NCBI RefSeq assembly: GCF_046119375.1
Contig: NW_027362762.1
Coordinates: forward strand, 694,090,001 to 694,154,000
Reading direction: 5' to 3'
Source: Phyllobates terribilis
Lineage: Eukaryota
Length of the DNA: 64,000 nt
Each line of letters starts with the position of its first letter. Position 1 is the first letter of the stretch. The notes under the pieces are model-generated. The model was not told the origin of the DNA. It saw only the letters and a program-made list of their open reading frames with translations, and did no database searches. Positions 1 through 64,000 of the stretch are shown in pieces. Position numbers and translations under genes: made by a program.

Positions 1-141
1 AGTGCCGCTGGTGGAATTATAACTGATAAGTGCATCCGCCTGTCAGCTGAAAATGCTGACAGGCTGACTCTTATAAAAATGAACAAGGGCTGGATTGGGC
101 CAGACTTCTCAACACCACCAAATGACAGAAGCGTAACATAA
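1..141 (+). pseudogene. hAT transposase C-terminal (hATC dimerisation domain) end, partial
   Basis: Frame 1 reads SAAGGIITDKCIRLSAENADRLTLIKMNKGWIGPDF...VT-stop (TAA 139-141); near-identical to the end of the transposase at 43019-43178. Confidence 0.85.
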
Positions 142-565
142 ACTCAAATCCAGTGTCTTTTCTTGGGAGGTGTATTCCCATGCACCTTTTCACACCCACA
201 CACGGGTATACGCTTCCTGATTTTGTCTATTTGCTCTTGTCCTCCTCCTTCTCCTCATCCTCCACCACCATATCACCAGGGTGACCGTGGTCCGTGATGC
301 AACACCCATATAATTTTTTTAAAGGGTGTTTATGATGCCCGTCATTTTTTTTTTATATACAGTATGTTCATGTACACCCCCCAAGGGTAAATGTTTGTCA
401 GCCCATACACTTAGTGCATGGGCATTACAAGTATAGGAGGCCCGCTCCTTTCTAATGGGAACATTTTTTAATGAGGCCCTCCTCCACGTCTCTTCCAAGG
501 GTCATTGAAGTGCCTCCAAATTTTTTGCAGCCCTTGCATTCACTGCATAAGCCAATACTATGGGA

Positions 566-1250
566 GACTCTCTCCTTTCTAATGGTAATTTGTCGTTACT
601 GTGGCCCTGCTCTATGTGTCTTTAAATCCTTAGTGGGTTTTTTCCTAAAATTGATCAGCCGTTGGACTCACTGCATTCCCTATAACTGTATAGCAGACTC
701 TCTCCTTTCTAATGGGAACATGTCGCACCTTGTTGCTGTGGCCCTGCTCCATGTGTCTGTAAATTCTTAGTGGGTTTTTTCCTAAAATTGGTCAGCCATT
801 GGACTCACTGCATACCCTATAACTGTATAGCAGACCCTCTCCTTTCTAATGGGAACATGTCGTACCTTGTTACTGCGCCCTGCTCTGTGTGTCTTTAAAT
901 TCTTAGTGGGTTTTTTCCTAAAATTGGTCAGCCGTTGGACTCCCTGCATACCCTAAAACTGTATAGCAGACTCTCTCCTTTCTAATGGTAACATGTCGTA
1001 CCTTGTTACTGTGGCCCTGCTCCGTGTGTCTTTAAATTCTTAGTGGGGTTTTTCCTAAAATTGGTCAGCCGTTGGACTCACTGCATACCTTTTAACTGTA
1101 TAGCAGACCCTCTCCTTTCTAATGGGAACATGTCGTACCTTGTTACTGTGGCCCTGCTCTATGTGTCTTTAAATTCTTAGTGGGGTTTTTCCCAAATTTT
1201 GGTAGCCCTTGCAGTCACAGCATGGGCATTACCATTATAGGAGACCCGCT
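566..1250. repeat. ~137-bp tandem repeat, ~5 copies, in hAT 3' region
   Basis: Anchor GAC(T/C)CTCTCCTTTCTAATGG at 566, 696, 833, 969 and 1106, with a divergent copy at 1243. Confidence 0.95.
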
Positions 1251-1714
1251 CCTTTATAATGGGAACATTTTTTTTACTGAGACCCTCCTCTATGTCTCTT
1301 CAAAGGGGTATTGGGTTGCGTCCAAATTTTTGGCAGCCCTTGCAGTCACTGGATACGCAATAACAGTATAGGAGACCCACTTGTTAATAATGGGAACAAC
1401 AAAGCATAGCCGGCTTTTAGCTCGCTAACAATAGCTAGGGCCAACTGCTGGCTTTTTAAGAATAGTAAGGGCCGTCTGATGTCCCTATAAAAATAGGCTT
1501 TATAACTTTCAGAATCCCTCCATCATAAATAAAACAGGATGTGTCTGATAATGTGCCACACACCACATTGCCAGATAAGGTTGTAAAATGTTAAAATGAC
1601 ATTTCCCGGTGAATGCATTTGTCTTAAAAAAAAACCCAAAACAATAGGATCTTTCTTTAGTATAAAAAACAGCGTCACCAATTTAACCTCAATGTAATTA
1701 CATTGTTCAGCTCA

Positions 1715-1955
1715 TGCACCTCCTCCTCCATCTCCGAAATGACCACATCAGTCACAAGCTGACAGCACTGCAGCACTGCCTTGGCCAAGCGGCAACAGGC
1801 TGTGCTGAAGATAACATGCTTAATGCTTAATTGACAAACCGCCCAGCACTGCAGAGTTGTTGAAAGCTGTAACACAGCAGCCTGATCTGTGTCTCTCACC
1901 GCTGAACATACAGCCAGGCATGGTCGTGTGTGACAATGGGCGGAACCTAGTGACG
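1715..1955 (+). pseudogene. Internal hAT transposase fragment (sense) duplicated into the 3' region
   Basis: Homologous to 41465-41700 (…GCACTGCAG.ACTGCC…GCCAAGCGGCAA…CAGGCATGGT.GTGTGTGACAATGG.CG.AACC; encodes the VCDNG catalytic-D motif). Confidence 0.8.
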
Positions 1956-2296
1956 GAGAAATGACAGCCGGGGTAGATACGGTTTCCCTCTATGCCAGTC
2001 CTTTCACCGAGCTAAAGAATATGGCTGTGGTGAAATACAACTCCCACTGAGAAGCTGTTTCAGATTGAAAAACATTGTGCCCACCAGAGGATTTGATTCT
2101 GAGGGATAACCTTTCTCACCCATTCAAGAGCCCCATAGCAGCTGCAAAGTTAGCGCTATCATGAACTCTCCTGAGGTAGAAGCCAAGGCACAGCAGAGGA
2201 TTCTCTGGTGGGACCGTCCAACCCAGCCGAGAAGCAGTCCTGTCTAAGAAAAGTGTGTAGGAAGGTTCCCGGACACTCTCTGGCTGCTTTTTTACT

Positions 2297-2425
2297 GAGG
2301 AGGAAACACATGCAAACACAGGGAGAACATACAAAGTCCTTGCAGATGTTGTCCTGGCTGGGATTTGAACCCAGAATCCCAGCGCTGCAAGGCTTCAGTG
2401 CTAACCACTGATCCAATGTGCGGCC
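2297..2425 (-). mobile_element. tRNA-derived V-SINE, 5' part only
   Basis: Reverse complement aligns with 54455-54590 (A box, B box GGTTCAAATCC, start of V-domain TGTATGTTCTCCCTGTGTTTGC). Confidence 0.85.
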
Positions 2426-2749
2426 GTTCACCCTCTAATATCATACAGGCTGGAGAAACTTGCACCTACTGCCACTCTATCTTCAGCTCCTTTGTGAGAA
2501 AATGTATTTGGGCAGCCATTCAGTCTACCAAATAAAATTCCTGAGAAGGAAATTGGGGATGGCTTCGCTATTGGTACTGGGGGCAGTGCTAATACCATGG
2601 CGTCGTACCATAGTTTGCTGGAAATATTCCAGGCTGGTAGGAGGCAAGCAAATTCCCACAGAAAAGTACCAGCAGCAATGTTCAGGCCACATTTAAAGTG
2701 CAAGCAGCTTTAGAGGACTTCCTGTGAGAAATGACTCGCAGGGTAGATA

Positions 2750-3772
2750 CGGTTTCCCTCTATGCCTCTATGGATACCCGGTCGCCGCCGGCATGAGGTT
2801 GTGAAAAGCTTCCGCCTCCACAAGCTTAAAAGGCCATATTTCAAGTGCAAAGAGCTGCCAAGAAATCTGGCAGTTTAGTGTTGCGGCCTGTGGGTGAGTG
2901 AGTGGCTGGCTGCATACTTGCGCTTGCATTCCAAGTAACAGAAAACTAAGCAGATGGTGGCCTCTATCATCATCATGGCCTCACCTCGGCACTATGAACT
3001 CTCCTGAAGGAGAAGCCAGCGCCCGCCGGAGCAGTCTCCGGTTCTTTGGTGGGCCCATCCAACTCTGCTGAAAAGCAGCCCTGGCTAAGAAAAGTGTGGG
3101 GGAAGGTTCCCGGACACTCTACGGCTGCTTTTTTAATGTGGATCAGCCATGCTTATGCATGCTATTTCTCAAAACGCATTACAGATCAGGCCATTGTCCA
3201 ACTCTGTATTCAATAAATTAAATGCGCAAAGAAAGATGTGTGTGTGTCAAAGCACCACCGACAAGTGCGAGTTGATGTTGGATGGGCTGCCATTGCTTCT
3301 GCAACAAGCTCAATTATAGGACTTCCTGGGAGAAATGACAAGCAGGGTAGATACGGTTTCCCTCTATGCCAGTCCTTTCACTGAGTTAAATACAACTCTC
3401 AGCAAAAAAAGTTGTGGACTGGCTCCGTACCGTCCCTGGCCACATTCACCTGTCCACGTGTTTGTGGTTGGGCGGTCCTTCCCAGTAAGTGCACTGGGGA
3501 GGGCATGGGTAATGTTGTGGGACCCGTGCTTATGGAAGGTGGAGACGACACCGGGAGAAACAGTGGCGGCTGGGGACCGAGTATGGACACCCAGCCGCCG
3601 CCGGCATGCGGTTGTGGAAAGCTTCCGCCTCCACGAGCCTAAAAGGCCACATTTCAAGTGCAAGCAGCTGTCAAAAATGTGGCAGTATAGTATTGCAGCC
3701 CCAAGGAATGGGGTAGGGACAACTGAACGCTGCAGTGGGACAAGGATGAGGACGGTGATTGTTGCAAGTCTG
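2750..3772 (-). pseudogene. Antisense-oriented hAT transposase fragments inside hAT copy 1 (continues 4929-4990 after the solo LTR)
   Basis: Minus-strand translation includes HNITHALPSALTGKDRPTTNTWTGECGQGRY, similar to transposase QNICRALNNAVTGRLHLTTDT*TSACGQGWY. 2750-2940 encodes the KRKYAA..H segment. Confidence 0.8.
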
Positions 3773-4924
3773 TGACGCACCCACGGGATGGGGACTCGGC
3801 GCCTGGGCCTTGCTGTTTGGTTTTGGGGGACGCCGCGGTGGTCGGCTCACGGGGCCGTACCCTGCGGTCACTCTTAAAAAGCAAGGAATTGGGGAAAAGG
3901 TGTATGGGAAGGGGAAAGTTCGTGACGCCACCTGTGGTGTCTGGTGAGGATCACCAGCGCTGCTACAGTCCTCTGAGGCCGGTGATCCGGCAGCTTAGAT
4001 GGTGCAGCTCCCCACAGGTGGAGCGGGGCCTCAGGGCAGCGTAAGAGAAGGGATGCAGGACAGAGGGGACCCAGCCGGGTCGGAGGAAGAATAGGCACAC
4101 ACACGACAGTTCCCTTCAGTACCTTTACTGGTGGTGTTTCAGGCACGATCCAGGACACTGTAGAGTGAAGGGTGCATATCAGGACTCTCCCCAGTGAGCG
4201 GGTGTGGGGCCTCCTGCTTCTTGCCTTTTCCTGTTAAGTTTATGACCTCCCTGGAGCTAGGCCTAACTTGGTCTCTGTCTTGCACCGGCTGACCTGGTGG
4301 TAGGGCCTTCTGTTGGAGATCACACTCCCTGGTCTCTTGGGCCTCAGTGACTCCTGACCCTGGTATATCAGTAAGCTTTTGGTGTTCCTGGGACATGTAG
4401 TTCGCCAGGGATCCCGGTTGTTTCTGTTGGTCCTAGAGATCCTTGCAGACTCGGACCCGGTGTCCGGTAAATGCTTGTGGGGTGAGCTGGTTAAGCTCCT
4501 CTGTCCCCTATGTAGCTCGCTTACTCCACTTGCCTTCGGCCACGCTTGGGGCCCTCACTAGGCTTCACACTGGCAGTAGGCCTCGCTACTCTTCACCGCT
4601 CTTATGGCGCCGGCATGCCTTAAGCTCACTGACTGAGCTTTATGAGTCTGAACTCTCTCTAGAGGGACTGGAACTACCTCTGTCCCTTGAGGAAACTGTT
4701 CTCTAGACTGAGCTCAACTCCACGGCTGACCTCTCTCAGGCTCCTCTACTGCAGGAACTGACTGCCTAGCTCCACCTTACCTTTTTATATCCCTATCCGG
4801 GCTCCCTCTGGTGGTCTGAGGTGGAAGGTGGAGGTGTGTGAATGCTATGAGGGCCTCTTGTGGAGGAATCCGTCCATGCACCCCTCCAGGATCTGTGGCA
4901 CCAATGCGCAGCAGGGGCGCCACA
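3773..4924 (-). mobile_element. Solo LTR (1152 bp) of a Gypsy family related to the full-length element
   Basis: Ends TGACGCACCC…GGGGCGCCACA resemble TGACGCGCCC…GGGGTGCCACA of the full element. 4-bp TSD TCTG (3769-3772, 4925-4928). The empty site GTTGCAAGTCTGCAACGAC is seen in the paralogous hAT sequence at ~45546-45564. TATA and AGTAAA motifs are on the minus strand. Confidence 0.92.
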
Positions 4925-5113
4925 TCTGCAACGACAGGTGCATGGTAGGAGGCATCTTCGCATGCGCCAAGGATCACTTATGATGGACACACTTTTAGGC
5001 AGTGACCTGGGAGTCAGAAATGCTTCCAGAGGTCTTCCCCATGCTGTTCCCATGTCTTTTCAGCACTGTATGCATGTGTCTGATGATGTGTCACACACCA
5101 CATGGCCAGATAA

Positions 5114-5951
5114 GGCTGGGTGCCCACGTAGCGTTTTTCAAGCGTTTATGCTGCGGAATTTCCGCAGCGTAAACGCTTGTTAAACGCTAGATAATCCGCA
5201 CCCCATGGTCTCCAAGGGGATTCCGCATGTTCTATGCACATGCTGCGGATTTTTCCGCAGCGTTTATGCTGCGTACAAAAATCCGCAGCATGTCATTTAA
5301 TTTTGTGGAAGCGCAGCGGAACTCCCGCCATTGACTTGCATTGAAACACATAGAAACCGCGACTGTACATTTGTACAAGCGGCTTCTATGCGTCTCTATG
5401 TGCGGATGGTACCCAGTTCTGGAGGAGAGGAGACTCTCATCCAGACCTGGGTACCATTGTACCTGTAAAAAAAGAATAAAATAACAAATAAAGTTTATAC
5501 TCACCTTTCCGAAGGCTTCTCTCTGAATGCCGGCATCGCTTGAGGACCTGCGGTGACGTCACAGTCATGTGACCGCAGGCCCTTCACCGCTCTGCCTCGC
5601 GATATGCCGGCAGCGGGAACCAGCCAGGAAGCAGCGCTGCAGCCACGCCGGGACATCGGGGGTGAGTATAGCTTTATTTGTTTTAATTTTTACGGTTCAT
5701 ACTGTATAAATCCATGCTGTTTGCATGGATTTATACAGTGTGACCTAGTTGTCAAGCACTTTCCAAGTGATGCTATCGCCTGGAAAGCGCTTGTCAATCT
5801 GCATGCGGAAACGCATGTGAATCCGCATGTGGATCCGCATGTATTCTGCAGGAAAAACGCATGCACAATCTGCATGCGTTTTTTCTGCCAGGGAGATGCA
5901 GAAATGCTGCAGAAATTTTCTGCTTCATTTCTGCATCGTGGGCACATAGCC
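5114..5951. mobile_element. PIF/Harbinger-type MITE
   Basis: TIRs GGCTGGGTGCCCACG / CGTGGGCACATAGCC (13/15). TAA TSD at 5111-5113 and 5952-5954. Empty site GCCAGATAAGGTTGTAAAATG at ~1570 and ~46545. Confidence 0.88.
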
Positions 5952-6798
5952 TAAGGTTGTAAAATGTTAAAATGACATTTCCTGGTGAATGCATTTGTCT
6001 TGGTTGAAAGCAATGCCAAAGTGCAAAAACGCATCAAAAACGCTACGTGTGAACATAGCCCAAGGTGTGGAGGAGTATTTTTGTTTTTGGTTATTTATTT
6101 TGCCTTATATACAAGTCATTACCCTGGAAAGGATGTTCCTTAACATATTTCCCAGGAAAATCCATTTTGGTTTAGTTTTTATATGCTCTATTGTGAATCC
6201 GTAAAAGTGGCGTAATACTCTGACCATGTTGTTGTCAGCAGTGATCTGGGAGTCAGAGATACTTCCAGGGGTCTTCCCCATGCTGTTCCCATGTCATTTG
6301 AGCACTGTTACCATCGATTTGGGCAATTTCTAGGCCCTCTGCAGACCGCCGTGGGGAGCCGCCTGAAAAATGCTCGAGTTTCCCATAGACTTACATTGGG
6401 CTCGTTGCTCGGGTCGAGCACCCGAGTATTCCAATTTGCTCGACCCGAGCAACGAGTACCTGAGCATTTTAGTGCTTGCTCATCACTAACGATGTCCTGT
6501 GTCCTCACACATCCTACTATGATTAAAGACTAAGTTTTAACTATGTTTTTTTGGTGCTGAATAGCATCCCCCTTTTCACAATTAAGAGCCAAGTTTGCAC
6601 TGTTTAAATTGTTGACAGTTTTAAATAAAAAGTTACACATTGTGGCTAATAGAACATTTTATGTAAAGTAGTTATTACACACATAAAGCTGACATCAGAT
6701 AGCTGAACCAGAAAAACTAAATGTAGCTGCTGAATGCTTTTGGGTTCACATTCTTATACCTCCCAGCTGTGAATTGATAGAGAGCTGCAGCTACTTAA

Positions 6799-7372
6799 AG
6801 GGAACCTGTCACCAGTTTTTGAGCCTATGAACAATTGGCACCACCTTGAACTGCTCCTGTTCTGCATCCCACAAATGTGTCTATAAGCTCCCCACTCCCC
6901 CTGTATACTCCAAAAAATACCGTTTGATATGCTCCTGCGCTGTATGTAAATAAGGGTAGTCCGGTCTGATGGGCATACTCGCTGAGGCATCTGTCCCTCC
7001 TCTCTTCTCCTAATAACACTCTCCTGCTTTGATTTATCTGGACTTGTCATTCACATTGCGTACCGAGATATCACACCTGCGCAGCAGCCTTACAGGACCA
7101 CACAGGCACACTCTGCTCTGCCATCCTGTAAGCAGGGCATAAAACAGCACTGCACAAGCGCTTAGCAACGTCATCATTCACATGAATCAAAGCCAGGCGC
7201 TTGAGCAGTGCTTTTTTAGCAGGCGTGATGTCTTGGTTCGCAATGTGGATGATGCGTGTACATCAATCAAAGAGGGAGGATGTGATTAGGAGCAGAGAGG
7301 AGGGACAGACGCCTTAACAAGGACGTCCATCGAACCAGAGCACCTTTTTAGTACAAAAAATAGCACGATCCT
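6799..7372. mobile_element. Kolobok/T2-type MITE (degenerate right end)
   Basis: TTAA|AGGGAACCTGTCACC start; internal inverted repeat (7021-7090 vs 7219-7280); ends …CCT|TTAA. Confidence 0.6.
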
Positions 7373-7475
7373 TTAAATTGTTGCAAGTTAGTCTTCAACT
7401 GCGCAAAAGATACAATTAAACAGATTTTGTGTTTCATTAGGGAATGGAAGGACAATTGTACAAAAATTTGGAGAC

Positions 7476-8437
7476 TGTAGCATCGGTGTCTCTGCCCCCT
7501 GCCAGGCAGAGACGCCGTCCCTCTCACCGCTGCGCTCCTTGCCCGGCATCCTCCAGCGCTCTTCTTCCTGCTTCTGCTGCCGGCGCGTGCAGCTTCCCGG
7601 GTACTGTGCTTAGAGCGCGAGTGCGCGCACCTTCCCTCTTAAAGGGGTCGCGCGCGCCTCCCTAAGGAGTCCCCGGCCAATTGCCGGTGGCCCTCCCATA
7701 TATAAGGCACCTCCTCCAAAATGGAGGTGCCCGAGCAATAGTTGATGCACAGTGTTCTAACCTCTGTTTCAGCCCTCAGGTCCCGCTGCTAGCCTGACTA
7801 CTAGTCCTGCCCGCCAGCCTGACTATCAGTCCAGTCCGCCAGCCTGACTACTCTCCAGCCCGACAGTCTGTCTTCCATTCAGTCTGCCAGTCTGTCTATG
7901 GGCCTCACCCGCCTGCTTACCTGGAAGCACCTGCCTGTTACCTGTAAGCCTACGTGGAGGCTCCTGCCCGTCACTTGCCGTGACCACCTGACAGCCTACC
8001 TAGAGGCTCCTGCCTGTCACTTGCCGTGACCACCTGACAGCCTACCTAGAGGCTCCTGCCTGTCACTTGCCGTGACCACCTGTCAGCCTACCCGGAGGCT
8101 CCTTCCCGTCACTTGCCGTGACCACCTAGTCTACCTAGAGGCTCCCGCCTGTCGCCTGCTGTCTCTGCCAGTTCATCTACCCGGACCTCTCGTCATCCTG
8201 CCCGCTGTGCCCATTTGCAGTATCGGTCAGTCTCAGCCATCTGACCCATGGGAGTCACCTGCTCTCTTACAAGGTCATCCCCAGAGTAGCACCTGGTCCC
8301 TCTGCTCGGTCCCTCCCAGGTCACAGAGTCGTTAGCCGCCGTACGACCTGGTTCGGTCCGAGTTGATACTTAGTTACGCCCCTCTGGGTCGCTCCTTGCA
8401 CCGCAGCACAGAGGTTCCACCACCCGGATCCGTAACA
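7476..8437 (+). mobile_element. Solo LTR (962 bp) of a second retrotransposon family
   Basis: TG…CA termini (TGTAGC…CGTAACA); perfect 5-bp TSD GAGAC (7471-7475, 8438-8442); GC-rich with TATATAAG at ~7700. Confidence 0.88.
7945..8155. repeat. 46-bp minisatellite (~4.5 copies) inside the solo LTR
   Basis: Unit CCTACCTAGAGGCTCCTGCCTGTCACTTGCCGTGACCACCTGACAG; GCTCC anchors at 7960, 8006, 8052, 8098, 8141. Confidence 0.9.
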
Positions 8438-9611
8438 GAGACATTTCGAAAAGTCACAGATAATGAATTATAAAAAAAAGCGCTAAGGTACTGTCTGCGG
8501 TGTCCACCACTCAGACATGTGGCGCGGTGGACAGTGCAGACAGTACCTTAGCGCTGCAGCAGGCAGTTTATGCACCTCCAGAGGACTGATAAAGGTCTGA
8601 TTGACCGAAACATCTTATTTATTCTGGAATTTCTGTGAGCTATTAAAGAGTCATTTGTTTATATGAAGAAAGCAAGTGCCAAGTTTTACTTTAATTATTT
8701 ACGGATTGGGGTCCTACTTGTGCACCAAAGAAAAAACAGAAGTGGAGTGTCTGTTCTCAGACATAATGAATTAGACTAAAATATCCAGAATAGCTTCAAT
8801 GCTGCATGGTTCAGGAGCTTGGAGGAGCTTGGTGTTCTTTGAGAAGGCGTGCGGTGGATTTATGTAAGACTGTTGCTAGGCTTTGATTGTGTGCAAATCC
8901 CTTTCCTTCTACTTTGGTTTTTCCATCTTTCACTCCCAGGTGTTTCCCTCTGTTGTTTGTCTGTGCATATTTGTATGATTGGTATTTTTCTTTATCCCTG
9001 TTCTTATTACCTTGTTAGTATGGTTGGTGCATTGCCATACACTACCCTTTTCCCTGGGTGGGGGGATGGGGAGAGGGAACAGCCTGAGGGCTGATTCAAG
9101 AGGTCAGCAAGGAACGTGACCCCGGCGTCTTCAACTTCAGAATTAATCCAGGGAACAGGGATAGCTAGGGTTCCCCTAGCATTAGAGACAGGAAGGGAGC
9201 CCCTGGCCCCGGGATATCTGACAAACAGAGGTCTGACAGATGCAATATAATGAACTATTGCACTGTAAAAGGCCCATATACTGTTCTTGCACAGGGGCCC
9301 TCTTATGTCTGTGTCTGTCCTTACTGTGGGGGTACTAACAGATTTACAGATAGAGCATATGACAAGGTGTGGGATCTAAATCTAATATTTCCATCAAACA
9401 CTATAAGGCACAGTATAAACATTCAATAAAACTACAAGTATGTTGTTTTTATCTTTCATGACAAATTGACACAGAACAAGCAAACAAAATTAGAAATACA
9501 TATTGTCAATATATTCAAGAGAGTCTGGCACTCCTAAAATGCCAACTAAATTGCGTATACATTTATATAGACCCTATGAAAATCATACCAGGCATATACA
9601 GTTTAATTTGA

Positions 9612-9969
9612 AGGGAATGTCCAGTCTTTTGTTAAGTCTGCAGTCACTCTATATGTGACTGCAGACTTTTGAATCCTCATGCTGTTTGGATTTTCTGTCA
9701 GTCACATGACTGCAAGCATGCAATATGCATACCTCCGGCCACATTCCGACTAGACATACGTGTAGAAGTGAATTGAACAAGGCTGTACACATCTAGTTGG
9801 AATGTAGCTGTAAGTATTCATATCGGATACTTGCGGTCATGTGACCACCCGCTCTCACCGCATACACGGGAGAATCCTGACAATGTGCGGAGCGTGTGCT
9901 TTGAGGATTCTGAAGTCTGAAGTTCCATATTGTGACTACAGACATTTAGTTAAAGGTCAAACAACCCCT
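9612..9969. mobile_element. Kolobok/T2-type palindromic MITE
   Basis: Termini AGGGAATGTCCA…/…AAACAACCCCT with degenerate TTAA TSDs (TTGA/TCAA); arms are mutually inverted (AAGTCTGCAGTCAC…/…GTGACTACAGAC). Confidence 0.6.
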
Positions 9970-11234
9970 TCAATATCAGGTGAAAAATCTACTTTTCTTT
10001 AGCATGTGAATGAGGGCACTTTAGTGCACCTTTGGAGTGGAATGCACCCACAGCCATGTTGTGCTGCTCTCCTCCAGCGTCAGTGCGCAAGCACAGAGAC
10101 GCAAACTGGTTTTATACGTTGCTCCCTCTTACCAAAGGAGCACTGTCCATCAAGATAAAGGACCGGCTTTAATATGCAATTAGGAGGGGTGACAGTGCTC
10201 CAAGTAGTAAGCTACCCCAAGGGTGCACCGGAGCACCCTCATTTGACTATTAAATAAAATATTTTTCAGCAAGTATTAAGTTAAACTGTAATTGGCTGGT
10301 ATAATTTTTATAGGTGCCACATCACCTTTATAAATGTCTCCGCAATTTAACAGTCATTTGGGGGTGAAAGACTCCTTTTAAATAACATATGAACCAACAG
10401 CCTGTGAGAAAAATTGGTATTTTGGGGACAAAATACTAAGAAAAATACTTTAAAAGTCCTATATCACATTACGTTCTTCTTCACAGCGCTACTGACCTCC
10501 AGCTACAAGTCATCTAGTTAAGTAAAAAAATACTGCTCTTGTGATATAAACATGATAACGTCATAATATTTATAACAAAAATATGGGCACAGCAAAAATT
10601 TCCTAATCAGTCTTTCTACTAAAACAGTCTCCAAATCTGCACTCTTACTTCTATAATACAGTCCCACTCAAGGAACATTATATATATGTTTTTTTTCTTC
10701 CATATTCTTTATAAATGTTTTTAAAGCATATGTTGGTTTAATGATTGATAGCTTATGAAATGTTCACAATAAAGAAGTGCTCGAAATGGCCAAACCGCTC
10801 ATTAATGCCGATCACCTTTTGTAGTGTTGCTAAGAGACCTGAGACTTGGCCTCTTGAAACACAATGGGGTTATTTCACATAAAATTATGGTTGAACTACA
10901 AATCACTTATATAAAATAAGAGCCTGTCACATTCATTGTAGAGTTTTATTATAGCAGAAGAACTTTAGAACTGCATGTTCCATTTACTGTTAAGTCATTA
11001 TACTATTTGTACTAATCTTACTGATCTCACTGATCATTTTATAATAGGGCAGCCAATAACTCTAATAACACCAACCTAGTTATTATTAGAAAGGAACATG
11101 AAGCATCCTTTCAACTCATACGACATACTCTTCTATTTGGCCCTCCAACCGAGATGTCACATGAAATGCAGTGGGTGGCATTCCACACTTTTGATTTGTG
11201 CTTTTAATGTGTTACATTTAGGCACAGATCCTTA

Positions 11235-12590
11235 TTAATTTCAGCCTACCTGGGGCGTAGGCTTAAATCTTTTTTTTCTTTTCCATAGTAAGAATATTTT
11301 AATAGGTGAAGACAATTATTTTGAGCTAAGACAGGGTTGTATCTAGTGGGAAAGGTTACTGGGGCATGGGTACCAGGGAGGGTGCCAACAAGCCCACATT
11401 GCCTTGGTCAGGGAGTTTGGATATGGGGTAAGAGCAACAGCATAAGCCCCAATTTATCAAAGCTTTTTCGCCAGAATTTTGGTGTAAAAAGCTTTGAAAA
11501 GTCGTCTTTTAGTATTTTCACTTCAATTTCACTCAGATCCAACAAAGTTGGTTGAGTTTGGGCAGGATGGAGTATGATGGGGCATATCGATACCTGCTTG
11601 TAAAATTCATGATGAGCGGTGGTGTTCCACACGCCAGAAATGTTACTCCAGTCCCTGAGGTGCACATGGAGGCGCATGCCACTTTGTTCCTTGCCTGATC
11701 CTCATTAATTTCAACCAACCTGGGGCTTAGGCTTATAGTTTATATTTTATTTTCCATAGTAAGAATATCGAAATAGGTGATGGTAATTATTTTGAGCTAA
11801 GACAGGGTTGTAGCTAGTGGAAAAAGGCTACTGGTGCATGGGTACCAGGCAGAGTGCTAACAATCTTCCATTGCCTTGGTTGCAGAATTTGGATACGAAG
11901 TAAGGGCAGCAAACTTTGACCCCAATTTATCAAAGCTTTTATGCCAGAATTTTGGTGGAAAAAGCTTTGAAAAGTTGCCAAAGTTGGCTGAGTTAGGGCA
12001 GTACTGGGACATAATGGGGTGCAGTGCTCCGCACTCACTCAAATTTATAGGGTTGAAATCAAATTAATAACGAGCGGTGGTGTTACTTACACCATAAATC
12101 TTATTTCAGCCCCCGAGGTGCACATGGAGGTGCGTGCAACTTTCTTCCTTGCCTGATTCGTTAAGTGTCGTTTGCGCCTTAATGAATCAGGCGCCTCACA
12201 CTCCACCCCACCCTCTTGTGGCATTAATGTTTGACATGGATGAAAAAAATTCTAGCTATAGCTCTGTAAATATTGTCAGCTAAGGCAGGCTTGTGGTTAG
12301 GGAGGAGAACTACCAAGGTATGGGTATCAGAGAGGGTGTCAACAAGCCCACATTGCCTTGACCATGGTATGTGGATAAGGGGCAAGGGCAGCAAACTCAC
12401 TCTTTGCACTGGGAAAAAAAATCATAGGTAAAGCTTTTTAACTTTTTTTCTGATAAGGCTGGGTTGTAGCTAGGGGGAAAGACTACTGGAGTATGGGTAC
12501 AAGGGAGGGTGTCAACAAGCCACCACTCACCATTGCCTTGGACATAGTGTTTAGATACAGGGCTAGTAAACAAAACTAAACTTAAATCTT
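11235..12590. repeat. Degenerate ~470-bp tandem duplication plus two shorter partial units
   Basis: GAGCTAAGACAGGGTTGTA at 11323 and 11794 (offset 471); AATTTCA.C..ACCTGGGG at 11237 and 11707; partial units with GGGTGTCAACAAGCC at ~12335 and ~12508. Confidence 0.8.
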
Positions 12591-12606
12591 AGCTGCGATA
12601 TCTAGA

Positions 12607-12916
12607 GGTTCCAATACACATTGGATAGCTGTTGGTCAAATGATCGTTTGGCCGACAGCTATTTCACCCTACTCCACCATACACATGAACGCTCATCTCA
12701 GCTGAGCTTTCCTGTGTTCTTTATATGAGAATTTCTGTCAGACTCTTTAGAATGAACGAAAAAAATGGAAACTGAAATTTGGAAAGCTGGATTCTTTTCT
12801 CCCCCGACATCATCTGTCCGGGGAAAGTCAGGAAGCCCAGATATAGATTAGAATGTTAACCGATCCCGCCAACATCGATAGGTTCAGTGGATTTTAGTCT
12901 AATGTGTCAGGGAGCC
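12607..12916. mobile_element. Harbinger-type MITE, degenerate
   Basis: TIR-like GGTTCCAATACACATT / AATGTGTCAGGGAGCC, followed by TTA. Confidence 0.55.
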
Positions 12917-13018
12917 TTAAGGGATTGGTTATGTAAGGAGTATTCCCCAATTATCATACACAAAGACTGGTCACCTGTAACTCCATAACTTAAATTAGAC
13001 TGATTAAATTGCCATTTA

Positions 13019-14394
13019 CAAGTGGTTTATTTCTGTTAATGTTGATGATTATTGCTTTCAGCCAATGAAAACACAAAAGTCATTATCTAAGTAAATTAGA
13101 ATATATAACAAAAAACACCTGCTAAGGCTTCCTTAGCATTTAAAAAGGTACCTTAGTCTGTTTCAATAGACTTCACAATCATGGGGAAGACTGCTGACTT
13201 GACAGATGTCCAGAAGGCAGTCATTGACACACTCCACAAGGAGGGTAAGCCACAAAAGGTCAGTGCTGTATCCAAGCAATATTAATGGAAAGTTGAGTGG
13301 AAGGAAAAAGTGTGGTAGAAAAAGGTGCACAAGCAACCAGGATAACCGCAGCCTTGAAAGGATTGTTAAGAAAAGCCCATTCAAAACTTTGGAGGAGATT
13401 CACAAGGAGTGGACTGCTGCTGGAGTCATTGCTTCAAGAGCCAACACACACAGACATATCCAGGACATGGGCTATAAGTGTCACATTCCTTGTGTCAAGC
13501 CAATCATGACCAATTGACAACGCCAGAAGCGTCTTACCTGGGCCAAGGAGAAAAAGACCTGGACTGATGCTCAGTGGTCCAAGGTGTTGTTTTCAGATGA
13601 AAGTAAATTTTGCATTTCATTTGGAAATCAAGGTCCCAGAGTCTGGAGGAAGAGTGGAGAGGCACACAATCCAAGCTGCTTGAGGTCTAGTGTGAAGTTT
13701 CCACAATCAGTGATGGTTTGGGGAGCCATGTCATCTATTGGTGTTGGTCCAGTGTGGTTTATCAAGACCAAAGTCAGCGCAGCCGTCTACCAGGAAATTT
13801 TAGAGCACTTCATGCTTCCCTCTGCCGGTAAGTTTTTGGAGATAGAAATTTCTTTCTCCAGCAGGACTTGGCACCTGTCCACACTGCCAAAAGTACCAAT
13901 ACCTGGTTTAAAAACAACAGTATCACTGTGCTTGATTGGCCAGCAAACTCGCCTGACCTTAACCCCATAGAGAATCTATGGGGTATTGTCAAGAGGAAGA
14001 TGAGAGACGCCAGACCCAGCAATGCAGACGAGCTGAAGGCTGCTATCAAAGCAACCTGGGCCTCCCTAACACCTCAGCAGTGCCACAGGCTGATCGCCTC
14101 CATGCCACGCCGCATTGATGCAGTAATTGATGCAAAAGGAGCCCCGACCAAGTATTGAGTGCATTTACTGAACATACATTTCAGTAGGCCAAATTTAGCA
14201 TTTTGAAAACATTTTTCAAGCTGTATTCTAAGGTATTCTAATTTACTGAGATAACGACTTTTGTGTTTTCATTGGCTGTAAGCCATAATCATCAACATTA
14301 ACAGAAATAAACACTGGAAAAAGTTCACTCTGTTTGTAATGACTCTATATAATATGAGTTTTTGATGATATTTTAATTTAGTGAGAAGCACTTG
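13019..14394 (+). mobile_element. Tc1/mariner transposon with a partly deleted left TIR
   Basis: TA|CAAGTG…CACTTG|TA termini. Inverted repeats 13025-13110 vs 14230-14312. The left TIR lacks the segment between CAAGTG and GTTTATTTCTG. Confidence 0.88.
13181..14158 (+). pseudogene. Tc1 (DD34E-type) transposase, frameshifted, with a stop codon
   Basis: MGKTADLTDVQKAVIDTLHKEG…; LFSDESKF, VMVWGAMS, WPANSPDLNPIENLW, …KGAPTKY-stop, split over three ORFs. Confidence 0.92.
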
Positions 14395-15022
14395 TATATT
14401 TCAAAGTGTTTATTGCACCACTACACAATACACGTGAAAAACTAGTGAGCTGAAAGTCGAAATCCTCAAAAGATGATCAACTAAAGCAAAATAAATAGCA
14501 ACAAAATGTATATACCCTGCTCTTTGTCCATGGTAATGGGTAGAAGGGATCTTCAAATGACAATAAAATAAAGAACACAGTGAAAAATAAAGAAAAGAGA
14601 AAGAAAACAAGGACTGAAAAATGTAAAAAGAAAAGTTCAGAGAAAGCCTTCCCCTGGTTCCCAGCTCCACATGAGAGAACAACAAAATGAAATTGCCTTT
14701 TATAAAAGAATAGGTAACTGAGTAGTATACCATGTTAAGAGTCCCATTTACATCATATCTGTAGTAGCCAACAGCTGAACAGGAGAATTCGTTTTCGGAC
14801 TATAGTTTTCTCATTGCCACCACATACATATTTTAAAAATCAAAAAAAGAAACTGCAGAATGAAGAAGATTAAATTGATAACTATACTACTTTTACGAAT
14901 GGCTGATAAATAGTCAGTCAGTATAAACTACATTATAGGGCCAAAATGACATCACAATTTTCACATATTATCTGTAATTAGTAACAACCAATCAATGACA
15001 GATAATGTGTGAAAATTGTGTT

Positions 15023-15096
15023 TATTTTTCCATTATTTAATCCAGCTACCATCCAATAATTATTGGATGGTAGCTGGATTAAATAATGGAAAAATA
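15023..15096. repeat. Perfect 74-bp palindrome (37-bp arms, no spacer)
   Basis: TATTTTTCCATTATTTAATCCAGCTACCATCCAATAA|TTATTGGATGGTAGCTGGATTAAATAATGGAAAAATA, checked base by base. Confidence 0.97.
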
Positions 15097-15234
15097 TACT
15101 CTAAGAGAACATATTGCAATAAGATCATGTACATTAAATGTACCTATTTGAGAATTTATAGGGTTTAAATCAACAAACATCTTTAAATTGCACTCAATCT
15201 TCCATGCCCAATTGGTCATAGGATCCAAGTTTAA

Positions 15235-15636
15235 AGGGAACCTGTCACCTACAAAAATGCTTTTTACCTGCAGATTTAGTGGTAATCTGCAGGTAAATAG
15301 TGTTTAAATGATGTTAGTCTGCTTCACTGGATCAGTGGCTGCAGGAAAAAAAACCTAAAATATATTTTTTCTACAGCTGCTGCATGGGGCGTGCTGTAAT
15401 CACTCCACCTCCCCCTTACTAACTGTTAGCTCTGCAGTGCAAGTGTGCAGTGAGTGTGTACAGAGCAGGTTGTCAGTGTGCTGGGTGATTATAGCTCACT
15501 GTGTAGTCAGAGCTAACTGTTATCACCCCATTTTATCCCTCTTGCCACTGTTCCATTAAACCTGATCAACATAATTTAAAATAATTACCACTATATCTGC
15601 AGATAAACAGCAATTTTTATACGTGACATCTTCCCT
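15235..15636. mobile_element. Kolobok/T2-type MITE
   Basis: TTAA|AGGGAACCTGTCAC … GTGACATCTTCCCT|TTAA. Confidence 0.8.
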
Positions 15637-15640
15637 TTAA

Positions 15641-16265
15641 TGGGAATCTTTTTGCAGGATTTCACCCACCTGACTGCTGATATGCAAATGTAGCTCTTGC
15701 TATTAATATTTTACATATTTTTCATATTCACATTTCTATGTCTGAAGGGTGTGTGTTAGCAGGATTTCACCCTCCAGACTGTTTATATGCACATAAAGCT
15801 CTTGCAAAGACAAGTTCATATATTCATTTAGCTAGCTAGTCTGTTCCTACTGAGAAATTGAATAAATTTCCATTTGAATAAATATAGAAATGAGATTAAA
15901 GTGCTTTAGGCATGTGGAAGCACTTCCCAAGTCTCTACTCTCCCCAGCTCTATTCAGCATCCAACGTTATCTTCTGCTGCTTGACTGACAGTTCCTTTGC
16001 TTGAAAGCACACAACAAAGGAGCTGTCAGACCAGCAGAAGGTAGTGCTAGGTGGGGATTAGAGCTGGGAAGAGCAGAGAATTGGGAAGTGCTTCCACATG
16101 CTGAAAGCACATCAGCCTCATTTGCATATTGATCCAAAAGGCAATTTCTCAAAAATGGAGGGAGGAACAGACTAACTAGCTAAATGTATGACTGGACTTA
16201 ATTTTTCAAGAGCTACATGAGTATTTAAACAGTTTAGGAGGAGACATCCTGCTAACAGATTCCCT
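15641..16265. mobile_element. Second Kolobok/T2-type MITE sharing a TTAA with the previous one
   Basis: Start TGGGAATCT..TTGCAGGAT; end ATCCTGCTAACAGATTCCCT; internal inverted repeat GTGCTTTAGGCATGTGGAAGCACTTCCCAA / TTGGGAAGTGCTTCCACATGCTGAAAGCAC. Confidence 0.7.
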
Positions 16266-17251
16266 TTATATATGGAAACGTGAATATGAAAAATATGTGG
16301 AATTGTAAAAAAAATGTGAATATGGAAAATTACATTCCTAATAGTACATTTTAAAAACATGGCTCTAGCAAAAATTGCTGTGACACTTCCACTATATTTT
16401 CAGTTCCTATGAAAGAGTTGCAGACATCTCATTAGGGTAATTACATCAGCAGGGTTACCAAGTATCATCAGTCTCCTTAGAGATTGTAGCACATAAACAA
16501 CTAAAGAAATGATCGTTTAGGAAGAGCAATAAATATAGTCTCATCTGAGATTTGCTTTATCTACATTCTATTTATCCTTTATCTATTTCTTAAAGTCTCG
16601 TTTCCTTCCTGATATTCCCTAAAGAGAGTCAAAATTCAACTGAATTTCTACTCATGACACTTAACTTTTCTGTTAATAAGAGGGTCAAATCACATCTGCA
16701 GAATATTATGCAAACGTTTTAGGCATGTGTGGAAAAAATGCTGCAATGAAGAATCCTTTCAAAAGTGTTAATAGTTAATTTGGTGCGACCACCTTTTGCC
16801 TTCAAAACAACATCAAACATCAATTCATCTAGGTACAATTGCATGCAGATTACGAACAAACTTGGCAGGAAGACTGTTCAAATCAACTTAATGACATTGG
16901 CTGTATGTATTAGGTCATTGTCTTGCTGCAAAATAAATTTGGAGTCAATTTGATGTCTCCCTCATGGCACTGATTGATGGATAAGTATCTGCTTTTATTT
17001 CATAATGGTGAAGAAACCAAGAAATGGGCGATGTTGAGGTCTGCAGACCCAGTGGTGGCCAAGAAAAGTTAGTGAAGCAGATGAAAGACACATCATCCTT
17101 ACTTCCCTTCACAATAGGAGGATGTCGAGCATCGCCATCAGCTCAGAACTGGCAGCAACAGGTGGCATTCAGCTGCACCAATCTACTGTTAGGAGAATTC
17201 TGGCCAGAAGTGGTCTTTATGGAAGAATTGCCGCCAAAAAACAATACCTTC

Positions 17252-18254
17252 TGACGCGCCCCTGGGCCTGCTATGTCGCGCAGCGTCTCGCGCACGGGGG
17301 CTTACCCGGAACCGGATCAGATGAGGGTTGTAGTCTCCGAGTGGCGGGGACCCGGTCCGTGCCCAGGGAGTCAAACTCAGTGTGTGGCAGTCTTGATAGG
17401 TGTTATTTGAGTGTCGACTACGCCACCCGTTGATTTGCAGCTATGGAGCTGCCGCTGCAGGGCAGACCGCTGAGGCCGGTGTAGAATTGTGCAGCGTGAT
17501 AGTATAACCCCCAACGGGAGGGGTATGGCCTCAGGGCAGCCGACGTGGAAGATGGGGGTAGCAGGAACCACTCAGAGACGGTGCGGTGTAATTCAGGGTC
17601 TTTACTGGTAACAACGATAGACCCTCCCGGAGTACTTGCTAGCGAACGGGGCCTGGTCAGTCCTTGAGCAGATGGGATCTCCCCTGGCCAGGCGGAGTTG
17701 TAGGCCTCCCAAACTGACTGTACTCTTCTGGCTACCTTGCTAGAAGCGGATATAAGTAGCCCACGTCCATGAGTGTGCCGTGTGGTGCTCACCCGTATGG
17801 CCGGTGACTCGGGGCCTTCTAATGGCTTTCGCTCCACGATGGCAGTGCTGGTCCCACGCGTGTGACCTTGCCTTCGGGTTTCTGGGCCTGAGGACCTGAA
17901 ATCCCCTGCCGGTCGGCTTCTGCTGCTGGGTAAGAGTTAGTCCCCACAGCCTCGGACGCCGGGTCCGGTAAGAAAGCTTCTCAGTCAGGGCGAGCTCTGC
18001 AGCTGCCAGCCCCTGATTCGTAGTAGTATTGCTCCCACTGAGCTTCTGCTGTTTCTTCCTATGACTGTTTCTCGTCTCTACTCTCCTTGACTCCTAACCC
18101 TGCCTCAGCCCCGGGTTTATATAGGGGAAGTTCTTCCCCTCCCAGGACTGGGCAGGAGGTGTGGCATGCATAGGATCCCTGACCAAAGGACCTCCCACCT
18201 GCTCTCAGACATAACATTACATTACTGTGGAAACCAGACCCCTGGGGTGCCACA
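17252..18254 (-). repeat. 3' LTR
   Basis: Direct repeat of 24156-25158 (offset 6904); 8 substitutions and no indels by eye. Confidence 0.97.
17601..17606 (-). terminator. Candidate variant poly(A) signal AGTAAA in the 3' LTR
   Basis: No AATAAA on the minus strand of the LTR. AGTAAA lies 349 nt from the LTR end and 351 nt from the end of the divergent solo LTR (4124-4129). Confidence 0.6.
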
Positions 18255-18263
18255 TTCCCCCCT
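18255..18263 (-). other. Polypurine tract
   Basis: Minus strand AGGGGGGAA immediately before the 3' LTR. Confidence 0.85.
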
Positions 18264-18618
18264 AGTGAAATTTAGTACTCCGGGACTAAACATATTTTAG
18301 AAAAACATAACAAGATATAACAACAATAATAGTACAATAAGAAGAAACACATAAAGGTGGTCACGGCATGTCCGTAACCGGGTGTAGTCTTTGAAGAAAA
18401 GCAAGGTGTCCATTTCACCAAAACAGGGAGACGTAACCAGGTAGGGGTTTGTCCTGCCCCGAGTCCTTAACAGTCTTTAGTCCGTCCTGGGTTACGCTCC
18501 AACTATGTACAAAGGATTCCCGGTAAACCCACCAAGGACTCCTACAAATAACTAGAAACACAAAATTATACACAAGCAACAATACACAGGTAAACATAAA
18601 TAAAACAATTTATACACT

Positions 18619-21600
18619 TCAAATCCTCCAACGTGCGGGTAACTGGCCTCTAGTGGCCCTAGTGGACCTACGGAGCTGACTGTCTAGCCCTGAACTACAG
18701 GGTGTAGGAGCTGTCAAGGGTAAACTGGGCAGCTGTCTACCGGCTCTTTGGCTCACTAGGGATATGGCAGGCTCACTGCAAGCAGAGGGTTGATCCTCCT
18801 GGTCTGCGGGTGTGGGGTCTTCTGCCTCCTGGACCGGCTGTTCTTCCAGCTCTACCTGTTGCTCCGTAGGTGCTTGGGATGCTGGTTGGAGGAAGGTGAG
18901 TACGGGTACCACAACTGCACCATTGACTTGAGTCCAAGACCGAGGGAAGTCCCCGAGCACAGTACTAACCATATCTTCCCTTTCCTCTACGGGTCGATGG
19001 TCTTCTTGTTCCTCTTCAGGGTTCCTCAGTTGTTCGGGACACTTCTTCAGGTGGTCCCGGGATACAATGGCTGTGGTTTCCCCTCCGTCTTTACTGATGG
19101 TACAAACCTTCGGGTTCTCGTGGCTTGAGGGCAGTACGGTGTACGGGTCCTTCTCCCACTGGTCGTCCAACTTGTGGAGCCGTCTCTTCCTCTTCAAGAC
19201 CTGCTCTCCGGGTACCAGGGGAACAGCGGGAGCATACTGGTTGTAAGTTTTCTCTTGTCTTTCCCTAGCCTGACAGAGACTTCGCTCCACGCTCTCCTGT
19301 ACTCTCCGGTACTGCTGCTGCCTCTCTGTGTCCCAGTCTGCTTCTGGTGAAGTGTCCTCGGGTGTCAGGACTCCCATCTCCAGGTCAACAGGTAGCTTAC
19401 CAGGTCTTGCCCTCATCAGGTAAGCCGGGGTACAGTTAGTGGAACCTACCGGGATGTGGTTGTATAGGTCCACTAGGTCGGGCAACCTCTCGGGCCACAG
19501 ACTGCGTTCTTCCAGGGGCAATGTTTTTAGAAGATCTATCACCACCTGGTTCATTTTCTCACAAAGTCCATTAGTTTGCGGATGATAGGGTGTCGTCCTT
19601 ATCTTCCGGCAGCCATACAGAGTGCAGAATTCTTGGAAGACCTCCGCTTCAAAGGCAGGTCCCTGATCCGTCAGCACTTGGTCCAGGTACCCGTGTGGAC
19701 GGCAGAAGTGCTGCTGGAAGGCTCTAGCTGCTGTTTGAGCCGTTAAGTCCTTGACGGGGACGACAACCAAGAACCGGGAGTAATGATCCACGATGGTTAA
19801 CGCGTAGACGTAGCCACTTCTGCTTGGGGTCAGTTTTACATGATCCAAGGCTACCAGTTCCAACGGTTGCCGGGTGACGATGGACTGCAGGGGAGTCTTC
19901 TGGCTGGCACGGTCCTTCCTTCTCAGGTTGCACGGGCCACAGTCTCTGCACCACTTCTCAATGGTTCCCCTCATGCCTACCCAGTGGAATCGCTCGCGCA
20001 GCAGGAACTCCAGCTTCTTCCACCCGAAGTGTCCAGCTCCGTCGTGGTATGCCTCCATCACCATGGCTGCGTCTCTTCGTGGCACCACTACTTGCCAGAG
20101 TAGTTCATGCGTCCGGGAGTTAACCATTCTGCGGCACAACTTCCCCTTGTAAAGGAACAGTCGACTCTTCTCTGCCCATAGTTGTTTGGCTTCCTCCGGA
20201 GCGTCTGGTTCAAGGCAAGCCTCCGGGCGAGTCAGCATCTCCTTCACCAGTCGGACGGCAGGGTCGCTGTCTTGCGTTTCCGCCCAGTTGTAGTGAGGTA
20301 AGGGGTTCAACGTAGCAGCCTGCTTACTCCTTACCCGGTGGGAATACTGGATAGTCCCATGACGGTGGAACGCAGGGAGTTCAACTTCTTCCAGTCCCTC
20401 CGGATCTTCTCCTTCGTCCGGCAGGTTGGGCATCCTGGACAGGGCGTCCGCGTTGGTATTGGAGCGTCCGGCCCGGTATTTGATTGTGAACTCGTAGTTG
20501 GACAGACGGGCCATCCACCTCTGTTCCAGGGCACCGAGTCTTGCCGTGTCCAGGTGTGTCAACGGGTTGTTATCCGTGTACACGGTGAACCGGGAAGAAG
20601 CGAGGTAATGCTTAAAGCGCTCGGTGACTGCCCATACTACGGCCAGGAACTCTAGCTTAAATGAGCTGTAATTCTCAGGGTTCCTTTCGGTGGGTCGCAG
20701 CTTTCGGCTGGCGTAGGCGATTACTCGTTCCTTCCCCTGCTGGATCTGGGACAGTACGGCTCCTAGCCCGATGTTACTGGCGTCGGTGTAGAGGATAAAG
20801 GGCTGGCTATAATCCGGGTACGCCAGGATTTCGTCCCCCGTGAGGGCCATCTTCAGCTGGCGGAAGGACTCTTCTTCCAGCTCCTCCCATTTGAAGGGCG
20901 GCTTCTGGTTCTTGGCCTTCCGGGACTGGCCTATCAGGAGGTCCTGCATAGGTGCTGCCTTTTTGGTGAAACCGGGAATAAACCTTCGGTAGTAGCCTAC
21001 CAACCCGAGGAACTGCCGCACTTCTTTTACGCTGGAGGGGCTTGGCCATTCCTTAATTGCGGTGATCTTATCAGGGTCGGGAGCCACTCCGTCAGCGCTC
21101 ACCACGTGTCCTAGGTACTGCACCTTTGGTTTCAGGAGGTGACACTTGGAGGGTTTCACCTTTAGGCCGTAACTCGCCAGAGCTTCGAACACTTCCGCCA
21201 GGTGTTTTAGGTGGTCCTCATACGTCTTGGAATATACGATGACATCGTCCAGGTACAACAGGACCGTCTCGAAGTTTCTGTGGCCCAGACAACACTCCAT
21301 TAGTCGTTGGAAGGTTCCTGGTGCGTTGCAGAGTCCGAACGGCATGCAGGTGAACTCGCTAAGTCCCATCGGGGTGGTGAATGCGGTCTTCTCCCGGTCC
21401 GCCTCTGCTACAGGAACCTGCCAGTACCCGCTAGTGAGATCCAAGGTAGAGAAGAAGTTAGCAGATCTTAAAGCAGCCAATGACTCCTCTATCCTTGGTA
21501 AGGGGTACGCATCCTTGTGTGTGATACGGTTGATTTTCCGGTAATCTACACACATCCTCATGGTGTTGTCTTTTTTTCTGACTAAGACTAGTGGAGCTGC

Positions 21601-22755
21601 CCAGGGGCTACAGCTATCCCTGATCACCCCAGCCTCCTTCATGTCTCTAAGCATCCCCTTGGCGTGTTGGTAGTGGGCAGGGGGTACGGGTCGATACCTC
21701 TCTTTTATAGGAGGATGGTCTCCCGTGGGGATGTGGTGTTCTACCCCCTTGACTCGCCCGAAGTCTAACGGGTGTTTACTGAACACTCTCTCGTACTCTT
21801 GAACCACCCGATAGACTCCTTGTTTCTGGTGTGCGGGAGTGGAGTCAGTACCCAGATGTAGTTGCTGACACCAGTCCTCCATGTTTTTCTTAGAGCCGTT
21901 ACGTTCCTCCGGGTGAGATGGAGGCAAGGGTTCCACAGATTGTATAGAATTTTGGTTAATGGTATATAATTTGGCTAGCGTGGCATACCGGGGCAGGTAC
22001 ACTTCCCTCTCCCCGATATTTATTATGCGAACGGGCACCCTCCCATGGCGTACATCAACCACCCCCCGTGCTGTCAAAATGGTGGGCCTACTGTCCGAGT
22101 AAACTGGTTCTACCATTGCCTGGTAATCCCTACCTCTCAGACCAATAGCTGCCCGGCACCAAATCATCATTTCACTTTTTGGGGGCATGGCAATAGGAAA
22201 AGGGTCACACATTCTTACGCTACCAATCTCACCGCCGGAGAGTTCCACCTGTTGCCGTCGCATCAGTGCCCGGATCTCTTTCTGGAGCACCCGCTGCTCG
22301 CTGGAGCTGGCGTTCTTGGCAACCTGCTGTAAAAGGAAAATCACCTCTGCAAGACAATTTTCAATTACATTAGTTCCTAGAGTTATTTTTGGGTGACTCT
22401 CATGTTTGTCAATATCTACAATGATCAGTCCCTGTGCTGCCAGTTCGACTCTACCGATTTTGATGGTCACCTCTTTAAATCCAATCTGTGGCACGGGCTG
22501 GCCATTGCTGGCGATGATACTCAAGTCGTCGTCAGGGTAGCGGGTAATATCCGAGTCATTCCAGTACTGCTTAAAGACCACGTACGGGATGGTGGTGACC
22601 TGTGACCCGGTGTCCAGTAGGGCACTCATAGGAATGCCATCCAGTACCACAGGCAAGACTGGACGTCCTCCCACATATCTGTCGCGCCAGTTCGATGGGC
22701 CTGGTGATCTTTTTCCTGGGGGTTGGCCCTCTACCCCAGGTTGTGCCCGTTTAAA
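18619..22755 (-). CDS. pol: Pol polyprotein (protease, RT, RNase H, integrase), probably made as Gag-Pol by -1 frameshift
   Basis: 1351-aa ORF from the GTG at 22674; the frame is also open back to 22755. Motifs: LLDTGS (PR), SPWAAPLVLVRKKD…YLDD (RT), TDAS…GLGAVL (RH), H-H-C-C finger, LDHV/TDQG/EKMN (IN DDE). No chromodomain seen. Confidence 0.96.
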   Translation of the reverse strand, partial: FKRAQPGVEGQPPGKRSPGPSNWRDRYVGGRPVLPVVLDGIPMSALLDTGSQVTTIPYVVFKQYWNDSDITRYPDDDLSIIASNGQPVPQIGFKEVTIKIGRVELAAQGLIIVDIDKHESHPKITLGTNVIENCLAEVIFLLQQVAKNASSSEQRVLQKEIRALMRRQQVELSGGEIGSVRMCDPFPIAMPPKSEMMIWCRAAIGLRGRDYQAMVEPVYSDSRPTILTARGVVDVRHGRVPVRIINIGEREVYLPRYATLAKLYTINQNSIQSVEPLPPSHPEERNGSKKNMEDWCQQLHLGTDSTPAHQKQGVYRVVQEYERVFSKHPLDFGRVKGVEHHIPTGDHPPIKERYRPVPPAHYQHAKGMLRDMKEAGVIRDSCSPWAAPLVLVRKKDNTMRMCVDYRKINRITHKDAYPLPRIEESLAALRSANFFSTLDLTSGYWQVPVAEADREKTAFTTPMGLSEFTCMPFGLCNAPGTFQRLMECCLGHRNFETVLLYLDDVIVYSKTYEDHLKHLAEVFEALASYGLKVKPSKCHLLKPKVQYLGHVVSADGVAPDPDKITAIKEWPSPSSVKEVRQFLGLVGYYRRFIPGFTKKAAPMQDLLIGQSRKAKNQKPPFKWEELEEESFRQLKMALTGDEILAYPDYSQPFILYTDASNIGLGAVLSQIQQGKERVIAYASRKLRPTERNPENYSSFKLEFLAVVWAVTERFKHYLASSRFTVYTDNNPLTHLDTARLGALEQRWMARLSNYEFTIKYRAGRSNTNADALSRMPNLPDEGEDPEGLEEVELPAFHRHGTIQYSHRVRSKQAATLNPLPHYNWAETQDSDPAVRLVKEMLTRPEACLEPDAPEEAKQLWAEKSRLFLYKGKLCRRMVNSRTHELLWQVVVPRRDAAMVMEAYHDGAGHFGWKKLEFLLRERFHWVGMRGTIEKWCRDCGPCNLRRKDRASQKTPLQSIVTRQPLELVALDHVKLTPSRSGYVYALTIVDHYSRFLVVVPVKDLTAQTAARAFQQHFCRPHGYLDQVLTDQGPAFEAEVFQEFCTLYGCRKIRTTPYHPQTNGLCEKMNQVVIDLLKTLPLEERSLWPERLPDLVDLYNHIPVGSTNCTPAYLMRARPGKLPVDLEMGVLTPEDTSPEADWDTERQQQYRRVQESVERSLCQARERQEKTYNQYAPAVPLVPGEQVLKRKRRLHKLDDQWEKDPYTVLPSSHENPKVCTISKDGGETTAIVSRDHLKKCPEQLRNPEEEQEDHRPVEEREDMVSTVLGDFPRSWTQVNGAVVVPVLTFLQPASQAPTEQQVELEEQPVQEAEDPTPADQEDQPSACSEPAISLVSQRAGRQLPSLPLTAPTPCSSGLDSQLRRSTRATRGQLPARWRI
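22697..22755 (-). promoter_or_regulatory. -1 ribosomal frameshift signal (U UUA AAC plus predicted H-type pseudoknot)
   Basis: Heptamer 22755-22749 is in the gag frame and its -1 frame is the pol frame. 8-nt spacer; S1 CCUGGGG/CCCCAGG; S2 GGGCC/GGCCC. Confidence 0.8.
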
Positions 22756-23711
22756 GAACAGTACCTTGCCATATGTCCGGGTTGATTGCAGCGGCGGCAG
22801 ATGGGTCGTCCGTCTTCGCTGTATCGGTCACTGGGTCTTCCTCTGGCCGGTGGGGTCCTCCTTGGTCGACGCCACGGGATGTCCTCCGGTCCGGATGCCA
22901 GCTGGATCTTCCCTGGGGTGGAAACCTGTAAAGACTGCACAGTTCGGGTTAGCGCAGCAACGCTTTTAGCTAGCTCTTGGACCTGATGGTGCAGGTCTGG
23001 AGCCGGGTCATTGTTCAAAGCCTGCGCATCAGCCCCCACAGGCCCTGACGACAAGGGCGCCGCCTCCTGGTGGTAAGTGATAGCTGGGTGCCTGTGGGTC
23101 ACAACGCCAACCGGTGCCGGTTCTCGGAGCACCCGGATGGCTCTGTCCTTGAACTGTGCAAAGTCCAGATGAGGATCCTGTAAGGCCATTGCCCGCAACT
23201 GGGTTCGGTGGGCATTGCAATATAGTCCCTCTATAAATTGTTCGGTCAACAGCCTGTCCTCGTTTCCCACGCCGTCAGGGTCGGTCTGCTTAATGGCTCT
23301 CAGGGCCTCTTGTAGATTTAGTGCATAGTCCCTTATACTCTCATGTGCTCGCTGCTTGCACCCATAGAATCTAAGCTTAATCTCGGCTGAGGTGCGGGTA
23401 TCAAAGGTGTCCCTCAGCCGGGTTAGTATCCCTGCGACAGTCCTCCTCCCAGGTGGCCAGGACTTTACCTCCTTTTGGGCTGCCCCGGCTAGTTGGGCCA
23501 CCAGGATGCTCACTTTTTGCTCCTCTATGAGGGGGTACACCTGGAAGAGGCTATCCAACTTTTCTTTAAAGTCATTCAGGGTATGTGACTCCCCTGAGTA
23601 CTGGGGTAGCCAGGCTGCTCCCGGGATATAGGGCATGGTGAAGGGCATAACTGCAGCAGCAGTGGCGCTGGCGGGGGTTGAGGCAGTGAAGCTCTCCTCC
23701 GCATCCGACAT
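22731..23711 (-). CDS. gag: Gag (326 aa) with CCHC zinc knuckle
   Basis: ATG in GAAGATG context; CRRCNQPGHMARYC = CX2CX4HX4C; overlaps the pol frame at its 3' end. Confidence 0.93.
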   Translation of the reverse strand: MSDAEESFTASTPASATAAAVMPFTMPYIPGAAWLPQYSGESHTLNDFKEKLDSLFQVYPLIEEQKVSILVAQLAGAAQKEVKSWPPGRRTVAGILTRLRDTFDTRTSAEIKLRFYGCKQRAHESIRDYALNLQEALRAIKQTDPDGVGNEDRLLTEQFIEGLYCNAHRTQLRAMALQDPHLDFAQFKDRAIRVLREPAPVGVVTHRHPAITYHQEAAPLSSGPVGADAQALNNDPAPDLHHQVQELAKSVAALTRTVQSLQVSTPGKIQLASGPEDIPWRRPRRTPPARGRPSDRYSEDGRPICRRCNQPGHMARYCSLNGHNLG

Positions 23712-23937
23712 CTTCCTCCCCCCTAGTGGACCGTGGCCTACCTTGCGATGATCCTGTTCCGTAGGCCGCGGCTCCGCAGTAGATCGTCAGGGTTGAGGAC
23801 CTTCCGTCGCGCTCCGGTGACGTCGGCGTCTGCTGGGCTCCTTCCAGGACCTTACGCAACGTCCGGACGTGAGGCGGGACTTCAGTTCTCGCGCGCTTTC
23901 GGAGTCCACGCCCCTCTTCTTCCCGCGCGGCGTCCTC

Positions 23938-24064
23938 AAGATGGCGTCCAATGGCGGGAAAACTCCACGGATGGCAGGTAGAAGGCCGAAGATGGCGCCG
24001 GATGGCGGGAAAACTTCGCGGATGGCGGGAAGAAGGCAGAAGATGGCGCCGGATGGCGGGAAAC
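23938..24064. repeat. 51-bp tandem repeat (2.5 copies) in the Gypsy 5' leader
   Basis: AAGATGGCG at 23938, 23989 and 24040. Confidence 0.9.
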
Positions 24065-24133
24065 CTCACCACTGGTAAGTTTGAACAGTCTTTGCTTTTC
24101 AGGCACGCAGTACCCGGTGGTTGCGGGCACGAA

Positions 24134-24151
24134 ATCCTGCCGACTACGCCA
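24134..24151 (-). other. Primer-binding site for tRNA-Ser(AGA/TGA)
   Basis: Minus strand TGGCGTAGTCGGCAGGAT, 4 nt after the 5' LTR; complement of the recalled vertebrate tRNA-Ser 3' end ATCCTGCCGACTACGCCA. Confidence 0.9.
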
Positions 24152-24155
24152 AAGT

Positions 24156-25158
24156 TGACGCGCCCCTGGGCCTGCTATGTCGCGCAGCGTCTCGCGCACG
24201 GGGGCTTACCCGGAACCGGATCAGATGAGGGTTGTAGTCTCCGAGTGGCGGGGACCCGGTCCGTGCCCAGGGAGTCAAACTCAGTGTGTGGCAGTCTTGA
24301 TAGGTGTTATTTGAGTGTCGACTACGCCACCCGCTGATTTGCAGCTATGGAGCTGCCGCTGCAGGGCAGACCGCTGAGGCCGGTGTAGAATTGTGCAGCG
24401 TGATAGTATAACCCCCAACGGGAGGGGTATGGCCTCAGGGCAGCCGACATGGAAGATGGGGGTAGCAGGAACCACTCAGAGACGGTGCGGTGTAATTCAG
24501 GGTCTTTACTGGTAACAACGATAGACCCTCCCGGAGTACTTGCTAGCGAACTGGGCCTGGTCAGTCCTTGAGCAGATGGGATCTCCCCTGGCCAGGCGGA
24601 GTTGTAGGCCTCCCAAACTGACTGTACTCTTCTGGCTACCTTGCTAGAAGCGGATATAAGTAGCCCACGTCCCTGAGTGTGCCGTGTGGTGCTCACCCGT
24701 ATGGCCGGTGACTCGGGGCCTTCTAATGGCTTCCGCTCCACGATGGCGGTGCTGGTCCCACGCGTGTGACCTTGCCTTCAGGTTTCTGGGCCTGAGGACC
24801 TGAAATCCCCTGCCGGTCGGCTTCTGCTGCTGGGTAAGAGTTAGTCCCCACAGCCTCGGACGCCGGGTCCGGTAAGAAAGCTTCTCAGTCAGGGCGAGCT
24901 CTGCAGCTGCCAGCCCCTGACTCGTAGTAGTATTGCTCCCACTGAGCTTCTGCTGTTTCTTCCTATGACTGTTTCTCGTCTCTACTCTCCTTGACTCCTA
25001 ACCCTGCCTCAGCCCCGGGTTTATATAGGGGAAGTTCTTCCCCTCCCAGGACTGGGCAGGAGGTGTGGCATGCATAGGATCCCTGACCAAAGGACCTCCC
25101 ACCTGCTCTCAGACATAACATTACATTACTGTGGAAACCAGACCCCTGGGGTGCCACA
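24156..25158 (-). repeat. 5' LTR
   Basis: Direct repeat of 17252-18254; minus-strand TGTGGC…CGTCA. Confidence 0.97.
25020..25027 (-). promoter_or_regulatory. LTR TATA box (also 18116-18123)
   Basis: TATATAAA 131 nt into the LTR; equivalent TATAAAA ~135 nt into the related solo LTR. Confidence 0.7.
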
Positions 25159-25699
25159 CTTCCACATAGAAACAAGGCCAAATGTGAAATATTTGGCTGT
25201 AACAAAAGGTATTTTATTCACTGAAAGGCTAGAGAGCAGTACAATAATGAGTGTCTGCAGGCAACAGTGAAGCATGGTGGAGGTTCCTGCAAGTTTTGAG
25301 GTGTATTCCAGCAAATGAATTTGGGGATTTAGTCAAAATGAATGGTGCCCTTAATGCTGCCTAATACAGACAGATACGTATTCATCATGCAATACTATGA
25401 GGCAGGTGTCTGATTGGTTCCAAATTTATTCTGAAGCAGGACAATAACTCCAAAGATACATCCAATGTCGTTAAGAACTATCTTCAGCGTTAAAATGAAC
25501 AAATAGTCCTGGGAGTGATGATATGGCCCACACAGAGCACTTAGCTCAACATTCTCAAGCCTGTCTGGGAATACATGAAGAGACAGGACGATTTCCACAA
25601 GCTTACATCCACAAATCTGTGGTTAGTTCTCCAAGATGTTTGTAACAATCTACTGAGTTTTTTCAAAAACTGTGTGCAAGTGTACATAGAAGAAATGAT

Positions 25700-26026
25700 T
25701 AGCTGATCCTTGGATTTTTGGGTTAGTTGGGTTCGACCGAACTTTAGTCCAAAGTTCGGCTCGGGTACCAGAACTCTACCTGACCTTGAACCAGAACCCA
25801 AAACTCCATAGAAATCAATGGGACCCGAACTTTGGTGCTGTGAAATGGTCGTAGTAAAGGCTAGGGGGCTGAAAAAGGAAGCAGAGAGTCTCTCTCTTTC
25901 CTCCCGGAACTCCGAACATTAAAACGGACTTCCGGGAGAAGTCCGTGTTCAGAGTTCAGCACCGGACCGGACACTAGATGTCCGGTATGAATTCCGAACT
26001 TTGCAGTTCAGGTTCGCTCATCTCTA
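25700..26026. mobile_element. hAT-derived MITE inserted in the Tc1
   Basis: Right TIR TTCGCTCATCTCTA; repeated CCGAAC/GTTCGG subterminal motifs; near-TSD AGAAATGAT / AGAATGAT; Tc1 sequence resumes after 26026. Confidence 0.7.
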
Positions 26027-27933
26027 AGAATGATGCTTTGATGTGTTTTGAAGACAAATGACGGTCACACCAAATATTAATTTTATTTAGATTTTTATAT
26101 TGTTCATTGACTTTGCATTTTGTTAATCGATAAAAATAAACTATTAACACTTCTATGTTTGAAAGTGTTCTTAATTTGCAGCAATTTTGTCCACATCTTC
26201 TAAAATGTTTGAAAAGTTTGTAGAAAAAATTCTCCAGTCGCTTATTATTATGTTATTATGTTTGGAGTACAAGAAAATTAATTGAGCAGCAGTTAATTGA
26301 CAAATAATCTTTTAAACCTTATCAGTGATTCTGTACGTCTTGCATGTGCTAGGCTTATATCAGAGGTGCAGGCACGATCAGATGAATTATAAAAAGAGAG
26401 CCTCTATGAAGTTCTTCAAATACTAAAAATGGAATGGGAGAGTTAAAAGCAAAGACACATTCATCAATATAAATAAAGAATACAACAGACAGTATAGTGT
26501 ATGCAGAATAACTATTTTTAAAGAAAAATCACATAATAAGGTTAAAACTATGGATTTTATCCTTTGGGCATTTTCACTATAAAATTAGAATAGAAGTTGT
26601 CTACAAATTAGATAACAAGTCAAGCAAAATTCTGTGCAACAGCCAGCTGTCAGCTAGAGGCAATACATAGGGGTGGTGGAATCCCTCTGTCTGCAGCCCA
26701 TGAGATTATATGAGACATACAGACAAACCAACCCTATACGCATCTATAAGCTATATTTACCTTGCTCTACAAATTATATCAGCTTGTAAAAATGAAATTT
26801 TGGTATTGCTAAAAATATCAGTCCATCTACCTGCCTATTATAACTTCCTAAACAGCAGAAATAGGAGGAAGGTGAGTACCTAATGATATCAGCAACCTAT
26901 AATTGTAAACTTTAAAAGCGTAAAGCTGATAATTAGAGCTAACAGCAAACAAAGAAAAAAGATTTAATAGGCATAGGATGTAGACTGGGAATTGAATGAG
27001 CAGAGACAGTAACTGACTATATAATCAAATATAAAAGTAGCACCTAGTGATGCAATAGTTGTAATGAATGAACACTGGTTCTTCAACATATGATGCAAAA
27101 TGGGTAAGAGCATCCACTTAAGATATTCTATTACAGGGATTGTCTGACTTGCAAAAATGTTGTCCAAAGACACAACATTTTGTTATATAAAGCAGAGTAA
27201 AGGTAAACTCATTAGCTCTACAATCATTGCTAAAACACAGGCTGGCTGAAAGACACAGCCTATCACAGAAAACAGCAGTCAGATGGTCGAACAACGGGAC
27301 ATCATCAGTTTCAGTCCTGGCCGGAGACCACTAGAGCGGTCTGCAATAGAGTCAGAGGGACTACTTTTATTTAAAAAAAAAATCAGATTTTTGGAGAAAA
27401 ATAAATATAAATATTGAATTTTAAAGCAGATAACCACTTTAAATTTCCAGTGTTCTAATAGTCAGCATTATATAGGTTTTCATTTTTTTTTGTTAGCAAA
27501 TAGTTCAAAGTTATGAAGATTTATGGACAAAAAGATATGGGATGAATAATACAATGTACCATGTACACAAAATTATGAATCTTGTTTATAGCTAATGTGC
27601 CCCTAGGAGACAGCGATCCGGCCACCATGATCAATAGTATAGCCTAGGATTCAGGAGAGATTCTCGCAATTCATGGAAAACTATTGCTGTGTGGGAGATT
27701 GCAGTTTTGCAAATTGTGGACAGTGGGCAGAAACAGTTAAATGAGTGAAAAGAAACTACAAAGTGTGCAAGGATGAAAATAAATGACAATCATCTGTATG
27801 CAAAGCTTGTAACAGTCAAACTTTGCAAGAAAGATCTGAAAAATGAAAAATAAAGCATGTAAACTGCTGATGGAAACAAAGTAAACAACAAATGCAATTA
27901 CTTTAAGGCGGCACAAAATTGGTCAACATTTAA

Positions 27934-28313
27934 AGGGAATCCGTCACCAGCTTTGTGCCAACTAATCTGAGAGCAGTATATTGTAGAAACAGAGACCCTG
28001 ATTTCAGTGATGTGTCACTTTATAGTTTTGATAAAATCACTGTTTTATCAAGAGGAGATTATAACTAGAGGACTAGTAACCCTGCTGCCAAATGGTGCTC
28101 AATATTCATGAGCTCTGTATAACCCAGTGGTGTGGGTAGGGTTATACAGATCTCAGCATTCAGAGAACTGGTAGATTTGCAGCAGATAAAACAATGATTT
28201 TATTAAAACTACAGTAAGCAGCCAAGTAAGTGATACATCGCTGGAAACAATGTCAGGCCCCTACATCATCCTGCTCTCAGATAGGATAGCAAAACCTTGG
28301 TGAAAGATTTCCT
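27934..28313. mobile_element. Kolobok/T2-type MITE
   Basis: TTAA|AGGGAATCCGTCACCAG … TTGGTGAAAGATTTCCT|TTAA; palindromic interior. Confidence 0.8.
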
Positions 28314-29545
28314 TTAAATATTGCACTCATGTATGTGATGTTGATGGAGATGCAAGGTTGAATAAAATCTCATGTGAAAAGTGCTTTTATAGTGGGGAGA
28401 TTTATGTACTTACAGGAATTTCTACTTTGAAAATTCATAAAGTGAGTGAGTTTCTCTCATACACTGGACGCATGATCTCTCCTCTTTATTCCCTTTCCAC
28501 TGTGGCCAATTTTATTTTCACTAGATTTCACAATACAAACTGCAAACATTATGATTCCTGATGGAGCTGGTATAACTACTTTGAAAAATGATGATAGAAG
28601 GGCTGAATATTTTTGATATTAAAATGAGCATCTTATGAATCTGGCTAAATAGTAAATATGTCCAAGTGTATTCAATCTGTGCCCACCCCGCTTGACAGCT
28701 GCAGCTTATAATGTGCAGTGTAAGATTTCAGCATGAGCAGGGAGGAGGAACACTGAGGAGTTGACAATCAGGCAAGGTAGGCAAAGATTCAGTTTACACT
28801 TTCAAAAAAGGATTATATATATCTATGCTCAAATGGATTTTCAAAGCTACTACATCAGCCTAATCAAGCCTAAGACATCTACAATATAGCAGTTTTTGTT
28901 GTGAAATCAGGTGAAGAATTACTTTAAAAAGGAACCTGTCACTTGATCCATGCTGCCCAAACAGCGTGCAACATAAATTACAACCTGGTTGCATGATTGA
29001 AGCTAGGTTTATATACTTTAACCCCTTTCTGATGTGATCAGTAATACTACGTCGCACTGGCCCGGGTCTATTGGACCAGGTACGCATCACGGGATCGCGC
29101 CCGTACACAAACGGTTCGGGGCAATCGGCGCCGGGTGTCAGCTGATTGTCACAGCTGACACCCGGTGCTATGTGCAAGGAGAGGTCCCGTACTGCTCCCG
29201 GCACATTACATTAACCCCTAAAATGCTGTGATCGAAGTCGATCGCAGTATTCCAGGAGCAAGGGGAGGTAAGAACCGCTTACTTACCTCCTCTCCGGGTT
29301 CCCGCGCTGTCTGTGCGGGGTCCCAGAAGTTTTCATGACGACATCCGGGTCACCAGGCAGCAGAAAGTGATCATGCGCAGTGAGCGATCAAAGTAACTTC
29401 TGCATGCAGGCTGAGAGCCTTTAAAGCATAGAGATGCTGCTGCTGCATCTCTATGCTATATAAGCGATCAGCCTGCAAAAAGTGAAAGTCCCATAGTGGG
29501 ACAAAGTGTAAAAGTAAGAAAAAGTATCAGAAATAAAATCCCGCG

Positions 29546-30125
29546 ATCCCAATGTATTGTTACCCTTTTATAAATCACTGGTGACGCCACATCTGGAATA
29601 TGGGATCCAGTTTTGGGCTCCACATTTTCAAAAGGATATTCAGAAGTTAGAGTCAGTTCAAAGACGGCCAACTAGATTATTATACAGAATGGAAGGCCTC
29701 TTATATGATGAGAGATTGAAAAAGTTGAACTTGTTTAGCTTAGAAAAACGACGCCTCAGAGGGGATCTCATTTACATGTATAAATATATATGTGGTCAGT
29801 ACAAAGGTCTAGCTCATGACTTATTCCTTTCAAAGACTATACTAAGGACCAGGGGGCACTCATTACGGATGGAAGAAAAGCGATTCCAGCACCTAAACAG
29901 GAAAGGGTTCTTTACAGTCAAAGCAGTTAGGCTGTGGAATTCCCTACCACAAGACGTAATAATGGCAGACACTATAACAGCTTTCAAAAAAGGGCTGTAT
30001 GATTTCCTCAATACAGGTAACATTGTGGGTTATAGTTAAATTAGACAAATTGTTACACCTATAGTAGTACATTTGATCCAGGGTTCTAGGACTGATCGCC
30101 TTTTCTCGGGGTCACGAGGAACGGC
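29546..30125 (+). mobile_element. CR1 LINE 3' fragment (5'-truncated ORF2 C-terminus)
   Basis: LPFYKSLVTPHLEYGIQFWAPH…LESVQRR…LFSLEKRRLRGDLIYMYK…TRGHSLR…FFTVKAVRLWNSLP is the typical CR1 ORF2 end. Confidence 0.92.
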
Positions 30126-30139
30126 ATAAAAAATAAACT

Positions 30140-33100
30140 CTAGGGTTAGGGTTGTGCTAGGGTTAGGGTTGTGCTAGGGTTAGGGCTAGGGTTGTGCTAG
30201 CGTTAGGCTTGTGCTAGGGTTAGAGTTGTGCTAGTGTTAGGGTTGTGTTAGGGTTAGGGTTGTTTTAGGGTTAGGGTTATGCTAGGGTTAGGGTTATGCT
30301 AGGGTTAGGGTTGTGCTAGGGTTAGGGTTGTGCTAGGGTTAGGGTTGTGCTAGCATTAGGGTTGTCCTAGGGTTAGGGTTGTGCTAGGGTTAGGGTTGTG
30401 TTAGGGTTAGGGTTGTGTTAGGGTTAGGGTTATGCTAGGGTTGTGCTAGGATTAGAGTTGTGCTAGGGTTAGGGTTGTGCTAGGGTTAGGGTTGTGCTAG
30501 GGTTAGTGTTGTGCTAGGGTTAGGGTTGTGTTAGGGTTCGGGTTGCGCTAGGGTCAGGGTTGTGCTAGGGTCAGGGTTGTGCTAGGGTCAGGGTTGTGCT
30601 AGGGTTAGGGTTGTGTTAGGGTTGTGCTAGGTTTAGGGTTAGGGTTGTGATAGGGTCAGGGTTGTGCTAGGGTTGTGCTAGGGTTAGAGTTGTGCTAGCA
30701 TTAGGGTTGTGCTAGGGTTAGGGTTGTGTTAGGCATAGGGTTATGCTAGGTTTAGAGTTGTGCTAGGGTTAGGGTTGCGCTAGGATTATGGTTTTTTCTG
30801 GGTTAGGGTTGTGCTAGGGTTAGGGTTGTGCTAGGGTTAGGGATATGTTAGGGTTAGGGTTGTGCTAGGGTTAGGGTTGTGCTAGAGTTAGGGTTTTTTC
30901 TGGGTTAGGGTTGTGCTAGGGTTATGGTTGTGCTAGGGTTATGGTTGTGCTAGGGTTAGGGTTAGGGTTACAGTTTTGCTAGGGTTAGGGTTGTGCTAGC
31001 ATTGGGGTTGTGCTAGGGTTATGTTTGTGCTAGGGTTAAGCTAGGGTTAGGGTTGTGCTAGGGTTAGGGTTGTGCTAGGATTTTGCTAGGGTTAGGGTTG
31101 TGCTGGGGTTAGGGTTGTGCTAGAGTTAGGGTTGTGCTAGGTTTGTGCTAGGGTTAGGGTTGTGCTAGGATTGTGCTAGTATTACGGTTGTGCTGGGGTT
31201 AGGGTTGTGCTAGAGTTAGGGTTGTGCTAGGGTTAGGGTTGTGGTAGGTTTGTCCTAGGGTTAGGGTTGTGCTAGGGTTAGGGTTGTGCTAGGGTCAGGG
31301 TTGTGCTAGGGTTAGGGTTGTGTTAGAGTTGTGCTAGGTTTAGGGTTGTGCTAGGTTCAGGGTTGTGCTAGGGTTGTGCTAGGGTTAGAGTTGTGCTAGG
31401 GTTAGGGTTGTGCTAGGGTTAGGGCTAGGGTTGTGCTAGCGTTAGGCTTGTGCTAGGGTTAGGGTTAGAGTTGTGCTAGTGTTAGGGTTGTGTTATGGTT
31501 AGGGTTGTTTTAGGGTTAGGGTTATGCTAGGGTTAGGGTTGTGCTAGGGTTTGGGTTGTGCTAGGGTTAGGGTTGTGCTAGCATTAGGGTTGTGCTAGGG
31601 TTAGGGTTGTGCTAGGGTTAGGGTTGTGTTATCGTTAGGGTTGTGTTAGGGTTAGGGTTATGCTAGGGTTGTGCTAGGATTAGAGCTGTGCTAGGGTTAG
31701 GGTTGTGCTAGGGTTAGGGTTGGGTTAGGGTTAGGGTTGTGTTAGGGTTAGGGTTATGCTAGGGTTGTGCTAGGATTAGAGCTGTGCTAGGGTTAGGGTT
31801 GTGCTAGGGTTAGGGTTGTGTTAGGGTTGTGTTAGGGTTAGGGTTGTGCTAGGGTTAGGGTTATGCTAGGGTCAGGGTTGTGCTAGGGTCAGGGTTGTGC
31901 TAGGTTTAGGGTTAGGGTTGTGCTAGGGTCAGGGTTGTGCTAGGGTTTTGCTAGGGTTAGAGTTGTGCTAGCATTAGGGTTGTGCTAGAGTTAGGGTTAT
32001 GCTAGGGTTGTGCTAAGATTAGAGTTGTGCTAGGGTTAGGGTTGTGCTAGGGTTAGGGTTGTGCTAGGGTTAGGGTTGTGTTAGGGTTAGGGTTGTGCTA
32101 GGGTTAGGGTTATGCTAGGGTCAGGGTTGTGCTAGGGTCAGAGTTGTGCTAGGTTTAGGGTTAGGGTTGTGCTAGGGTCAGGGTGGTGCTAGGGTCAGGG
32201 TTGTGCTAGGGTTGTGCTAGGGTTAAAGTTGTGCTAGCATTAGGGTTGTGCTAGGGTTAGGGTTGTGCTAGGGTTAGGGTTGTGTTAGGCATAGGGTTAT
32301 GCTAGGGTTAGAGTTGTGCTAGGGTTAGGGTTGCGCTAGGGTTAGGGTTTTTTCTGGGTTAGGGTTGTGCTAGGGTTAGGGTTGTGCTAGGGTTACGGTT
32401 GTGCTAGGGTTAGTGTTGTGCTAGGGTTAGGGTTACGTTTTTTCTAGGGTTAGGGTTGTGCTAGCATTAGGATTGTGCTAGGGTTATGGTTGTGCTAGGG
32501 TTAAGCTAGGGTTAGGGTTGTGCTAGGTTAGAGTTGTGCTAGGATTTTGCTAGGGTTAGGGTTGTGCTGGGGTTAGGGTTGTGCTAGAGTTAGGGTTAGG
32601 GTTGTGTTAGGCATAGGGTTATGCTAGGGTTAGAGTTGTGCTAGGGTTAGGGTTGCGCTAGGGTTAGGGTTTTTTCTGGGTTAGGGTTGTGCTAGGGTTA
32701 GGGTTGTGCTAGGGTTAGGGTTACGTTTTTTCTAGGGTTAGGGTTGTGCTAGCATTAGGATTGTGCTAGGGTTATGGTTGTGCTAGGGTTAAGCTAGGGT
32801 TAGGGTTGTGCTAGGTTAGAGTCGTGCTAGGATTGTGCTAGTGTTAGGGTTGTGCTGGGGTTAGGGTTGTGCTAGGTTTGTCCTAGGGTTAGGGCTGTGC
32901 TAGGGTTAGGGTTGTGCTAGGGTTAGGGTTGTGCTAGGGTCAGGGTTGTGCTAGGGTTAGGGTTGTGCTAGGGTCAGGGTTGTGCTAGGGTTAGGGTTGT
33001 GTTAGGGTTGTGCTAGGTTTAGGGTTAGGGTTGTGCTAGGGTCAGGGTTGTGCTAGGGTTGTGCTAGGGTTAGAGTTGTGCTAGCATTAGGGTTGAGCTA

Positions 33101-34428
33101 GGGTTAGTGTTGTGTTGGGCATAGGGTTATTCTAGGGTTAGAGTTGTGCTAGGGTTAGGGTTGTGCTAGGGTTAGGGTTTTTTCTGGGTTAGGGTTGTGC
33201 TAGGGTTAGGGATATGTTAGTGTTGTGCTAGGGTTAGGGTTGTGCTAGAGTTAGGGTTACGGTTGTGCTAGAGTTAGGGTTGTGCTAGCATTTGGGTTAT
33301 GCTCGGATTATGGTTGTGCTAGGTTAGGGTTGTGCTAGGATTTTGCTAGGGTTAGGGTCGTGCTAGGATTGTGCTAGTGTTAGGGTTGTGCTGGGGTTAG
33401 GGTTGTGCTAGGTTTGTCCTAGGGTCAGGGTTGTGCTAGGGTTAGGGTTGTGCTAGGGTTAGGGTTGTGTTAGGATTGTGCTAGGTTTAGGGTTAGGGTT
33501 GTGCTAGGGTCAGGGTTGTGCAAGGGTTGTGCTAGGGTTAGAGTTGTGCTAGCATTAGGGTTGAGCTAGGGTTAGTGTTGTGTTGGGCATAGGGTTATTC
33601 TAGGGTTAGAGTTGTGCTAGGGTTAGGGTTGTGCTAGGGTTAGGGTTTTTTCTGGGTTAGGGTTGTGCTAGGGTTAGGGTTGTGCTAGGGTTAGGGATAT
33701 GTTAGGGTTAGGGTTGTGCTAGGGTTAGGGTTAGGGTTGTGCTAGAGTTAGGGTTACGGTTGTGCTAGAGTTAGGGTTGTGCTAGCATTTGGGTTATGCT
33801 AGGATTAGGGTTGTGCTAGGGTTAGGGTTGTGCTAGGGTTAGGGATACGTTAGGGTTTGGGTTGTGCTAGGGTTAGGGTTATGGTTGTGCTAGGGTTAGG
33901 GTTGTGCTAGGGTTAGGGTTGTGCTAGCATTAGGGTTTTGCCAGGGTTAGGATTAGGGTTGTGCTAGGCTTAGGGTTTTGTTAGGGTTAGGGTTGTGTTA
34001 GGGTTTGAGTTGTGCTATCATTAGGTTTGTGTTAGGGTTACGGTTAGGGTTGTGCTAGGGTTAGGGTTGTGCTAGGGTAAGGGTTAGGGTTGTGCTAGGG
34101 TTAGGTTTAGAGTTGTGCTGGTGTTAGGGTTGTGCTAGGGTTAGGTTTAGAGTTGTGCTGGTGTTAGGGTTGTGCTAGAGTTAGGGTTGTGCTAGGATTA
34201 GGGTTGTGTTAGGGTTGTGCTAGGTTTAGGGTTGTGCTAGGGTCAGGGTTGTGCTAGGGTTGTGCTAGGGTTAGAGTTGTGCTAGCATTAGGGTTGTGCT
34301 ATGGTTAGGGTTGTGCTAGAGTTAGGGTTGTGTTAGGCATAGGGTTATGCTAGGGTTAGAGTTGTGCTAGGGTTAGGGTTGTGCTAGGGTTAGGGTTTTT
34401 TCTGGGTTAGGGTTGTGCTAGGGTTAGG
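30140..34428 (+). repeat. Telomere-variant minisatellite (GGGTTAGGGTTGTGCTA)n, ~4.3 kb
   Basis: Mosaic of TTAGGG hexamers and TTGTGCTAGGG 11-mers with recurring variant units; G-rich on the + strand. Confidence 0.97.
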
Positions 34429-34449
34429 TAATGATAATGATATGGCTGG

Positions 34450-34535
34450 TAGTGTCGAGCGCAAGTGTTTGTTACTTGAGTTTGCATTGGGTGCTCGGGT
34501 ATGCACTAAGTATCGCGGGTGCTCAAGTGGCATGC
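34450..34535 (+). mobile_element. Truncated left end of a hAT element
   Basis: TAGTGTCGAGCG resembles TIR TAGTGTTGAGCG, followed by CTCGG/CTCAAG subterminal motifs. Confidence 0.55.
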
Positions 34536-36824
34536 TAATGACTAATGACAACTTATTTGATATAATGACCTAATGTTATCAAATTCTGCGTCGTACCTCT
34601 GGGTTCTAAATATTCACTATACCGCTTGATAAAATCCTTGAGGGGTATAGTTTCCAAAATGGGGTCACTTGTGTTTCCACTATTTAGGCGCATCAGGGGC
34701 TCTCCAAACACGACATGGCGTCTGCTCTTGATTCCAGCCAATTTTGCCTTCAAAAAGTCACACAGTGCTCTTTCCCTTCCGAACCCTGCCGTGTGACCAA
34801 ACAGTGTATTGTCCCCACATATGGAGTATCGGCGTACTCAGGAGAAATAGCACAACAGTTTTTGGGGTCCATTTTCTCCTCTTACCCTTGTGAGAATAAA
34901 AAATTTGGGGCTAAAAGATTATTTTTGTGGAATAAGTTTGATTTTTTTATTTTCACGGCTCCATGTTATAAACTTCTGTGAAGCACCTGGGGGTTGAGGG
35001 TGCTCACCACACATCTAGATAAGTTCCCTGAGGGGTCTAGATTCCATAATGGTGTCACTTGTGGGGGGTTTCCACTGTTTAGGCACATCAGGGGCTCCCC
35101 AAACGCAACATGGCGTCCAGTAATTATTCAAACAAATATTACAATCCAAAAGTCAAATGGTACTCCTTCCGAACCCTGCCGTGTGCCCAAACAGTGGTTT
35201 TCCCCCACATATGGGGTATCAGCATGCTCAGGAGGAATTGCAAAATTAATTTTAGGGTTCAATTTTTCTGATACCCTTGCGAAAATAAAAAAATTGGGGT
35301 CTAAAGTAACATCTTTGCGAAAAAAGTTAAATGTTCATTTTTTACTTCCACATTCCAAAAATTTCTGGGAAGCACCTGAAGGGTTAATAAACTTCTTAAA
35401 TGTGGTTTTGAGCACCTTGAGGGGTGCAATTTTTAGAATGGTGTCACTTTTGGGTATTTTCTGTCATAAAGGCCGCTCAAAGTCACTTCAAATGTGAAAT
35501 GGTCCCTAAAAAATGGTTTTGTAAATTTTGTTGTAAAAATGAGAAATCGCTGGTCAACTTTTAACCCTTATAACTTCCTTAAAAAAAAAATTTTGGTTCC
35601 AAAATTGTGCTGATGTAAAGTATACATGTATGTGGGAAATGTTATTTATTAACTATTTTGTGTGACATATCTCTCCAATTTAAGGGCATGAAAAGTCAAA
35701 GTTTAAAAATTGCGAAATTTTCAAAATTTTCGCCAAATTTCAGATTTTTTTCACAAATAAATGCAAGTCATATTGAAGAAATTTTAGCACTATCATGAAG
35801 TACTATATGTCACGAAAAAACATTCTCAGAATCAGTGAGATCTGTTGATGCGTTCCAGAGTTATTACCTCATAAAGTGACAGTGGTCAGAATAGTAAAAA
35901 TTGGCCTGGTCATTAACGTGCAAACCACACTCGAGGGTAAATGGGTTAAACATCTGGCTACTGCAGGTGATTGTCAGGTCTATCCCATAGCGAGACCTAT
36001 GAAACAGCTCTGGCAGCCCTGGGAAGAGTCGGCTAGAGGTGTGGCCAGACTAGGCTTTTCCTCAGCCAGATCTTTAAGGCATATTTTCTCTAAAACACTA
36101 CAGCATTTCATATAAAAATGTACTTATGTGCAATCATGCAGCCAGGTTCTGATTCATGCTGCCAGCAAATTGAGTAGCATGACTCAGGTGACAGATTACA
36201 CTTTGAGGCTGTTATAATTTACACCGCCCCCCACCCTTACAAAATACATATATTTTTTTCCTATTGACATAACCCTTTAAAAGATTGATTTTTGCAGCAT
36301 GATTTGGAGGTTTGTATGACACCATTTATTTACTTTACTATATAATGTATTGAAAACGGAAAAAAGATTACGGGATGAAACATGTACATATATGAATATA
36401 TGCACATATAAATATATACATATACAGTGGGTACGGAAAGTATTCAGACCCCTTTAAATTTTTCATTCTTTGCTTCATTGTAGCCATTTGGTAAATTCTA
36501 AAAAGTTCTTTTTTTTCTCATTAAAGTACACTCTGCATCCCATCTTGACTGAAAAAATACCAGAAATGTAGAAATGTTTGCAAATTTATTAAAAAAAAAA
36601 ACCCTAAAATATCACATGGTTATAAGTATTCAAACCCTTTGCTCAGACACTCATATTTAAGTCACATACTGTCCATTTCCTTGTGATCCTCCTCGAGATG
36701 GTTCTACTCCTTCATTGGAGTCCAGCTGTGTTTAATTAAACTCATAGGACTTGATTTGGAAAGGCACACACCTCTATGTATAAGACCTCACAGCTCACAG
36801 TGCATGTCAGGCCAAATGAGAATC

Positions 36825-37834
36825 ATGAGCTCAAAGGTACTGCCCAAAGAGCTCAGAGACAGAGTTGTGGCAAGGCACAGATCTGGCCAAGGTTATAAAA
36901 GAATTTCTGCATTACTCAAGGTTCCTAAGAGCACTGTGGCCTCCATAATCCTTAAACGGAAGAAGTTTGGGACCACCAGAAGTCTTCCTAGACCTGGCCA
37001 TCCTGGCAAACTGAGCAATCGTGGGAGAAGAGCCTTGGTGAGAGAGGTAAAGAAGAACCCCAAGATCACTGTGGCTGAGCTCCAGAGATAAAGTAAGGAG
37101 ATGGGAGAAAGTTCCACAAAGTCAACTATCACTACAGCCCTCCACCAGCCAGGCCTTTATGGCAGAGTAGCCCGACCCTCAGTGCAAGACATATGAAAGA
37201 CCGCATAGAGTTTGCTCAAAAGCACATGAAGGACTCCCAGACTATGAGAAATAAGATTCTCTGGTCTGATGAGATGAAGATAGAACTTTTTGGTGATAAT
37301 TCTAAGCGGTATGTTTGAAGAAAACCAGGCACTGCTCATCACCTGCCCAATACAATCCCAACAGTGAAACATGATGGTGGCAGCATCATGCTATGGGGGT
37401 GTTTTTCAGCTGCAGGGACAGGACGATTGGTTTCAATTGAAGGAAACATGAATACAGCCAAGTACAGAGATATCCTGGATGAAAACCTCTTCCAGAGTGC
37501 TCTGTACCTCAGACTTGGCCGAAGGTTAACCTTCCAACAAGAAAATGACCCTAAGCACACAGCTAAAATAACAAAGGAGTGGCTTCAGAACAACTCTGTG
37601 ACCACTCTTGAGTGGCCCAGCCAGAGCCCTGACCTAAAGCCAATTGAGCATCTCTGGAGAGACCTGAAAATGGCTGTCCACCAAAGTTCACCATGCAACC
37701 TGATGGAACTGGAGAGGATCTGCAAGGAAGAATGGCAGAGGATCCCCAAATCCAGGTGTGAAAAACTTGTTGCATTATTCCCAAGAAGACTCATGGCTGT
37801 ACTAGCTCAAAAGGTTGCTTCTACCCAATACTGA
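36825..37834 (+). pseudogene. Tc1 family A transposase, disrupted
   Basis: MSSKVLPKELRDRVVARHRSGQGYKRIS…; WSDEMK; FQQENDPKH (second catalytic D changed to E); SPDLKPIEHLW; internal stop and frameshifts. Confidence 0.9.
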
Positions 37835-37999
37835 GCAAAGAGTCTGAATAATTATGACCATTAGTGTTGAGCGAGCATGCTCGATACTGCTCGGTACTCG
37901 CCCGAGCATCACGCTACTCGGGATGTTTGGCGAGCTCCGAGCATTTCCGGGTTACTCGGGCAGGAGCTCGGGTCTCCGCCCTGCATGTTTGGCGCTCTT

Positions 38000-38135
38000 T
38001 ACAGAGCCAATGAACATGCAGGGATTGCCAGCCAGTCACTGTAAGGCCGCAGCCATGTTGTTTGTGGGCATTACAGTGATTGGCTGGCCGCAAGGCGTCA
38101 CCTCGAGTATTTAAAACCGGGCGCCGCCATTTTGG
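38000..38135 (+). promoter_or_regulatory. Candidate hAT transposase promoter
   Basis: CCAAT (38007), ATTGG (38079), TATTTAAA (38108) and GCCGCCATTTT (YY1-like, ~38123) are clustered. Motif inference only. Confidence 0.4.
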
Positions 38136-38519
38136 ACACAGTCGCTCCGGATCAGACAGTGTAGGGACAGCGCTGCTGATTTAGGGAGAGATATATCCTG
38201 CGAAATAGTTAGTGTGGGGTCTGTGAAGGCTGCCAGATCAAACAAACAGTCCTTCTCAGGACTAATATCCATCCCAGATATCAGGCAGGCAGGCAGGCTG
38301 TATAGGAGATGCAGTGGTTATATCAGCAAATGCTGCATTACAGTCCTGTGTGCTCCTGTTGCTGAAATTGCTGGACTTAGCTCCAGGTCTCGGGGGCCAG
38401 GAAAAATCCTTTTTTTTTCATCTAAATCCTCTTTTTTTTTTCCTCCTTCACACTGTACAAATACCCGTCTTATTAACCTTTTGGTGTCCCCCCCCCAAAA
38501 AAAAAAAAAAAAAAAAGTG

Positions 38520-39760
38520 TGTCTGATTTTTCAGACACAAATATATCTGTTGAAAATAGTCTGGTGTAGGCCAGGGAAATAGAAGTGTGGTTTTGCAGTT
38601 CCATGGGCCATTTGTATCTAAAAAAAACAGTTTGAGTGTGTCGCTCACTGTTCAGCCGCAAATATATATATTTTAAAAAGTCTGGTATACACCAGTAAAT
38701 AATAAATGTGGTTTTGCTGTTCCACGGTAAAAAATCTCTATTATCCTGTTTTTGGCATTTTTTGCCGTAAAAAAAAAAAATAGTTTCTCCCTGATTTTTC
38801 AGACACAAATATATCTGTTGAAAATAGTCTGGTATAGGCCAGAGAGATAGAAGTGTGCTTTTGCTGTTCCACGGTAAAAAATCTCTATTATCCTGCTGTT
38901 GGCATTTTTTGCCGTAAAAAAAAAATAATAGTGTCTCCCTGATTTTTCAGACACAAATATATCTGTTGAAAATAGTCTGGTGTAGGCCCGAGAAATACAA
39001 GTATGGTTTTGCAGTTCCACGGTTCAAACCTTTGTATTATCCACTTTTGGGCCATTTGTATCTAAAAAAACAGTTTGAGTGTGTCGCTCACTGTTCAGCC
39101 GCTAATATATATATATTTAAAAAAGTCTGGTATACACCAGTAAATTATAACTGTGGTTTTGCTGTTCCAGGGAAAAAAATCTCTATTATCCTGCTTTTGA
39201 CATTTTTTGCCGTAAAAATTAAATAGTGTCTCCTGATTGTTCAGACACAAATATATCTGTTGAAAATAGTCTGGTGTAGGCCCGAGAAATACAAGTGTGG
39301 TTTTGCAGTTCCACGGGTCAAATCTCTGTATTATCCTGCTTTTTTGCATTTTTTGACGTAAAGAAAAACAGTAGTGTCTCCTGATTGTTCAGACACAAAT
39401 ATATCTGTTGAATATAGTCTGGTGTAGGCCCGAGAAATACAAGTGTGGTTTTGCAGATCCACGGTTCAAACCTCTGTATTATCCACTTTTGGGCCATTTG
39501 TATTTAAAAAAAACAGCTTGAGTGTGTCGCTCACTGTTCAGCCGCAAATATATATATTTAAAAAAGTCTGGTATACATACACCAGTAAATTATAACTGTG
39601 GTTTTGCTGTTCCACGGTAAGAAATCTCTATTATTCAGCTTTTGGTATTTTTTCCGTAAAGAAAAACAGTAATAGTTTCTCCCTGATTGTTCAGATTGTT
39701 TAAAAGAGTCGGGTGTAGGCCAGAGAAATAGAACTGTGGTTTTCCTCTTCCACGGTTCTA
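38520..39760. repeat. ~147-bp monomers organised as a ~442-bp higher-order repeat in the hAT 5' region
   Basis: CAGACACAAATATATCTG at 38532, 38800, 38948, 39242, 39390; GGGCCATTTGTAT…CAGCCGC at ~38606, ~39050, ~39491. Confidence 0.88.
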
Positions 39761-39824
39761 ATCTACTTTTTATTACCCTTTTTCCATTGATAGTGCGAGT
39801 GTAAGCTATTTAACTTACTTTACA

Positions 39825-42800
39825 ATGGGCAAGGCGCGTGGCAAGGGACGTGAAAGTGGACGTTCTGGTGATGGTGCGTGCAGAGGACGAGGCCGTGGCC
39901 AAGGTGAAAATGTGCCACAACAAACAGCCACATCTTCTCGCTCCCATTTCTTGACCGAACTACTAGGGAAGCACAGAACAACACCAGTATTGCGAACTGA
40001 TCTGTGTGAACAGGTTATTAATTGGATAGCAGATAAAACTTCCAGTTACCTGGGCACCACCACCTCCGGCCTGTTTTCCACACGGTCGACTCTTAGAAGC
40101 CGTGAGTCTCGACCGCATACTCCTTCTCACCCTGATGCTCCTTCCTCCCACCATGCCGAGTGTCGTCAGACAGCAAGTGATCCCACACTTGGACACTCTG
40201 AAGAGCTGTTCACTGGTCCATTTCCAGATTTGTGCCCCTCGCCTGCTCCGCTTGAAGTGGTGGAAGAGGAGATCCCATCTAGCGATGCCCAAATATTTGA
40301 ACAGCGACGGCCACAGGAAGTCGACGCTGGCAATTTGTCACAAGAGGTGGACGATGACGAGACACAATTGCCAGGAAGTGAGGAGGAGGATCGTGGTGCG
40401 CAAGTGGAAGAGTAGGAGGTGGTGGATGATCTACTAACTGACCCAACGTGGCAGGAGGACATGCAGAGTGAGGCCAGCAGCACATAGGGGGAGGGAGGCA
40501 GAGTACCCCAAAAGGCAGGAAGAAGCAGTGTGGTGGCAGCAGACAGAAGGTGGGCAACCGTTCCCCGTAACACCAACACGAGGGACGTTGGCAGTACAAC
40601 TGGTAGGTCTTCCAGAGTCTGGAATTTTTTTAAAGACTCTGCTGATAACACCAAAAAGGCCATTTGTACCACCTGCCATGCCAGCATCAGCAAGGGTGAC
40701 AAAACTACCAGCCTGACCACCACCAGCATGATCAGGCACATGGCAGCAAAGCAACCGACTTTGTGGGCCGAACCCCAGGGTCCACGACCAGTGTCAGCGG
40801 GTGTCACCACTGCTTCTTCCACTGTTGTGTGTGCAATAGAACCCCCTGTTGTGTGTTCAAGGCAATCCCCTGTCCATACTGCATGCAAAGATGCCCCCTC
40901 CTCTCAGTCTTCACTTGTTATGGCAGTTTCTCAAGAAACAGCATCAACGTCCACGTCCACGTCCCACCGCAGCGTTCAATTGTCCATATCCCAGACCATT
41001 GAACGAAAGCGGAAATTCGCAGCTAACGCCCCACAGGCCACAGTCCTAAATTCGCACATTTCACGACTGCTTGCGTTGGAAATGCTGCCTTTTAGGCTGG
41101 TGGAGACGGAATCCTTCCGCAACCGTATGGTGGTGGCCGTCCCTCGGTACTCGGTCCCCAGCCGACACTATTTTGCCCGGTGTGCCATCCTCACACTACA
41201 CAAGCACGTGTCCCAAAACATCTGCCGTGCCCTCAACAACGCAGTTACTGGGAGACTCCACCTGACAACGGACACGTGAACAAGTGCTTGTGGCCAGGGA
41301 TGGTACATCTCCCTGATGGCACACTGGGTAAACATAGTGGAAGCTGGAACCCAGTCGGACCTTGGGACGAAACACATCCTCCCCACACCGAGGATTGCGG
41401 GCTCTATGTCAGTCAGAGTTGTCCCCACAGTGTACAGCTCCAGCGCATCCTCCTCCTCCTCCTCATGTTCAGCCTCCATCTCAGATATCACCACATCAGT
41501 TACAAGCTGTAAGCACTGCAGTACTGCCTCCGCCAAGCGGCAATTGGCTGTGCTGAAACTTTTAAGCTTAGGTGAGAAACCTCACACTGCTTGTGAGTTG
41601 TGGACAGCTGCGAAAGAGCAGGCAGATCTGTGGCTGAGACCGCTGAACCTACATCCAGGCATGGTGGTGTGTGACAATGGCCGTAACCTGGTGGCGGCTC
41701 TGAGGCGAGGCGTGATCACACACTTACCATGCCTGGCTCATGTGCTTAACCTCGTGGTTCAGCGCTTTCTTAAATCGTACCCCTAGTTGCCAGATCTGCT
41801 TGTCAGAGTACGCCGCCTGTCAGCTCATTTTCACAAGTCGGCTACAGCTTCCGCCGCCCTTGCTGTGTTGCAGCAGCGTTTGCAGCTTCCGTCACACCGA
41901 CTGGTGTGTGATGTCCCCACACGTTGGAACTCTACCCTCCACATGTTGCAAAGGATTTGTGAGCAGAAGAGAGCAGTTGTGGAGTACCAGCTGCAACAAG
42001 GCCGTCGATATTCAGGTCAGACTCCACACATAAGACCTCAGGAGTGGACCTGGATGTCTGACATCTGTACCATCTTGACAAACCTTGAGGAGTCCACCCA
42101 GATGGTGAGTGGCGATCATGCCATCATTAGCGTCAGCATTCCACTTGTCTGTCTTTTGCAACGCTTTCTGCAGAGAATTAAAGAGGAGGCATTGCAGCCA
42201 GAGTATGATGAGATGGATCAAGAAGCCGTAGCGGTCGATTACACACAGCCCAGCCTCATCTCATCACAACGTGCATTGGGGGACAATGAGGGAGAGGAGG
42301 AGGAGGAGGAGGAGGAAGAACAGGAGCTTGTATCATGCGCTGTAGACGGTAGTACCTGTACAACTGTCATAACCGTCGGTTCAGCGTGGGTGGCCTGAGG
42401 ACAGGGGGGAGGAGGAGGAGGAGAGCATGGTCAGTCGTCATCTTGGTGAGTACACGGAAGTCTTGCCCGTTACCAGTCTGGCACGCATGGCTGACTTTAT
42501 GTTGCGCTGCCTTAACCATGACCCTCGTGTTGTCAAAATGTTGGGTGACAGTCATTACTGGTTGGTGACACTTTTAGACCCCCACAACAAGGAGAACTTT
42601 CACTCTCTTATTCCTGAGGTGGAGAGGTCTACAAAAATGGGGCAGTACCAGAAGGCCCTTGCTGCAGAACTGTTAAAAAAGTTCCCATCTGAACACGCTA
42701 GCGGCAGAGGTCACAGTTCGTTGGCCAACCAAGGCGTACAAGTGAGAGAGAGGCAACTCCAATCCAGCAGAGGCAGGGGAACACTGTCAACATTCTGGGA

Positions 42801-43178
42801 CTGTTTTCTGAGACACGCCCAGCTTACAGGCCCTGAGGCGCGGGATACTCTCACAAGGAGTGGAAAGTTTCAAAAGATGGTGAGGGAGTACTTTGCCGAC
42901 CGTGCCAGCGTCCTCCGTGATTCCTCTGTGCCTTTTAATTGTTGGGTATCCAAGCTGGACACTTGGAATGAACTCGCTCTGTACTCCTTGGAGGTCCTGG
43001 CCTGCCCTGCCGCTAGCGTGTTATCGGAGCGTGTTTTAGTGCCGCTGGGGGAATTATAACTGATAAGCGCACTCGCCTGTCAACTGACAATGCTGACAAG
43101 CTGACCCTTATCAAAGTGAACAAGGGCTGGATTGGGCCAGACTTCTCATCACCACCAAATGACAGCAGAGTAACATAA
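39825..43178 (+). pseudogene. hAT (ZBED-like) transposase pseudogene, ~1100 codons
   Basis: RG-rich N-terminus; BED finger VWNFF…AICTTC…SMIRHMAAKQ; HLTTDT; VVCDNGRNL; CLAHVLNL; CDVPTRWNST; CPAASVLSERV. Stops at 40413, 41277 and 41784, plus frameshifts. Confidence 0.93.
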
Positions 43179-43339
43179 AGTCAAATCCACTGTGTTTTTT
43201 CGGGAAGTGTATTCACATGCACCGCTTCACACCCACACATGGGTATATGCTTCCTCATTTCGGCTGTTTTATGCTCTTCTCCTTATCCTCAGCCTCCATC
43301 ATTACTATACCACCAGGGTGACCGTGGTCCGTGTTGCCA

Positions 43340-43740
43340 TTATTGAAAGTTCCTCCGTCCTTATTTTTGTCAGCTTTTGCTTGGAAGGCATAAGCAAAGA
43401 CTGTGGGAGACCCACTCCCCAATAATGGGAATAATATTTTTAAGATGCTGTACTGTATGGCTCTTGTAAGGGGCATTGCAAGTTCCTCCGTCCTAATTTT
43501 TCGCAGCTTTTGCTTGGAACGCATAAGCAAAGACTATGGGAGACCCACTCTCCAATAATGGGAATAATGTTTGTAATATGCTGTACTGCATGGCTCTTGT
43601 AAGGGGCATTGCAAGTTCCTTTGTCCTAATTTTTGGCAGCTTTTGCTTGGAAAGCATAAACAAATACTATGGGAGACCCACTCTCCAATAATGGGAATAA
43701 TGTTTTTAAGATGCTGTACTGTATGGTTCTTGTAAGGGGC
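43340..43740. repeat. 133-bp tandem repeat x3 in the hAT 3' region
   Basis: GGGAGACCCACTC at 43405, 43538 and 43671. Confidence 0.92.
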
Positions 43741-44470
43741 ATTAAAAGCGTCTTGTTAAGCTACTGTGACCTCCACCACTTTTCTGAGGGGCATTAAAAG
43801 CGTCTTGTTAAGCTACTGGAACCTCCACGTCTCTTCTGAGGGGCATTAAAAGCATCTTGTTAAGCCACTGGGACCTCCACGTCTCTTCTGAGGAGCATTA
43901 AAAGCGTCTTGTTAAGCTACTGGGACCTCCACCACTTTTCCGAGGGGCATTAAAAGCGTCTTGTTAAGCTACTGGGACCTCCACCACTTTTCCGAGGGGC
44001 ATTAAAACCGTCTTGTTAAGCTAATGGGACCTCCACGTCTCTTCTGAGGGGCATTAAAAGCGTCTTGTTAAGCTACTGGGACCTCCACGTCTCTTCTGAG
44101 GGTCATTAAAAGCATCTTGTTAAGCTACTGTGACCTCCACCACTTTTCCGAGGGGCATTAAAAGCGTCTTGTTAAGCTACTGGGACCTCCACGTCTCTTC
44201 TGAGGGGCATTAAATGCGTCTTGTTAAGCTACTGTGACCTCCACGTCTCTTCCAAGGGGCATTCAAACCATCTTGTTAAGCTACTGGGACCTCCACGTCT
44301 TTTCCAAGGGGCATTAAAACCGTCTTGTTAAGCTACTGTGACATCCACTTTTCTTCAAAGGCGCATTAAAAGCGTCTTCTTAAGCCACTCTGAACTCCAC
44401 AGCTCTTCCAAGGGGCATTGAAATGTTGTTTTTAATTACCTCTAACCTCCACGACTCTTCCAACAGGCAT
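43735..44470. repeat. 52-bp minisatellite, ~14 copies
   Basis: ATTAAAAGCGTCTTGTTAAGCTACTGGGACCTCCACGTCTCTTCTGAGGGGC; CATT anchors every 52 nt from 43741 to 44469 with no phase slip. Confidence 0.96.
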
Positions 44471-44989
44471 TGCATTTCCTCCTAATTTTAGTCAGCTTTT
44501 GCTTTTCAATGAAAAGGCGAAAACTAAGGGAGACCCACTCCCCAATAATGGATAGAAGGTTTATAGTACACTGTAATCCACGTCTGTTTCAAGGGGTATA
44601 GCAGTTCCTCATAATTTTTGGAAAGCCTTCCATTCACTGCTTAGGCCAACAGTGTACAGGAGACCCAGTTGCTATAAATGGAAAAAACGGTTTAGTTAAG
44701 GCCCTCTGACCTCCATGTCATTTCCAAGGGGCATTGGAGTGCACTCACTGTATGCCCTATAACTGTGTAGCCGAGCCGCTCATTTTGTTACAGAAACATA
44801 TCCTACAAGACATACAGTATGTGCTTGACTGGCCTGATATTGATGTGAATGGTCCCTGTTCCTCCTGCTCTTTCTCCTTTGCCACTACCTCATCCATCAT
44901 TTATCACCTGAAGCTTTGTTTTAACGGGAGTCATAGAACTGGGATAGTAGCAGGAAAACATCCAGCAATCCTCGGAGGAGGTAGAATAT

Positions 44990-46440
44990 GCGCCAAAACG
45001 CTGACCACCTCAGGCCTAGCCGCTACTACATACATGCGCTTGCATTCCAAGAAAACAAAGCAGATGCTAACTTCTATCATCATCATCATCATGGGTCCTC
45101 ACCTTGGCACTCTCAACTCCCCTGATGGAGAAGCCAGGGCCCACCGGAGGAGTCTGGTTCTCTGGTGGGCTCGTCCAATGCTGCCCTGAAGCAGGCCGGG
45201 ATAAGAAAAGTGTGTGGGAGGGATGTTCCAAGGAGAAATAGGGGCGGCTGGGGACCGAGTATGGATACACCGGCCACCTCCTGGCGGCTGGGGACTGTGT
45301 GTGGACACCTGGCCGCCGGGCGGCTGGGGACTGAGTATGGATTCCAGGCCGCCAACGCAGCCATGACGTGGTGGCCAGATTCCGCCTCCACATGCCTAAA
45401 AGGCCCAATTTCAAGTGCAAGCAAGCAGTATAGTATTGCAGCCTGTGGGTGGGTGGGTGGTTGGCTGCATATTTGCGCTTGCATTGCAAGGAATGGGAGA
45501 GGTACAATTGAACACTGCCCTGGGACAAGGACTTGAACGGGGATAGTTGCAAGTCTGCAACGACAGGTGCAGGGTGGGAGGCATCTTCGCATGTACCATG
45601 AACAGGGGTTTGGCATGCACACACTACAGCGGAATAGGCTGTCCTTCCCACTAAATGCACTGGGGAGGGCACAGGTAATGTTTTGGTATGCGTGCTTAAT
45701 CTTATGTATAAGGCACACCGGGACAAATAGCGGCGGCTGGGGACTGAGTATGGATACCTCGCTGCCGAAGCAGCCATGAGGTAGTGGCCAGCTTCGGCCT
45801 CCTCCAAACTAAAAGGCCCCATTTCAAGTGCAAGCTAGCAGTATGGCATTGCAGCCTGGGGGGTGGGTGGGTGGCAGGCTGCACACTTACGCTTGCATTA
45901 AAAGAAAACAAAGCAGATGCTAACTTGTATCATCATCCTCATGCTCCTCACCTTGGCACTCTCAACTCCCCTGATGGAGAAGCCAGAGCCCACCGGAGGA
46001 GTCTGGTTCTCTGGTGGGCTCGTCCAATGCTGCCCTAAAGCAAGCCGGGCTAAGAAAAGTGTGTGGGGAGATGTTCCAAGGAGAAGTAGGGGCGGCTGGG
46101 GACCGTTTATGGACACCTGGCTGCCCCCAGGCGGCTGGGGACCGTGTGTGGACACCCGGCCGCGGGGCGGCTGGGGACCGAGTATGGACACCAGGCCGCC
46201 AACGCAGCCATGACGTGGTGGCCAGATTCCGCCTCCACATGCCTAAAAGGCCCAATTTCAAGTGCAAGCAAGCAGTATGGTATTGCAGCCTGGCGGTGGG
46301 TGGGTGGTTGGCTGCATATTTGCGCTTGCATTGCAAGGAATGGGGGGGTACAATTGAACACTGCCCTGGGACAAGAACTTGCATGGGGATAGTTGCAAGT
46401 CTGCATCTTCTGATGCGGCAAGGATGACTTCTGATGGGCA
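44990..46440 (-). pseudogene. Tandemly duplicated antisense hAT transposase fragments inside hAT copy 2
   Basis: Minus strand reads TPVHGTCEDAS…SVQLYLSHSLQCKRKYAANHP…YSVPSRRY, homologous to sense 40870-41270 (SPVHTACKDA…SVQLSISQTIERKRKFAANAP…RYSVPSRHY); ~850-bp duplication (45064/45917). Confidence 0.85.
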
Positions 46441-47282
46441 CACTTTTAGGCAGTGACCTGGGTGTCAGAGATGCTTCCAGGGGTCTTCCCCATGCTGTTA
46501 CCATGTCTTTTGAGCACTGTATGCATGTGTCACACAGCACATGGCCAGATAAGGTTGTAAAATGTTAAAATGACATTTGTCGGTGAATGCATTTGTCACG
46601 GTTGAAAGCAATACAAAAGTGCAAAAACGCATAAAAAATGCTACTTGTGAACATAGCCCAAGGTGTGGAGGAGAATTTTTTTTTTTGGTTATTTATTTTA
46701 CCATATACACAAGTCTTTACCCTGGAAAGAAACTTCCTTAACATATTTCATAGGAAAGCAGTTTCAGTTTCGTTTTTGAACGTTTTATTGTGAGCCCTTA
46801 AAAGTGGCTTAATACCTCTGACCACGTTGTTGACAGCAGTGACCTGGGGGTCAGAAATGCTTCCTGGGGCGATAACTATGCTGTCCCCATGTCATTTGAG
46901 CACTGTCACTATCGTTTTGGGCACTTGTTAGGCTTTTAAAAGACTGCCGGGGGTGCCGCCGCAAAAATGCTCAGGTCTCCCATAGACTAACATTGGTCTC
47001 GTTGCTCGGGTCGAGCACCCGAGTATCACGGCGAGCTCGGCCCGAGCTTCGAGCACCCGAGCATTTTAGTGCTTGCTCAACACTAATGATCATGTGATAT
47101 GTCAGTTTTTCTTTTTTAAGAAATATGCAAAAATTTCTACATTTCTGTTTTTTTTCAGTCAAGGGTGCACACACAGTGTACTTTAATGAGAAAAAAATGA
47201 ACTTTTTAGAATTTACCAAATGGCTGCAATGAAACAAAGAGTGAAAAATTTAAAGGGGTCTGAATACTTTCCGTACCCACTG

Positions 47283-47284
47283 TT

Positions 47285-47332
<48 letters not shown>
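47283..47332. repeat. (TA)n microsatellite between two Tc1 elements
   Basis: Seen directly. Confidence 0.95.

Positions 47333-48969
<1,637 letters not shown>

Positions 48970-49030
<61 letters not shown>
48970..49030. repeat. (TA)n microsatellite
   Basis: Seen directly. Confidence 0.97.
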
Positions 49031-49032
<2 letters not shown>

Positions 49033-49334
49033 CAAAGTCACTGGCAAAATACTGGACGGGAGATATGTAGCACTGAGGTTGTTAGCTCCGGTATTTAAAA
49101 ATAGGAAAAAGGTTCCAGCGCACGAGTGGGTTAAAAAGCCATCTTGGGTGCTAGGGTGATTGAACACCTGTAGAGAGGGAGGGGGTCAGAGGATAAAATC
49201 CCAGCCTGGAGAGCATTTGGTGTGGGGGTGGGCTGGAGGTTAAGCTCGTTTTGTATAAGGCTGTGAAACTGCAGACCAGTTACATTGCCCATACTGACCC
49301 TGTCCATTACCAAAAGCTCCCAGATTGGACATGT

Positions 49335-49680
49335 GAGCACTAGGATTGGAAAATGGAGCTATGGAAGAAGTTGGCTTGATCTAAAAAATCATGTTTTCCT
49401 TTATATCATGTGGACAAAAACATTCTTGTTCAGCACTTAACTGGGGAAGTGGTGCTACCAGGATGCACTATAGAAAGAACGTAATGTGGCAGAGGTATTG
49501 TGATGTTCTGGGGAATCTTATGATGGGAAAGCTTTGGTCTTCACGTTCATGTGGATGCTATTATTGCAGACCCACAGCAACCTTCATCTCAATGGTATTT
49601 CCTAATGGCAGCTGCCTCTTTCAGCAGGATAACGCATTTTGCTATTCTCCTAATATAGTATAGTAATTCTTTGAGAGATA
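49335..49680 (+). pseudogene. Degraded Tc1 transposase fragment
   Basis: Degenerate WKKVAW.., GIVMFWG.. and VFPNGSCLFQQDNA segments. Confidence 0.7.
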
Positions 49681-50243
49681 AGGTGAAACTATTCAATATT
49701 CGGTAAGTAGTTTTATTGTTATGACTGATCAATATATCCCAAAAAATCTATTTATAACACTTAGTTTTGAGTTTCCCTTTTTTTAATGAAGAAACTGATC
49801 TATGGCAAATACTATATGGCCTGCCCGCTGCATTTAAAAAAATTAGCTTACTATGGAAATATGTCAAGAGATATCTAAGTGCAAAGGTTGTGTTTTTTTC
49901 TATGGGAATGTGAAGGTTAGGGTAATTTCGTTAACATGTAATGCATAGTTGATTATTTACAATTCAGAAAAAGAACTTATGTGTGGCCTTTGTAGTAAAA
50001 TTGAATTGTCTCTTAGAACATTTGAAAGTTTTCCATGATGTTAGGTAGGAAAAATCATGTTAACAAAAGTAGTATTTCACCTTTATAAAAATATTAACTT
50101 CAAGAATTCAAGTTCTTATGGAAAAGTACAGTATAAAACATATGAATTTGGTTTTAGATGGTTTTGCAGACATCTCCTAGTTTTTCATGGACTTAAAAAA
50201 AGCAATGCAGAAGATGTGAAAATAAAATTCTTAATACACTTAA

Positions 50244-50656
50244 AGGGGTTGTCCACGACTCAGAAAATTCCTTCTCAATTGCGATATTCCTCATAAAATC
50301 ACAGCCTATACTCACCTCTGATGCCGTTGCAGTGATTACTGCACGGATCTCCTGGGGCTTGTGCGACATTGTTATGACAAGTGAGCCCTGGAACCAATCA
50401 GCTGCCGCTTAACACTCACTTCCTTTGGATGAAACTGACACCCAGAAGAAGTCAGAGTTGCTGCTGATCTCTGACTTCTTCCAAATGTCAGTTACGTGAA
50501 TTGAGAGTTAAGTGGCGGCTGAATAGCTCCAAGGACAGCAAGACTGGAGACCTAGTGCCATCATCGCTGTAATGGTGCTGGCATCGGATGTGATTACAGA
50601 CTGTTGATATTTATACGGGGGAATATAGCAATTGACAAGGGTTTGTCCAAGTAGTC
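50244..50656. mobile_element. Kolobok/T2-type MITE, right TIR lost
   Basis: TTAA|AGGGGTTGTCCAC start; inverted arms (CTCAATTGCGATATTCC / GGAATATAGCAATTGAC). Confidence 0.6.
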
Positions 50657-52602
50657 TATGATTGTTCCCCTGAGTTGCTTCCCTGTTCGGTTCCTTCAAC
50701 ACATCTCTATAAACAGTCTTGTGTAATGATGTGTTGACTGGGTTAATAGGTACAAGAAGTGCATGTACACCACAGTGTGAACGGATGGGTTGGAGGTAGG
50801 AATGATTGAATTTAGAAGATTTGACTTCTCCAAATTGCACAGATTTGAATTGAATGTTCGTTATTATGCTCTGGGGTCTCTCCAGACCCAGCACATAATA
50901 AACAAATGATGTTAAAAAAAGAAGTTAATGCTCATCGGTCACCTTTCCTGCCAACTTGTCATCTTTTCCCCTTTCCCCGTCATGCGCATTCTCTTCGGTC
51001 TCTACAGTGAAGGTCAGGTCCTCCGGCTCGACTTGGCCTTGGACATCATTGTGCACTGTCAAGCGACACATGTCGTAACGTCTATGATGTCCGAGGCCTA
51101 GTTGAACCGGAAGACCTGGCTTAGAGTGAAGAGACGAAAGAGAATGGGCGATGGGGGATCTGAAAAGAAAAGATGCGGAGGACTGGGTGGCGGGCTGTGG
51201 GAGAGGTGAGTTGTGAGGTGAGTATTATTACCATTATATATATATTTTTAAACTGTTTGTAGGCTCTCTATGGGTCAGCAAAATGAAGGCTGAAGCTAGC
51301 CACCATTTTGCTGATTTTACATGGGCCCTCTATTTTTTAGCAAAATTACGGCTGCAGCTGAATTTTGTATTTTGTATGGAGCAACTTGAAAAAAAATCTG
51401 TATTCTCAAGAATACGATTTTTTATAAAAATTTAAGGAGAATTCAATTTCACTGGATTAAATTTGTTCATGTCTAGTGGGCAGCAATGAAGAATAAACAA
51501 AACCCCCAAATTATCTTACTCAATTGTCTGATCAGAAACTTATCGCTAATTATAACTAAAAGAAATGTATTACTTCACCGTTAATAAAAAAACTCTATGG
51601 CATGAAAATTGTCCCAATGTTCCCTTTTTGCGTGCACTAAAAAAAAATATGATAGCCTATATGTCTTTTCATCCACGATCAACTGATTTTTCTAGCAAAA
51701 GTTCCCCTATGTTTAAGCATTTCATTATCTGAATGAACACACACATCCCTACATGTGGAAATATGACTTCACACAACAATTACGGAAGACTTGTTGGCAT
51801 TTGCCATTTATGTAATTGTCTGAAGTCCATTAGAGATTATACCTTACTTGCTCACACTATTACAAAGACAAGAAAGAGCTGGTGATTCATATAGGAAACA
51901 TGTTTTACTGATCAATCAATCACAGCAAATTGCTCAATAGTACTTGACGTAATGAACTCTTAGGTTTCGGTACACACTGAACATGTGATATTTATAGATA
52001 TGTTTTCAGATTACCTGAAGTGGAATTTGTTAACTGCACTTTGTCAATATACATTTTGCAGACGCCAAGATAGGATTTCATAATTTTTTTAACTCAAGTA
52101 TACTTTGTTGATTTTCATAATCTAGAAATTTGGAAAGGTAATAGTCCTTTTGCAAAACGGAATGATCTTAAATTTTAGGACTCTGTGCACACCAACTACA
52201 GGACATTAATACGCTGACAGCCATGTTGGATCGGTTTTAAAGTAGGTAGAATTAAAGTAATAAAGACCTTGAAGGTGTCTCAATATTTGTAACAGCCAGA
52301 ATTACACCGTAAAAAATACCAGATGAGAGTAAGGCTTTGAAAACTTGTTAAGGGTCTAAACTCATTGCTAATAAATGTTCAACAAATGACCTAAGTCATA
52401 CTTTAGGAGCTCAACCATGTTCTTATCATAGATACATCTCTTATGTGTGTAAAGATGTACTTCAAAATTAAAGGGGTCGTCTATTTTATAAAAAAAAATA
52501 TTTTCATGTACTCTGTTAGCAGACTTTAAAGAGAACCTGTCTGCATGATTTTGTAATGTAAAAAAGTAAAGATATGGATGTAATGGCACTGTAACTGTAA
52601 TA

Positions 52603-53877
52603 CAGTGGGTACGTAAAGTATTCAGACCCCTTTAAATTTTTCACTCTTTGTTTCATTGCAGCCATTTGGTAAATTCTAAAAAGTTCATTTTGTTCTCATT
52701 AAAGTACACTCTGCATCCCATCTTGACTGAAAAAAACAGAAATGTAGAAATTTTTGCAAATTTATTAAAAAAGAAAAACCGAAATATCACATGGTCATAA
52801 GTATTCAGACCCTTTGCTCAGACACTCATATTTAAGTCACATGCTGTCCATTTCCTTGTGATCCTCCATGAGATGGTTCTACTCCTTCATTGGAGTCCAG
52901 CTGTGTTTAATTAAACTGATAGGACTTGATTTGGAAAGGCACACACCTGTCTATATAAGACCTCACAGCTCACAGTGCATGTCAGACCAAATGAGAATCA
53001 TGAGCTCAGAGACAGAATTGTGGCAAGGCACATATCTGGCCAAGGTTACAAAAGAATGTCTGCATTACTCAAGGTTCCTAAGAGCACAGTGACCTCCATA
53101 ATCCTTAAATGGAAGAAGTTTGGGACCACCAGAAGTCTTCCTAGACCTGGCCGTCCAGGCAAACTGAGCAACCGTGGGAGAAGAGCCTTGGTGAAAGAGG
53201 TAAAGAAGAACCCCAAGATCACTGTGGCTGAGCTCCAGAGATGCAGTAGGGAGATAGTAGAAAGTTCCACAAAGTCAACTATCACTGCAGCCCTCCAACA
53301 GTTGGGCCTTTATGGCAGAGTGGCCCAACGAAAGCCTCTCCCGGACTATGAGAAATAAGATTCTCTGGTCTGATGAGACGAAGATAGAACTTTTTGGTGA
53401 TAATTCTAAGCGGTATGTGTGGAGAAAACCAGGCACTGCTTATCACCTGCCCAATACAATCCCAATGGTGGTGGCAGCATCATGTTCTGGGGGTCTTTTT
53501 CAGGTGCAGGGACAAGACGATTGGTTGCAATTGAAGGAAACATGAATGCGGCGAAGTACAGAGATATCCTGGATGAAAACCTCTTCCAGAGTGCTCTGGA
53601 CCTCAGATTTGGCTGAAGGTTGGCTGTACTAGCTCAAAAGGCTGCTTCTACTCAATACTGAGCAAAGGGTCTGAATACTTATGACCATGTGATATTTCAG
53701 TTTTTCTTTTTTAATAAATTTGCAAAAATTTCTACATTTCTGTTTTTTTCAGTCAAGATGGGGTGCAGAGTGTACTTTAATGAGAAAAAAAATCAACTTT
53801 TTAGAATTTTCCAAATGGCTGCAATGAAACAAAGAGTGAAAAATTTAAAGGGGTCTAAATACGTTCCGTACTCACTG
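52603..53877 (+). mobile_element. Tc1 family A, internally deleted copy
   Basis: TA|CAGTGGGTACG … CGTACTCACTG|TA; colinear with 36425-37861 + 47094-47282, with deletions near 53340 and 53620. Confidence 0.93.
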
Positions 53878-54221
53878 TACATATTTAATTGATCCATTTA
53901 GTGAATAAATCTGCTTCGCTGTACTTCTTCTGTCACCATTTGAAGTTTTCTGTTAATTTGATTTTCGGAGCATAGGGTCTGGACTGTGCACTGGGTCTTC
54001 TCCTCCCTGTCTGTGATTCACCAGCCCCTCCTCCTGCCTCCAGTCTTTGAATGATCTGCCTCCTCTGTTTGAAATCTCAGCATTGATCTGTCATTCACAG
54101 ACAGTCAGCATGCGGAGAAGCGGGGAATTACAGAAAGGGAGAAGACCCAAAGAATTGTACAGAATATCTTTCACTCTAGAGGATCTGACTTGTTATTATG
54201 CTGCACTGTAAAGTAAACACT

Positions 54222-54453
54222 AAGTGTATGTGCACATGTTAAGTATTTGGTGCAGAAATTTCGGCACTATTTCTGCATCTGTTGGCAGGAAAAACACAGC
54301 TGCAAAAATACACGTTTTTTTTCTTGCGTAATTGGTGCAGATTTTTCCGCTCTCATTAGTATGGGTGAAATCTGCACCAAAAACACTGAAATTAACATAC
54401 TGCAGATTTAAATCTGCACCAAATTTGCAAGTCAAAAATAAGCAACATGTGAA
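54222..54453. mobile_element. Harbinger-type MITE remnant
   Basis: TATGTGCACATGTT start; CTGCACCAAA/TTTGGTGCAG inverted motifs; AACATGTG end. Confidence 0.5.
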
Positions 54454-54454
54454 T

Positions 54455-54714
54455 GGGGCAGCACGGTGGCTCAGTGGTTAGCACTGCAGCCTTGCAGCGC
54501 TGGGGTCCTGGGTTCAAATCCCACCAAGGACAACATCTGCAAGGAGTTTGTATGTTCTCCCTGTGTTTGCGTGGGTTTCCTCCCACACTCCAAAGACATA
54601 CTGATAGGGAATTTAGATTGTGAGCCCCGATGGGGACAGCGACGATAATGTATGTAAAGCGCTGCGGAATATGTTAGCGCTATATAAGAATAAAGATTAT
54701 TATTATATTATAAT
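54455..54714 (+). mobile_element. tRNA-derived V-SINE, full length, with L2-type tail
   Basis: A box TGGCTCAGTGG (54467), B box GGTTCAAATCC (54511), V-domain GTATGTTCTCCCTGTGTTTGCGTGGGTTTCCTCCCACACTCCAAAGACAT, 3' stem-loop and (ATT)n tail. Confidence 0.9.
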
Positions 54715-55259
54715 GAGACTTCAGGATTCTCAATTACTTTGCTTGCATTAGGAAACCCTTCAGGCTTTGTGACAAATCTGCACAGAAAAAAACAAGACAA
54801 AAACTCATCAAATCTGCAATGTCTGCACAGGCCCTTACTGTTAGGTTTCCCCAGATTTTAGGGGACACCTGGTCATACAAATGAATATTGTCCAAAGTGG
54901 ATAATTCCTTTAATATTGGATCTCTATCAAAGTTGCAATACATTCTTAAGTAATGTCTTGTCAGTACATTAAATTGAAAAAAAAAAATACACACTGACTA
55001 AAATAAATATTAAGATGACAGCATAATTAAGAGTGTATAAACCTACAACGAAAGAAGAGTAAACAACAAACGCTACAAATATTAAAATTTATATTTATTA
55101 TTCACTTTTAATACTATGAGACATTACACCTTAAATATCAAGAAAGAGAAAAAGGGAGATAGACCAGAGAATTGGTCTGTGGGCTTCTAAAGATATAGAG
55201 AATTAGCACATCAAAGAAGTCATAATAAGTCAAATAACAGTGAAATGCAATAAGGATAC

Positions 55260-55414
55260 CCATTCCTTGTAGATTGAGAGCCCTCGCGTGCAGGATCTTC
55301 GCTCCTTATGTACCAGTCGCTGACTTGTACTGTTCAAAATTATTGTATTGTTTGCTATGTATACCCCTTTCACATGTAAAGCGACATGGAATAAATGGCG
55401 CTATAATAATAATA
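55260..55414 (+). mobile_element. L2 LINE 3' end
   Basis: CTTGTAGATTGAGAGCCCTCGCG…TGTAAAGCGACATGGAATAAATGGCGCTATAATAATAAT; stem-loop plus (AAT)n tail. Confidence 0.75.
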
Positions 55415-58400
55415 GTGATCGCGGCATTTAGAAGATAGTGAGAGGAGAGGGGGTCGTCCACTTACCTCTCCGACGGCCCCCTGATGTCTTACAGGACCTG
55501 CCGTTGTCATGGCAGCCGGAGGTCACATGACCGCCTCCGGATCTGCCATATATGGTGTCCTGCTAGGCTCAGTCTGCAGCTGAAGTCTAGCAGGAGACAG
55601 ACAGTGTGAAACTGTCAGCAAAGCTCTCATGCGATGCAATACATGTCTATTGCATTGCATAAGAACAGTGATTAGAAAACTAAAAATTAATGTCCCATAC
55701 AGGACTAAGTAAAAATGTAAAAAAAAAAGTCTAAAAAATGTTTTCAAACTGTTAAAAAAAATCACAAAATAAATAAAATATTAAACCAATAAATCCGTTT
55801 ATTTATGTAAAAACAAAAAAAGTACACATATTTGGTATCGCCGCGTCCGAAACAACCTGATCTATAAAACTGTCACACTAATTAACTCCTTCTGTGCACA
55901 CCGTAATAAAAATAAATAAAAAACGGAGCAAAAAACTATGCTTTTTCATCATATCGCCAAACAAAAAGTGGAAAAAATGCGATCAAAAAGCAAAATGGAA
56001 ATAAAAATGATACCGCTGAAAACGTCATCTTGTTCCGCAAAAAAAAAGCCGCCATACAGCTCCATCAGCCGAAAAATAAAAAAGTTATAGCTCTCTGAAT
56101 AAAGCGATGCAAAAAAAATATTTTTTCTATAAAATTGTTTTATTGTGTAAAAGCGCCAAAACATAAAAAAATATACAGTAAGTGTAGTATCGGTGTAAAC
56201 GTACTGACCCGAAGAATAATGCTGCCTTATCACTTTTACCACACGCAGAACGGCATAAAAAAAACCCTCAAAAAACAATTCCTGAATTGTTGGTTTTTGT
56301 TAATTTTGCCTCCCAAAAAACGGAATAGAAAGCGATCAAAAAATGTCACATACCCAAAAATGGTACCAATAAAAATGTCAACTCGTCCTGCAAAAAATAA
56401 GCCATCACATGACTCTGTCGGCCGAAATATGGAAAAATTATAGCTTTCAAAATATGGCGATGCAAAAACTAGATTTTGCAATAAAAGAGTCTTTTAGTGT
56501 GTGACAGCTGTCAGTCATAAAAACCCGATATAAATCTGGTATCTCTGTAATCGCACCGACCCAAAGAATAACGTAATCTCATCACTTATATCGCACGAGG
56601 AACGGCGTAAAAAATAAATAAAACCAATTCTTCACCTGCTACTGATTTGTTTATTATGTCTCCCAAAGATCGCAGTAAGGCTCTGCTCACATTTATCCTG
56701 CGCTCTGCGCTGAGCACTTACACCAGACTTTCTGTGTAAATCTCTGAAATACGTGATTCAGACGGAACCCATGACGGAAGATTCCCTGTAATGAGGCAGA
56801 TATAGGCCACTGTGGATGCCGTCTGGCCTGTGATCCCACGGTGTCAGTTTTTTTAGGCGTGCATAAAAGTGCGGTTGGCCACAGTTTTGTGCACTTCTGA
56901 AAAAAAGGACACCGCTAAACAGAGGCCAGACGGAGTCCAAATTAACTCTGCTGCCTCATTACAGTGAATGGATCCCGCAGGGGTTTCATCTGAATTACAT
57001 CACTTGGAAATTTAGATGGAAACCCCGATGTAAGTGCTCAGCTTAGAGCGCCGAATAAATGTTACGTAAAATGTTCCCAATAAAAGCTTCAACTCAGTCC
57101 TCAAAAAAAGCTAGTCCCCACTCAGGTCCGTTATCTGTTAAAAATATAAGGGACTTCCAAGTTACTGGTAGCAGAAAGGCTCTGGAAAAGCGAAATGGCT
57201 CTTGCCCCCCAAAAGAAATTCAGAAAATTTTGTGCTCCCAAATCCAAGTGCCTATTCTACAATAATTTGTTCTCCAATTGTCAAATAGCACTCCGTCCCC
57301 CCCAGATCTCGCCGTATGGCTGAGCGGTACGATACAGCCACATATGGGGTATTGCCACTTTTAGAAGAAATTGTGTGACACATTTCGGCACCATTTTTAC
57401 CCATTGCCCTGTGTGAAAATGTAAAATCTGAGGGTAAAACATTTTTTTGTGGTAAAAATATAATTATGCTTTTTTCACTGCCCAATGATATCAATTTAAA
57501 AATTAAAAAATACTCACTACTTCCCTAGATGAATTCCTTGAGAGGTGTAGTTTACAAAATGGGGTCACTTGTGGGGGTTTCTGCTTTTTCGGCATGTCAG
57601 CGACTCTTCAAATGTGACATGCTGTCTGCAACCCATCCCAGCCAACATAGCGCTCCTTTCTCTTCCGAACCCTGCCGTACACCAAAGCAGTGGTTTTCCC
57701 CCACATATGGGGTATCAGCGTACTCAGGAGAAATTGCACAACAAATTTCAAGGTGCAATTCTCCTGTTATCCTTATTATAATGCAAAATTAGAGGATGAA
57801 AAACATTTATTGTGGGAAAAATGTAAAAATTTTATTTTTATGGCTCAATATTATAAACTTCTGTGAAGCACCTGGGGGTGCAAGGTGCTCACCACACATC
57901 TAGATAAGTTCCCTAAGGGGTCTAGTTTCCAAAATGGTGGCACTTGTGGGGGGTTTCCACTGTTTAGGCACATTAGGGGCTCCCCAAATGCAACATGGCG
58001 TCCGCTAATTATTCAAGCAAATTTTACATTCAAAAAGTCAAATGGCGCTCCTTCCCTTCCAAACCCTGCCGTGCGCCCAAACAGTGGTTTTCCTCCACAT
58101 ATCAGGTATCAGTGTGTTCAGGAGAAATTGCTCAACAAATTTCATGGTGCAATTTCTCCTATTACCCTTATGATAATGCAAAATTAAGGGATGAAAAACG
58201 TTTTTGTGGGAAAAATGTGAAAATTTTATTTTTACAGCTCAATATTATAAACTTCTGTGAAGCACCTGGGGGTGCAAGGTGCTCACCACACATCTAGATA
58301 AGTTCCCTAAGGGGTCTAGTTTCCAAATTGGTGTCACTTGTGGGGGGTTTCCACTGTTTAGGCACATCAGGAGCTCTCCAAACGCAACATGGCGTCCGCT

Positions 58401-59621
58401 AATTATTCAAACAAATTTTACATTCAAAAAGTCTAATGGCGCTCCTTCCCTTCTGAACTCTTCCATGCCCCCAAACAGTGGTTTTTCCCCCCATATTGGG
58501 TATCTACTAACTCAGGAGAAATTGCACAACAAACTGCATGGTGAAATTTCTCCTGTTACCCTTATGAAAATGCAAAAGTGGGGGCTGAAAAACATTTTTG
58601 TGGGAAAAATGTGAAAATTTTATTTTTACAGCTCAATGTTATAAACTTCTGTGAAGCACCTGGGGGTTTAAGGTGCTCATCACACATCTAGATAAGTTCC
58701 GTGAGGGGTCTAGTTTCCAAAATGTTGTCACTTATGGGGGGTTTCTACTGTTTGGGCACATCAGGGGCTCCCCAAATGCAACATGGCGTCCGCTAATTAT
58801 TCAAGCAAATTTTACATTCAAAAAGTCAAATGGCGCTCCTTCCCTTCCGAACCCTGCCGCATGCCCAAACAGTGGTTTTCCCACACATATGGGGTATGTG
58901 CGTGCCCAGGGGAAATTGCACAACAAATTTTGGGGTCCAATTTTTCCTGTTACCCCTGCAAAAATAAAAAAAATTGGGTCTAAAGTAACATTTTTGTGAA
59001 AAAAAGTTAAATGTTAGTTTTTTTATTCCACATTCCAAAAATTCCTGTGAAGCACCTGAAGGGTTAATAAAGTTCTTGAATGTGGATATGAGCACATTGA
59101 GGGGTGCAGTTTTTAGAATGGTGTCACTTTTTGGTATTTTCTGTCATAAAGACCCCTCAAAGTGACTTTAAATATGATGTGGTCCCTAAAAAAATGGTTT
59201 TGTAAATTTTGTTGGAAAAATGAGAAATCGCTGGTCAACTTTTAACCCTTATAGCTCCCCAATAAAAAAAAATTTTGGTTCCAAAATTGTGCTGATGTAA
59301 AGTAGACATGTGGGAAATGTTATTTATTAATTATTTTGTGTGACATATCTCTCTGATTTAAGGGCATAAAAATTCAAATTTTGAAAATTGCAAAATTTTC
59401 AAAATTTTCGCCAAATTTCCGTTTTTTTCACAAATAAACGCAAGTGATATCGAAGAAATGTTACCACAATCATGAATTACAATATGTCACAAAAAAACAA
59501 TCTCAGAATCAGGGGATCCGTTGAAGCGTTCCAGAGTAATTACCTCATAAAGTGACAGTGGTCAGAATTGTAAAAATTGGCCTGGTCATTAACGTGCAAA
59601 CCACCTTGGGTTGTAAAGGGG
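55415..59621 (+). mobile_element. Non-autonomous piggyBac-type element (copy 2, 5'-truncated)
   Basis: Ends …GTAAAGGGG|TTAA; last ~700 bp are near-colinear with 35270-35945; left TIR not found. Confidence 0.75.
57500..59060. repeat. 394-bp internal tandem repeat, ~4 units
   Basis: GTGCTCA.CACACATCTAGATAAGTTCC at 57885, 58279 and 58673; about 2 units in copy 1 (34620-35300). Confidence 0.92.
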
Positions 59622-60419
59622 TTAAAAATATATATATACAATTTAGGTCAAATTTCAAACTAATTCAATACAAATCAAAATGTCATGATTTTGTGACTCT
59701 ACCCTTAATATGCTAACATTTTTGACATGAACGTGGCGTCCAACCATCACAGAAAGTTGAATGTGGCTGACAAATCTAATCAATAGAACAGTTCTCCCTT
59801 TACTACTACATAGTTGGGTGGTGGGGTAGACACTTGGCATTAGACATTAGCAAAGTTTATATCTGGTCAGCCATAGTTTATAATAACATCTATCAACAAG
59901 ACTACTAGAGATAATCAAACCATTTGAAATTCAAATTCAGGTTCAGCTAATTTTTCCCAAAAATTCAATTCAATTAATTTAATCGCGAGGAAACTTAAGT
60001 AGTCCAATTACCTTGCAGCAGTGTGCAGAACATTTTGCCATCCCTGGATAATGTATCCACTCTGTTTTATGAGAGTGAAAAAGAGATTCCAAACTTTTGT
60101 ACTACAAGAATAAGAAATGTGTAATTTGAATGTATTAATCAATTACACTGACACTCCATGCCCTATCTCTCCCACTATTGATGCAGCTAAATGTTCTTCA
60201 ACATTTGTACCCTTTTATTTCCCTATGTGGAATGAGCTGTGCACTCTGACCTCTATCCCTATTCTAAAAAAGCATAAAATAGCAGTCTTTGCCAACATCC
60301 ATATTTTTACTGCCCGTAATAGTCCACCCATATGATCTAGGATAGACTAAGTGATGTGATATCTGTAGGGCATAATCAGGAGCTTGTCATCTTCCTTCTT
60401 ATGATTCTTTAGCAGTGTG

Positions 60420-60562
60420 TGAAATGGCACCAGGCATATTTTTAGGAAGGGAGGCTGATCCGCGTGAAATGTATCGCAAATTGGTTGAATTTGCAGGGAC
60501 CTGCAAATTTCAGGTATTTTGACTAGAAATCGATTTGATTCAAATCGATTTGCTCATCTCTA
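60420..60562. mobile_element. hAT MITE right end
   Basis: Ends TTTGCTCATCTCTA, like 26013-26026. Confidence 0.5.
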
Positions 60563-61256
60563 ATGAATACCACTGTCAAAGCCGAATCGACCATTTGTTA
60601 CTAAGATTTTTTTTAGAAAAATTAAATGTGAAGGTTCCGCTTAAGTCAAGTCGTTAAACCATACAATTGATATTATACTAGAATTAGCCAACTTGCCAGT
60701 ATCTGGCAGGATAGTACACCTATGCACAGATTACTCTGCAAGAACGAAACCACATACATTTTATAAATGCATGCACTAGTGGCCATAGAAAAAATACAAT
60801 TGCCTGTAGAAAACTTATAGCATATATGGAGCACTCAATTTAATTGTAAAATTACATCTCTTTCAGCATGAAATGTGAATGGAGAGCCTAAGAGTTAATG
60901 TTTTTAAGGAACCTATCACCACAACAACTATTTCCAATCATAAATCTACCGAGGTTCCTTAGTGGTGTTTGACAGCTGTACAGTATGTAAACATTGCCAT
61001 GCACATACGGTTTGGTAACATAACTGGGAACCTTGCATAAGTAGTAGAACCTGAAAAGCTGGATGTGGCTTCATGTTTCTACGGTGTTTCCTGACTTGCA
61101 CATCAAGATCTTAATCACCCTCATTGGGGCATTCACAGGAGATATATAATAGATAGAACATGCCTTGAGACAAGATATTCAGATTAAGACTGTGAGACAC
61201 AGGAATGAATGGATGGTATGTGGAAAAAATGCTATTACATCAGACTCTGAGCTTAA

Positions 61257-61930
61257 AGAGAACCTGCCATCAGGATCATGCATGTTAAAATAAAGGTATT
61301 GGCATACTGTCGCTGTTATACTGGTTCATTAGATACCTTCAGTGTAGAAATCCACAGCCTGGTTATTGTTTAATCATCATTAGAAATTTGGGTTTCCTGA
61401 GTTCTTCGTGCATCGGGGCGGGACTGTGAGTAGTGTCTTCGGCTCAGCCTCAGCCCCTCTGCTTCCTCTGGTGTCCATATTTTCTGTTTTAAATTTTGCA
61501 CCGGCATTATCCTAACTGCGGGCGGCGTTTGCACCCATTGATCTCGTGGCGGGCTTCAGGAAATGGCGCTGGTGGAAGCACATGCGCATATTGACCTCTT
61601 GCGGTCATCAGGAAAATGGCGGAGGTGATGGCACAAGCGCAGATTGAGATCTGCTTGTCTCTGAGCTGAGATCTCAATCTCCGCATGCGCCACCACCGGC
61701 GCCATTTTCCTGAAGCCTGCCGGAAGATCAATATACGCAAGCGTCGTCCACGGTTAGGAAGGTGCCAGCGTGAAATTTAACACAGTAAAAAGATACAGAA
61801 AACAGAGGCAGTGGAGGGGCCAGGGCAGAGCTGAAGACCCTACCCATAATTTGGCCTTGATGCACGAAGAACTTAGGAAACTCAAACTTCTAAATTTAGG
61901 TTTATGAAAATGTTTTCAAATCCAGTGACT
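61257..61930. mobile_element. Kolobok/T2-type palindromic MITE
   Basis: TTAA|AGAGAACCTG start; arms TTTCCTGAGTTCTTCGTGCATC / GATGCACGAAGAACTTAGGAAA; right TIR not seen. Confidence 0.6.
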
Positions 61931-62117
61931 GATTCTTATGTTTTCTTATGCCCTTATACACTTCTATTTTTAACCATCACATATGCATTTTGCACAAAAC
62001 GCACGTGAAACTATGCACAAGTGAGATGAACAAGAAAAATCCTTATTGTAGCCAAAATTGTGCACAATATTATATATAAAAATTTGTTGAACATTCATTC
62101 TGCAACTTTATTGAAAA

Positions 62118-62790
62118 TTAGTTCTTGAGCCCTTTTCTTTTCTCTTCAAAGCTCCTCGTGATCCTTTTTCTCTTATAGATGGCCTGCGGATCTTCTCTGT
62201 GAAGCATCCAGCAGTAGTCCCCCATCATGTTCACATTCCATCTACCTTGGTATGGTCGTTCCATCTTGATACCCTGATGAAATCTTTCTCCTTGTTCTTC
62301 GGTAACAGCACCAAGGTTTTCAGGAAAGTAATCCAAATTGGAATGTAAAAAATGTAACTTCAAATTCATCAGACAACCCAAGGCTTTGAAAGGTTTATGC
62401 ATGTTCTCCATGATGGACTTAAATGTCGGATCTTTGTTGTTACCTAAAAATTTCTTCCGGACTTGTTTAAAAAATTTCCAAGCCCTTTTCTCAACAGCTT
62501 TCATTTTTGTTTCAAGCACGTCATCCTTCATGTGTTTCTGAATAACTGGACCCACAAAAATGCCTTCCTTCAGTTTTGTTTCTGACAGTCTTTGAAACTT
62601 GATACACAGGTATTTAAGTCTCTCCTTCTTTCGGTAGAGCTATCACAAACTGCTTTATCAGTCCAAACTTAATATGGAGCAGTGGCAGGAGAACTTTAGT
62701 GGGATCAACTAAACTTTCCGCAACTATGTTCTTGAATCCAGGTTGCAAAAATGTTCTCATGGCCAACTTTTTTGGCTCCAGTTTACTGAA
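62118..62790 (-). pseudogene. DNA transposase C-terminal remnant, probably CMC/Chapaev-3 type
   Basis: LVDPTKVLLPLLHIKFGLIKQFV…LSETKLKEGIFVGP…FLGN…LKLHFLHSNLDYFPENLGAVTEEQGERFHQ…YQGRW…MGDYCW. Superfamily assigned from memory. Confidence 0.7.
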
Positions 62791-63392
62791 TTCAGCGATC
62801 GAAAGTATATAAAAATCACCTGTTACTTTTCAAACAATTTTACCTGGGTTATTAAATGGAACTTTTCGCCTTGGAAAATGCTTTATACTTGCAGATATAT
62901 GGGTTTATCTGTAAGTAAATAGCGCTTGAATAATGACCGGCTGACTTACTGAAGGTGCGGCTACCGGAAGAAAATGAACTCATTACCTCCTGAGAGGTGG
63001 CAGCTTTTAGTCATGGGGGCGGTGCAGTGAGCAATAGCAGACATTGCGGCAGCTTTAAGCATGCCGGGACACTTTGAGAAACAGATGTTCTGCAGAGCCG
63101 TCTGTCAATCAAAGTTTCAGGGCATATTTACAGCCACTGCTCATAGTACAGTGAGCAGTGCTGGGAGCAGTGACTGTAGCCACTCTGCAAATTTCAAGGT
63201 ATCATTTATTCAGTTTCCTATAACCTACATGCCCATATAGACGGCTTAGGAGGGTTGGTCAAAGATTCCCTTTATGTGTTCTATCAGTTTACAGTATTCC
63301 TTAACTAGGTGCAGTAATCCAAAAACTTAATGTATCAAATACACAATAATGTGGAACTAATCTGTAAATAGAATTTTTTTACACAACTTATA

Positions 63393-63715
63393 CACTCATC
63401 AATCATAACATTAAAACCAAATGTCTAAAACTTTTGACATTCCACCAAAATAACGTTGACAAATTGGGGCGTGGACTCAACAAGACCTCTAAAGGTGTGC
63501 TGTGGTATTTGGAAGCAAAATAAAACCAGCAGATCCTTAAAAGTCCCCCAACGAGTTAAGCTGGATCACCATTGATCATACTTGTTTCTTTTTTTTAAGC
63601 ACATTCCACAGATGCCCGATTGGATTGAGATCTGGAGAATTTGGAGAACAAGTCAATAACTTGAATTCTTTGTCATGTTTCTCACACCATTTCTGGATAA
63701 TTTTTTGCAGTGTAG
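63393..63715 (-). mobile_element. Tc1 remnant (transposase 3' end and TIR)
   Basis: Reverse complement encodes …SPDLNPIGHLW…; TA|CACTCATCAATCATAACATTAAAACC terminus. Confidence 0.65.
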
Positions 63716-64000
63716 CACACTACCCTACTGACAAGGTCATACCTGGCAGTGTAGGGCCAGCAATTGCTGCCCTAGCAGAATTACTACTGTTTAAATGACA
63801 ACGGACAGGGAGTAGATGCCATTGGTACTAGCGGTAGCATTGCAGTGTAGAAGACAATGGACAGGCAAACAGAAGGTATGGCAAATGTAATCATTGGCAT
63901 CAATCGGAGGTGAATGAATGCCTGATTAATTTTGACAAATGTAAGGTTTCCCATGCTTGCTGTAACATACCTGGCGGCGTCCTTGCATGGTGGTCCATCT

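Follow-up and report, generated by a model that had tools for sequence, protein, structure and literature searches.

A site matching the CCA end of the primer tRNA-Ser within the LTRs of frog Gypsy elements, and a companion motif for the 5′ end of the same tRNA

The window, the whole stretch of 64 kb of Phyllobates terribilis DNA that was analysed, contains a solo LTR and a full-length LTR retrotransposon (Table 1), and no tRNA gene was found within these 64 kb. The solo LTR lies inside a remnant that resembles a repeat at 41.1-41.3 kb, near a BED zinc finger frame (positions 3427-3675 and 40488-43059), and that is presumably a hAT-type transposon. The sequences flanking the full-length element (16887-17251 and 25159-25700) resemble what we take to be a decayed Tc1-like transposon. 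Tandem arrays with units of 17 bp, 52 bp and 137 bp are present from ~30020 to ~34300, at 43624-44547 and at 467-1398. The full-length element has the two LTRs, target duplication, primer-binding site (PBS), as well as the polypurine tract, of a Ty3/Gypsy element, and its pol has the Ty3/Gypsy order of RT, RNase H and integrase. The match of its gag to PNMA, a family listed under Barthez (PMC3670739), has an E value of 4e-4 and is below the Pfam cut-off. Total, LTR, gag and pol lengths given for Barthez1 are 7871, 1116, 355 and 1394 (PMC11117352), compared with 7907, 1003, 351 and 1402 for the element in the window, which resembles the Barthez lineage of vertebrate Gypsy elements, an assignment by resemblance and not from a tree.

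Table 1. Positions of the LTR retroelement features in the window
Feature	Position	Strand	Remarks
Solo LTR, Ser(CGA)-primed Gypsy family	3773..4924	(-)	perfect 4-bp target duplication TCTG on both sides
Site S of solo LTR	3918..3930	(-)	complementary over 13 nt to the CCA end of host tRNA-Ser(CGA); equals PBS nt 1-13
Motif Q of solo LTR	3832..3843	(-)	complement of tRNA-Ser(CGA) nt 1-12
AGTAAA of solo LTR, presumed polyadenylation signal	4124..4129	(-)	would place S and Q in the presumed U5
Full-length Gypsy element, Ser(AGA/TGA)-primed	17252..25158	(-)	target duplication CTTC; LTRs identical at 995/1003 positions
5′ LTR of full-length element	24156..25158	(-)	
3′ LTR of full-length element	17252..18254	(-)	
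PBS of full-length element	24134..24151	(-)	complementary over 18 nt to the host tRNA-Ser(AGA/TGA) 3′ end
Site S, 5′ LTR of full-length element	24319..24329	(-)	11 nt, AGA-type; 3′ LTR copy at 17415-17425
Motif Q, 5′ LTR of full-length element	24234..24249	(-)	complementary, if a bulge of 5 nt is allowed, to nt 1-11 of tRNA-Ser(AGA/TGA); 3′ LTR copy at 17330-17345
gag frame, 351 aa	22731..23786	(-)	weak zinc knuckle and PNMA matches
pol frame, 1402 aa	18619..22827	(-)	order RT, RNase H, integrase zinc finger, integrase core

On the element strand, site S of the solo LTR reads TGGCGTCACGAAC, its start being 158 nt from the LTR's 3′ end; in the window it appears as GTTCGTGACGCCA, a sequence that occurs once in the 64 kb. 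A preliminary description of this DNA had placed a site for the end of tRNA-Ser(CGA) ~150 nt from the LTR end, and this is confirmed. The host tRNA-Ser(CGA) gene read from the genome (L038:1440-1521) ends in the same sequence. The chance of finding one given 13-mer in 1152 nt is 1.7e-5, or ~1e-3 when 60 different tRNA ends are allowed for, and none of 1560 control windows had 10 or more matches out of 11. Site S of the solo LTR is real, well beyond chance. A 9-nt match to the CGA-type site at 29581-29589 is outside any LTR context and was taken as a chance match. The preliminary description was wrong in stating that the solo LTR shares little with the LTR of the full-length element beyond their termini. 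The two have colinear blocks in common between the termini, and their S sites occupy the same alignment columns and so are homologous.

Full-length relatives of the solo LTR had been predicted to have the PBS TGGCGTCACGAACAGGAT. Forty matches to the solo LTR were scored and the 30 best fetched, and the predicted PBS is present downstream of the LTR at two loci, L006/L031 and L007/L032. L006 has a 5′ LTR followed by TGGCGTCACGAACAGGAT, and L031, which shows the same element at full length, has two LTRs that are 97.6% alike and 94% alike to the solo LTR, with gag and pol between them; in L007 this PBS follows a neighbouring LTR. Twenty-two of the 30 best matches (L008-L030 except L021), located on many scaffolds, have one common downstream flank and therefore go back to one insertion that was duplicated. 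Among the 40 of 676 candidates that were scored, the gene for the primer tRNA-Ser(CGA) is the sole full-length identical match, and six tRNA-Ser(AGA/TGA) genes (L221-L226) were also read from the genome. Contig C11 has a tandem array (L074-L102) in which many tRNA-Ser(TGA/CGA) genes, with a different acceptor stem, alternate with tRNA-Asp genes. In nine further elements (L033-L037, L039-L042) the copy of the PBS runs beyond the usual 18 nt into the T loop of the tRNA, and in L035, L039 and L040 it is longer by some 15-30 further bases. This over-long pattern has 47 exact matches genome-wide, and nine of ten inspected are such elements. They likely result from reading through the normal stop on the primer.

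Covariation of S with the PBS was scanned over the 10.6-Gb genome with exact patterns, S being placed 130-180 nt before the PBS; the two S patterns are unequal in length and degenerate sites are outside the count. S and PBS are both AGA-type at 60,234 sites and both CGA-type at 3,701, with three sites at which a CGA-type S precedes an AGA-type PBS and four with the reverse arrangement, and the types agree in 63,935 of the 63,942 exact-pattern matches. The claim made earlier, that the intra-LTR site covaries with the primer, is upheld by this agreement, but most of the count reflects descent from one to a few switches and so documents tight coupling rather than thousands of independent events. 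All seven discordant loci were inspected. Five (L103-L105, L148, L150) have the LTR of one group and the leader of another, and two (L147, L149) are AGA-group elements with a CGA-type PBS; they look like recombinants or mis-primed copies. An apparent remnant of a PBS before the AGA-type PBS of L104 and L105 was rejected, as it is the LTR end of that group. When loci were picked without regard to S, a matching S was present in 30 of 30 (picked by leader motif), 28 of 30 and 9 of 9. Non-coding derivatives (L151-L180, L196-L200, L194, L195), with LTRs ~2.8-4.5 kb apart and no pol, have also kept S and Q. One group of these has 1,334 exact junction matches, of which ~60 form a run at ~438.8-440.5 Mb of contig C1.

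S corresponds to PBS nt 1-10 to 1-13, that is, to the complement of CCA, the discriminator and the 3′ strand of the acceptor stem. In 50 AGA copies its positions are 96-100% constant as far as nt 10, and in 22 CGA copies they are 73-100% constant as far as nt 12. About a third of CGA copies have a mismatch at nt 10. Immediately beyond S, identity drops to ~30-70%. This conservation extends across lineages with gag proteins that are ~35% identical. In one family (L202-L220), 17 of 19 loci have a degenerate S that cannot pair with the terminal A of the tRNA, and Q is weak. Duplex predictions in which S was compared with other LTR windows were weakly discriminating.

The covariation described initially was thus supported for S, but a third covarying motif, Q, had been overlooked. 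Found in an alignment of 58 LTR ends, Q is located midway from S to the PBS, some 70-85 nt downstream of the former and 75-100 nt upstream of the latter, differs by type and is the reverse complement of the first 11-12 nt of the same tRNA. Q switches type along with the tRNA, as does S. In the solo LTR, a hand count gives 10 of 12 pairs with tRNA-Ser(CGA) nt 1-12, one of them G-U, and the stretch adjoining Q upstream gives -21.0 kcal/mol for pairing with tRNA nt 2-13. The interval that begins 60 nt and ends 110 nt after S pairs with nt 1-13 of its own tRNA at -20.8 kcal/mol in AGA (n=53) and -19.7 kcal/mol in CGA (n=52) elements, compared with -15.7 and -14.2 kcal/mol for the other tRNA, -12.5 and -13.5 kcal/mol for shuffled windows, and -7.5 to -13.5 kcal/mol for five other windows. 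The element's own tRNA is the better partner in 37 of 53 and 46 of 52 cases, respectively. In the main AGA group, Q requires a bulge of 2-5 nt and its own tRNA is barely better.

To place Q and S in the context of the whole tRNA, 11 tRNA windows were scanned over 32 LTRs with shuffled sequence as the control. Two of the 11, and no others, bound clearly above shuffled at a fixed position: nt 1-13, for which 27 of the 32 LTRs fall in two adjacent bins, and nt 73-85, for which all 32 give the position of S. A complement of the T arm at a fixed position in U5, as in the PAS, was not found, tRNA windows 49-61, 57-69 and 65-77 being no better than shuffled over the 32 LTRs. A candidate fourth site for the variable arm of the tRNA, strong in the element in the window, was discarded as its position is not conserved and its binding over the 32 LTRs does not exceed shuffled. 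The motif AGTAAA is present 181-223 nt upstream of S in all 32 LTRs and, if taken as the polyadenylation signal, places both S and Q in U5; they would therefore be present once per genomic RNA.

With Q identified, two explanations that concern S or the element RNA itself can be weighed. S could act as a decoy, drawing off host 3′ fragments of tRNA by which priming is blocked or the RNA silenced, and in mouse elements such fragments are described as binding the PBS and blocking priming (PMC7472051). S is, however, without the part that pairs with the fragment seed (PBS nt 12-17 are unmatched), its predicted binding is far weaker than that of the PBS and Q is left with no explanation, and we consider this very improbable. 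Alternatively, what matters about S and Q might be that they form a helix within the RNA or bind a protein, with the match to the tRNA a by-product. The last six bases of Q can indeed pair with nt 5-10 of S or the PBS of its own type in 47 of 53 and 30 of 51 elements, compared with 2 of 53 and 6 of 51 for the other type, and some families have local hairpins that involve S. Against this, predicted pairing over 22 elements averages 0.02 for S with Q and 0.05 for the PBS with Q, no conserved fold is predicted to be shared among the elements, and the two blocks of Q are colinear with the 5′ end of the tRNA and not with S. Neither a shared fold nor an S-Q helix is supported by the fold predictions, and this explanation is barely credible.

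How S changes can be followed in rare copies. Copies whose PBS was copied from the abundant tRNA-Ser of the tandem array number only 11 and are scattered over subfamilies, and 10 of these mis-primed copies have kept the old CGA-type S. The idea that S is rewritten in every cycle was rejected on these grounds. The agreement with the PBS, the near invariance of S and the retention of the old S together argue that S is maintained by selection and not recopied each cycle. The search identified three loci at which S is extended to 18 nt. In L227/L230, four adjacent bases of S have been replaced in the 5′ LTR only, giving a full 18-nt complement of the tRNA, and the 3′ LTR has kept the parental bases. 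In L228 and L229 the whole interval from S to the PBS is missing; the stretches fetched do not reach the 3′ LTRs. All of these loci would fit copying of the tRNA at S in the course of plus-strand synthesis, begun either by priming there or by a jump between templates, but a plain deletion between repeats also explains L228 and L229. As the 5′ U5 is transcribed, a change of S there would be inherited.

These events bear on two further explanations. S and Q might act as DNA, the strong-stop copy of S mimicking the tRNA's 3′ end and re-pairing with the freed 5′ strand of the primer, or aiding primer release or strand transfer. Identical covariation is predicted, and the overwritten S (L230) and the S-to-PBS deletions (L228, L229) fit a jump between the S copy and the attached tRNA during plus-strand synthesis. 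But there are three such events in ~64,000 copies, and the pairing of Q with tRNA nt 8-12, beyond the acceptor stem, is left unexplained, so that we judge this unlikely. A shade less likely again is that minus-strand synthesis truly initiates at S as a second site. S pairs with the terminal nucleotides of the tRNA, Ty1 and Drosophila Gypsy are described as primed from sites of 10-11 nt (PMC4974528, PMC1635307), and the three loci with an 18-nt S could be footprints of such priming. These footprints are, however, very rare, priming at S would presumably lose the LTR end required for integration, and the family L202-L220 has many copies although its S does not form the terminal pair.

In an RT tree of 13 coding elements and nine outgroup proteins, the AGA elements form one derived clade (92/95) inside the CGA lineages, consistent with one change, and in a gag tree the CGA types are in two deep clades. 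Trees of the 330 nt of LTR upstream of S require four changes with 104 rows and two with the 98 rows that remain after six long branches are removed; none of 200 bootstrap trees of the 98-row set allows one change, but a single AGA clade is not rejected in an AU test (p = 0.243). On these trees we regard one primer switch as certain and a second as likely. In the certain switch, four adjacent bases of S (nt 7-10) became the complement of the new tRNA.

Two outgroup RT queries led to twenty further elements. Ten of these are from a distant clade (RT 52-59% identical) in which the PBS is of the Ser(AGA) type, U5 is short and both S and Q are absent, which indicates that priming by tRNA-Ser does not need S or Q. 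Two (L245 and L248, RT 63-64% identical) have a CGA PBS and a poor S, with 8 of 11 matches in an S-like stretch; Q is clear in one of them, L245, located 98 nt upstream of the PBS, and Q may be older than S. Two of the remaining elements belong to the main group and have S, and no Ser PBS was found in the other six. Viral contigs were also searched for the arrangement, with 0 matches, and the single metagenome match (L233) was dismissed as a chance match in bacterial-looking coding DNA. The absence of S from the distant clade, the small number of switches and the existence of a route for rewriting (L227/L230) are all compatible with S being a functionless old duplication of the PBS that is inherited and occasionally rewritten. 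That remains quite improbable, as S is nearly invariant beside fast-changing flanks in deep lineages, rewriting is far too rare to maintain it and Q, which tracks the tRNA too, cannot have been copied from the PBS.

S and Q are complementary to the primer tRNA, conserved, and covary with it. With somewhat more confidence than doubt, we suggest that S, Q and the PBS constitute a selected multipartite primer-binding module that likely captures both strands of the acceptor stem. The prediction that S is mostly paired in the RNA (mean unpaired 0.30) counts against this module, as S would not be an open landing site. In a possible sequence of events, Q would anchor the tRNA by its 5′ strand, and the anchored tRNA would pair the 3′ strand of its acceptor stem first at S, with the T arm unmelted, at about -19 to -23 kcal/mol. 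The tRNA's 3′ end could then shift to the stronger 18-nt PBS, at about -34 to -36 kcal/mol, with the freed 5′ strand still held by Q after the transfer. Together, S and Q would open the acceptor stem before the PBS is loaded; the order, S before the PBS, is conjecture. A primer switch would begin by mis-priming, which rewrites the PBS; S would be aligned later by rare tRNA-templated overwriting during plus-strand synthesis, and spread would be limited to copies with matching sites. More tentatively, and on balance doubtfully, S and Q may act in U5 as a clamp that opens the tRNA. Between them they would grip the acceptor stem by both of its strands, select the low-copy tRNA-Ser in preference to a near-twin that is far more numerous and deliver it to the PBS, and the duplicated S would be updated from the primer when the tRNA changes.

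More than one site for the primer tRNA is also described for the Gypsy-type elements Drosophila Gypsy, with two tRNA-Lys2 sites, and yeast Ty3, with a bipartite 5′-3′ PBS (PMC1635307, PMC4974528). There, as described, the second site is at the RNA's 3′ end and pairs with other arms of the tRNA (the anticodon and T stems in Gypsy), so that a bridge is possible, whereas in the frog elements S pairs with the same CCA end as the PBS, Q pairs with the 5′ end, and both are apparently in U5. In the bipartite arrangement of Ty3/Gypsy elements the second site pairs with a segment other than the CCA end, which is true of Q (tRNA nt 1-12) and not of S. The multipartite PBS of Ty1 likewise has a short acceptor-stem site and nearby extra sites for packaging and initiation (PMC4974528), but in that account the extra sites are downstream, in GAG, and pair with the T and D arms, and no second CCA-end site is described. 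Additional sites near the PBS that are complementary to the tRNA are also reported for HIV-1 (the PAS and the A-rich loop) and avian retroviruses (U5 with the T arm), where a stable primer switch requires the PBS and a second site, in HIV-1 in U5, to change together (PMC3185550). As presented there, the partner of those sites is the T arm or the anticodon loop, and the switches had been made by engineering, whereas a natural switch is recorded in thousands of copies of the frog elements. Sequences related to tRNA are also present inside the LTRs of Helenus and Cassandra, which have LTRs derived from small RNAs, but these are described as tRNA-sense promoter boxes in short, non-coding elements (PMC10886601). 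S and Q are antisense, short and matched to the primer, and the elements that contain them are coding; a promoter LTR of the Helenus type was rejected on these grounds and on the lack of a tRNA gene in the window. General background on the subject is given in PMC3601003. In the open literature that was searched, we found no description of a further site for the CCA end that lies in U5 and changes with the primer. Extra contacts with the tRNA are known from Ty1, Ty3, Gypsy and HIV; Q is new here, as is, so far as the searched literature shows, the duplicated CCA-end site.

Whether extra contacts between the tRNA and the template decide the choice of primer has long been debated for HIV-1, with evidence there from engineered switches. 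This one frog genome appears to preserve a natural switch, discordant intermediates and a tRNA-templated repair event, and its two matched sequence types lend themselves to clean swap tests. An additional site for this end of the tRNA within the LTR, which occurs at no fewer than 60,000 element junctions and in further solo LTRs, would also constitute a large class of targets for tRNA fragments. If S and Q do act as a clamp, these elements would be a natural record of primer switching by a retroelement.
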